Part shown: in pieces, positions 1 to 64,000 of the stretch
Position numbering within the stretch: the stretch's first letter is position 1
How the letters are laid out: each line of letters starts with the position of its first letter
Notes under the pieces: model-generated
Databases searched by the model: none
Seen by the model: the letters and a program-made list of their open reading frames with translations, nothing else
What the model was told of the DNA's origin: nothing
Made by a program: the position numbers and the translations under genes
Source: Podarcis cretensis
Taxonomy: Eukaryota
Assembly (NCBI GenBank): GCA_951804945.1
Contig: OX638161.1
Span: 26,226,001 to 26,290,000 of the forward strand
Length of the DNA stretch: 64,000 nt
Direction: 5' to 3'

Positions 1-28
1 CTTCCTGTAGTAGGCTTTCCCTCGATAG

Positions 29-235
<207 letters not shown>

Positions 236-614
236 TAGCAAGTTTTGTGTCTGAGAATTCTGCTCCCCAAGTTTGGCACCCCTTCTCTAACTACCACATG
301 CAGCATTAAGGATCATTTGATTATCAAGGCCTGCTAGAGATTATTGGTAACACTTTCTGAGGCTTGTATGTTTGCATCAGTGAGCGGAAGGGACTTCAGA
401 CATAGATTTTAAAAATCAAGGATTTCGGAATCTCTTGTGGTGGTGTGTGCACCCACACATTCAAACTATTTTGATACTCTTGGGTTGTCCTGACCAACCA
501 TTTCCCATCAGTGGAGAGGTTCAGTACCTAGTCATATGTACTAATTTCACACACATCCACTTTGATGGCTATCATTTTGTTATCCTTGGGTGGGGCAGAA
601 GCAAGCCTACCTGA

Positions 615-920
<306 letters not shown>

Positions 921-1277
921 TAAATGAAGGTGTGGGTAATAGTGGGGACCTTATAGTTTAGTCACTTGTTACATTAAGGCTGTACTTTTACAGAGAAAGC
1001 CTATGTGGTTTGTTCCAGAGCAGGGTAGACAATACAAAAAGAAAAAAAGCCCACATCCATTTTTGTGGGAGGGATATGGAAGGAATAATGAGAGTTTAAT
1101 GCATATATTCAGGGTGGGATTGGAGCTGAGACTTCATCTTGTCCAACAGATGGTATACAAAAAGGTTACTAAATTGTGTAGAATTCGGGTAGCCATTTAA
1201 CTGCTTGGAAGTTTGATCTCTGCTACTGGCCTTTTTGCCTTTCTGACTTTATTTCTAATGTACTTTCTCTTTGGCAG

Positions 1278-1331
1278 GTTATGCAAAAAGACAGTGAGAA
1301 GAATATGTCTATCAAGAAGCTGTGGAAATAA
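1278..1331 (+). CDS. PSMC5: PSMC5 last coding exon
   Basis: ggcag|GTT ATG CAA...AAA TAA; VMQKDSEKNMSIKKLWK*. Confidence 0.97.
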   Translation, partial: VMQKDSEKNMSIKKLWK

Positions 1332-1413
1332 GTTGCTGTCCCAACCCAAGCAAGTGAATTCCGACCTCATTCTCCACTGTAATCTTTACACCCCAATGTC
1401 CCTCCCCCCTCTT

Positions 1414-1419
1414 AATAAA
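1414..1419 (+). terminator. PSMC5 polyadenylation signal (AATAAA)
   Basis: First AATAAA after the stop codon, followed by GT-rich sequence. Confidence 0.75.
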
Positions 1420-2475
1420 ACTTAATATTAACAGTTGTGCTTGTAAATAGAGGAAGGAGAAGAAAGCACAAAATTTGTGCTTAAATACTTATCTATTCAT
1501 TCAGTTCTACAGAAAATTAGCTCCCAGAAGCAGAGGCCTGTCTTTTGGTACAATAGATTTCACTCCACTGACTGTGGGAAGGTAAAATGTTGAAGCACTG
1601 TTAAGGCCCAAAGTCAAATAGCTATATTTGAAAAGCCTCTTTAATGCCATTCTTAATTGAATGCTATGTTAAACAACCTAAGTGTTGGTATTTCCCAGTG
1701 TATCTTTTCCTCAAATCATGACGAGTGGGCTTGTGAGTCTTTCGACCCATCAAATATCAATTCTCTGTCCTAGAGCCCTTATAGGGTTGGTATGAAAAGA
1801 GAACTGCTGGGAGATTATGATTTATCATGATCTGTATGAAACAGTGTTATTGTTCAAGGAAGCCTGTCTTTGGAGTACTTAACTAGAAACTGTGATCAGG
1901 AGAAATTTTAAAGTGAACTGATTAAATTTGCTGGCCTCGGATTGTTACTCAGATCACACATTTCTATAATTCGGTGTCATTTTAGACAAATGTGTGCAAG
2001 GGTGAGGAACCTGTGCCCTTCCTGATGTTGAGTGGCAGTTCTCATTGGCTCCAGCCAGCATGCCTCAAAAGGAGGAGTCCAACATCTGGAGCACCACAGG
2101 CTACCACTACAAGGCTACAATACAGCTAAAAAGAAATGGCGTTCATTAGCTAGATTTTGTTACATATAATTTTTAGTGCTAAAATGAAGCTGCGTAAAAG
2201 AAATCTTGGGAAAAAGTAATGCATACTAGGTCCCCAAGTGCTTCAAAGTGGGCAAATTTAAAGAAGTAGCTTGTTGTGAGACAGCAGGCCTACTTCCACC
2301 TCCCATTCTTCCACCTCCAAAGCCAGAGCGCAGAAAGGTGGCAGGGGTGCAGCAATTAGCTGGAGGACCTACTCCAAAGAACTGGCTGTCTGAAATTTTC
2401 AAATTACAGAAAAAATTATCACTGTGGTAGCCAGAACTTGTCTGCTTTGTAGAGATTCTCACAATGAATTTAGCA

Positions 2476-2785
2476 CAGTGGTGCCTCGCAAGACGAAAAG
2501 AATCCGTTCCGCGATTCTCTTCGTCTAGCAGTTTTTTCGTCTTGCGAAGCAAGCCCATTGACGGCTTAGCGGATTAGCGCTATCAGCGGCTTTTAGCGGA
2601 TAAGCAGATAAGCGGCTTAGAAAGGGGGGGGGAGGGGAAAAAAGTTGGAAAAACTCGCAAGACATTTTCGTCTTGCGAAGCAAGCCCATAGGAAATTCGT
2701 TTTGCGAAGCACCTCCAAAACGGAAAACCCTTTCGTCTAGCGGGTTTTTCGTCTTGCGAGGCATTCATCTTGTGGGGCACCACTG
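2476..2785. mobile_element. Tc1/mariner (pogo/Tigger-like) MITE
   Basis: ~22-bp TIRs CAGTGGTGCCTCGCAAGACGAA / TTCATCTTGTGGGGCACCACTG; TA on the right, CA on the left; internal TCGTCTTGCGA repeats. Confidence 0.8.
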
Positions 2786-3116
2786 TATTCCATGTAATAC
2801 CTGTTCAACTGGACCTTGAGCATAAGAGCTTATAAATTACTTGTGTCTCACTTATAGCATGGCAGTGAACCTTGCATAAGCAAAGCAAGGATGTGGCAGC
2901 TGTGGCCCATTGGATATCACTGGCGTCCTAATTCGCATCAGCCCTAACCATTAGGGCCAGAGATGATGGGCGCTGTAGCTCAACAACGCCTGGTGAACCA
3001 CAGTTCCCTCATCCTGCTACAGCTGAAAGGTACATCTGCTCCTCGAGAGCAGCCTCCGTTTGTAGGGCAGAAGAGAAATCAGGCAAGCTTAATTCAAGCT
3101 GCTGCTTAAGAGTAAT

Positions 3117-3122
3117 TTTATT
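3117..3122 (-). terminator. Probable SMARCD2 polyadenylation signal
   Basis: TTTATT on + (AATAAA on -), ~880 bp past the SMARCD2 stop. Confidence 0.65.
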
Positions 3123-4001
3123 AGAAAACATTCAACATAGAAACTGGTAACATTCTTGTTCATAGTGAGTGAACATCCCATCAGCTCCTACTTGGCCAAC
3201 TACATCTCAAGAGAAGGACCAGAAAGCAAGGAGGATATATTCTAGATTTAAGTGCCGAGGGGCCAGGAGCTTGGGGACTGAAGGCACTTGGGGTGGGGGG
3301 TGGCAAGAAGGCTCAAGCAAATCTCCCCTTGGCTGGTAGCCTCAAATGTTTCCTGCAGTACATGTGGCCTTGACCGAAGAGGAACAGGTCTCCACTATTC
3401 ACTTTTTAAACTTCGTGCTGGAGAACCATGGAAGAAATATCAACTGATTGTCATTAACAGAACAGCAAAACAAACAAACCCCTCTTCAGAACCATGCTGT
3501 TTCAGAGGGAGGAAGGGCACCAATACATATTAACAACAAACTTCCCGTTACAAAAAAAACCAAACCTGCTCCCAAAAAAAAGAGATAGTGCAAAGACTAA
3601 ATGCCAGCAAGCAAGGCTGACACTTTGGAATGGATGAAGCTTTGGTTAAAAATTGAGCAGCAGTAGCAGCCACCCAACATTGCAAGGGAGGCTGCTGAGA
3701 CTCAGCTAAGAGGTAGAAGGCAACTCAAAAATTCCCAGTGTCCCAGAGGCAAAGCACATAGGAAGGGTAAAGGGTGGGGGGGGGGTCTGAGGAGCTCACT
3801 TTTCTCTCTAAAGGAGGTTTTAAGCCTTGTATAATCCCCAGGTGGATACTGAATAAGCTTCCCCCCTATCCCCAAATGAGACAATGGGGGCAGAACTCCC
3901 CCAGCCCTGATAGAGGCAGAGGATTTTGGACAAGCATTGCCTGGCTGCTGGTCCACTCCAAAGTACCACAAGGTGCAGAAGGGGTGCTGAAGGTGGCAGC
4001 G

Positions 4002-4055
4002 CTAGGTAAGGCGAACGCCAAGCACTTGTTCCAGTTCTTGTCTGCGCTGCTGAAC
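4002..4055 (-). CDS. SMARCD2: SMARCD2 exon 13
   Basis: VQQRRQELEQVLGVRLT*; acceptor tccag. Confidence 0.95.
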   Translation of the reverse strand, partial: VQQRRQELEQVLGVRLT

Positions 4056-4452
4056 CTGGAAGATACAAGAAGGTCACAGTGATGAGCAGGAGCAAATAAG
4101 CACAGCCAGGCATACGTTTTGCCTCCCATGGCAGAAGCACAGTGAGGCCTTCCTTGCTCTCCAAGGGCAAGAGTCTGATTCTCAGGTGTACAATCACTGA
4201 GGAAAGTAAATGGGAGAAGAATGGAGCAAGTGGAGGCTGTAGATCACTTGCTGGGATCAGCTGTTAAGCAGCAGTAACAAAAGGAATCTAGGGAAGGGGC
4301 AAAAAGAAAGCAAGAAAGGCGATTATTGGGGTGTGCTGGAACTGAAAATAACATCCTCCCTCCATGGCCAAGTCCAGGTTGGGAAGATGCCGCATGACTT
4401 TAAATAATAGCGAATGCCATATAAACACTTTGCAGAAATAGCCTCTCCAGAC

Positions 4453-4554
4453 CTTGGCAAAGATGTGTCTCCCAACAGCCTCCTGCATCCACGGTTGTTG
4501 GTAGAACTCCGCACGCCTCTCCTCTTCAGGGTTCCCAACCACGTCGGTGATGAT
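4453..4554 (-). CDS. SMARCD2: SMARCD2 exon 12
   Basis: [34 protein letters not shown]; AG/GT flanks. Confidence 0.95.
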
Positions 4555-5204
4555 CTAGAGCAAAATGGGGGGAAAGGGGAAGCTATTTCCTGTGCTGCCA
4601 ATGTTGAGAGTTTCAAAACAGCGACTGCAGCAAGATTACTAAAACTGCCTTGTTGAGTGTCACTATAACCCAGCAATGTGTGCAACAGAGGCCAATGAGA
4701 TGCTCACAAACATGGCACTGGTATCTCTCTTAGTTTCATCTGTTTGGCACTCTCGCGCCTTTTCAAAATACTACATTTCCAGCTGGAATACATCAATGAT
4801 TTACTTTGCACATTTCTGCCAGTCTCCAAGAATCAAAACGTTCCTGAATTATTTTAACTGGCAAAGGAGGAAGGGGTAGACTAGGTGGACAAAAGACAGG
4901 GAACATGTTAGACATGGCTTACATATAGGGAATTGGGCTGAGCATGGAGAGAAACTAACATCAAAGGCCTGGGCAATCCCACTGTCTTGTCCTACAAGGG
5001 TCACAAGCCGGAATTGTGGCTGCAAATCAATGTATATAAGTTAATGGGAACCCAGTGTTGCTTTTGTGGAACAGAGAGATCTTTGGCCTTGCATTTGTGC
5101 TATTTTTATTTCTGTGCTAGGCTGTATTTGCTCTTGTGTTTACTTTTGCTGCTGCATTTGGCCATTTTTTCCCTGTTCCATGGGTTAGTGTTCTTACATA
5201 TTAA

Positions 5205-5566
5205 AGGTAAAGGTAAAGGTACCCCTGCCCGTACGGGCCAGTCTTGCCAGACTCTGGGGTTGTGCGCCCATCTCACTTAAGAGGCCAGGGGCCAGCGCTG
5301 TCCGGAGACACTTCCGGGTCACGTGGCCAGCGTGACATCGCTGCTCTGGCGAGCCAGAGTCGCACACGGAAACGCCGTTTACCTTCCCGCTGGTAAGCGG
5401 TCCCTATTTATCTACTTGCACCCGGAGGTGCTTTCGAACTGCTAGGTTGGCAGGCGCTGGGACCGAGCAGCGGGAGCGCACCCCGCCGCAGGGATTCGAA
5501 CCGCCAACCTTTCGATCGGCAAGCCCTAGGCGCTGAGGCTTTAACCCACAGCGCCACCTGCGTCCC
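5205..5566 (-). mobile_element. Sauria SINE, full length
   Basis: tRNA-like head GGGACGCAGGTGGCGCTGTGGGTTAAAGC, (ACCTTT)n tail, 13-bp TSD TCTTACATATTAA at 5192-5204 and 5571-5583. Confidence 0.9.
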
Positions 5567-5951
5567 TCACTCTTACATATTAACACTGATTATTTGCAAC
5601 TGTTCATATCTGAATTCTATTTATTGCTCTTCATTTGTTATGTCATGAGATGCCTTGGGAACAATCTTGTGGAAAAGCAAGATGCAAATAATTGAATGAC
5701 TTCGGGTGCAGCGAGTGGTCAGGGAGCATTAGAAGCTGTAGAAGCTGTAGCACTGAAGCTGTGTCATGCAAGAGGAGCCCCAGCACCACCATGCATACCC
5801 TTATGCTACAATCCTATACACACACATCCCTGGGGGTAAGCTCCATTGAACTCACTGGGATTTCCTTCTGGGCAGACATGCATAGAATTGTGCTGATAGT
5901 CCTTTTGCACACCCCTACCTGGTTTCTTCAGAGCCCAGTCCCTAAATTTAC

Positions 5952-6074
5952 CTTCAAGTCCCTCTGCTGAGATCTGATCCACTCCTGGATGAAGTCCTGG
6001 GGATTGTTGCTGAAACTCAGCATAAAATCTCGCTGTGTCTTCAGCTGGTTGATCGACTCAATGGTTTCATGGAT
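5952..6074 (-). CDS. SMARCD2: SMARCD2 exon 11
   Basis: [41 protein letters not shown]. Confidence 0.95.
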
Positions 6075-7390
6075 CTAAATGTGAATAAAGGATATAGGGG
6101 GTTTTGATGAAGGAAAAGAAGTGCTCCTCAGACTGAATAAGTCCTGACTACTGATTCAGGGGCCTGCAGGTTTAGGCCAGCACAGGGCGACAGGGAAGAA
6201 AACAGTAGAGACAGAAGTATGACATTTGGAGGTAAGAGGAACGGAAGCACTTCCCACCATAAAGCAATGGCTTCATGTTGCCTGACAATTTGGGGTAGGG
6301 AAGGAAGACCTAAAGAGAAAGGAGTATCAGATACAGACACAAAGTATTGGAAAGATTAAGTGCCTAGTTTTCTATATCGTTTAACTTCCTCTCAAGCCTT
6401 GCCCTCCTTTCTTCCTCCATAATCGCCAGCCCTTCAGGCACAGTCTCTCCCCACCCCCAGGTCTATGTGCGTTCACAGTAATTTGTACTAACTCCTTAGG
6501 CTAGAGCAAGCTATATAACCAGAGTTCTAGAACGAGGATCCCTGCTTTTTTTTTTTTTTTTTTGCAGTACAATACTTTTGCAAATTAGGTTAGCATGCTT
6601 AGTCAGCAATGATTATGCAATGGGTTTGCATAATTTTGCAGATGGGAGAAAGTAGAAAAAAGGTGGGAGGAAGAGAGCAAGATACAGAAAAAATGTATAG
6701 AGTAAGGACTGGATGGTCTTGGAGGTGAGATGTTCTGCTGCCATCACTGGTCTCTGTTCGTCAGAGCTAAAAACCTTGTTTAAATCCCACTCCCAAAATC
6801 AACTCCATGTTCTGAACACTCTGAATCCAATCTGTCATGGGTTCTGTTGGTTGCCATGCAGAATCCTAGCCCACCTGTTTACAGACAGCAAGAAGAGAGC
6901 CAGCCATCTGCCTAGACTTCCAACTCTCCAGATGCCAGTCTATTCACAGCTTGCCAACTTGCTCCTCCCCATTCCCCCTGCTCTTAAGACCAAATCCTAC
7001 CTACTTGCTGTGTAACAGAGTCAATGCTTTTCTAATACCCCCCAAAAAAGAATTCAGAATTTCAGATTATACAAAACTACTTCAGTATGTAGGAAAACAA
7101 GACGTGCAGCCTACTCAACAAAAATGGGACAACTTGCACAACCTTGCTTTACTTGCACTGTTTATTGCAAGTACAGAATTTGAAATTAATACAAAATATT
7201 AGATTGCCAAAGCCAGGTTGGATAGGTAAATGCCGCACTATCTTGAAAACAGGTAGAGGCATCCCCTGCTTATATTTTGGGGATAAGCTGAGTGCCCCTG
7301 CAGGGCAAGGAGAGCATTACAGCACTCCCAAAGTTTGTAAGGTGGTATGCTTGATTCTGCTTCCTGCCCCAATGGTCACCAGGGCCCTAC

Positions 7391-7526
7391 CTTGACATCC
7401 AGGGAGGCAATTTCCTGCTGGTTGGTAGTGGAGGCCAAGAAGTTGCTCATTTGGGCCTTCAAGGGGTCATCCACTTCCACATCAATGTCGTAACAGGCAG
7501 TCTTCTTCTGGTCATTAGGGTCCACA
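7391..7526 (-). CDS. SMARCD2: SMARCD2 exon 10
   Basis: (S)[45 protein letters not shown]. Confidence 0.95.
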
Positions 7527-8531
7527 CTGGAGGGGTGGGTAGGGACAGGAGGCTGGGATGAGGGCTGAGAATCTACATCTCCCCAAGAGCTGTTCCTTCA
7601 CCAGCACCCCACAAATATTAGGATTAGGAATTGACTCTCTCATACCCAACTGCCCCATAGGGCTTCAACAGAGGAGAAACAGAGTAATCTGAATGGCATG
7701 GGTACACCCAAATTAGGATGCACAAATACATATGAATCCAAGGAAACTAATATAGCATGTTCCAAAAATATTTTTATTTATTTGAAGTATGCATATGCTG
7801 CCTTTCCTGGACTCAAGGAAGAATTATAATATAGAAATTAAAGCAGACAATGAAACCACATCATAGCAAATTTCATAAGCAGGAAAACACATCAACCTCA
7901 GAAAGTAAAATAAATGGACCTCACAGTCTTTTCAAAAGCATACTACAGAAGAACTAATCTTTTTTAGGCTTGAAACTAGTTCTGACACACACAAAAATCA
8001 CATTTATATATGCTGCTCCAGTGGCAGAAAGCTTCCATCACTTCCTAGATACACCAACAGCATCTCCTTCAGATGTCCTGGAGAAAAAACTCCACCCTAC
8101 CCTGATACTAATTTTTATAAATATTGTTTATCTTCTTAAACAGTTCTATGAAACAAGCCAACATTATTCCCATTTCACAGACGGGAACTCAGGAAACACA
8201 TGGCTTGTCCCAAGGCCAAATATGATTGTCCATGGAAGAGGTGGGATCCCCCCACATATTACTATGATTGAGATTATACTATCTCCCCTTTCTCTCTCTG
8301 ATGGAAGCTGCATTCCAGAGAGAGATAACAACCAATCAGAGCACAGATGGGGAGCCTCTTCAGACCTGAAACCCTCCAGGTGTTGCTGGACTCCATCTCC
8401 CATCAGCCCCAGCCACCAAGGCCACCGATCAGGAATGATGGGAGTTACAGGCCACTAACATTGGTAGTCCCAGGTTCCAACCCCTGAATTAAGAGCTTGC
8501 TCAGTTTCAGCTCCTGCCATGCCAGCCCTAC

Positions 8532-8629
8532 CTGATCACATGGTTGATAACAATGGGATCTGGATGTTGCAGGAGCCCCGCCAACTTCATGGGGATCTCA
8601 GAGAATCGCATGCGGATGCAGCCAAAGAT
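8532..8629 (-). CDS. SMARCD2: SMARCD2 exon 9 (SWIB domain, C-terminal part)
   Basis: [32 protein letters not shown](S). Confidence 0.95.
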
Positions 8630-8733
8630 CTAGAATGGATCAAGAGAGCATGCCATGAATAAGCCCTGAGGCAAAAGACGGGGTGGGAGGGAAGTAGAGA
8701 TGGGGCAGGGAGGCAAGCCATGTATCTACTGAC

Positions 8734-8895
8734 CTGGCGAAAGTATCGGTTGCAGTTGATGTACTCTCGCTCATGACTGTCCTGGAGCTTGTTGTGTTTG
8801 ATGTAGAGCCACAGAGCCTGCATGATGCTGGCCCGAGTCTGAGTGTGAACGCCCAGAAGGCGAGCCAAACGGGGATCCAGCTTGTACTGGGGAGG
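8734..8895 (-). CDS. SMARCD2: SMARCD2 exon 8 (SWIB domain)
   Basis: PPQYKLDPRLARLLGVHTQTRASIMQALWLYIKHNKLQDSHEREYINCNRYFRQ. Confidence 0.96.
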
Positions 8896-9526
8896 CTGCA
8901 AGGGTAATATTGCCTGGTTAATATGCACTTGAAGTAGGGTCCTCTGTAACCTCAGACCAAACTGAGTGTTGCAACCTGCTTGCATCTCCAAATCAGGAAT
9001 GATTAATGGGACCCATCTGAATAACCATCAAGAGAGAGAGACAATCTGTAGCCAAGTGGTTATCCCAGGCAGACTCTGGCCAGGCCTCCGAACCACCCAC
9101 CCCACCTGCCAGTTCTAATCCATAAGCAGAAACATTCATGAAAAGGAAGTCTGTTTTCATACTCCAAATGAATTACAGTCAACAGAAAGTCTGCAAGAGC
9201 ACCAGCCTCTGAATCCAGTGCCTTCTCATTCTCAGTTGTATCTTCATAGTCCTACTTGGGCTGGAAACTTACTTTTTAAATCACAAGCACTGAGATTAAT
9301 AGGAATTCAAATTCAGCACAATACTATGGTATCCTCAAGAAGGAGAACAGCTGTACATATAGCTGGAGGAAGTAAAGCCACACGATTTGTGATAATAAAA
9401 TATGGAGAAAGAAGCTTCTGATCTAGTACTGCTGTGCCATGAACGTAATGTGCTTGGGAACCTGATAATTTCAGGGCACTACAACTCTCCTGCTCTCACC
9501 ACCTACTGGCGCTTGTTCCCTGTTAC

Positions 9527-9628
9527 CTGATGATCCAGCATGAGCAGAAGGGTGCATTTCACATTGACATCGCCTGGGCGCTTGACTTGGAAGCCATCTG
9601 TCTCTTGGGTTGTGGCCATCCGGTGCCA
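9527..9628 (-). CDS. SMARCD2: SMARCD2 exon 7
   Basis: [34 protein letters not shown]. Confidence 0.95.
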
Positions 9629-10494
9629 CTGAAAGGGAAAAAGCCATATGAGATAGTGCAAGACAAACATGGGGAACAAACTGGTTCATTTTACCACACA
9701 GTAGCTGATATTTTAATGGTTGGTTTTCATGTTTTACCCTTGCTCTTCTAATCGGGTGGGGTTACAGAAGTTTTTATACTATTATCATCTCAAATATCAA
9801 CAGAACACATATGGGAAACAGCCCAGCCTTATCCACTACTCTTACTCCATCCCCGGTATCTGAAGGAACCATGCAAGCCTCTCCAATGCTGTTCAATTAA
9901 TCCAAAAGCGCTTTAAATGAAGTCACTGAGACTGCGAAATATCACAGTTCTAGCGATGGTGTAAAAAGGAACTGAAGACACTTCAATAGCATCTGTGCTA
10001 AAGGAAAGTTCTTTTTTTATTTGTATACATGATGTCAATCTTATAGACACACACACACGGGAACCTTTAACTAAACTAAGTGTGCCATTATGTGTCTATG
10101 TTGTGTGAAGTGGTGGAGATCACCATACGCAAAGGCTTCTCTAAGAATACTAGCACATGGTTCCACACAGTGATTGAGTAAACTGTTGGTTTGGACATGG
10201 GAGATGCAGTCATTAAGCTCCCAATGTAGCACAGAACCTAGTTTACCAAACAGGTTTGCGGTGAAGATAACCGAGACAGCATTGGAAGCATTCTGTATGC
10301 AATGGAAAGTTCTACAGAAATGAACACTGGTTATTGGTGGGGGGAACAGAACTTAGCTGGATACAACCACATGCCAGTACATAGCTCATCTTAAACCAAA
10401 TCCAGGAACACCATCTGACCCCTCTTTGGAAACTGTTCTCTCCAGCAGTTATGATTCCAGGACCTGACCAATCATCTGCAAATGAGGCCAATCA

Positions 10495-10773
<279 letters not shown>

Positions 10774-11629
10774 CTAAAAGTGAAGGACAAACAAGCGGGG
10801 CCAACTCTGCCAATGAGGGACATCATTTAGCTTGCGCAATGTTAGGAGCGATACAGCCACTACTGACATCATCACTGTTATTGTGCTTTTCTGAAGAAAA
10901 TGAGGGCCTTTCTATGAGACTGGGGAGAAAGAAGCTCTGGAAGAACTGGGAATTTTATAAAGTCTACATTCCATGAAGGTTGCTAGTTAAATGAGGAACA
11001 GTCCTTACTGTTGTGGAGTCTGAAATAATGCACTTTGCTATGTTCTTCAGCAATGAGATCATTTGGATCCTTTCAATTAGATTTGTCAATCCAAACTCTG
11101 GGAGGTGGGGATTTATGGCGCTAACATGCAGCCAAGTTGAAAGGGAAACATCAAACTGTCTTTTTCCACAAGGGAGTCGGAAAGAGCTAAAACAAATAAC
11201 TGTGTCAAGAGATGAAGTTCCAGGTCTTATTGACAATTAAAAATTAGCAAATTATCAGGTCCATATAGTATCTACCCAAGAATTCTTAAGGAACTCAAAT
11301 ATGATCAAACAGGAGAGTTCTATTGCCCTCATGTCTGCTTGTTTGCTTCCTATAGGCATCTGGTTGGCCACAGTGGGAAACAGGATGTTGAACTAGATAG
11401 GTCTTTGGTTTGCACAAGCAGGACAAGGTGAAGGGAAGACACACAAGACGAGTCTTCTCCTGTATGGACAAGCGCTGAGGGTGCAGAGCTGGCTAGCTGA
11501 GATAATTGGGTGGGCCCATGTGTGCATGTATGAGTGATATAGGGTGTTTACCCTGAACTGATCTCCAGGGAAGCCTACATCAGCCACTTTCCACAAAGCT
11601 ACCTATCAGCAGGGATGTTTCAGCCTTAC

Positions 11630-11749
11630 ATCGTCTAAGAGTTTGCCTTCCACACGAAGTTCCCACGAAGCTATGCGTTCACTGCCTTCAGATTCTTCCT
11701 TGCCAGGCGTAAAGGTATTGGAGATGTAAATGCGAAGCTTCCGCTTTTG
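11630..11749 (-). CDS. SMARCD2: SMARCD2 exon 5
   Basis: [40 protein letters not shown]. Confidence 0.95.
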
Positions 11750-11983
11750 CTGAAGTTTGGAGAGAAACATTCACTAAGGACAGCAATGGGATCAATTCAA
11801 CCACACACCAATTCCTTTCCACAGGTCTGGTCCTTCTTCCCAAGGCAACCTGAGCTGGCAGTGTATGTTGCTTCTATAACTGAAGCCTCAGACTGCCAAG
11901 GAACACCCTGAAGGAATTGATCCTTTCGCTATCTCCATCCCTGAAGGACTTGACTAACTCAGTCTCCTTCCATCCCTCCTCAC

Positions 11984-12106
11984 CGTCAAAGGTTTCTTGA
12001 TTGCCTCCTGGATTTCCATCCTCTTGCGGGCAATAGTCTGGTCCAGCTTGCGCTCAAAGGCCAGTAAATCCATGTAGGCCTGAGACTCTGGGACTAGCTC
12101 ACGAAT
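11984..12106 (-). CDS. SMARCD2: SMARCD2 exon 4
   Basis: [41 protein letters not shown]. Confidence 0.96.
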
Positions 12107-12698
12107 CTGTGAAGACAGAGTCTATCAGGATGCCATCTCTATCAAGACAAGCATCCTTTGCCTCTGAGTAATTAGACAGAAGGGGAATTTCAATGAGTTC
12201 AACTATCCAAGAATTGTATCATGTTCCCCATCACTCCCAGCATGAAGACTTACCTATTCCTGCTCTGCATATCATTGGGAAAAGGGGACAAGGGGGGCTT
12301 TATTCCCCTTTAGCAAAGGGTCAATATCCTTCCATCTCACAATCACTTTCTATGATTGTTTTGAGGATAATTACTTTGCAAATTAAAGTTGATTAACAAT
12401 TGTAATAATGGCCTGATTGACTGGAATTCTTGAAAGATTGGCCAGCCCAGTGGGAACAGCTGTGACATATGCAGCAAAATCTTCCAACACCCTCTAAAAT
12501 ACTGGGTTTATTATCCTCCCATTGCACAACTATATACGAACAGCTCACTCCAAAAAACTGCACACCCGAAGAATTATTCTAGAAAGAGCTGGCATAGCCT
12601 TGAGCCCTGCAATCTGTTTCTACCCATTTCTACAACATGTGCCCACTGCCTGCATCCTTCATTGAGGCCGAGAGCTCTCTCAGACAAGGAGCACTTAC

Positions 12699-12741
12699 CC
12701 TCTGTGGCAGGACCTTGTCTGCCATCTTCCTCCTTTTGAGC
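12699..12741 (-). CDS. SMARCD2: SMARCD2 exon 3
   Basis: (G)LKRRKMADKVLPQR; tgcag / gtaagt. Confidence 0.95.
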
Positions 12742-15700
12742 CTGCAAGAATTGTGCCAAAAGAGCAAACTGTTAGAGGCCAAAAACGGTCTAGAATCTGG
12801 TGCCTAAGATCCACATGTATGGAAAGCACAAACTACGCAACTGGAATGAATTTCAAAAGGGAATTCTATAATATAGCTCCACCTGTATCAGCTAAAACAT
12901 CTTCCTTGCTTTAAAAATAGTGATAAACAAACTCCATGTAGCTCAGTTCAGAGTTGGCTTGCAAAGGAGGGAAAACAACTGGCATAAAAGGAAATTATTT
13001 TCAATGCCTCTTCTTTTCTAGCTCCAGTACCAGCTCCAATAGTAAAAATAAAAATAAAAATATGTAGCTCTAGTAGCAAAAGCATCTGATTTGCATTTAA
13101 CACTGAAACTCAGATGATGAACATTTGTGCAGGGAGTGGGGATCAGAATACACTTGATACCAATCTCTGTGCTTGTCCCCAGGAGAATGTGTAGCTATGT
13201 CATCAACGGTGATAGTTTTTGACTTCACAATAAGAGGGAAAATCAGGAAAACAGAGGCAGGAAGGATGATTTAGCAAGCCAAGAAAGGTCCTTTGCTTAA
13301 GCAGCAGGTCAGTCAGATTTTGAGGTGTTTCCTGTTGCCTAGTCAGATAAACCTAGGGACTGTATAGCTTCACTATTCTCATCACTTGGCAATCTCCCTA
13401 CATTGTGTTTTGTGGACCTGTAATACACCATTCCCCACAGCTTTTTGCCTTTTAAAAAAAATCGGGGGGTGGGCATGGTATGTTGAAAACTTCTGTCTGA
13501 GCTAATATTAGTGTCCAAGAATGATCGATTTCATTAAACATACTTTTTTCACATGTGCAGAATCTCATTGTACATTCCTTGATGGAGTGGAATGTCAGAA
13601 AAAATGTTTGATTTTTTTTGTCGTAATATATCTGAGCATTTTGAGATGTTCAAATTCATATTATGAACCAGCTAACTTAGAACTTTGGGAACATTATGGC
13701 TTTTGTAATATTCCTAATAGGTGCCTGGCCTACCCTTCCCTCAAAAATACCTCAAGGGTCATATGCTTTGGCTTTATGCAGATTTCAGCTGATTCATTAT
13801 TTTCGTGGTGAGAATGATACTCTTTGAAGACTCACTGCCACATTTCAAACAATTTTTAAAAAAATGCATTCACATTTCACCATGTGTGTATTTATTTTTA
13901 TTTTAAAAAATAGAATAGCTGCTGCTACTCCCACCTGCATCCTGATCTGGATCATAACCATAGCACAGTTGGGCTTTCAACCTCCCACCCACCCACCCTC
14001 CCACCCACCACCCACACTGCAGCTCCAACAAAACTGCCCCCAACGTTGAATTTTTTCCCTTGGAGGGGAACTCCTAGATACCAAGAGCAACTTCCCTTCC
14101 AGGGCAAATAGCTTCAGGGTGTGTGCAATTTATTTTGTGGCTGTTGTCAGAGTTGTGTTACTCGAAAGGAAATGATTAACCTCTCCTCTACTGCAAGAGG
14201 GTGAAGAAGGGGGGAAAGGAAAGGCAGGGGAGAGCATGTTTCAGACCCATACAGTGGGAAATGAAACCCTGCCTGCAGCACCACAGAACAGAATTGCGCC
14301 TTTAACCCACCACAGAAGGAAAGGAACAGCTACGGAGCTCAAATTAACAAAGGGATCAAATTCTGGCATCTGAAATGGCAATCCAACAAGACAATAGACT
14401 TGCTCCCCCACTTCTACCATGCAGAACATGGCCCCTGAAGCCTGGATGCCAGATGTGTGCAGCTGCTTGTTTCTCTATGCATCTCCTTCCTTGGATTAAG
14501 CTGGCCGAGGAGAACTTGCCAAGAAACTGAATGTCATTTGCATCCCATTTGTTTTTAAAAACAGCTGGTAAAATCAGGCCAAGCAGGACTTGTGAGGAGC
14601 ATGAGAGAAGAACAGATGAAAGTCCAGCTCAGCAGAAGTAGCTTATATAAGGGGAGTGGAGGATATAGTAGTGAAGGGAGTCAAAAACCCATATCATAAT
14701 GAGAATGGGGTGCTGCTTAATATTAGCTATCTGATTTTCCATCAACAAAAAAAATCTGTAAGAGCCACAGAATCTGGACCCACCGGGAGCTGATAATATT
14801 ACACAAGTCACTCTTCTTCCACTCTCCCTTCTGTAACAGGAGGATAATGCTGGGATACCTTGCAAGGCTATTATAAGGATTGCTGAAATAAGTTGTAAGG
14901 AGCACTTTGAACACTGGAAATGTAGCCTATAAATACCAAATACGTATACCGTTTTTCAGCTTTTTCTGGGAAAGTAGTTATTGCTTTTGAAAACTGTGCG
15001 CAGGTCAGGAAATTGGTGGAGACAAGTAGAACCTGCAAAGAAACTGCTAAAGTATCCCCACCCCCTAAGAGAAGTACCAAACCAAGCATTCTCCCAAAAA
15101 CTGTTAGCTGTTAAGGGTTCAAGAAGGCCAATTCCCTCACTTCACCCCTGGCTTTCCAACTGACAACTAAAATTATATGACTCCTTGAAACCAACAAGCA
15201 TACTTGGTCCACACTGGGCTGATCGCCAGGGGAGGGGGAACTTTATGTTCTTTCATTGACAAAGCTTACATACTTCTGCATACCTAGAAGTCTTCCAAGT
15301 ATGTAGAAATAGCTGGCTATCTTGAAGAAAGCAGGCAGCCCAGGCTGCCATTATTCACAGTAACATTGAGCTTAAAAGACAAAGGCAGAAAATGTGCACA
15401 TAGCAGTCTCCCTAGGCTTAGAGGAGAGGGGGTATACTACAGAGTTCCTGAGATAGGTCACAGAGAATTCAGATTGTCATTAGTGCATTTCTCACCCTTG
15501 TTTTGAGTCATTCCATTTTAAACATGCTTCAATTCCAAGATAGATCAGGGGCCTAGAAGGGGTTGGAAAGGCCTGGCAAGTGACCTTGGTTCTAACTAAC
15601 TGAAAACAGAACTTGGGTGGATTCAAGGCCCCCAGGCCAACCACATCGTGATGTCTCAGAAGTCCCACCCTTCAGTGCTGGGAACTAGTAGTCACATACA

Positions 15701-18387
15701 GTATCTAGGGGACGGGGGAAGTGGACATCCAGGGAGAGAAGCAATTTGCACACAAAGAACATTGCCCTAAATCTTTTGGTTCACCTCAGTTGCTGCTATC
15801 ATGAACAGGTAGAGAGGATTAAGTCCCATTATCGTTCCTACTAGGGTAAACTGTTCAAAATGAAGGTGGGACACTGCTGGACTCCTCCACTGCGATTTCT
15901 AGAAGCGACTGGGGTTTTTTTTTTATTGTGGAGGGAATTCCTCGGCTGCTTCATCAAAATGGTCTGTTCTATGCAAAATTGACAAAAATTTGCTTTTTGT
16001 GGAAATGCTCAGTTACTCTGTTGTCCCCAACATGCTGCTCTTTAGTATCGCTGACAATCTAAGAGTCTGGATGAAGGTAGAGCAGGGGTGAAGACGACTG
16101 GGTTAGACAAAGCACTAATTACAGTCCATATGAAGACCTTCTGTGGCAACAAAGACAGCAAAGCACACATTCTTCTCCATCTTCATTGCATTGGCTCAGT
16201 ATTGTCTAGTGGAGTCATTCCAAGCAATATGCGGTTTAATTAGTCCTAGGCTTCTATCCTGTACCCTTGACTGCTCTGTAAGCTATTGATATGTTTGCTT
16301 AGCATTTAGCAGACAGAATTTCCCACATCCACTTCAATCCGTAATCCCCTTTAATGACAATGCCCCTAGCCAAGCTGCCCTCAGTCTCGTCTTATTGTTC
16401 TTGCTTGGATGAATTTCTGTGGGTGTAAGCAGAGTTCATAGTCAAGATCCTTGCAACAGTCCAACAAACGATCTGTGCTTGATGTTTTTTGCTAGTTCTA
16501 GCTAACTGAGGGAGGCCAGCTGCGCCTATCTGACTGACCATTTACATCTCTTTGTGCAAAGTGTGGTTCCTGGTCCTCTTCACAAGGCTATATTACAATC
16601 ACTCCTAAAAGAAGCCCTCCTTGGAGCTATGAAATTGTCTACTTGCCTGGGACATGCCTTTTAGAACAATGTTATGGAACAAGTGATGGTGGTTCAGCTC
16701 AGATTCTCTGGATCAGAATGGTTTTCTGAACCCATTTCAGGTGGTAGTTTTGCCCCAATGTGTAGCCTCTTGACTACATTGGCTCCCAAGCTGGTGCAGT
16801 CATGCACTGGCAGAAGCCAGCTCCCAATTCAGCAAATTCTTTTGCATCCCGGCTCTGCTCCTTCCCCAAATGCTCTGTTTCAGCTGGTGGTAGCTTTTGC
16901 CTACTCTCCTGTCAGCAGCAGAACTGTTCCACTGGTGAAGACTAGAGGATCTGGGCAAGACCATTTTAAACCTTGCCATTATTACCTATTTTTGTACTGT
17001 TAAAGGTATTTTACTGGTTTTATTGCCTCTTATTTCAATCTTTAAATTTTCTCCAAGTAGTTCCAAATAAAACATAATATACAGAAGCTGCAGGAAATAT
17101 TTTCTTTTTGTACATCTTGGGTTAAATCCTTTCCTTTTGGGTCCTACGCACCTTTCTCTGAAAACATCCAAGCTTGCTTCTGTTAAAAAATTAATTAAGA
17201 ACTGCAAGCTATAAGGCAAGAAGTGGAAAGATAAGAAGAAAAAGGTGTTCAAGGAAGGAGAGGAGGGTACGTGTGGAGTTCTCCAAAGGTTGTTAATTTG
17301 GTGCCCAAATAATCAGATTTGATTTTGTTGGTCCTCCTGTGTATCATTTGTACTTCTGCTGCCAAATCTGCAATGCTACACACACACTTATTTGGGAGAG
17401 TCCCAATGAACTAAGTGGGATTTACTTCCAAGTATATATGCATATAACTGGGCTGCATGTCAGCAAGTGTAGGCAGTAACTAGAGATGAGCAATCCATCA
17501 AGAGCCTAGAGACCAGAGGAATAAAATTGGAAGTCAAGACCAGAGTCAAGTCAGGCTTAGAGGACAAACCAGAATGCAGGAGTGAAGAGTAATATCAGCA
17601 CTATATTTTTACCACTAGATCTGCACTTGTTATAAATGTGATAATGCCTCAGTCAAGACCCACCATCTGGTAGATATAAGGTGTTGGAATGAATGGTGCC
17701 AACAATTATATGAAAATACCTCATAACAGCTAGCCAAAACTGCACCATGATCTTGACACATGGCTAGTGGATAACATTGCTGTGTGTGTTTCAATATGCA
17801 CCAGCATCTTATGGTTTGCAACAACCCTCTTTGTTCTAGATACCAAAAGGTCTGGTAAGCTCCAACATAGCACATTTTTTTGGTATTCGCTCAGCCTGTC
17901 AGCTAATAGCCAATATCTGCACAATCCCTTCTGTTTTGTCTGGTTGAGAAGTGTATTTTTGCTCTTTCTAATCTCTGTACTGCAGTTAACAAGTTAAATC
18001 AACAAGGAAACACTTTTGCACCCTGGAATTTCTTAGATTTTTCTGGATCTCACTGCAAAAGCATACCACAATGGCCAGGAATATAATCAACTTCCAAAAT
18101 GGACTGAGAGGGGATTACCAGTGGTTATTAAGGGGGGTCAGGGACATAAAACAATCTCTCTTCTTGAACGCAAACCCAAAATATTAAGCAGTGGTGTGGT
18201 AAAGTAGTGTGTGTGTGTGTGGAGATACTGGAAGTTGTCTAATGAAGAATGGGAGCTGGCTACTTTACGTATGTTGTAGAGACAGGATGGCTATGTAATT
18301 GATCTTATTTGCAAATAGTACCAATACAGTCTCACTCTATAGTCTACATTCACCCCCCTCAAATCACTTAGACACATATGCACTTAC

Positions 18388-18575
18388 CCTCGCCTTTGGG
18401 ATAGTGATGGAGGCGGTTGGGTCTGTGGAACAAGCAGGCGCTTCCGGAACGGATCCATCATGGACTGTGGCATTCCAGGTCTCATTGGAGAAGGTGATCC
18501 ATACAGAGGCCCTGAGGGGGATCCCACTTGCAATCCTGCCATGGGCATCCGGCCACCAGGCAGAATCCCAGGGCG
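18388..18575 (-). CDS. SMARCD2: SMARCD2 exon 2
   Basis: RPGILPGGRMPMAGLQVGSPSGPLYGSPSPMRPGMPQSMMDPFRKRLLVPQTQPPPSLSQRR(G). Confidence 0.94.
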
Positions 18576-20550
18576 CTGGCAAGAGAAAACAAAAGACATT
18601 CTAGGAAACTAGGCACTGTACGCACCAGAGTTCATTGGCAGCAGCTTGGCTGAAGTCACTCTACTTCCCATAGCAGGGCAAAGTGCAACAGGCAGAGCCA
18701 CATTAAAAACGCAAACTGTTTTAATGGTATTCCAAAGAACCGCTTGGGAATGTAGATCACGGACAGAGAGGAAAGATAGGCACCTTAAAGAGAGTTCACG
18801 GAGTTCTTATGAAACTATAGCTCTTGAGCATCCATGGCAATTAAACCAGCTTTAAGTTTGTAGTACAGACGAGTGTGAAGAGAATAAATGATGGAAGACT
18901 GCAAGAATGCTAAGTAACAGCTGTACTTACCTTTGCCACATTTACTTTGTGCTATTAAAGAACGTACAGATGGCAAACATTTGAGGTAGGTATAGTTCTC
19001 ACATCACCATGATATGCCAGGGGAAGCTGCACTTTCCAGCATTCATCCTTCTGTGTATAGGAGGAGGTATAGGAACCCTCTCCTGAATTTAGCAGACAAG
19101 CCCAGCTGCTATGTGCTCAAAAGAATGACATGAAAGAGGAAGCAGACACTCTCTTAACCTCTAATCTAAGTTGGTGGCCTACTTGGACAATGGAGCAAAA
19201 GTGGTTTTCTATTGGGAAGAACAACCTCAGCCCCCTCCCCCTGGCACATCTGGTGGCTTTCTGCTGCTGGTGGTACAGTTATAAATATAAGAACATGAAT
19301 AATCAGTTGGGTCGTTAACCCACATTTAAGAATCTCAGATTAACTTGTTTTGATCAGATAAAAACAAAATTTACGCCTAATGATGGATTAGTGGATGGTA
19401 TGGAAAGGTGAGTGCAAGAGGCTACAGCCCTCTAGCTCCAGTTTCAGGTAGCACTTGGGGAGAAAAGTCTAAAATGCTTTACTATTCTTGAATGCACTCA
19501 GATCAACTTTCCTCCACAAACATTCACACCCTTAACACTTTCCAGTGTCCCAAGAACATTGCCACTGAACCAAAGCCAAACAAAAACTGCAGGCAAGACC
19601 CTCCCCTCTACCTAACAAGTGAGATTATTCCTCTTGCACAAGAGAGGTCCCTCTGCAGGTTCTTTTACAGGTTTCCACTGCCTAGACATTCCCATAGAAC
19701 CCCTGGAGATGCACATACTGTGGGTGTAGTACACTGGCTAAGAGCCTGAGCTGTGGACTAGGAAAACCCCAGTTCAAATCTCATTTCAAACCACAAAGTC
19801 AACAGTAGCCTGCCTGCAGTATGTGTGTAATACTGACCTACTCTGAATGGCTACTTTAAGGATTCCCAGGAACATGCACAAAGCACTTTCAACTTTCTAT
19901 AGCACTTTATAAGTTACTATTGCAGAGACTTATTCCAAAGCTTTTTGAACTCACCTGAAACATCTGCACAATAGAAACTGCCAACCATACTAACAGAGGA
20001 TAACAATACCACCAGGATCTTTTGTATGTTACACAAGTCAAACAGCAGAATCACATCAGGTGTTTGTAACAAACTTGGGTCATTTGGCAAAACATTGTAA
20101 TTCACCACCACAGATTTTGGCCCATTCTTTCTTGCACCTAGTGAGGATCAGCTTTTTTACTTTCTGCTCTACCGAGGCTCATGACCCTAATTCTTCATTA
20201 AAACAAACCAAAGTCCCATAAGACAACAAGCAATAGCTTCAGACCAAGGTATGCTGGTGGTAAACAAACCATAGCTTCCAGGTAGGGTTCACACATAACA
20301 CTATGCTATGGTTTAGTCTAGCATTATATGCAAATTAGGTCACTGTCAGCATGCTGTACCCTGTCTAAGACTTTGTTGGCATCCATCTGTTTCAAGAGAC
20401 AATGGAGTGCACCTCGGGGGTGAAGTCAAACTGCTGGAGAATCACAGTGCCTGCTACGGCTGCAGGGACTGGTAACTCATAATTGCTGCCTCCCGTGTTG
20501 TTTTTGCTGCGTTGGCAGTACTGAAGCAACCTCCCTGGGACAGCCTAGAC

Positions 20551-20686
20551 CAGGCATAGGCAAACTCGGCCCTCCACATGTTTTGGAACTACAACTCCCA
20601 TCATCCCTAGCTAACAGGACCAGTGGTCTGGGATTATGGGAATTGTAGTCTCAAAGCATCTGGAGGACCGAGTTTGCCTATGCCTG
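20551..20686. mobile_element. hAT-type palindromic MITE, nested in an older interspersed repeat (~20370-20825)
   Basis: TIRs CAGGCATAGGCAAACTCGG / CCGAGTTTGCCTATGCCTG; 8-bp TSD GCCTAGAC / GCCTAGGC; ACTACAACTCCCATCA core. Confidence 0.85.
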
Positions 20687-23600
20687 GCCTAGGCAGTGTG
20701 TATGGAGGTCCTGGGCTGCCCAGATGACAAGATACCATCCAACCGCCTCTGGGACTCCACTCCAGATTTGTTTGGGTTTACTCCTTAGTCTTTTCTTCTC
20801 CCAGAGATGTCCTGCAAGGCAGCAATCTAGGACTGCCAGGTGATTTAAGGAGCAGAAGCAAAAATGCTGGCACTTATAATTACATTTAGGTAAGCTTGCC
20901 TGTTGTCATCCACAACTTTAATGACAGAGTCTCTGAGCCACTCTTTCCCACCAGTACCCCATGGAGCCATTTCTCTAAGGACTAGGCCCAGGATCACCAG
21001 ACAAAACTTGGCTCTTCCACACTTAATAGTTCTGTGCAGAACTGCATAAAAAGGAGAAACTCTGCCAACTGTTGGGCTCATTATCAAGAGAAGCTACACT
21101 GCTCACATTTCTCCAGCCCTTGTAATTATTAAAGGCTTGTCTAGGACTGAATTCAGCAACCCGACATCTGGGGGCAACTGCTAATTTGATTGGAAAAGCA
21201 CATGCTGGATCTGCCATGATTCACAGCTGCACTTAGCTCAGGTTACCTATGCAGAGGGTTTGTTTATTAAGTCCTTTGAGGGGCATTTGATTGTGTATGC
21301 GCACACATACACATCTGCCCTCTTGAGCCTGCTTCAGAAGGGATTGCACTCCCTTGCCCTGTGGGATCTGAAACAAGCGTCTGCTGCCAAGGAGCTAACG
21401 CAGCTGCCAAAGCCACCAAGCCAGCAGGGCAACATTTCATCCCTCCCCAGCAGGCCCAGGCAGAGCCTCTAGTCCACTGCCACTCCCAAACAGAACTCAG
21501 GCAAAGGGGGTTGGGCAGCACCATACAAATCCAACAGTGAAAGGATTGCCCACAGCAGCGAATACTGGAGAAAAACATTCAAAGGGAACATTATGAGCAC
21601 GAGAACAGGCAGGAGACAAGTCATGCATAGAAAGGCTGCTGGAGGAAATGGGTATGCTCACTTATGGAAACAAAGATGAAAGGAGATATGTTGACTGGCA
21701 GGAGGGAGTCACAGTTAACTAAATCCCACCTCGGCCATGAATTTGTTCTGTGGGTCAGATTAAGCCACACGGTCTCAGCTTCGGCTCCTTTCCTCCCTTC
21801 TATCTACAACAGGGATATTGTAGACTCTACGAAAAGCGATGCTAATAACATTAGCCTACTTAACAAGGTTGTCATAAAAATTACGACGATAATGTACCGG
21901 TATGTGAAAGATGCTACATAAATGCTGATTACTGCCATCCACGGAAGATGCTACAAGTGGCAATGGCTGTAAAGCACCAAAAGGCAGATATAGGTTGCAA
22001 CTGGAGATAAACTTCCAAACTACAGGAGCATCAAGTCAGTGACGGAATAAGTTGCCCAGAGAGATTGTGGAATCACTTTCCTTGCAGATTTCCCAAACAG
22101 AAATTGCAGCATGTATACAGGTCTATAAGTCTCTGGACTGTTATTTTGCTGTTAAATAAACTCCACTTACTACCAAAGATTTATAAAGCATGTTAATATG
22201 CTACAAACAACCAAGTATCTGTTACCCCTCCAAGGACCTTTGAGGTTCAATTCTAGCAAGCAGATTCATAAATAACCAGCATCCTCCCAATTTCCCAGAC
22301 TACCCCTCTTAACAAGAGGCTCCTCCCTCAACACAATTATTTCTTCCCTCCTTTCTCTAATCAATTACTACATATTCTGGGCCAGTGTTGACTTTGGCTG
22401 AGGAAAAGGATGGCGTGCAGTTAATCCCCAGCATTCTTCAAACAAATGGAGCAATATTCATTACTCCGCTGTTGCTTGGCTGTGTCATTTTATACGCGAC
22501 ATTCTCTCTTCACCCCCTCTTTTATCAGCTACATCACTGCCCACATTCATATAGTTAAAGGCAACCGAACCCTTTGAAGTGGTCATTTATGATAGATGCC
22601 TTTTGTATCATCCACATGCTTTTAAAAAGCAAGTTCCCTGCTACACAAAGGTCACGCTCTGTGAAATCCTGCTGAGATCCCATACCTCCACAAAAACGAG
22701 AGAATTTCCTTGGGAAGACTTTGCAGATGGGTTTTCTGTCACGGGCAGGAAAAAGCCTCTCCACATATTTCAATTTTAGGGGCATGTGCAATCAATTTTA
22801 AGTGTGCATCTAAACATGTACAGTGTCAGTTTGATAAACATATGTTTGCAAACATCTGCATTGAATAGGTAAGCTGAATGAATGTATAATGTGGCAAACT
22901 GTGCAGTGTGTGAAATGGCTCCAATTGCTACCACTTGGGGGAGGGGGAACCTCCCCAGGTCAAATGAAATCCTAGAAACAGTAAGAGAAAGGATTTGCCG
23001 GCACATATGTACCTTTCCCAGCAATGTGTGACTTACTTGCTTGAACCATTTACAATGCATTTGTTTTCTCCTTGTAATATGGAATGTGAGAGTTGACACA
23101 TAACAAGATGTGTGTGGGTGATTCTGCCTTGTTCTGTGGAAGATGAATCTGATGGTCTCCTATAATTTTATGGACTTGAAATTATTCTGCACAGCTGCCT
23201 AGGTAGCTTAGATGTGGCTATTATACGTACATAGGCAATTTATATATTTGTCTGCTTGTTATTGTTCAAAACCACAAACATCCACTGGGAAACAACGGTC
23301 TTAGCTACGTGTTCAGCTGCAGCCTGTTTTTTCTTACCCCCAAGAGGAACACTCAGTTCAGACAGGAGCAGGTCTCAATTGCCACCACATCTCCCCCAAG
23401 GAATTAAGACAACCATCTGCAGTTTTAAAAGAGCTGCTACTTTCTTTTACAAGTTTCTGATTACAGCAGATGCTTAGGACCATTTCCTTGGCTTAGAATG
23501 TGGTCCTTCCTGGCCACAGAATCATAGGGCTGCAGATGACCGTAAGTCACTCGTCCACTCCTCTCTGTGTAAAACCACACACACACACAAATACCATCTC

Positions 23601-25601
23601 AAGCACAGCATCTGATATGACAGCACAGCTACTGAGGAACTACAGTATTGAAAACACTGAACAGAGGAAAAGTGGGAAGAGATAGGATTTAAAAAGCACA
23701 GAAAGAAAACTACTGCCCCTGATTACTGAGGACAATCTCTATTTTCCGTACCAGTCTCTCATACAGCGCTGTCTTCATTTGTCTTTGGGAATGATGTTGA
23801 AGAAGCCTGAGAAAAAATTCTAGAGTGTCCTTACGGTTTCAGCCCCCTTCTCCCTCTAGTCTCTGGAACATGTAATCATTGATGGAAGAACAGGGAGTTT
23901 ACTAGTACACAAGACAGCTCTTCTTTTCATCTGCAAGTTGTTAGAAAGTGTGAAAGACACTGAACACAAACTTCACACAAAGTGGTTTATGCTGAAGTTT
24001 CCTTAGAAGGTGCATCTACACAGCAATAATATGCCAGTCTCATGGTAGGTAAGTCTCAGTCCTTCTCCAACACAAAACCACAGCCAGAGATTCTGCTTGC
24101 CATCTAATAATTGCCATCTAATCTAATTGCCACCCTGTGCATATACTTAAGTAGCAACATTCAGTTGCCATTAACGGTTTTCACAGGTTTAATGCAATCC
24201 AAAGTCACAGCAGGAAGACCAAGGAAAGAAGAGAAAAGCGAGTAATAAAATACTTGACATTAAAAGGTTAGCCCACTAGACACTTGTGTATGGTATCAAA
24301 CATTTGAGTCATATTTAAAACTCATCCAAGGAAATGCATTTCCAAGATTTTGCTTACAGAACTGCATCTTGTGAATTTCAGCTGGGACTTAAAAAATATG
24401 TCTGGCCCTCATAATGAAAATATGCAAGTACTCTCTGTTAAAGGCTTCAAGAAGCACCCATGCCTTCAGAAACGTTCCCTAATGCATGTACTAATTCATC
24501 TTCCCTATCCCACGTAGTACATTTATTTCCTGCTCCATCCCTCTAGTCAGAGGCTTGCAGAACACAACATAGCAGGTTCATCAGGCTGATACTTGCTGAA
24601 ACTGCTGTACTTGGCTGCTTCTGCTTCCGGCTTCCTTGTTACAGAAGCATTACCACCTCCAAAGGAAGTGCAGGGACTTGACGGCACAGTTTCTCTCACT
24701 GCTAAAAATCCACACCAGACTTTTGAAACTGTCTTCATTTGAAAAGCAAAGCTAGCACTCCTCACATGGGATGCACCCAATATTCACAAAGTGTGTACCT
24801 CCCATTGTCTGAAATTGATGCAACAACTAAGCCAATGTCCTCAAATTCTAACCACTAGGGATGCTTGTCTGCTGGTCTTTGTTAATACTTTCACAGCATG
24901 AAGAGACTGTTAAGAAGCCAGTTCCAGTTACAAAAGAATAGGGCTGGAAGGGATCAGCAGGCCATTAAGTCCAGTCCCTTACCCAGTCAGTATCCCGTGC
25001 ACAATAATTCACATTATGATGGGATACAAGCATAAAATCAGGAGACCACACAGTGTACTACAAAACGCTATCTAAGCCAAATGCTAACTGCAGTGTCATA
25101 ATACAGAAAAATGCTTTTTTGAGGAAAAGTTAAACCCAAATCTTAAATTCATTCAATACTCTCAAAAGAAAGTTATTGGGACATATCTAGGATTTTGCTT
25201 GGAGTTAAGCTAACAGCAACCAGTGTTGATTCAGATGATCTTGGGGGAGGACCCATGATCTCTGGTAGTCAGAAAGTTATTTCTGAATGAAATAAGTAAC
25301 ATAAAAAGGACCTGGCACTGCAATTTTTACAAATGAATATGGGCTTAAAGACAATGTGATTTTAAGGGTTTGTGGGGTGTGAGGAGCTATTCTTACTTGC
25401 CTGCAAGGTGGTGACCATTTTGCATGTGTCCAATTGATGTGCAACTGCTGACGCATGGGTCCTTTAGGACCTGGAAGAGTGGGGCAGAATGGGCTTCTGG
25501 GCAGTGGGAGTGGGGAGGAATAGAACCCCAACACAAAATTGTTTATTTTAAGGAGGCAGACAACTCCAGAGAAGGACTGTCATTCCTAGGTGTCTAATAT
25601 A

Positions 25602-25805
25602 NNNNNNNNNNNNNNNNNNNNNNNNNNNNNNNNNNNNNNNNNNNNNNNNNNNNNNNNNNNNNNNNNNNNNNNNNNNNNNNNNNNNNNNNNNNNNNNNNNN
25701 NNNNNNNNNNNNNNNNNNNNNNNNNNNNNNNNNNNNNNNNNNNNNNNNNNNNNNNNNNNNNNNNNNNNNNNNNNNNNNNNNNNNNNNNNNNNNNNNNNNN
25801 NNNNN
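25602..25805. other. Assembly gap (204 N)
   Basis: Run of N in SMARCD2 intron 1. Confidence 0.99.
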
Positions 25806-27471
25806 TCAAGACATGTCATTATGGACATTTCTCCAGTCCTATCAACAAGAGGACATCTGGAGACTCAAATGGCCCACTCAACACTCATACATAAATGTTT
25901 TGAGCTATCTTTTTGAAAATGCAGGTCTTGTTTCCCTGATTACCTATTTTGAAGGCTGTTCCTAATTAGCAATATCCAACCAAGTCAATACTCAGCACAG
26001 AACCATTTACACCAATAGTATGGAAATTACATAAGTCAATTGATTTCAGTGGGTGTGCTCCAGGTATGATGTGGCTGGATACCACCCCGCGGTTTTTACC
26101 TTCAGTGTTCTGAGGTAATAATCTTGCTATACAAGCTCTGCACAAGTTCAGCAACTCCTTATATTTTACTTCCATAATGCTTTAGTTTGAACTCATTCAG
26201 TCATCCGACGCTACTCATAAGTCTCCAGAACTCTTATTCTATCTTTTTCGTTCCATGTCATTCTTCCTCCATCAAAACACTTTATAATTTTTCATCTACA
26301 CTGTATTAGTTTAAAATTAAAACAATATGTTACACAATTTAAATTGCTTCATGGTTTAAAGTGTTTCTCTCTTTTAAGTAAAAACAACAATAACTGAAAG
26401 CAGCTTGTAGAGTTTGGAACATATAACTGGCCTCAAAAGCATACAACACTATCCCATGGTCAGAAATAAACCATGGCTTACCATAAGGAGTGATCTGCTG
26501 GCAGTTGCTGCTCTTTTTTCTTTCTTTCTTTTTTTAAAAGTAAGAACAGAAAGAAAACACACAATGTCACAATAACAATCCACTATTCCTAAATGTGGTA
26601 TATTAAGATAGACAATTGATATGATATATAAATGGGCACAATATATGCTCAAAGGCTGAAAGGGCAGTAAGATCTTCACACCACTGAGTAATGGGTAGTG
26701 GGTATTTATCTTTCCAGCCTTGGAATATAATTATCTTTTCAACCATAAGGGCTCAGATGATCCACTTTTATTGTCCGTTAGTCCCCACATCATAGGAATG
26801 TTAAAAGCGCACCAACATCCTCATGTACCAAGGATTTTTCCAAAACAAAAGTTTCTGACCCAAAGATTGAGCATGTTAGCTCAACCAATCCATTCTGCCT
26901 CTGACAGAACCAAACCACGAGGCTTCATCTGGCATTAGGTGAACCGGACACTTACAGTTTGTTCAGGAGGAACAAACCATGGGTGGTGGTGAGCCATGAA
27001 CAAACTTTGGCTTCCACTTGTGGGTTGTTTGGAAAAAAACAACCATGAGTGTCAGTTCACACATAACACTAAGTAAAGCACTGTGGTTTGTTTCTTGTGG
27101 AGGCAGACAGGGCAGAGCAAAGCGGAAACAACAGACTAGCCAGCACCTGCACTGCTTGTCCACAGTAACTCATGGCTTATTTCTGACAATGGCTTACCAT
27201 TATGCATGAACTGGGATACTGTGTGCATATTTCTGCCATTCCTTCTTTCTTTTGTATGAAAGTTGCTTCGAACAAATACCTGCTTGTCTTTGCAGAAGTG
27301 CCTAGCAGACTTTTAGGCACTATTACTATTACTTTTGGTTTTAATAGATTACAGTTTTAATATATTTTATATATGTATATAGTTTTAGATTCTATCCATG
27401 TTTAATTGTTTTTTAATAATTGCTTCTTCTATGGTTTTAGCGGTTCTTGTTTTTATCTGTAAGCTGCCTTA

Positions 27472-27678
27472 AGTCAACACATTTTGGAGTGGAACTTCCT
27501 TCTTGAGGAGCAAGCTTGGACATTCAGAAGCAGCTTACACAAAGATATTGGTGCCTATCTGTCACCATAAGGAAACCGTTCCTTTGGTGCCAGATAGGCA
27601 GCAATATTTGTGTAAGTTGCTTCAAACAGTCTAAGTTTGCTCCTGAAGAAGGAAGTTCCACTCCAAAATGCGTTGACT
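27472..27678. repeat. Long inverted repeat (~100-bp arms, 4-nt loop), probably inverted Penelope pseudo-LTRs
   Basis: Arms are near-perfect reverse complements around GGAA-accg-TTCC; right arm ends CTGAAGA...CAAAATGCGTTG...AATAAA. Confidence 0.8.
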
Positions 27679-27989
27679 GCAATAAACATTCAGAGGAGCA
27701 TTACTTGAAAAAGCTGGTGCCATCTATCACATCAGAAGCTGAGCTAATGAATGAACCCATTACATTATGGATTATTATTAGGCCCTATAACAGAGTTTCC
27801 TGGGAAGGTATGAGGACACAATTGGCATGTTTGCTGCAGAGTCTGGACTCTGTGATTGTGTCTGTGGCCTGGTGTTGCTGGTAAGTAGCTGCCTTAGGTT
27901 GTCTTATTCCTGGGTACCAGTCCAACTTCATTAATCTTTTTTTAAATTATTATTTCAGTGGGTGAGTATTATTGCAGTCTCAATGCAAA

Positions 27990-28558
27990 TCTGCATGTTC
28001 AAGTGTCTGGACAAATGCTCTTTTGCATTCTACACAGGACTAACAGTTCAATATCTATTCAACAAAATAAGGGGACACAAATCCAACATCAGAAATGGCA
28101 ATATCCACAAACCAGTTAGAGAACATTTTAACCTATCAGAATACTCTTTAACTGACCTTAAGGTGGCTATCCTTGAATGTTCAGTGTGAAACTGCTGAAT
28201 TCTGAGTTATCAGGCAATTCAATCCTGCCACCTGGGGCTTGACTCAAGATTGTGTTTTTTTTTAAAAGAAACACACGTGTATATGCTAATTAGCTAACAA
28301 ATGTCAGGATGACTGTGTTATCACAAACAGTGCCTAGTTAATTGGTCACTACAATTATTTTGCTTTTAGGTAACTGTCACTGCTCTTTTTGCATTTTATT
28401 CCATCGACTTCACTCCCATGCCAACCATGGGTAGATATGCTTGCCACTTTAGGACTGCATTTCATGTACCTTATGAAATAGCCTGTGGTACGTGAAAGCT
28501 TTTAGCCTTGCACCACAACAAATGTGTTGGTCTTTAAAGTGACACAAGATCCTTTGTT
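27990..28558 (+). mobile_element. Decayed Penelope-like retroelement 3' fragment (GIY-YIG C-terminus plus pLTR)
   Basis: YTGLTVQYLFNKIRGHKSNIRNGNIHKPVREHFNLSEYSLTDLKVAILE fits the Penelope endonuclease pattern YIGqT..L..RI..H...I....KPV..HFN...H...DL.V.IL; ends with CTTATGA..GAAAGCTT and ..GTCTTTAAAGTGACACAAG. Confidence 0.75.
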
Positions 28559-30232
28559 ATTAATACCACTAGTAATTACAGTATAGGAAAATAATTCAAA
28601 CAAAATGAAGCAAATAATAGTTGGCCTACTACAAATTTATATTGCATCCTTAGTTTGCTAAATTCTGTACCAACTGTATTGTGCTCACTCCTACAATTTA
28701 TATTTTGCTGAAGAGGAACTAAGGCTCAGTGTGTGTGTGTGTTGCCCAAGACTGCAAAATGAATTAATGGAAGAAGCAAATACTGAAATCAAGGTCTTTT
28801 AATCCAAGCCCAACTGACCCTGTGGCCCACACTGACTCTGTAAAACTAAGGCTGCAATCCTGTGCATACCTTCTAGGCAGCAAGTCCCGACAAAATCTGT
28901 AAGACTTAATTCTGTCTAAACATGCATAGGATTGCTCTGTGAAGCACTTATGTGGTTGTGTGTGAAACACACACACAGTGCTGATATAGAAGACAAGACA
29001 GTATTTTCCTTTTAGTATCATAGCCAAATTTTTCCCCCTAAGATAAGACAGCACAGATCAAAACGACCTCAAAAACTGTGACTGTCTAAATGACAAGTCT
29101 TTACCTTTTTAGGTGGTTTATGAACAGGTCCTACTGACTTATCTCAAATAGGAAGAAATCTTTTAGCCATGAGCACTGAAAATATTTGTAAAGGAATTTC
29201 CCCCTTTAAAAAGTGTTTTATTCAACACATTTGTAATGCAAAAACATTGTATAGAGAACCATATGGTGTTTTCCTACTTTATTTGCTGCTACTTTGATTC
29301 CCTTGGGTGATTTTGGGTTTCTTTTCTGGCCTTTTGAAAAATGGAATCGACTAACACAATTCCAAAAGGAAAGCATCAAAAATAAAAGGAGCACCCTGGA
29401 CCATACTTTTGTATTTTGGGCAAATTAATCTGCAGTAACTACCATTTCCTGATTCTGTATTAACAACAACTAACACATATTACAGGCCTACACAACTGAT
29501 GGCCCACCAAGCTGAATGCAGCCCCCGTCCACACCCACGTACTGTAGCCAGGCAGGTATTCACTACACCACGCCAGTTCTTGCAGTTGAAAGCACAGAGT
29601 AGGACAAGGTACTTTGGCAAATCTCTGGAGTGCCACTATGCATGGCTGGTGGGATGCATTTAGATTAGTGGTTTAGAAATTGTACAGGCTTGATGTACTA
29701 AAATCCCTACTTTTATGCTTGCAGCATACTTTTAAAGCATGTGACAAAATCCCTCTTGGCACTCTTTTCATCCTATTTGGAAGCACAGGAGAGTGCTTTA
29801 AGCTGCATTAAGGGACAACTGATCTACATCTGTCAGTCTTGAAGATGTACCCATAGTGTGCTTCTCTAAACCAACAAAATATTTTTAACCTCCAGAAGTC
29901 CCTCCGCCTTTGTCATTATTGCTGCGTGTCATTGTTCCCTCCCCCGCTCCCCAGTCTGCCACCTAAGATTGTAATACTATCTCCTTACTTCAAGAACTGC
30001 TGAGAATACAACTCTTCTAATATACAAAGACTTTTATAATCAAAGGTTGGGTGGTAGGGAAAGCGGAATGCGGCTGGGAATTCTGCTCCAGACTGAGCGA
30101 CAAGCCAAAAAGTACAAATTCAAGCTTCAAGGAAAATATTTCAGATCTTTCTCTAAGTGACATTATGCTTTCCCTATATTTATTTACCTACTTAATTTAT
30201 ATAGCTGCCCTATAGCAGAAGTACTCTAGGAA

Positions 30233-30442
30233 GCCAGTGTGGTATAGTGGTTAAGAGCATCAGACTAGGACCTGAGAGATTAGGGTTCAAATCCCACTCA
30301 GTTATGAAGCTCACTAGGTGACCTTGGGCCAGTCATTGCCTCTTGCTTAACCTACCTCACAAGGTTGTTATGGAGATTATGGAGGGGTGTGTGGACCATG
30401 TACTTTTTGGAGAAAAGGGTGTGATATAAATGCAATAAATAA
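30233..30442 (+). mobile_element. tRNA-derived SINE (MIR/CORE-like)
   Basis: A box TGGTATAGTGG, B box GGTTCAAATCCC, GTGACCTTGGGCCAGTCA core, AATAAATAA tail. Confidence 0.75.
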
Positions 30443-30844
30443 GCTCTTCTCCTTACCAGCTTAAGAAAGCCCATGTGGCTCTTTACATCAAGTTCTGATA
30501 AACTCAATCAACAGATACAAGCTCTGCCTTCATAGCTAGTTGTGACACCTGGTGCTTAGAGAACAAAAACCAGCATTTTGATTGTACGCTTTCTACATCT
30601 CCACACAATCCAAGCCTCCAGCTGCACAAAACCATTGCAAGCCTTTCACAGGCTGGAAATCTAAATCCCACCCGGAGTCATACACAGAATTTCATTGAGA
30701 AGCCCTCAGTTTGCATGGCAAACTTTCCCCACCTCCGTTCAGAGACACCTACTTTTGAGTGTCAACCTAAGACCTCAGTTTCCTTCAATGACCCGTCCCC
30801 CCTCCAATTTATGTTTAGATTTTAAGCACCACTATGAGAGTTTG

Positions 30845-31084
30845 TCCTGCCATCCTAGCAGTTCGAAAGCACGTCAAAGTGCAAGTAGATAAATAGGTAC
30901 CGCTCTGGCGGGAAGGGAAACGGCGTTTCTGTGCGCTGCTCTGGTTCGCCAGAAGCGGCTTAATCATGCTGGCCACATGACCCGGAAGCTGTACGCCGGC
31001 TCCCTCGACCAATAAAGCGAGATGAGCGCCGCAACCCCAGAGTCGGCCATGACTGGACCTAATGGTCAGGGGTCCCTTTACCTT
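30845..31084 (+). mobile_element. Sauria SINE, 5'-truncated
   Basis: Body matches the other copies; CCTTTACCTT tail; perfect 12-bp TSD TATGAGAGTTTG at 30833-30844 and 31085-31096. Confidence 0.9.
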
Positions 31085-31549
31085 TATGAGAGTTTGAGGG
31101 TACGTAACACTTTAAAATGAACTACTTAAGCCATCATAAACTAACTGGCTAGATTATATATATTTTATATATATTAAAAGCACACCACACATTAAAAGTA
31201 CAGTACATTAAACAAGGCAACTTAAACTTGACCAGAACATGTTGGGTTTAAAAGGAGAAGAAGAAGAAAGGAAAGAAAAAGTACAAATTCAGATTCCAGC
31301 CGGAAGTTTCACAGTTGCTTCTCTCCCACAACCCCCAAATGCCTTTCCGTCTCAGCAGACGCTATCTGATATTGCTCCAACTTCTCGGACTCAGCAACCA
31401 TCCCAACACTGGGACGTCCCTGCCAAATACAGTCCAGACCCTCTCCATGTAGCCGCACGCACAGCTCCCAAATTCGCTTCTGCCAGGAGGCCTTTTAGAT
31501 AAAAACTCTTCTTACCTGATGCCCTCACCGATCTCAGTCATACCCAGCC

Positions 31550-32470
31550 ATTCACACGTTCCTTTTCTCCTCCCCGCAAGCCGCCCCCCTTGAACCCCCA
31601 TATCCGACTCCTGGAACGGCAACGTCTCCCTTCCAGGGAGTTAGCTATCCCACGTGTATCCCCCACCTGCATTGCTCCCTCCCTCCCCCTCTCTCTCACG
31701 CACAAACTGCCACGATCCCTTCACGTGTTTCGAAACCCCGACGTCCCCACGTGCTTGCTCCTCCACCTCGCGCTCCTTCCGCGGCACTTTCGAGAGCGAC
31801 CCGCAACAACAACACAACACACAACACGCGCGCGAGCACGTGCCCCGCCGCCCCCGCTTTACCTGGAACGGAGGCGCGTGCCCCATGGCCCGGTACGGGG
31901 TGGCCCCGGCCGGGCTGGGTCCCCGCAAAAGCCCCGGAGCTGGCGGAGGAAGGGCGGACAGCGCCGCCGAAGCAACCGGAGGGGGGCCCCCGGGCTGCGG
32001 CGGCGGCGGCGGCGTGAGAGGAAACCCCCCGCGGCCGGCCATGGGGAGCCGAAGTGAGGAAGTCGGTAGAGGAGGCAACGGCCGTCAGGCGCTCCGAGCG
32101 CGCCCCACAGAAAAAAAGGGAAGCGGCGCTGGCTGGCTGGCTGGCTGGCTGACGAAGCGGGGCGGCTCTCAACGAGCTGCCCGGCTCCTCCTCTGGGACC
32201 GCCTCCTCACAAGCAACCGCCGGAGCCCAGCCTGGGAGGGAGCGAGCGAGCGAGCGAGAGAAGCGCCTCTCGGGACCTTCGGGCCACTGCGCGCGAGGCG
32301 CCACTATCGAGCAACCGCCTCCCGAGAGACGGTCGCGCGGGGCTGGGCGGGCTCGCTTCTCCTTCTTTCTCTCACATGGGAACCCTCCTCCCCAACTCAA
32401 CTCCGCATCCAGAGGGGCTTCACACCCTCAAGAAAGTGCGTCTGCGAGGGGGGGGGGGTCCCCTCAGCCT
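31550..32470. promoter_or_regulatory. CpG-island promoter of SMARCD2
   Basis: Sharp rise in GC and CpG over exon 1; GC boxes, GGAAGT ETS-like motifs, (GGCT)n and (GAGC)n runs. Confidence 0.85.
31863..32042 (-). CDS. SMARCD2: SMARCD2 exon 1 (coding part)
   Basis: ccccATGG start; MAGRGGFPLTPPPPPQPGGPPPVASAALSALPPPAPGLLRGPSPAGATPYRAMGHAPPFQ|gtaaag, phase 0 into exon 2. Confidence 0.9.
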
Positions 32471-34522
32471 TAAAAGTGTGCAGACCGCACGACCCTGGAG
32501 CATTGTGTGTTTTCGGAAGCAACTCTTTCAATCTCGCACTTCACTGCCTGGGGGAGATGAACGTTGGCACATTTCCTGGGGAGTAAATAAATAAACAACA
32601 ACAACAACAATTTATTATTTCTACCCCACCCATCTGGCCAGGTTTTCCCCAGCAACTCTGGGCGGCTTTCAACAGAACATTAAAAACAGAATAAAACTTC
32701 AAACATGAAGAATGCACCTAAACACAGCCTGTCATTTAGTTACCCTGCCACACATCAAATTAGTGTGAGGCAAAATAAAAACAAATACTCGATCTCTTCG
32801 ACAGCAAGATATTGGTTGGCTAAGCCTGAGCCACCCCAGGCAGTTTTCTCATCTGGCTTCACTGGGAAATTCCCAGTGGCAGAAATGGGACTTGCTTTTT
32901 AACCTCCCATGCAGACCTGCCTGCTTACTAAGGTCATGAGGAGCCTGTGAAAGCTCATCTCATGGGATCAGTCAGATAGAGGGCCTTTTCTGTTTTGGTG
33001 CCCACGGTAGTGTGTGAGGCATGATGTGCCAACTAGGATGTAGTTTCTACACATGTTAAAAATGTACCTGTTTACTTAGGCCTTTGCTGACCACTGAGGC
33101 CAGCCATTTTCTGTAATGCAGTTAAACGTACTGGCTGTTAAGGCTGCTGGTGTGTTTTTTGCTTGGTATTTTTAATGGATTTTACTGTAAACCGCCTTGA
33201 GATGTTTTCATAAATAGGCAGTCTATATTTTTAATAAATAAACAACCTGGCATATTAACGGAGGGCCCACCTGTTCACCTGTGCCAACGAGGCAAAACAA
33301 GAAAGGCATCCAATAGGGTTCTCATTGCCACTACCGGTGTTTCATCACGTTTCTTTTCATTATTTATTGAATAAGGTGTTGGAAAACAGGTAAATAGCAT
33401 CTAACAGAGACTGTAGGCCTTTCACATTCTACATGGCCATTTCAGTTTTGAGAATGGATATTATCCTGTCGTTTTGTGGCATGTACTCATTTATTTTTGT
33501 CTGGGGAAACAAGAAGGCCAAAGCAGATGTCAGGCAAGTACCTTTGAGGAGACCATGAAACCAGCAGGCCCTTTTCCTCATTGCTCTCTCCCTCAACCCA
33601 GATGGCCGGAGGACCCAGATGACCCTGTGAGCCAGTGTAGTATATGGTCAGAGTGTTGGGCTAGGAGCTGGAATGGAAGACCAAGGTTCAAATCCCCACT
33701 CAAAGTGGCCTGGGCCTATATCTAATATATATGTTTATATCAATAGCAATTTTAATTAGGGTTGCCAGGTCAGGATTACCCCAAACTCTTTAAGATTTCA
33801 GGCCCCAAACCTGAAACTTAGGGTGATATAATGTTGGGTGGGCCCTGGAGATGGAGGTTAATTGGGAGAGGGTAGTGGCAGGATGCCCGCCCACCCTAAG
33901 TGTCTATGCTCTAATTTGCAGTCAGCTCTTGCTGAGCTGAAGCTTGCAAGCTGCCTGTAAATGTCTCCCCTACCTGCCAGACCACCTTTGCCTTATGTGA
34001 TTGTCTTGTCAGAACGGTATTGCTGTAACACTCTTTTCCTCCAACAGCATGGAGCAGAGTCTCTTACACAGAGGGAAAGCATTCACCCTCACAGGTAGGT
34101 AAGCTCTCTGTTGGCAAAGGCCAGGCACTCTGCTTCAACCACTGCTGGCCATAAACTCCTGAGCACTTTGGCCTTGTGGGGTCACAGCTCAGATACAGGC
34201 AGCTGAATAAGCTGCTCCTGCACACACCGAGTTCTTCTGGGTATGATCACAGTCCTTGCAGTCTCTCCCTTCACTTATGCGGGTGTGTTGAGACACCAAG
34301 CACCGCTTATTCTTTTCTCTCATTGTCAAAGGCTCAGGATAAGGCATTGCTAGAGTGACTGGTTGACCGTGTCACACATCTGTCTTTCCCTTTCACAAAT
34401 TCCTGCATCCCGGATGCTGGTCAATAAAGTTTATGACATTGCCACACATTGTGGCTTTACTGGGAGTGGTAGATTGGGATCCCTTTGCCACAACCTTCAG
34501 GAATATCTGTATATTTGAATAC

Positions 34523-34536
34523 CTACCAGATGGCAG
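34523..34536 (+). promoter_or_regulatory. Candidate CTCF motif
   Basis: CTACCAGATGGCAG, one mismatch to CCACCAGATGGCAG; motif only. Confidence 0.3.
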
Positions 34537-34810
34537 AGCGCAAGTAATAGGAAGGCTGGCCAGATGACTAGATGGAGAGAAGTTACTTGCCCAAAGTGAT
34601 GAACAGAGTACAAGGCAGAGGTGGGAACAGCCTCACTGCATTAAAAAAACAACCCTCATGATGTCCCTTTCAACCAATTTCATCCTCAAACCGTTAATTT
34701 TCCTCCCTGACCTGTCCAAATAATTTCCCTTTCCAAAATTATTTTTGATTCTCTTTACCCCCACGTGTCCCATGTTTCTGCCGGCTACATTACAGACCCT
34801 TTAGGTTGGC

Positions 34811-35200
34811 TATTATTATTTATATCATTTATGAATCACTTGTGAGGGACCTCAAAGCAACTGGCATTATAATGACATATAAAAAACATTTTTAAAAAAA
34901 CTACACACACACATGCAATTGCATGCAAAACCACATATTTAGCAGGCATTGAAAAGCCAATAGGGTAGGTTCTGTCTGATATGTGGAATGGAGCCCCTGA
35001 CAGGATAGTACCTGCACTGTGCCTACTCCTACAGAACTCAGTGATCAGCTGGGTATGTGTAGGATGAGACAATCTTTTAGGTATCCTGCTAGGCTGTATA
35101 GGGTTTTGTACACCAATACCAGCATCTTGAACCTAGCCTAGTAGGTCATTGGCAGCCAGTGCAATTCCTTCAGCAGCGGCCTAATGTGATGGTGATGTTG
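34811..35200 (-). mobile_element. Decayed L2 LINE 3' fragment
   Basis: Reverse strand reads HIRPLLKELHWLPMTY*ARFKMLVLVYKTL (L2 ORF2 LHWLP motif). Confidence 0.75.
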
Positions 35201-35436
35201 GCTCAAAGTCAGTACGTACAGTATTTGTATTTTCATTCCTTCCTTCAGGAGGTGTTGAGCTGAAGCTGCCAGGTGTCTATGAGACTCCATAGAAACTGAA
35301 AGTGAAGAGTCATCACTGTCTCAAGACACCATCCCTGGCCGGTTGCCTCCACGTTGGGAAGACAGGTATGCAATGCTACCCACCCCTCCTGCTCTGCCAC
35401 TGTACCCTGGTACTCCGTCCTATTAACAATAGCTTT

Positions 35437-35472
<36 letters not shown>

Positions 35473-35473
35473 A

Positions 35474-36150
35474 GTTTTATTGAAGCATAATGACCATTAC
35501 CGACAACGTAAAAGTACAATAGCAGAGTATGACAACATAACATACCGTATGTAAAAAAAGAGGTCGGGAGTAGTAACACACTAATATAAACCAAGACATC
35601 CATTTTTCCTGAGCTGGTGTAGATGGTGCACGTTGGCCATCTATGTCCAAAGCATAAGAAATAAAACCCTGTCAGAGGACGTAGAAGCATTCTGGGTTTC
35701 CAATCCCTCTGGAGACCTGCAATTGGTGTATTATTTTTTTCCACAATAGCCAAAGTCCGTAAGTTCTTATGCCACAAAGAGAAATGTAGTTTCCCCCCCT
35801 CCAAAGTTTTCCGTTGCTGGCCTGTTGAAATCCCAGCAGCAGCTAGCATGGATGTCAAAGGTTCTTTAGAGTGCCAACCTTTTGTGATATCAGTCTGCAT
35901 ATTCAGTAATGACAGTTGTGGAGAAACCTGAACAGGTAGAATCCTAGAGTTGGACGGGGCCTTGAGGATCATCTAGTCCAAGCCCCTGCAATGTGGGACT
36001 ATGCAGCTGCCCCATATGGGGATCGAACCTGCAGCCTTGGCCTTGTCAGCACCATGCTTCTAACCAGCTGATAAGCTATCCAGAAAGTTAACGATTTTAG
36101 ATATTTCTTGATAAACTTGGGACCAGAATAATGAGAAATTCCTACCAAAG
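35474..36150 (-). mobile_element. Decayed L1/Tx1-like LINE 3' fragment, interrupted by a SINE; (TAAA)n at 35438-35473
   Basis: PQLSLLNM...LTSMLAAA...LWHKNLRTLAIVEK resembles the L1-clade ORF2 C-terminus; AATAAAA end on -. Confidence 0.5.
35936..36081 (-). mobile_element. Short tRNA-derived SINE with CR1-like tail (Squam3-like)
   Basis: GGATAGCT..CAGCTGGTTAG..GGTTCGATCCCC head; CCAACTCTAGGATTCTA tail. Confidence 0.7.
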
Positions 36151-36479
36151 ATGGGGGACTGTCCTTTAACAATAATATTTTGTATACTTTCATACTTTAT
36201 ATGTTAAATTTGAGTCATTGTACATCTTAAAACAACAGCACGTATGTACGGCCTAAATAGGGTTTGATCAATACAGTACTGTACTGGGTTTGTTTTTGTG
36301 GAGTATATATTTGGTTTTTTTACGAAGTAGAAGGATTAAGCGGCTACAGCATGGTTCCTGATCACTCGGATCCACATGTTGCATTGAGTCTGATCTATAC
36401 AGTATGTGGAACACAAAATGACTTGGTAGAATCCTTAACCCACCAGTTTCCAAAAGAAGGACAGAAACTTTGAGAAGCA

Positions 36480-37030
36480 GGAAGAGAGAGCGCCGGCCAC
36501 CGAGTCCCTTATGCAGGAGAGAGACCCCATCAGCCACAAGAGGGCCTGCTTAGCTGCCGAAGGAGAAAGGGGAGGTCTTTCTCTCTTTATTCTTTTCTCT
36601 AGCCAGGATGTGGAATTGAGCTTCCTGGATTTTGCAGCTTGCAGCTGCTTCCCCTAAGACCCCCCCTCTCATCCCAGCTCCCTGCAAGGGGGCGAGGATT
36701 TCTCTGTAATCGGCCTTCACCATTCTCAGGCAGGCCGCACGTTGCAGTCCCTGGCTAGGTGCAGGTAAATGATCGTGGGTCGGGGGGGTGGGGTGCAAAA
36801 GATCAACCCGGCCTTTTCGATCTCCTCTGCCCCCACCCTCCCGTCGCCGCCTTTGCAAGGTCCGATTCACAAGGAGGAAACAATGGAGGCTGTGCAGGAC
36901 ATAGATGGACCCCGAGGTGGAGGGTGCGGGATGGTAACAGCATTTCGATGCAGCCGTTTCCCCCTTTGCTGCCTGGACTTAAGACATTGCCCGAAGATCC
37001 TGGACTTAGAAGGGCGGGGGGCGATGTTTC
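36480..37030 (+). promoter_or_regulatory. Weak CpG-rich region; probable promoter / non-coding exon 1 of the ZNF gene (donor CAG|gtaaat at 36764/36765)
   Basis: Local CpG enrichment not explained by a repeat, 2.5 kb upstream of the KRAB-relic exon. Confidence 0.4.
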
Positions 37031-39371
37031 ATGCAATGTGGGAAAGACAGTCAGCTTGAAGGGTGGCAAGGAGGGCCCAGTTCATTGCGATTGCCTTTTA
37101 TAACCTTTGCATCCATTTGCCCATGTCCCCCTTACTCAATTTTCAAAAGATGCTACCGCCCAACAAAGTACGTCCCTCCCCATAATTTATGGCTTCTTTC
37201 CCTCTCTCCGGCTCCCACCGCGCCCCCAGGAATTGCCCCGATTCCTCCGTAACACCCCCACAGTCTTTTGCATGGACTTCTTCTCATAGTGAGGTAGTTT
37301 TGTTTCCACGCTGCATTTTTAAAAATATTTTTAAAGTATCCGTAGAGAGTTGGAACACATTTAACACTAGCTTGGGCCCGTTGGGATAACGCTCCATACA
37401 GTCGAGGAAGCGGTTTATAATGCACGAAAGCTTGTGTTACCATAATATAATTGTTTTGTCTTAGGATGCAACAGGATTTATATTTGCCACAACAAACTCC
37501 GCTGCCCCTCTGGCATTTGCTCATATTTTGTCCTTTGTACGTTCATGTGTTTTTTCACCACCAGACAAGCCAACTGGACTGGAGGGGATTTTGAACCATG
37601 ATCTAAAATATAACTAAACAAACAGTTTTGGGGACACAAAGTACTAACAGTACAGAGAAATGAAGAGCTGTTTTGCACATTACACAGAAATCCAGGTTTC
37701 CAACCCCCCCATAGGGAGCTGTGGTCAGTCCAAGCTTTTCAACAACAAGGTGTGTGATGTGTGTGTTTTTAAATAGTTGTTCATCACATTCACACTTTTG
37801 ATTTTTAGATGTATACTTGAGGGTGTTTTTTTTAAGGTATATACCTAAAAACCACAGGGTTGTATCCTGTTTTAGTCATACTCAGAGCAGACCCATTAAA
37901 ATTAATTGACATGATTTAGTCCATTAATTGTGGAATTATGTGAACAAAACCTGGTTGGCTATAATGTCCAAAGTGGCCCAGGTTTCTTTACAGGCATTTT
38001 TCTTTTACAAATGTAAACAACGGAGAACAAGTCTTAGGTAACCAACTTATTCCCTGCAATTACTTTGTGTCTTATTTCAATGTTCCCTTGGTCTGATTTT
38101 CCAAGGACTAATAATCTGTAGCGATATATGGACATGTTCATGGTTCAGCTACCTTACAGTCTGGTGCAGCCAGAGACAACACAGACTTTTGTAGTGTTTG
38201 ACTGCTGTACAGTGAGATAGTGCACTGTGTATATAACAAAGAGCATCTAACCACATGTGGGTGTGTCAAATGTGTAATCACATCACGAAGTGTAACATGC
38301 TTTCCCCATTCCTTCCTCAAGGATGCCACAATACAAGTTGTGTAATAATAGCTTATTGATTAGTTGGTTCAGTTCCATTCACATTTTAAAATCTCTTGGT
38401 GTATTGTATGGTGTACACACCTCAGTAAAAGTCACAGGTCTCCCATGTTGTGCAGCCATTTATTTGAATTTATATCTCTACCCTTGTACACCAGCGCAGT
38501 GGATCCCCTTAAACAAGCTGTTACCTCTCAGCCTCAGTCCTTCCCCCAGCCCATCTGCAACATGGGGATAACGAAGCTGATCTTATATTACTGGATTGTT
38601 ATGTGGATTACCAAGAGGTTAATGAAGTGCTCTGAAAACTCTTCAAGAGCCATTTAAATGGTATAGTGATTATAAAAAGAAAAACCTAAAAGCCACAGAG
38701 TAGCTTAGAAACGCTGTGCAAATATGCTCTGCCAATCCAACAAAATTAAAAATATAATTGTTCAAATGAATAAACAGGCCTTAAACCTGGGGACAGAAAT
38801 AAGACATGGCTGAATCCAGTGTTAGTCATACTTAGAATAGATTGCTAAGTGGTGCGCATTCATTTCAGCGGGTCTGCTCTTGAGTTTGACTAACATTGGA
38901 GTTGCTTCTTGGTGTTCCTCTCTGGGAATGCTGTTCCATAATTATGACTCATCTCTTGAGAAAGCCTGGCACCAAACAGCCATAGAATTCACCTCTCTAG
39001 AGGAAAGCACCCACAATAGGTCCCTTCCAGCATATCCCAGAAAATGTACAGAAGGATGCAATCCCAAAGTTTTGCAAGGCCCAAGCCACTTCATCAGACC
39101 CGTCCCCATGTCATAATACGACAGAGTTTGCCCCTCTCACAACATCGTTTTCTCTTTCTGCCCCACCTGCCTCCTCCAATCTCACACCATTGCTACATGG
39201 ATATGATTATCAAGAACACTGGGTTGCCGTAGAAAGGTTTCTACAAAGTGACGTGGCACAAACTCCTTCAGTTCTTTTTTTTATTTAGGTGCTTAGCAGT
39301 AGCCTTCTTTGCCAAGAGAAAGAAGAAGGACTCCAGTCATTTCTGGCGAGAGAGTACCCGTGTGTGCCGAG

Positions 39372-39405
39372 ATGCAGGAGAGCTATGAAACAGTGATCTC
39401 GCTGG
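39372..39405 (+). CDS. ZNF gene: coding end of a degenerate KRAB-A exon (exon 39289-39405)
   Basis: ATG CAG GAG AGC TAT GAA ACA GTG ATC TCG CTG G|gtaag = MQESYETVISL, matching the KRAB-A end VMQENYETLVSLG and its phase-1 donor. Confidence 0.65.
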
Positions 39406-39708
39406 GTAAGGGATCTCACTGCTTAAAATGTCTGTGCCGCCGGACTTGAACTCAAACTTTATCTACCCAGAACTAAAAATAGCCCTGTGGCATCTCAAGT
39501 CATCACATGGAAATTGTGTTGTGATGCCAGTTTGCCTCAATCACTGACTTTAATCTCCAATGGCGCACTTTTCCCTTGTCTCCCAAGACTGATGGATGCC
39601 AACAAAATAGTGGGGACCGCACTTTGGTTTATATACATTTTTTTGCGGTGGGAAAGAGCTGCTGATTTTTAAGGCCATATAGAAGTCAATACCTTCTCCC
39701 CTATATAG

Positions 39709-39844
39709 CAGGGTTTCCCAAACTTGAGTCTCCAGCTGTTTTTGGACTACAACTCCCATCATTCCTAGCTAGCAGGATCAGTGGTCAGGGATGATAGGAA
39801 TTGTAGTTTCAAATTAGCCGGAGACCCAAGTTTGGGAAACCCTG
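39709..39844. mobile_element. hAT-type palindromic MITE
   Basis: TIRs CAGGGTTTCCCAAACTTG / CAAGTTTGGGAAACCCTG; perfect 8-bp TSD CTATATAG. Confidence 0.9.
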
Positions 39845-39942
39845 CTATATAGCATCCAAAGGCCACTGCCTAACCAAACATTTTATCCTCCAGAAGTATC
39901 TTGTTTGGCTTATCAACCTTTTTTCTGCTCCTCTCTTCTTAG

Positions 39943-40017
39943 CGGAAGAAATTGCCATTAGCTGGCCCCGGATAACTGCCTTCACAGAGACCCGAGGGCG
40001 CCGAGGTTTGGCTCCTG
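39943..40017 (+). CDS. ZNF gene: diverged KRAB-B-like exon
   Basis: Long pyrimidine tract, ttag|CG...CCT G|gtaagt; 75 nt, phase 1-1; (A)EEIAISWPRITAFTETRGRRGLAP(G). Confidence 0.65.
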
Positions 40018-40623
40018 GTAAGTCCTTTATTCAATAGGATTTTAAGAAATTGTGTGTTACAAATCCTTCCTCTGTTCAACTGCCTAAAAGAGTGGAACTC
40101 ATTTCTCCCTCGTGAGCTGTAAGCCTTCCCCTCTCAAACTGCACTGAAAGGGAAGCTAGAATTTGCTCCCACGTTGCAGGGCTGCAGGAACGTTTGGCCA
40201 CAACCTTCTGAGGGCCACATGCCAGTAGTGGGTGGGGGCCAGGCAGAAGCGGACAGAGCGACGGATATGACTCTTACCTTTGCGTACAGCGGATGATGCA
40301 GAAATCAGGAGTTTATACACGCACACCCCACACCCATCTCTCCAGGCAAACAAGAGTCGTTATTAAAGGTCAAGGGCACATTCCAGCCAGGCAAAAGTTT
40401 TCAAAGAGGACATGTGGTGTGCAGCCTGGGAAGAGGTAGTGTGGCCTTAGGAAATTCCTGAAGGCTCAAAGAGAGCTGAAGGGCCCGCCCTGGTGTTCTC
40501 CACCTGTGTTTTGTTGTATGAGTTTCTTCCGATCATGGTCCTAAATATTTCAGTTTGTTAATAGTTGTAGACAGTCTTTGAAATTAGTCAGGTGCCAGGT
40601 GCATTTAGACATGACTAGCAGCC

Positions 40624-40972
40624 ACGTGGGTGGCGCTGTGGGTTAAACCACAGAGCCTAGGACTTGCCAAGCAGAAGGTCGGCGGTTCGAATCCCCGCAA
40701 CGGGGTGAGCTCCCGTTGCTCAGTCCCTCCTCCTGCCAACCTAGCAATTAAAAAGCACGTCAAAGTGCAAGTAGATAAATAGGTACCGCTCCGGCGGGAA
40801 GGTAAACAGTGTTTCCGTGCGCTGCTCTGGTTTGCCAGAAGCAGCTTAGTCATGCTGGCCACATGACCCGGAAGCTGTACGCCGGCTCCCTCGGCCAGTA
40901 AAGCGAGATGAGCCCTGCAACCCCAGAGTCGGTCACGACTGGACCTAATGGTCAGGGGTCCCCTTTACCTTT
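40624..40972 (+). mobile_element. Sauria SINE, near full length
   Basis: GGGTGGCGCTGTGGGTTAAACC head, GGTTCGAATCCC B box, CCTTTACCTTT tail, ACTAGCRGCCA flanks. Confidence 0.9.
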
Positions 40973-41975
40973 ACTAGCGACCACTAGCGGCCAAGTGAAG
41001 ATGCCTGGGTGCCAGGACGGTGCCTGACATCTCCACCATCTGGAGGTGCGTGCCTGGGGATCATTGAATCCGGACTGTTTTCACACACTAGTATCCCATC
41101 CTGTTATATTTTATCTGCACAATCAGAATGAATTTCAGGAACCAAAATGCTTTTTCTGTGCCACCTGAGCAGGAGCAGTGACCAACATTACAGTTAACCG
41201 CTTTAGCTTGTATTCACTTACTCCATTCCCACCGCCCTGCCCACAGTTGTGAAGACTATTCTTATGTTATGAATGGTTCATGTCACCATTAAGAAAAAGA
41301 GGTAGGGACAGGAATGTATGTGGACTTTTCTTCTTTTACGTTCTCAAAGTTCTTAATCTAGCTCAAGATTGTCATCTGAACTAGCCGGATGTTTAACTGA
41401 TAATCAATCACAGTCAGTCAAACCTTTGGAAAAATAAGACTTTAAAGCTGTCTTGTTCCAAAATGGCAACTAAACATTCCATTTTGGCGACTGTAACCTT
41501 GGTTTATTTGAGTTTCTAACACGGGCTGCAGAAAGGATGGAACCTCATTTACAAAATGTCGGGTACTCTGACGCAGGTGGTGACAATCGCTCCCAGCAAA
41601 GTAACCTCCCCACCCCCAAGCGAGAGCAGAGAAAGGCACCTAGCTAGAGCAGAGCCTCTGAGCTGCTTGGCTAAACCGTCAAATTCTCCCTTTACCATCC
41701 TCACTCTCCTGATTGGCTGTGTCTCCTCCCTGCCATGAACGGCTCTGGGCCTCCAGGATGACGACCCAATGGCGTGTCCCATCACAGCAATCCTGGAGCA
41801 GACAAAGACAGCCGTCTTGTCTTAACTTGCGCCATTTGTCCCAAGGGCACAATCCTCCTGCAACGTTTCGCAGGCCTTGGCCCTGTGTAAATTAGCTCAT
41901 GCCTAGAATAGACAACGGGGCTCCTAGGGCCCTCCATTCACATTCCTTTCACTTTGTTTCTCTCCCTCTTCCCAG

Positions 41976-42230
41976 GGCTAGAAATGGAACCTGAGCAGGG
42001 GCAATTGGCACCTTTGCAGGGGCAAGCAGCAGCAGCAGCGGCAGCAGCAGCTACAGCCGGCTCGAGTGAAGAAGGGATCCTGCCGGACTTCCGGAGGCAG
42101 CTCGGGGTGATCCTGCAGACTGTTGGCAAGGCACAAGTGGAGAAGATGCTGAGGGAGCTGGTGAAGGAGCAGGAGCAGCAGGGGAGAGTCAGGCGGCGCA
42201 AGAGGGTGACCCGGAGCCCCCGCCTTGGAG
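41976..42230 (+). CDS. ZNF gene: internal exon (poly-Ala, amphipathic helix, basic NLS-like RVRRRKR)
   Basis: ctcttcccag|GG CTA GAA ATG...GGA G|gtaagg; 255 nt, phase 1-1; possible second start ATG at 41984. Confidence 0.8.
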
Positions 42231-42650
42231 GTAAGGGCATCAGCCGGGGCAAGTGGAGCGTTGAGGCCTGGCCACCTTGCTTTGGGCAGCTGAAAAGGGG
42301 TGTGGCAGGCAGGATCGAGTTTTGCAGCAATCAGACACCACCATTTAATTCTTAACTGTTTTTAAGATCTGCGGCCAAGGATTTGCCTGCTTTTATTTCA
42401 AACCATGATGTGATATTCAGGGCTACCCTCCTGACCCCTCCAGTCATCTTGGGCTCCCTGGCTTACATAGTCTTCAGGCTTCGTCTCTTTCTCTCTGCCT
42501 TCTTACTAATTGCTCGAAACCCTCTGCCGTCGTGTACGGTGTGAGCTTTTTCTGGCTTAGCCTTTCTCCTTGGACACCCATCCTTCCGCTCCCTGCCACC
42601 TAAACCTTTCTTTTCTGCATAGCACCTCGGCCCTCAAATAAAACTTCGAC

Positions 42651-42838
42651 GTACCTCGGAAGTCGAATGGAATCCATTCCGGAAAGTCCATTCGACTTCC
42701 AAAACGTTCAGAAACCAAAGCGGGCTTCTGTTTGGCTGCAGGAAGCCCCTGCAGCCAATCGGAAGACGTGGAAGCCCCGTCAGATGTTCGGCTTCCAAAA
42801 ATAGTTCGCAAATCGGAACAGTCACTTCTGGGTTTGTG
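42651..42838. mobile_element. Partial Tigger/pogo-like MITE
   Basis: GTACCTCGGAAGTCGAA TIR-like start, internal palindrome TTGGCTGCAGG..CCTGCAGCCAA; the other end is missing. Confidence 0.55.
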
Positions 42839-43240
42839 GCCTCTGGGAGCCTCATTTTTCTCTGGCCCAGACAACCACTGTCAGCTGGCTCCTGTAGGCT
42901 TCCCTAGAAGGGAAAATGGCCCTCAGGGTGAAAAGGTTCCCTACCCCTGGTCCAGCCTGTCTTTTGTTGGTGCCAGGTTTTCAGGGTCTCTGCTGGACAT
43001 CTTTATTCCCCGAGATATTTTGACGGAGGGCTTAGAAATTGAACCTGGGCCCTTTTACATGCAAAGCATTCACTCTGCTTCAGAGCCTCTCTTGTGATCT
43101 GACGCAGCGCACTCTGTAAACTGACCACGAGCACCTTCTCAGGAATATGGAAGAGTGAGTCCAGCTCCCCCTTGTAGACATCATTGCGTTCTCCGCCCGC
43201 CCCAAGGCGCAGAAATTTATCCACCTTTCTGTCTCAGCAG

Positions 43241-44745
43241 GTGATGAAGCAGGTGGGCAGAACAACTCAGAGGCCTCACATGCTGGAACGTTGGAAGCCC
43301 CCACCATCCTGTCTAGAAAGCCATCTGCGAATGAGCTGCAGGTGCCCCTCTTGTGCCCGGGGCTGGTGGCAGGCCAAAAGCAACCCATTTCAGGGAAGAT
43401 TTTTCATGGGGATGCCAGAGGGTGTAAGAACAGCCTTGTCCACCAGCAGAGCCCTCTGGGAACGAGATGGGGCCTTGAGCCCCGGGAGAGCGTTGGCTGC
43501 AGCCCGCTCCACAGCATGAGCCGGGACTCCCAGGATGCCGCGAGAATCTGGCCGCCTTTTGGCGAAAGAGCCCAGTTTTTCTCGGCGTGGCAGAAACCAC
43601 GCTTCACCCAGAGACGCCGGCGCCCACCTGCAGGAGAGAAACCCCACCGCTGCGGGCAGTGCAGGAGGACCATTGTTGTCCCGCCACAGAGATCCAGCTC
43701 ACCTCCAAATTCCGCCTTGGCTCCTGTCCTGGATTCTGCCTCCGCCTCTTCTCTTGCCTTGCCTCTGAACTCTGTAGGGGCAGCAACTACCCAGCTGCCA
43801 GGTGGGAACTCTGTTTCAGCCCAGCCCCGGAAACCCCACGGCTGCGAGGAGTGTGGCAAGCGGTTCCGAATCCTTGCCAACTTAGAGCGGCACCAGCAGC
43901 GCCACGCAGTGGAAAAGCCTCACCAGTGCCGTGACTGCGGGCGCCGTTTCCGCTGGGGCTGCCACCTGGAGCGCCACCGGCGGTCGCGCCGCTGCGTGGA
44001 GTGTGGTGGGGGGCTGGCCACGCCACCTCCACCCCCGTCCCCGCCCCCGGAACCTGACCGGCCCTATTCCTGCGGCGAATGCGGGAGGCGGTTCACCCAG
44101 CGCTCGGCTCTCAGCAAGCACCGGCGGCTGCACTCGGGGGAGCGGCCTTATGGCTGCGGAGAGTGCGGCAAGCGCTTCCTGCAGCGCTCCGACCTCACCA
44201 TCCACGTGCGCTCGCATTCTGGGGAGCAGCCCTACGTGTGCACGGAGTGCGGCCGCCGCTTCAGCGTCAGCTCGAACCTCAGCAAGCACAGGCGCATGCA
44301 CCGTGGGGAGCGCCCCCACGCCTGCTCGGTCTGCGCCAAGCGCTTCCTGCAGCGCTCCGAGCTCCTCATCCACCAGCGTGCTCACACCGGGGAGCGCCCC
44401 TACCCCTGCACAGCCTGCGGGAAGCGCTTTGCTCGCCGGGCGCACCTCAAACGCCACCAGCGCACCCACGGCAACGTGCCTGCTGCAACCACTGCCTCTC
44501 GTCACCAGAGTGCCCGTCTGCTGGCCCCCTCCGCAGCAGATACCACACCTCTTCTTGAACATGAAGGGGCACCCGATGCCCTGGAGTCACGCCCCTGCTC
44601 CAAAACACATGCTGCCGGCCCACGCCCACCAGCATCCGAGCCTGTCTTTTCAGCAGGCCGAAGTCCTGTGGGTGCTGCTTCCCTGGGCCTTCCATGGGCT
44701 GTGACCTCCTCCGCCCGCCTCCCCTTCTGTTCCAGTTCTCTTTGA
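43241..44745 (+). CDS. ZNF gene: terminal exon with the C2H2 array (6 intact fingers, 1 atypical, remnants)
   Basis: tctcagcag|GT GAT GAA in frame with ORF 43291-44745; C-x2-C-x12-H-x3-H fingers with SGERP/TGERP linkers at 43843-44469. Confidence 0.92.
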
Positions 44746-47700
44746 TTTTGCTGTAGCTTTCCTGTATCCCTGCCCTTTGTCACTCCCTCGCGACCAGCAG
44801 GCTCCTCGGTTGAACCTCAGAGGCCCAGCTCTGGGTAGATGTAGTAGGGGCAGACCAGTTTCCAAAGGAGCAGGGGAGGCAGCAGGCAGTAGCTTGTATT
44901 TGTGGACCCAGCCCTTGTTTGCTAGGAAGCCTGGTGGTTTTCTTTTGCTCCCCCCCCCTCCTTGGAGCCTGCTAGGCTCTGCGTAGGGCCCCGATTCTGT
45001 GGGTGAGATGGAGCGAGTAAGCTGGGCATGCCAAGACACTGCGTGAGATGTCAGCTATGTTCCCTGGACTTTTGATGGGGCTCTTTAGCACCAATCAATG
45101 TGACCCATTTGGGCGCATTATTTAAAGTCTGCGGGACAGGGGTTAGGTAGGCTACCTTTGTGGATTTGGGGAGGGAAGCACCCCGGGTCGATCGCAGCTA
45201 ACCATTGCAAGCCGTCATTGTTGCTTGTGAGACACAGTAGGTCACTGGCATGCACTTCTGAGACAAACATGCACGGATACTTGCTCTCCTGACATCGTCC
45301 AAGCACATGGTCACCTATCCTCCCCGCCACCCCACCCCACCCTTATAATTTTGTAAATGTCATTAGGGCTCCTCCTGACACTCTAACCCTGGTTCTTTTT
45401 GGCTGACTGTCTCTCCTTGACCAGACTGCCTTTGTTTCCTTTTGCGGGAAGAAAAGCTCAACGAGGCTTCTCCCAAGTGCTTGGTCCCACTTCCCGAGAC
45501 AAGATGGCACACTTGGCCATGCTGTTGAGTCCCTCTCACAGGAAAAAACGCTGACTGTGGCATAATCTGGGAAGTGGGTTGTGTGTGCAGCTTGTGGGAC
45601 CCAACACAGCTCGTGCTTCTCTCTTCTGCCTGCAAAGAAGTTTCATGGCAAGGTCCAAGCCCTGGAAGATCTGGGACCACAGTGCAAGAAACAAGCCAAA
45701 AAGCAAGAAGGATGTTCACTGATTCTTCAGAGCAGTTCAGAAGCAGAGAAATGGTCCACTGAGTTGTGTCAGGATTTGAACTCGGTTGCTGCTTGTTGAA
45801 TATGAGACAAAATGGCTGGTGCCTTCAAAAGGGGCTATAGTGCTTCCTTCACCATTAGCTCCCGAGAAAGCAGGCTGACAGGAAGAGAAGCGGGAGACAT
45901 CTGCTTTGATCAGAATTGTGGACTAGAACAATGGCGGAGTTGGGGGTGGGTGGGGAGTCTGGTTTTTACAGCCTCATATGTTTTCCAGCTCTAGTGAGAA
46001 TGGTAAAGTTGCTGAGTTGGGCTCAACCCCACGTGGCCTGTACCACTCTCTAGGACTGTTTCCAGCTCTATGGTAGTTTACCAGACCAGTGTTACTTCTC
46101 CAGTTGCTTGTACATTCCTGGTACCTTTTGGACTGGTGTTTCATGGCTAGGGGTGGGATCAGAGGGCTCTAGAGTAGGGAGGGGGTTAATAATAACTGAT
46201 TTAGGACTAATACAGTAGAACTTTGTTTTATCAAATCTTAGCATGGAGTGTCTTTAACCAACACAGAAAAACGATGAATCCAAAACTGTAGATGTAAATG
46301 AATCCAATAGAATATTTTGCAACTCCCTTCCCCCAAAGAAGATATTTTGCACCTCCAAGACTTAAATGTGAATTTTGTACAAGTATTTCGGGTTTGGTGA
46401 GGACAGATCCTCAGAACCCGGGTTTTGCTAGGTTCAAGGCCATTTGCCTCCATTTGACAAGTGTCTGGATGTGGGAAAATGTGTCACTTTTTCAATTTGT
46501 GCAATTTTCATTCTTTTTTTGGGGGGGGGGTCAAAGTTGTCATTACAGTTGCAGCTGTAATGCACATCTTCTGCCACTTTCTGACCTATGTGCGTTTTAA
46601 AAACATGAATAGGGAAGCAAGTGGTCCTAAGCACAGCTGCAAGAATGGCATTGCTAGCTTGATAAAAAGTGAAAATTTGGGTTTTGTTCACATACCTTGG
46701 ATTGTTTTGGAAGAGTTTAAAAGGTTAGGCTGCAAACCGTAACCCCACTTATCAGGGAGTGATCCCCAGTGGATCCAAATAGGAGTTTCTCAGTAGGTCT
46801 GCACCAATTAGCTAAAGCCATTCTGATTGGCTCAATTCTCTCTCCTGTCCTTTAACTGATCTACAAAAGTGGGGAAATGGAAATGCTGTGAAAGAGCATT
46901 GACAGACATATTTGCGTTTTTAGTGTGTCAGATATGGCAAAAAAGTGGTGCTCATCAGCTAGGCTTTGCAGGGTTCTTGGGGAGGGAAAAGCATTCATTT
47001 TAGCTATGGAGAGGGAGAAGACTTCCAACAGTTGGAACTCTCTGTGTGTAAAGGAACTATGATTCTTTTTAAGATACTGGGTGTGGGTCGTTCTTCACGG
47101 CCCTCCTTAACATATTCACACAAGGCTTTGCTGCTGCAAGGCGGTTAGCCCATAGGTATTGCCAAAGGAGTTTTACATTCAGTTGGGATAGTACTTGAAT
47201 GGTTTGATAAAGTAATAGAAACATTCCAGGTCCAACTTGTAGCTACCAAGCTGAACTTAGCTCATTAGTGACATGGTGAAAGAACATGGGGGGAGGGAAG
47301 GGGGAGGAGAAACCCAAGGTCCTACTTGGGTCCATTGATTTCAGTGCGACTAAAATATGACTTAAGTTAGGATCCAAACTGGTTTTGCAATCACAGGCAC
47401 CAAAAACAGTTTAGTGATTTGCTGGTAGGTTGCGATTTAGGTTTGGTGAGTCGTAAGTTACGCAGGCCTGCTTTAAACTTAATAGAGTTGGGTGATATAG
47501 AGTATTCTTGCCAGCCACCTAGAAGAGTCTAGATAGGTAATGGACCATTGATGCGGGGATTCAGTATCAATTCCTGATAGCACCAAGGCTTCATTTGTGC
47601 ATACTCCTCCCTTCCAAGTTACTAACAAATAACTAGGCTATTTCTAAAGGCTGATTTGGGGACTTCACTGGTAAAGGTACTTAGTACAGTCACCAAGATA

Positions 47701-48304
47701 AACCACCCTAGCAAATACATCGCACAAAAGGCATGAGTAGATCTAGGGTTTGACCAGTGAGCCTCAACTGAAATGCTCATGATGAATCCATTGTCTCTCC
47801 GATGTGGAACTGGGCATGAGACCATATGTTGTGTTCAAAATAAGATTCCTACATCAAGTAAACCCAAATTTTGCATCAACCTGAATTTTCAGACGCTGTG
47901 ACCTGTATGAGCTATATAAATTGGCCCATATTTTGTTAATCATGGGAAAGACGTACAGAGCATTTCCTCCTCAGCACAGGGATCCTTCTCAGACTCCCTG
48001 GCTTCTGAGATCTCACCTGGTTTGTATATCATGCTCATTTATTTTCAGATCTATCTTGACATGTATAAGGACTAGAAGCTTGCTTGTAAAACTCAAAACT
48101 AACAAAAAGCTGAGATTTTCAGGCTGCTGGATTTTGTGTCCAGTGCTGTTTCATATACACATGTGTGTGGTGCTTATTACAGAATATGCAGAGGCCTTGC
48201 TCAGTTCCCTTGGGTGGGAGAAAGGGCCTGACTCAGAGCAATTCTCCTACATATAATTCTTAAAAAATAGAAAAGTGCAAGCAGGGACTGGGATGGTGGT
48301 GGTC

Positions 48305-48310
48305 TTTATT
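48305..48310 (-). terminator. Candidate CRHR1 polyadenylation signal
   Basis: AATAAA on -, ~940 bp past the stop, followed by a U-rich tract. Confidence 0.5.
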
Positions 48311-49251
48311 CAGAGATATCAAAACAAATGCATGAATACCCTCATTCCACTTTGGGGCTCAAGGGGGCTTCCCATGGGCATAAGTTTGGTGCAAACTGAA
48401 ACAACTATTCAGCAGACTATGGAAATACTGGGTTGGTTGCCTTGCTGAGGTCAGAGGATTTACAAGGCATCAGCTCCTGTTTTGGCGGCTGCTGCAACAG
48501 CTGGAATGAGGAAGAACACTGGAATGGCACTGTTGGCTCCCGCTCAGCAGTCTCACAAATGGTTAAAAGAGATGTCTGAAGGAAGGTGACAAGCAGGTGT
48601 GATGGGGATGTCCACCTGCTCTTTTCAATCCCCAGGATCAGGTAGTCGGCAGCCCTGAATTCAGAGTTTGTGCTTTTGGCTCTATTTTGGCTATTAGCCA
48701 CATATGTATCCTTCCTGAACCATTCAGATCCTGTAAAATATGTCAATGGCCAACTCGGCATCTTGTAGCTAGGGAGTTCCCAAAAAGAACCTCTTCCTTT
48801 GGTTTTGCTTATCTATCAACTCCAGTGGAGGGTTTTGTGTTTTTTTTAGTTGGAGAGTGAACCACCCACCCCTCTGCTCTTTCCACAGCACTTGTGTGAT
48901 TTCATAACCCTTTCCCCGATCTGTTAGCGAATTGACCAAAGAGCTCCAGACGGCATGGGAAAGTGAAGTAAGCCACACCTTCGAAGAACGGTATGTTGGG
49001 GCTGTCGCCTCCGACTTCCTGTTGCTTCAGAGCCACCAGAACCTCCCGAGACTTGCAATTCTAGCCGCGTAGAATATGAGGCTTCAGCCAACAGAATGCA
49101 GGCGACAATCTCCAGGGACTTTTCTGAGCCAGAACTCCAGATGGGGAGGCAACAAAAATCCTGTCTTTTGCTGCTGGCAAGTCCTGACCTGTCCTGTCCT
49201 GTCCCACAACTTCAGCAAAAGGTATTGGCCCCACGGTTTAGAGCAGCAGCC

Positions 49252-49392
49252 TCAGAGAGCCGTCGACTGCTTGATGCTATGGAAGCTGACGCGCGTTGGG
49301 GAGGTGGGGATGGACATAGCCCTGGCGACTCTGGCTCGGATGGAGTGCTTGTCCTGCCACCGGTGCCATCTCTTCCGGACTGCAGAGCGAAC
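49252..49392 (-). CDS. CRHR1: CRHR1 last exon
   Basis: [46 protein letters not shown]. Confidence 0.96.
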
Positions 49393-49768
49393 CTGGGGAG
49401 ACAGGCCACAAATACCCATAAATGTACTGTAAATAAAGGGTCATCTGCCAATTAAAAAGGGGTGACAGATTTAATGGAGAACAAGGCTTGTGAAGGGATG
49501 GGGGATGGACCACCAGCAGCCTTTCAGGTGCTGCTGGACTATAACTCCCATCGTCCCTGACCATTTAGCTGTGGCTGATGGGAGTTGGAGTTCCAAGTAC
49601 ATCTACAGGAAAGCTTCAGCAGGTGGAAGAACTTTGGGGTTTTGTTCCCGGCGGTAGAAGGGGCTGTACACACTGAAAATACCCTTTCCCAAAGTTATTC
49701 ACAGCATAGGGGTGCCTCTGTGAATCTGTAGGACTAGCAGCCTTCTTGCACTTTATATTAGTATGCTA

Positions 49769-50123
49769 AGGTAAAGGTAAAGGGACCCCTGACCATTAGG
49801 TCCAGTCGTGACCAACTATGGGGTTGCAGCGCTCATCTCACTTTATTGGCCGAGGGAGCCGGTGTACAGCTTCCGCGTCATGTGGCCAGCATGACTAAGC
49901 CGCTTCTGGCAAACCAGAGCAGCGCACGGAAACGCCGTTTACCTTCCCGCTGGAGCGGTACCTATTTATCTACTTGCACTCTGACATGCTTTCGAACTGC
50001 TAGGTTGGCAGGAGCAGGGACCGAGCAACGGGAGCTCACCCTGTTGCGAGGATTCGAACCGCCGACCTTCTGATTGGCAAGTCCTAGGCACTGAGGTTTA
50101 ACCCACAGCGCCACCCGCGTCCC
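49769..50123 (-). mobile_element. Sauria SINE, full length
   Basis: GGGACGCGGGTGGCGCTGTGGGTTAAACC head, (ACCTTT)n tail, 15-bp TSD TATATTAGTA[T/G]GCTA at 49754-49768 and 50124-50138. Confidence 0.92.
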
Positions 50124-50673
50124 TATATTAGTAGGCTACTGGTGAGTTAATCAGGATTAATGGCCACCTCTGATTCCATAGGGTCTCCAAGGATGAATAT
50201 GTAAAAAAAAAAAAATTCTTAAAAAAATGTGAGTGTCACCATGCAGTGTAAAATCTTTCCTGGAGCTATTCCATCTGAGTGCTACAGGCAGCAAGAGAGG
50301 GGGCAACATAAAATCCTTCAATTTGAAATGGATTGGTCATAGAAAAATTGCTGAAAGGGAGAGATGTCGTAGCACGGTCATTTTCCTGAGTTTTCCCCTG
50401 CAGGGATGTTTTGACAAAGAGGCAGTTTGTACTGCTTCATTTGCAGAAGCACCAGTTCTGCTGTCATCCTGTTCTCCTAAGCATGAGGTTTCATCCTCTG
50501 CTTTGGGATGATTTGTCTCTGCCCATAGTAATTGATCTTGCCCCTGTGCCAACCCCTTGATCTGGCGATTCATCTGTTTTTCAAAAGGCTGTATGATAGA
50601 CTGAGCAGCATGCAAGTTGAGACCCAGCAAGCCTCCCCCATCTCTGCCCACTCATTCCCCAACCCTGGCTCAC

Positions 50674-50715
50674 CTCACTGTTCAGGAAGCAGTAGAAGAC
50701 AGAGACAAAAAAGCC
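50674..50715 (-). CDS. CRHR1: CRHR1 42-bp TM7 exon
   Basis: GFFVSVFYCFLNSE; aatcag / gtgagc. Confidence 0.96.
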
Positions 50716-51463
50716 CTGATTAGAGAAGAAAGAATAGCATAGTCAAGCTTTGAGAAAGAGAGAAATAACCGCAGCCTTTTGCACCGTGTTTCCTTTGGGC
50801 ACTTCCTATGGAGCTATTTTCCATTTTTAAAAGGCAAGTGCCAGATGCTTTGATCTGTAAACCTTGCCTTATAATCCAAGATGTTTGGGAGATGGGCTGG
50901 GGGTGGGGTGGGGAGAGAGAATAGACACAGAGTGGGGAATGAGATGCAATCTTCACATAATGAAATATTTGCATGCTCAACAGCACAATCTCATTACTTT
51001 GCAAAGACAATGCTGAAATCTGGACCATGCAAACAGGTTTCCTAGAGCCCTGGGAAGAAGAGGAGGAACATGATGAGGTTAGTAAATAGTCCCTGGAGCT
51101 GGGCATGCAGTGATTCTACCAGAGCCAAAACAAAACAAATTCCCAAATCAGATTTAAGTATTTTTTTGTTTTTGCTACAAGTTTTCCATATGAAATTGGG
51201 AGATAAGCCTTGCAAGTGAATTTTAAGGAAGTTTCATGCTGCCGATTTTGATATCTCAGTGTGGTCCCCCCCCCCCTTTCTAAAACACATATATGTTCAA
51301 CAGAAGCCCTAGTTTGGAATCGCCAGTGGGTGGGGATAATGTGATTTAAAACAACATCTAAAATAAATACACTGAAGTTATTGCAAGCAATTTCAAGTTA
51401 TAAGATTCTGTATGGATTTCACACCCCTAACCCCAAATGTAGTTTCCACAAGGTTTTCCATAC

Positions 51464-51599
51464 CTGGAAGGACTCCAAGACAGAGTTGAAGTAGATGAAG
51501 ACTACCCGGGATATTTCATCTTCACCGGGGTTGACGAAGAAAAGCATGTAGGTAATGCCCAGCAAAGGAAGGAGCACAAGGGTAGCCTTCACAGCTTTT
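51464..51599 (-). CDS. CRHR1: CRHR1 exon (TM6-ECL3-TM7)
   Basis: [45 protein letters not shown]. Confidence 0.96.
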
Positions 51600-51762
51600 C
51601 TGAAGGAACAGCACAGGAGTTAAAATCCAAGCCAATTCCAGACCGGCACCCCAGTGTCCCCTCGCCAATGGTTAGGGTTAGATCTACACATGTAGCAGAA
51701 TGAAGTGGGAATGAGGTGGTAGAGTCCAAAGGGTGGACTGAGGCGAGGATCACATTCCTGAA

Positions 51763-51765
<3 letters not shown>

Positions 51766-51807
<42 letters not shown>
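51766..51807. repeat. (AT)n microsatellite
   Basis: ~21 perfect units. Confidence 0.95.
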
Positions 51808-51809
<2 letters not shown>

Positions 51810-51926
51810 CAAAGCCACTTCCTGCAAATGGGAATCTATAGCAGCAAATAGAAGGATAGCTAGAACTTCTCCTAGTGTGCTTATGCAGGGAACCTACGAA
51901 GAACAACACTTGAAAATGATATATCT

Positions 51927-52030
51927 CAGGCAGCAGTCTAGCAGCTGCATTCTGGATTAGTTGTAGTTTCCGAGTCACTTTCAATGGTAGTCCTGCGTAG
52001 AGCACATTGCAGTAGTCCAAGCGGGAGAGG
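51927..52030 (-). mobile_element. L2 LINE ORF2 internal fragment
   Basis: SRLDYCNVLYAGLPLKVTRKLQLIQNAAARLL, a canonical L2 motif. Confidence 0.85.
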
Positions 52031-52358
52031 GTTGATCCTGGTTCAGAGCAGATTCTAGAATTGACCTCTGGCTCAGAGTAAGCCCTGAGCCTTACTTCCT
52101 GCATCTGGGTTACCAGACTCGTGCCTTTTAAAAGTTAAAAGGGCTGATGAGCAGGGCTTTCTGTAGCTAGGGAGGGCAAGTGGGCCTTCTCTTCAGTACT
52201 CTTACGGTTAACAGAATCAATAAATTCTGCAAAGCAATAATAGAAACCTGCTCAATTTGCACAATATATTTGAGTTGAGGAGTCAGAACAGTGGTTTAGC
52301 ATAATCCCTGTCATAAACTCTGGCCACCCATTCCCCACCTGTGCTCTTGCACTGATAC

Positions 52359-52444
52359 CTGTACTGTATTGTCTCTGAGGTGGTCGAGGCCCGAAGCTTC
52401 GTCATCAGGATTCTGACAATGTTGAATAAAAAGATAAAGTTGAT
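52359..52444 (-). CDS. CRHR1: CRHR1 exon (TM5-ICL3)
   Basis: [28 protein letters not shown](R). Confidence 0.96.
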
Positions 52445-52661
52445 CTGGAATAGACACAGAAACGAGATTAAGTGATGGAGTAAGTGTATAAAGAAATGCC
52501 TCCATCACCACTGCAAAATGACATTTTGTCACACACACCCCCAATCAGGGTGGTGCACACCTGTTCTCTAGGGCAAGTTTTCAAAATCAGTCTGTGCTTG
52601 AGATCCACCTGAATGGATATTTCAACAGAAGTAACATTTCCTGTCCAGTTTACTCTCTCTT

Positions 52662-52675
52662 CCACTAGGGGGAGC
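52662..52675 (+). promoter_or_regulatory. Candidate CTCF motif in a CRHR1 intron
   Basis: CCACTAGGGGGAGC, close to consensus CCACTAGGGGGCGC; motif only. Confidence 0.45.
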
Positions 52676-54052
52676 TACTCTCTCAGGTATTGCAAAAACA
52701 AATGGCCATTATTTCATCTGACAGAATAATATTAATCTGAAATCTAATCTTGCTTTAAAAGTCTTCAGAGCTTAGTTGGACTTTGGAGTCAATGCTTTTT
52801 AGGAGTGTAAATAAGGACTTGGGGGATAGTGACAACCACATTCTGGATGTGATGCAAAATAAACCCTTCTCAGATAATTGATCTGTCTCCCCAAAATATG
52901 CCAAGCTCCTTTATGAAAAGCAAGGTAGTTGTACAGTAAAATTATTTACTGATCAGGCCACAGAAATTTGTATGTGGCCGTTTGAAATCTGTTTCATTGG
53001 CAGCAGAAGCTCCATCTCTCCTTACAGTTTGGACTGTCCACTGTTTGCGAAGATTAGAGATGTAGAGGGTTTCCTCCCATTTCAAGCTTGGGTTGTTTTA
53101 TTGGCCTGCCAGCAAATGCTGAATTACTTCTTGTTGCAGAGCAGTTTGTTAAAGCAAATGTGATTGATGGTTTTGCTGATAAATTAGGTCAATGACATTT
53201 CATTCCACTTGCAGCATTTTGTATTTGTCGAACCCTATTGTTTTGGCCCACAGCTATAAGTAAAGACAGATCTAACATTTTAAGAGTTGCAGGAGTGGGC
53301 TTGACAGCCCATATATATATATATTCCTGCCTCAAGGAGTAAAAAATAAAATGGTTTTGCAGATCCCCAGAGAGAGCTGGGGAGAAGCTGGTTATGGGGG
53401 ATGCCCAATGACTATTGCCTCAACATCACCAACTCATATAAGTTCTACCCCACTCCCAAGAAATCCCTGCAGCACTTTTTAAACCAGTTTTCAAAACGCT
53501 GGAAACAATTAGGGGGGAAGCGTGTCACAAGAAAGATGCATCTCTTGCTTTTTTTTTTTTTTTAAAAAAAGGACCTCCTTCCATGGGAGGAACATTTGAG
53601 AACTGGATTCCTTTACCTGAGAAGCAGCCCTCATTTTCATCATTTCACTCACCTTGTACTTCTCAAGTCAGGTTCACACTATGTGTTTAAAAGCCTATGG
53701 AATCCCAAACCCACTTATCTGGGAGTTAAGTCCCATTGAATTCAGCAGGACTTACTTCTGAGTAGACACACCCTGCTGCCACACCCTGCTGGGAAAGTTC
53801 TCAAAATGTTCCGTATGTCTTCATAACAAGATTATATGTACACACACACACAAAAACCCACACACTTTTACGTTTGTGTTTTGGGAGTGAGATCAGCATG
53901 TGAAATGGATCGCACCTATATATGAAATGGAGCTTTCTGAGTTCTATAGTAATGCCACAAAACCCATCAGGAGTGTTTTTATGCATTTGGCTTGCTTTTT
54001 ATTATAGCAAGCACTGTAGTATTACTCCAGCCTTGTCAATAAGCCAAAGTTA

Positions 54053-54304
54053 CAGCGGACGCTTGGGTTGCGAACGTGATCCATGTGGCATGCACGTTCG
54101 CAATCTGCAGCATTCGCAACCCGCGTCTATGCACACGCGGGTTACGATTCGGCACTTCTGCGCATGCGCAAAGTGTGATTTAGCGCTTCTGCCCATGCAT
54201 GACCGCCAAAACCTGGAAGTAACCTGTTCCGGTACTTCTGGGTTTTGGCGGTCCGTATCCTGAAAAAACGCAACTTGAAGCATCTGTAACCCAAGGTATG
54301 ACTG
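54053..54304. mobile_element. Tigger/pogo-like MITE
   Basis: TA|CAG...CTG|TA ends, degenerate TIRs (CTTGGGTTGCGAA / TCTGTAACCCAAG), TGCGCATGCGCA palindrome. Confidence 0.7.
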
Positions 54305-56749
54305 TACTAGTCTGCTAAGAGGCCAGTAGAACGCCCCTCCTGTGCAACCAAGATGGAAACGCAAGCTGCTAGCCTCTTTGTGGGCTTGTTCAAAAGTTGC
54401 TGTCTATCAAGCAGACGAACAGAAGGAGAGATGGAGGGATCTGTCCTTCCTGCACCAGCCCCCTCACCTACGTGGAGTTCCTTGTTGCCTGCAGCGAGCA
54501 GGTGAGTGCTTTAAAAAAGAAGAAGAAAAGGCAATATATATATATATAATGGCCTCTTCTAACATAACAAAGGAATGTTGGAAGGTGATTCAGGGTTTCT
54601 GAAAAAGTAATGAAGACCCTACTTCACTTTGTCTCTGACAAAGAGAGAATGGGATCGAGATGGAAGAATGGGATCGAGCCCAGCCCAGCCCGAAAGTTCT
54701 CCCAGAGAGAGGCTGCTTTGATTTAACGTTTGTCCAGATAACACACGAGGAACCCTCATGCCTTCTTTCGCTCTCTGGCCTCCTCCAGAAGCACTAATCC
54801 TGGGGGAAATTAGGCATGAGGATTCAGGAAGTGTTACAAAGTAGCTGCCCAGAGGGCAGAGGCGGCAGCAGTCTCCTCAGGCGGCGCGGCAGGCCCTCTA
54901 ACTAGACAAATCGCCTCCGACTTTCCCCCCAGGCCTCTGCATCAGCCTAGGCTGCCTGATAGTGGCTGCTATTATCCTCATCAAATAACATCATTAACAA
55001 ATTTGCTGGAGGCAGGGGAGGTGTGCGAATTGTGCTGTGTTCAGTTGGTAGCGGTGCCGGTGGTAGTGTTGAGCTCGTGCAAGATAGAAATTGTGCCAAG
55101 ATGGCAAAAGCAATAAGGAAAGGAAGAGTGGGAGGGATAGATGGAAGGAAGAGCCCAATTAGATGTGATGCAGGAAACCTTTGGATTATTATTTTTTTAA
55201 ATTTAAAAACCATGTCTGAATTTGATGTGGATCAGGTGGTCAAATACAAAACAGGGATGGGGGCCTCCAGCATCTTTAATAGTTGTTTATTTCAGCAGGT
55301 GGAGCTTGTCACGTAGGCTCCATCGGCTGAAAATTCCCTTTGCTATGCAACTTATTAAAGGTGCAAGTCCCCTCCTTTGCATCAGGCCACCCTAGGTGTG
55401 GAGTGCTAATTGTTTAATCACACACTGAAATGCAGAACGCCTGTATGCATGTTGGTAAGGGTGTAACATCGGAAAATTCCACTGGCTAGAAGGAAGCTCT
55501 CTCTCAGCCTTTAGCTGGGTTGATAATTAACTGTTGTTGTTCTCTGCTAGCACTCATGTGAGTGTTTAACTTTAGATCACATGATTAAGGTATTCAGTTG
55601 CAAATCTGCCATTTTGAAGGGGGTTGCCTTTTGTTCCCAGGCATAGTGAGAGAAGGATGTGATAAGAAGCCTCTCCAGGCTGGATGCAGTGTAATGCAGG
55701 CTATGGGAAAGACAGAGCACTGATCTCAGCTCTGGTTGTAATTATATATTTAATAATATATTCTTGGATATGTACATGCTTTATACAACGTTCTGGGTGT
55801 ACCATTAATTCTTTTGTACCTGCTTTTGAAGAAGTTTGGTTCGTAAAGCTTTGAATAATAATTACGAGTCTGGACAATTTTTATTCCAAAGGGAGTCAGC
55901 CTTTATGGAAATTGTCCCCTTTAAACTTTTTTCCCTGCAGGGGAAGATACGCTTGGAGCCAGTATCCCCCCCCACCCACCATAAGTGAAAAAAGCAGTGA
56001 TCAAATTCAGAGTCCCTTCCAGGAGTGCTGACTCTAGGGGGCAGACTGTTGTCATGCCCCTCAATATTCCTTAGCAGGGGTCTCAGCCCTGCAAATGTTG
56101 AGGGGGTGGAGGAGGCCAAACAGCTGAGCCAGCACAGCATCAAAGGCAAGCTCCTCCTAGTGTGAGAGAGGAGGAACCGGGGCCATTGAAGCTGCGCGGC
56201 ACTGGGCAAGGCCTCCTTGCAACTATGTGCATGTTGGGCATGTGACGTCACAGGCATGCCATGTCACGTGTGTGCCATGCTGCTGGGCCTCCCTAATCTT
56301 CAGCCCAAGGTGACGCCTCTAGTTCCCTCCCATCTAAGATGTGTGAAGATGAAACTTTCAGGACTGGTTTAACTTCATGCATGACTTGCATCACATCTTG
56401 TTTGGCTGAAAATAAATTTAAAAAGTGTCCCTCCTAGGCATTCTGCAAAAAACTGCAAAACTGCAAGGGGGTTACTTCCAGAAGGACCAGATGCAAGAGA
56501 ATGACAGAGCTATTGTATTTGGGTAGAATAGGAAATTTTAGTGCAGAATTTCCCACTGACGGATCAGTCTGGCCCCTATGATCAGCTTTTGCTGCTGATG
56601 CTCCCATTTCTGCACAATTATGAAAAGGTACTGGAGTCTTGGCCTCTTTTGTTCTTACATCACCTTAGCTGCAAAAGCAGCCTCCCCCCCCCCCCCACTG
56701 TACCCCGAAAAAGTATTGAGAGTGGGAAGGAAGGGACTTCCGCTCTTAC

Positions 56750-56822
56750 CAACAGCACCAATATCATGGGACCTTGGTAGATGTAGTCAGTATAAATCCC
56801 TGCTCGTTTTCCAAACCAGCAC
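56750..56822 (-). CDS. CRHR1: CRHR1 exon (ECL2-TM5)
   Basis: [24 protein letters not shown]. Confidence 0.96.
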
Positions 56823-57426
56823 CTGTAATTCAGAATGCAGAGCACAAAGAAACCACAGTGAGGATTTAACTTCATCCACGGTTGAAGCTGAACCAGAGTC
56901 CAGGCCTTAAATCCATTTCTGACGCAGGCTATAATAAAGAAAGAGCATCTCTGGGCCTGGGCAGAGTGCTTTTCCTTGGCCAAAACCTCCTCCTAACACA
57001 TGTAGGATGAGGAAGAAGAGCTTCAAGGCTGGAAGACCATGACCTAAACTGTATAAAATGAAAAACGTACGGCACATTTCACACACATCTATTTGATGAA
57101 AACAAACAGCCAGCATATTTAGGGATAGGTAAGTGTCAGGAAATGTCAGAAGGGGAGGTTTTTAACCCTTCCTCCCATGCCATGGTCCCAATGAAAATTA
57201 TCACCCACACCCCTACACCCCAATACTGCTGTTTGCTTCCAGAAAGAAACAGCTGCTATCACCAATGTCAGGCTTCCCTGTCAAAACAAATAGCAGCTTT
57301 CGGGAAGAAAATGAAACCAGTGCAGTTGGGAAGGAGGAGTTGGGAGAGAAAATGAAACCACCCTCTACCATGCATGGTACCACTACCCTGATCAGGCCCA
57401 CTGTCTCATTCCTGCTATTTATTTTC

Positions 57427-57427
<1 letters not shown>

Positions 57428-57458
<31 letters not shown>

Positions 57459-57460
57459 TC
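57428..57460. repeat. (TTTC)n microsatellite
   Basis: ~8 units. Confidence 0.9.
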
Positions 57461-58413
57461 CTTCCTTAAGCAAGACACAAGAAACCATGCATTTATTGCA
57501 TCGCCCAGCTTGAACCTCATAATCTGAGTTACTGTCACCACTCACCACCCCTCAAGACTATAGTTGCTGAGAAAGGCAGGGAAAGGTGTCAGGGGAAAGA
57601 ACAATTTTTTAAAAACCCGCCAAGAAGACCTTTCTAAGTGGCTCGGAACCCCAAACAAGAGGGTGGTGACTGGTTTCAGCCATAGCCACAGCCAGGACTT
57701 AGCTTGAAAGTGAGAAGTCATGGCTGATAATTAAGGCAAATGGCGGCCAGCCCAAATCAATCCTGCTCACCTGCATGATTAATGGCCATGGAAGCAACTT
57801 GCCAGGGGGCTGCTATGTCCTCCATTAGCAAGTCACTGGGAAAGCAGGATCAAGGGCCCAGAATGAAAGGCATAAGACCCTCTCATTAAATCCCAGGCTG
57901 CTTTAACTGGGGGGGGGGGGCTCCCACAATGGTGTTTCATTAGCAATGCCCAGTGCTGTGTTTACACTTTAAAAAAATAAATCACCAAGTAGTTTAATTC
58001 TGCTACCTCCATAAATTGTGCAAATTTGTCTAGATTTGCTGAATCTTCCTATTTTAGTCTACTTTTTCTAGCTACAGAACAGAGAATCGGGGAGCGCGCT
58101 GAACGTTCCTTCCTTCACCTCTGCTCAACCCACTACGAAGGGCCAAAGGACGCAGAGATGTTAGGAAATTTGGGGTGGGACCTCTAGCTTCTTCAAAAAT
58201 TCTGTTTCTTATAAAAGTAGCTGCAGGGGTTGGGTGGGGAGAGCAAGCTGGGTTTGAAATGCAGCGCTTGGGAAAAGAGTGGGTTAATCCCCTTCCACTC
58301 CTGCACTGTTTTCCTGGTTCTAAGTTGCTTGCAACACTCCCACAAGGGGCCGCCCACTTGCCAATCACCTGACATCATAATCATGTCAGGTGAGTTGCTT
58401 TTGCCCTGGGTGG

Positions 58414-58452
<39 letters not shown>

Positions 58453-59105
58453 TTTTATTTATACCCCACCCTTCCCAGTTCAGAAAATTGGGCTCAGGGC
58501 AGCTAACAACAAATTTAAAACACTTAATTGATGCAACAAAAAAACAGCATAAAATACAGTATAAAACGTGAATAACAATAAATTCAGAATTAAAAAATCA
58601 ATTTAGAAGGAAAATCCATCCAATAAACATTAGATGATCACCAGGGCTAGCTGGCTAAATTAGTCCTATTTGGGCCAGTGAAGAGACCAGGGGAGAATTA
58701 GCTGTGGGATCCCAGAGCGGGTAATCTTCATAAAAAGGGGAGGGGAAGGGAAAGAAGGGGAATAAAAGATCAGGCTAAGTTCAAATTGAAAGCCAGGTGG
58801 AATAGCTCTGTCTTACAGGCCCTGCGGAAGGAAGTTTAATCCTGCAGGGTCCTGGTCTCATGGGACAGAGCATTCCACCAGGTCGGAGCCATCACTGAGA
58901 AGGCCCTGACCCTGGTGGAGGATAATCTAACTTCCTTAGGGCCTGGGACCTCTAAACTATGATTATTCATGGACCTTAAGGTCCTCTGCGGGGCATACCA
59001 GGAGAGGCAGTCCCGTAACTACGAGGGCCCTAAGCCACAAAGGGCTTTAAAGGTCAAAACCAGCACCTTAAACCTGACCTGATACTCCACCGGGAGCCAG
59101 TGCAA
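58414..59105 (-). mobile_element. L2 LINE 3' fragment with (ATT)n tail
   Basis: LHWLPVEYQVRFKVLVLTFKALCGLGPS*LRDCL on -; stem-loop 3' end; (AAT)n at 58414-58452. Confidence 0.85.
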
Positions 59106-60107
59106 CAGATACACGGCCCTCGAAGCCCTGACGGCCAGCTGATTGTTGGTGCTAGGAGAGAGCCAAGCAGGGCACTCACTCTACACAGGTCTTTGCAGGT
59201 GCCACTGATCCTATGGGCTTCTTTTCGGCCCAGCAGTTGCTTTACCTGCCTCACACCTGACATGTGATATCAGGTGGAGGGCAGGTGGGCTTGGCAGAAC
59301 AGCCTCATGGGCCTAATGGGGAATGCCTAAACTGGCCCACCGGTCAGAGGTTTCCATTCCCTGAACTAATCCTATCCATTGGGAGTAGGAGATCCCTGAA
59401 ATTTAAGCACCTACATCCAAGGTTCTCAAAGTGGATGGTACTACCCCCCCCCCCCCGGATGGCAGGATTACTTAGCAGGGTGCCAAAAGGTGGCAGGGAG
59501 TGCTGGAGATGTAAATGACTATCAGACTTTGAAAAGCTGGTATCACTGGATCAAGCATTCATCAGTTTTGCTGATTAATTAAACTAAGTAATTGGACTTT
59601 GCACGTGCAATTAATTGCCACTGTTTCAAATTTCATTGCATTATCATCTCCCTTGGTGAGTGGTGCATTTCACTATTCTGAGTAGTGCTTTTTATAGGTT
59701 AGGGGGCCCTGGGGGTGAGTTTATGGAATGAAAGGAGCTGTGGCCTCCAAAATGTTTGAGAGCCACTGATCCACATTCTTGGTGCAGGTAAAGAGCTTTT
59801 TGTTTGGTTCATGGGTGGTTGGGGTGGTAGTTGGCAGAGTGGGGGAAGAACACTGCCTGCCTGTAAGCAAGGCCACTCCTGATTTCTTGCTCGTCTGCTA
59901 AAATCACCCCCAAGTCTGCTCCTGATTGCCTTTGTGGAAAGCAGAGAAATGCCAGCAGAGCTTCCCTCCTTCCACCCCCAGATCTCTCCCCGTAGCACCC
60001 ACTCCAAGGCTGTGCAAGCCTGCTCTAGAAGCCATTACCATAGCAGCAGAAAAGCAGGATGGGGGAGAGAGAGAGAGAGAGAGGGAGAGAGACTAGGGCT
60101 GACTTAC

Positions 60108-60168
60108 TTCTCGTTGTCATAGTAGAGTTTCCCAATGGCCCAAGCGATGATAATGGGGAAAGGGATGC
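60108..60168 (-). CDS. CRHR1: CRHR1 exon (TM4-ECL2)
   Basis: (C)IPFPIIIAWAIGKLYYDNE(K). Confidence 0.96.
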
Positions 60169-60765
60169 CTGTGGATGAAAGCAAAGACGGGTCTCAGGGC
60201 ATCTGGTGAGGAATGACCTGGCATTAAGGCAAGGGGTTGTGGTAGTTGGGGGAGCAAATGGGATATGTGGCCTCAGCTCAGGGACCCACCCATACCGAGC
60301 GAAACTATCACAGTGCTATTTCCTAAGCTCAGACGCAGAGCCTGTTATTTCTTGTGTGAGGGCTCAGTGCTCCTATAATGAGTGAGAATGAGAGTGCTTC
60401 TGAGCATCTGCAGAGCGAATAGGTTAATTTGTGCCCCTGGAATCATCGCAGCTCAGCCTCAGGCCCTGTTGCCCATCCTAGAATGCATGATGGTGCCTCT
60501 GAGAGTATAACAAAGGCACACTGGGTCCTTATGGCTTAACTCCAGAATGTGCTTTCAGATTCTGAAAAGGTATACATGATAAACAAAAAAGTACTCCTGA
60601 ACATCAGCAGAGTCCTGAGTCTAATCCAACCCCCTTGAATCTTTCGGCCAACATGGGACTCAAACCCACGACCTTGAGGTGGAGAGTCTCATACTCTGAG
60701 CTATCCCTTTGTCGCCTGGCTACCCTGCAGGATATGCTACAGCCACCCCTCTCCTTGCCACTCAC

Positions 60766-60919
60766 ACCAGCCAATGCAGATGAACATCCATTTCCTCAGC
60801 TTGTCTGTCGAATAGGTGAGGACAATGGCCGTGTGAAGGTAGCAGCCCTCGCCAAACATCCAGAAGAAATTGGTGACGTGGAAGTAGTTGTAGGCAGCTG
60901 TGACGAGGCGGCACCAGGG
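60766..60919 (-). CDS. CRHR1: CRHR1 exon (TM3-ICL2-TM4)
   Basis: [51 protein letters not shown]. Confidence 0.96.
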
Positions 60920-61966
60920 CTGTGTGTGGTGAGGAACAGGCAGAATGGATGAATTAAGAGGAAACAGCTCCCCACAATCCTAGCCACAAGCAAGCCTACC
61001 CTACCTCTATGAGGACACAGCTACTCTGAACAGCTTAGCATCGTCCCCTTTCGCCTGCTAACGGCTGAACATTCATAAACAGTGAGGCGGAGGCTCCATC
61101 CTTCGGCTTTAAAATTCCCAACCCTTCAGATTGAAGCAAAGCCAACTGCAAGATAGCTCAACTCATCTGCAAATAAGCTACGGCATCACTCTCAAGATGC
61201 TAGAGCTCATGGAAATTCAACTTCCTTTTCACACACTAAGGAAACCTCGGCTGAACCTCAATTGCCGGGTAGCTCAGATCAACAGACTTGAAAGTGTTCC
61301 TTGGCTCGGCCTTCAACAACATGGCACCCTCTAGAAATTAGGGGCGGCAATTCCACCCAGCCTCAGCCAGGCTACCTTAGCTTCTGCTAACAAATCAAAC
61401 AAGGAGATACCAGGATTAGAATTTCATTTTTGGTTGTAGGACCGGTCATGGTGAAATACTCTGCAGTTTAACTTGCAAATATCTGACAGGTTTATGGGCC
61501 TGATCAGCTGGATCTTTCAAACTCTTAAAGACATGCCAATGTTTTCAAGGTGCTAAAGCAAAGTGATCATGATCATGTTGGTCTATATACTAATTGGTAG
61601 CATTTCTTCCTAGGCCTACCTGGAGAAGCCAGGAAGTGATCCTGAAACCTTCTGCATGTTGCAAAATGCTCTACCACTCAGCTCCAGCCCCTTGCCAGAG
61701 GCCTTATCACCTAGAGATTCCATATGTCTGGATTTTTCCATACATTACAGGGATTTCAAATGAGGAATTGACATCGGAGTGGGGGGATTTCCAAAAAGCA
61801 GCATTTTGTTCTGGATCTTAGGCAAGTCAATTGAGAAAGTGTGTTTTTTTGGTATTTTTTGTGGGGGGAAGCTCAACAACTTTTAGGGTGTCCTGGTTTT
61901 TATTTTTTGAAATATGGCAACCCTATCATCACCAGCTCACAATATCTTAGGGCTTTACATATAGAT

Positions 61967-62088
61967 CAGGGTTTCCCAAACTTGGATCTCCAGCTGTTTT
62001 TTGGACTACAACTCCCATCATCCCTAGCTAGCAGGACCAGTGGTCAGGGATGCTGGGAATTGTAGTCCACAAACAGCTGGAGACCCTG
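61967..62088. mobile_element. hAT-type palindromic MITE, same family as 39709; part of the right TIR deleted
   Basis: CAGGGTTTCCCAAACTTG...ACCCTG; TSD ATATAGAT / ATAGAGAT. Confidence 0.8.
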
Positions 62089-62269
62089 ATAGAGATGTAT
62101 GTTTTCAAGGCTTGACTTTCATATAACAGATCAAGAAGCAGTCGCCTCAAAAATCATGGGGAAAGTTTCTCGATCCCCCTTGTTTTTTTTGTTTTGTTTT
62201 TCAAAGTCCAGCAGGCATCCAAGCCAAATTACTAGCACCAGATTTGAGGCCAGGCTGAGGAGAACCTAC

Positions 62270-62390
62270 CACGTTGCTTTCATGGACTTCTGGATTCATG
62301 GTGAGCTGGACCACGAACCACGTGGCGTTCCGCAAAATGAAGGCAGTGATCAAGTTCCAGTGGATAATGTTTCGTAGGCACCGGATGCTC
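62270..62390 (-). CDS. CRHR1: CRHR1 exon (ICL1-TM2-ECL1)
   Basis: [40 protein letters not shown]. Confidence 0.96.
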
Positions 62391-62677
62391 CTGGAGGAGA
62401 AAAGAAAAGAGCGTGCAAAATGGCAGCATAGGCCCAAAGGATGAACTGCCCCACTCTCAAGGCAGAACCCCTCCCCTCGCATGTTACTGCCTTGTCCCTA
62501 CCTCTCTTTAATTTTTAGATCAGCCTTCCCCAGCCTGTCACACCCTCCAAATGCTTTTGGGACTTCAACTCCCATCAACCCCAGCTAGCATGGCCGTGTA
62601 GTGTGTAAACATCTGGCCAGTGGCAGGCAGGCGAGGGCTGCTTCAAATGATCTCATGGGCCCTTTGGCCTGACTCAC

Positions 62678-62784
62678 CTCAGGCGCATGAAGAGGATGAA
62701 AGCAGCTATCAGTGCTGCCAGGGAAATGCAGTGCCCAAGGTAGTTGATGATGACAGCAACATGGTAGTGCAACTTGCTTCTCTT
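62678..62784 (-). CDS. CRHR1: CRHR1 exon (TM1)
   Basis: [35 protein letters not shown](R). Confidence 0.96.
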
Positions 62785-63582
62785 CTGCATGGGGAAAGGC
62801 AGGAAAAGGTTCAGCATTGGGCCACAATAGTATAGTAACTATCATTTGCAGTCCAATTCCTTCAGACCTTTTCAAAGATAATGCCACAATAGTCTTACTT
62901 TCTTTCACTTGTCAGTGGTGGAAGCAGCCTCCATTAAAAAACGAGAATCTGCTTAGCCATTACCCTGAATCCAATGCTTTCCCTTTCCTCAAACCAGAGA
63001 TGGGTACATCTGGTGCCCTCTAGGCATTGCTGGACTACAACTCCCATCAGTCCTAAGCATGGGCAACGCTGGTTGCAATTGGTGGGAAACGGACTCTTAG
63101 CAACATCATGAGAACCACAGGTCCCTTTAGCTCCTTTATCGTCATGCTGACCTTTAGATCATCTGTGAAATGATCTCCTCCTCCTCCTCCTCCTCTTCTG
63201 GGTTTAGCTAACAATCTTTTATAAGGAGCAGCATAAGTGGTAGTCAGTTCAAGAAGTTGCTTTATACTGAGCCCAACCATTGGTCCACATAGCTCAGCGA
63301 TGTCTATACTGGCTGACAGCAGCTCTCTATAGTTTCGGAGGGAGACATCTTCCCAGCCCTCTTAGAGACACCAAGAACTGAAATCTGGAACCTTCTGCAT
63401 AAAAAACATGTGCTCTACCACTGAGCTACAACCATTCTTCCTGTTCTTTACATGCGTGGGAATAAGATGCTTCCTTTTGCCACTCCTGAACCATCTTCCC
63501 ATAGGTTTTACTAAGTAATGGCAAGCTCCAGGGATACTGAGCATCAGAGGGTCTGAGAAGAACTGTGCACAATGATCGATGG

Positions 63583-63837
63583 AAGAAGACAACAACAAGA
63601 AGAGTTTGGATTTGATATCTCACTTTATCACTACCTGAAGGAGTCTCAAAGCGGCTAACATTCTCCTTTCCCTTCCTCCCCCACAACAAACACTCTGTGA
63701 GGTGAGTGGGGCTGAGAGACTTCAGAGAAGTGTGACTAGCCCAAGGTCACCCAGCAGCTGTATGTGGAGGAGTGGGGAAGTGAACCCGGTTCACCAGATT
63801 ACAAGTCTACCACTCTTAACCACTACACCACACTGGC
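63583..63837 (-). mobile_element. tRNA-derived SINE with simple-repeat tail
   Basis: GCCAGTGTGGTGTAGTGGTTAAGAGT head, GGTTCACTTCC B box, GTGACCTTGGGCTAGTCA core. Confidence 0.8.
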
Positions 63838-64000
63838 CATACCCTCCAACAATGAAAAGAGGGACGTCACATTCCATAATGATTATTTTACTATTTATAC
63901 CCCACACATCTTACTGGGTTGCCCCAGCCATTCTGGGCAGCTTCCAACATACATAAAAACATAATAAAGCATTAAACATTTTTTTTTAAAAAAACCCTTC

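Follow-up and report, generated by a model that had tools for sequence, protein, structure and literature searches.

In canonical KRAB-A/B zinc-finger proteins such as ZNF10 and ZNF93 (PF01352), it is the KRAB-A box that meets TRIM28 (KAP1): in the available sections of the report on the ZNF93-KAP1 structure, KRAB-A supplies all contacts, and Stoll et al. name 13 ZNF93 positions that touch KAP1 (PMC9753469). An N-terminally truncated KRAB-A is described for the splice isoform ZNF746a, in which the loss of 15 residues cost the protein its stable association with TRIM28 and DUF3669 supplies repression and oligomerisation (accessible text of PMC6923878). DUF3669 KRAB zinc-finger proteins (KZFPs) are ancient amniote KZFP-derived genes that combine a disabled KRAB with an added conserved module (accessible portions of PMC6923878 and bioRxiv 10.1101/2025.03.01.640934). 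The variant-KRAB KZFPs (Helleboid et al. 2019, via excerpts of PMC10547255 and PMC9753469) are old and conserved and carry full-length boxes with substitutions; among older conserved KZFPs, interactomes are often devoid of TRIM28 (excerpts of PMC10547255). According to the available part of PMC3971581, Liu et al. count no more than three human KRAB-ZNFs that have an orthologue in amniotes outside the mammals, and KAP1 binding by lizard and bird KRABs is not to be assumed.

The zinc-finger gene described here lies in a 64,000-nt stretch of the Podarcis cretensis genome (contig OX638161.1; hereafter the window). It shares with the canonical proteins the last 11 KRAB-A residues, encoded by the 34 nt up to a phase-1 donor, the C2H2 array in the last exon and, through its paralogues B and C, a position bordering a KRAB cluster. 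It differs from them by lacking box positions 1–31 and KRAB-B, by the one or two extra conserved exons of its family and by its slowly evolving fingers. Its KRAB-A is N-terminally truncated like that of ZNF746a, but 31 residues rather than 15 are missing, and the truncation is constitutive here. Like the DUF3669 genes, it joins a disabled KRAB to an added module; unlike them, it has the module after the stub rather than before it, no DUF3669 match, no detected transposon origin and matches in sauropsids only. With the variant-KRAB KZFPs it shares age, conservation and a likely independence of TRIM28, but it retains a stub instead of a full-length box. The gene is of KZFP descent but outside KRAB membership; it most plausibly acts in the manner of DUF3669 or variant-KRAB proteins and belongs to neither group.

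RefSeq and UniRef models (for example XP_053218080.1) have the same exon chain and start, but they bear automatic, inconsistent names ('ZNF774-like', 'ZNF135-like', 'ZNF260-like', 'EZFIT-like') and show no KRAB origin or N-terminal domain in the Pfam column. Titles and abstracts yielded no description of this family, most subscription papers being outside the scope of the search, and the accessible parts of PMC6381762, PMC2865497 and the 2025 DUF3669 preprint do not mention it. The gene itself has a RefSeq entry and truncated KRABs are known from other genes; the module is apparently undescribed.

Exon structure and splicing of the zinc-finger gene

The coding chain of the gene (hereafter A) joins 39289-39405, 39943-40017, 41976-42230 and 43241-44745 into 622 codons plus a stop. 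The splice joints come from sequencing runs (X1, X10 and others) that belong to related species and whose RNA status is only guessed. The features are as follows.

31500..32590, no strand assigned: CpG-rich region by CpG counts, likely a bidirectional promoter (putative role) shared with a minus-strand SWIB-domain (SMARCD-type) gene
End near 32583: likely first exon of the zinc-finger gene; one X10 contig links 31863-32583 to the downstream exons
35249..35366, plus strand: 5′ non-coding exon spliced to 39289; end from an X10 contig, start placed by acceptor consensus
36718..36764, plus strand: alternative upstream exon spliced to 39289, start undefined; one contig of run X1, donor CAG/GTAAAT
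39289..39371, plus strand: 5′ UTR portion of the first coding exon, with TAGs at 39294 and 39300 and undetectable KRAB-A similarity; acceptor used in X1, X10 and X14
39372..39405, plus strand: KRAB-A tail MQESYETVISL (box positions 32–42), opened by the start codon and closed by the ancestral phase-1 donor; tail matrix, HMM and conservation
39943..40017, plus strand: phase 1-1 exon of 75 nt without likeness to KRAB-B, the first of the conserved blocks specific to the family; splice joints, exon also in paralogues B and C
41976..42230, plus strand: 255-nt exon with Ala-rich spacer, second conserved block (two predicted helices) and basic cluster; invariant columns, AlphaFold2
43241..44745, plus strand: last coding exon, in which a variable linker is followed by two C2H2 fingers, the one canonical and the other degenerate, and by a tandem array of five more; sequence and Pfam

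The first-pass annotation had described the 117-nt exon 39289-39405, flanked by ttttatttag and GTAAG, with its internal ATG at 39372 and the two TAGs in the same frame, the 75-nt phase-1 exon and a 622-aa open frame, all of which we verified in the sequence. It had also proposed that these exons are spliced to the fingers. Joints 39405->39943 and 40017->41976 (GT..AG) were seen in three of four runs, from three studies, and a single contig of a related species spans exon 39289-39405 through to the finger exon. No splice joint was seen in run X5, and run X15 covers only 39359-39405. The acceptor at 39289 is in use, as contigs carry upstream exons ending at 35366 or 36764; the loose end that precedes 39287 in the X10 contig matches window 35335-35364, directly followed by AG/GTATG. 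The exon 35249..35366 contains a 6-codon upstream ORF from ATG 35279. An assembly error at exon 39289-39405, which would have undone the first-pass reading, is unsupported: a DNA-like run that covers all 30 bins, possibly the assembly's own sample, matches 39099-39550 with 0 differences and 0 gaps.

The spliced product is identical to Podarcis raffonei model P0120 at 616 of 622 residues. Pfam finds PF00096 in seven stretches of the 3′ exon (E 8.5e-29), and the five-finger core has the fingerprint QSAK QSDI VSNK QSEI RAHR. The basic cluster of exon 41976..42230 is a possible nuclear localisation signal; this exon has one paralogous exon in the genome.

Several neighbouring features were recorded. 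The intronic segment 36865-36933 resembles N-terminal extensions of cobra and Pogona models; it may be an alternative 5′ exon or a promoter that has been conserved. A SMARCD-type gene, perhaps SMARCD2, stands head to head with the zinc-finger gene on the minus strand, with a SWIB-domain exon at window 8728-8889 and a Pro/Gly-rich first exon at 31863-32042. Four exons of a secretin-family GPCR (PF00002; window 51422-62497, minus strand) converge on the zinc-finger gene. No growth-hormone (PF00103) exon was found near the window, and window 25602-25805 is a run of 204 N.

The KRAB-A stub and the N-terminal module

As a KRAB-A reference we used 30 loci taken from 150 KRAB-A matches scored in this genome. 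The first-pass annotation gave 127 nt as the canonical length of a KRAB-A exon, and this holds for 25 of the 29 parsed lizard loci (24 distinct); exon 39289-39405 falls 10 nt below this standard. On a matrix built from the last 34 nt of the 127-nt exons, the exon end 39372-39405 scored 32.1 bits, as compared with 13.3–51.7 bits for real tails left out one at a time and −7.5 bits for the best non-KRAB sequence among 21,445 GT-anchored 34-mers; the tails of paralogues B and C reached 37.5 and 48.2 bits. ATG 39372 coincides with the Met of the KRAB-A M-x-E-N-Y motif, and MQESYETVISL aligns to positions 32–42 of the lizard KRAB-A HMM. The tail score and the position of the Met together establish, at the level of sequence comparison, that the last 34 nt of the exon are a true KRAB-A tail, beyond chance, in agreement with the KRAB ancestry first proposed. 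This family is not alone in having an exon with a KRAB-A tail only: the genome has another at C2:108952079 (minus strand; tail 29.9 bits, head −138).

The 83 nt before ATG 39372 revealed no KRAB trace (10.7 bits versus a mean of 12.2 for mononucleotide shuffles, p 0.815; eight intact KRAB-A heads score 95–126 bits). A small deletion in the YRDVM motif had been suspected because another frame reads AVAFF...VCRD; that frame scores −2.8 bits against the lizard KRAB-A HMM, and a frameshift is undetectable in a stretch that carries no KRAB signal. Pfam likewise found no family at E<=10 in any of the three frames of the exon or in the 75-nt exon, and PF01352 appeared in the N-terminal sequence of one of ten family members, only at E 0.3. 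Paralogues B and C have a non-KRAB leader of about 40 nt before the Met, whose KRAB tests (B, p 0.02–0.035; C, p 0.05; uncorrected over six tests) are at most a hint of similarity. The two TAGs, which had been read as part of the lesion, are missing in P. raffonei P0125, where the sequence reads G-V-C-Q-E-P, and in run X1; they are thus recent drift in a 5′ UTR. The open upstream frame of P0125 bears no likeness to KRAB, and none of the annotated N-terminal extensions exceeds −0.4 bits on KRAB-A, where the control reaches 27.0.

The 75-nt exon had been placed in the KRAB-B position. It scores −2.1 bits on a KRAB-B HMM (profile of eight KRAB-B sequences; control, 46.2), a value equalled or exceeded by 298 of 401 reported shuffles, and its BLOSUM comparison with the eight sequences gives p 0.68; by these tests it does not resemble KRAB-B. 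In gecko model P0106, which is unverified, the 75-nt exon is followed by a real KRAB-B, and this model suggests that the 75-nt exon is a separate exon inserted between KRAB-A and KRAB-B. The roughly 290 kb that surround paralogues B and C yielded no KRAB-B exon of the P0106 type; P0106 may be chimeric or may represent a fourth paralogue.

AlphaFold2 predicts, for representative P0008, helices at residues 3–17 (across the exon joint), 19–27, 67–81 and 83–107 with a disordered spacer, in a weak model (pLDDT 66, pTM 0.28, 10 sequences). Searches with the module gave a best E of 3.1 against PDB sequences and no usable match in the ESM Atlas; with the low-confidence model, Foldseek returned nothing at E<=0.001, and VIA-align reached a best Z of 4.2. 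A homodimer prediction scored 0.07, with the alignment unused, and weighs neither for nor against self-association. Among ten N-terminal sequences Pfam gave no convincing family and no DUF3669 at E<=10, and SCAN (PF02023) is absent from these, from the window protein and from the module-bearing proteins.

Conservation, paralogues and age

The Met start and the N-terminal module of about 100 residues are 93–98% identical over 19 squamate orthologues, from geckos to snakes, and the fingers 96–98%. Pairwise identity is 0.98 for residues 1–11, 0.95 for 12–36 and 0.98 for 73–104, as compared with 0.64 for the linker; invariant columns number 10/11 in the stub, 20/25 in the 75-nt exon and 27/32 in the second block. 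The 23 squamate matches comprise 17 that start at MQE[SN]Y, four with unrelated extensions and two partial models, and none has PF01352. The module also occurs in alligator, several birds and a turtle. The same Met is the start in alligator, budgerigar, turtle and penguin gene models; the ostrich model lacks a Met at that position and starts three codons upstream. Reptile orthologues had been suggested as a place to look for an intact KRAB; PF01352 is present in 0 of 47 module-bearing proteins, 46 of which are named sauropsids; these come from the best 7,991 candidates scored, and clustering can hide members. Within the same limits, no mammal or amphibian was among the matches. When 1.84 billion representatives were searched with a profile, 26 matched at E<=0.001, and five of the nine looked up were named sauropsids; P0105 (E 1e-4) is probably an unrelated, Ig-type chance match. 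By these comparisons the stub is evidently under strong purifying selection.

A degenerate pattern search of the genome returned exactly three copies, A in the window and the head-to-head pair B and C on contig C2, at about 108.85 and 108.87 Mb. B and C each carry the KRAB-A tail and the same 75-nt exon; the helical exon is present in A and B and missing in C. All three share the fingerprint QSAK-QSD[IK]-VSN[KT]-QSEI-R[SA]HR. B and C adjoin GABBR1 and intact KRAB genes, at the edge of a large KRAB cluster, and a seriema gene model in which the family N-terminus is fused to GABBR1 suggests that birds have the GABBR1 linkage too.

Trees group squamate A with alligator, ostrich, hawk and penguin, and squamate B with budgerigar, kea, manakin and turtle, with support for the A/B split of 96/92 in the module tree (19 rows) and 100/100 in the five-finger tree (15 rows); the trees are unrooted and short, and paralogue C and partial models were excluded. 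From this grouping, the truncation predates the A/B duplication, which in turn is older than the squamate-archosaur split about 280 million years ago. As far as the sequences tell, then, the loss of most of KRAB-A is older than that split and preceded duplication into at least three paralogues. The 3′ ends of B and C, with the last fingers and the C-terminal tail, are 88% identical over 704 nt, possibly by gene conversion between inverted neighbours, and this identity can blur orthology.

Other genes near B and C or resembling them were noted. An intron of B holds an open 576-codon ORF of a Tigger-type transposase (C2:108845404-108847131, minus strand), and in Podarcis and Zootoca models P0085 and P0086 the KRAB stub and the 75-nt exon are joined to this ORF, a possible lacertid stub-transposase fusion according to these models. 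B and C flank another zinc-finger gene, the fourth (C2:108858600-108866772, minus strand; kept in Phrynosoma, P0083), which has its apparent start at a Met midway in a degenerate KRAB-A, followed by a degenerate KRAB-B; the cluster thus appears to hold a second case of head loss, milder than the first. Pogona P0027 has its start Met some 14 residues inside the KRAB-A box and keeps KRAB-B; its first fingers (HSAK QSDI VSTT) are similar to the A/B/C core, and it is possibly an intermediate relative. No P0027 counterpart was found in about 290 kb around B and C.

TRIM28 contacts and the reading of the gene

When the start Met is taken as Met33 of ZNF93, contacts D8, V9, I11, F13, E17, L21, Y29 and V32 lie before the start, and the stub region holds M33, E35, N36 and the aliphatic positions 40 and 43, N36 being Ser in the window gene (positions as named in the available sections of PMC9753469). 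Judged from these missing residues, the gene likely no longer recruits TRIM28. A weak TRIM28 binding by a rearranged KRAB, in which the stub and the 75-nt exon form the domain and a new helix replaces the lost contacts, would make sense of the retained equivalents of M33, E35 and the two aliphatics, of N36 kept in B and C, of the near-invariance of the stub and of the modelled helix across the exon joint. Against it stand the eight lost contacts, the far smaller truncation that sufficed to cost ZNF746a its binding and the frequency of TRIM28-devoid interactomes in older conserved KZFPs (as far as the cited excerpts go), and we consider it unlikely. The stub could instead be kept only for its start codon and splice donor, in a module that serves structure or targeting (nuclear import, stability) and has no effector role. 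Such a module might well be short, partly disordered, without family or fold match and basic at its end, as this one is; its three blocks, however, are at 0.95–0.98 identity as constrained as the DNA-contacting fingers, beyond what a start codon and a donor need, which makes this reading quite improbable.

Initiation at ATG 41984, with the two small exons as a 5′ UTR of regulatory role, would use a better context (G at −3 and +4) than that of ATG 39372, and one snake paralogue B model, P0084, starts there. The first 36 codons, however, diverge mainly synonymously between paralogues (third-position differences: A/B 20/30, A/C 17/25, B/C 18/20), which marks the sequence ahead of Met 41984 as coding, and paralogue C keeps these codons without the exon that holds the second ATG. 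We regard this start as highly improbable. The evidence for translation of the stub from Met 39372, the internal KRAB-A Met of the first-pass proposal, is strong but indirect, the starts being those of gene models. The same proposal saw a KRAB repressor in mid-decay, which a small deletion and two stops had recently disrupted. The shortened exon does retain its two splice sites and ends in a true KRAB-A tail, and AVAF does align to HMM positions 9–12, but KRAB signal is missing upstream of the Met and from the annotated extensions, the TAGs are not shared by P0125 or run X1, and geckos, snakes, alligator, birds, a turtle and two paralogues have the same start, with a stub 0.98 identical in squamates; decay is barely credible.

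We think it probable that A is an expressed, spliced zinc-finger gene, likely started at the KRAB-A Met, whose product is likely a TRIM28-independent DNA-binding regulator with a conserved helical module predicted to bind protein. In this account, a KRAB zinc-finger ancestor in the GABBR1-side cluster would have lost three quarters of KRAB-A from its 5′ side, and translation would then have begun at the internal Met. The 75-nt exon would have been gained after the head loss, followed by duplication into A, B and C, with a further helical exon common to A and B, and by a move of A, now on another chromosome than B and C, all before squamates and archosaurs split. As no full-KRAB sister gene was found, this order is a reconstruction. 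The stub would have become part of a new helical module, itself conserved, for protein interaction. The five-finger core would bind a conserved DNA site, and the module may recruit a cofactor or self-associate, as DUF3669 does in ZNF746/ZNF777, in a repressor or an activator.

Beyond this, we tentatively entertain a bolder possibility, that the last helix turn of KRAB-A and the new exons form a KZFP effector of the sauropsids' own, through which the three paralogues work together via a TRIM28-independent partner. It is equally conjectural that the three, with one DNA-recognition core, act as hetero-oligomers or competitors in an arrangement fixed throughout sauropsid history.

On the sequence evidence, the family is an old, stable redesign and not a gene caught decaying. 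KZFP censuses based on a KRAB HMM would score it as 'zinc-finger only' and so miss it. It is a further KZFP offshoot, deeply conserved, apparently confined to sauropsids and equipped with an undescribed module, and points to a route of KZFP domestication in which an internal Met of KRAB-A is turned into a start codon. If the module is indeed a sauropsid effector domain, it would be the sauropsid counterpart of DUF3669, and the family would be among the few deeply conserved KZFP descendants of birds.
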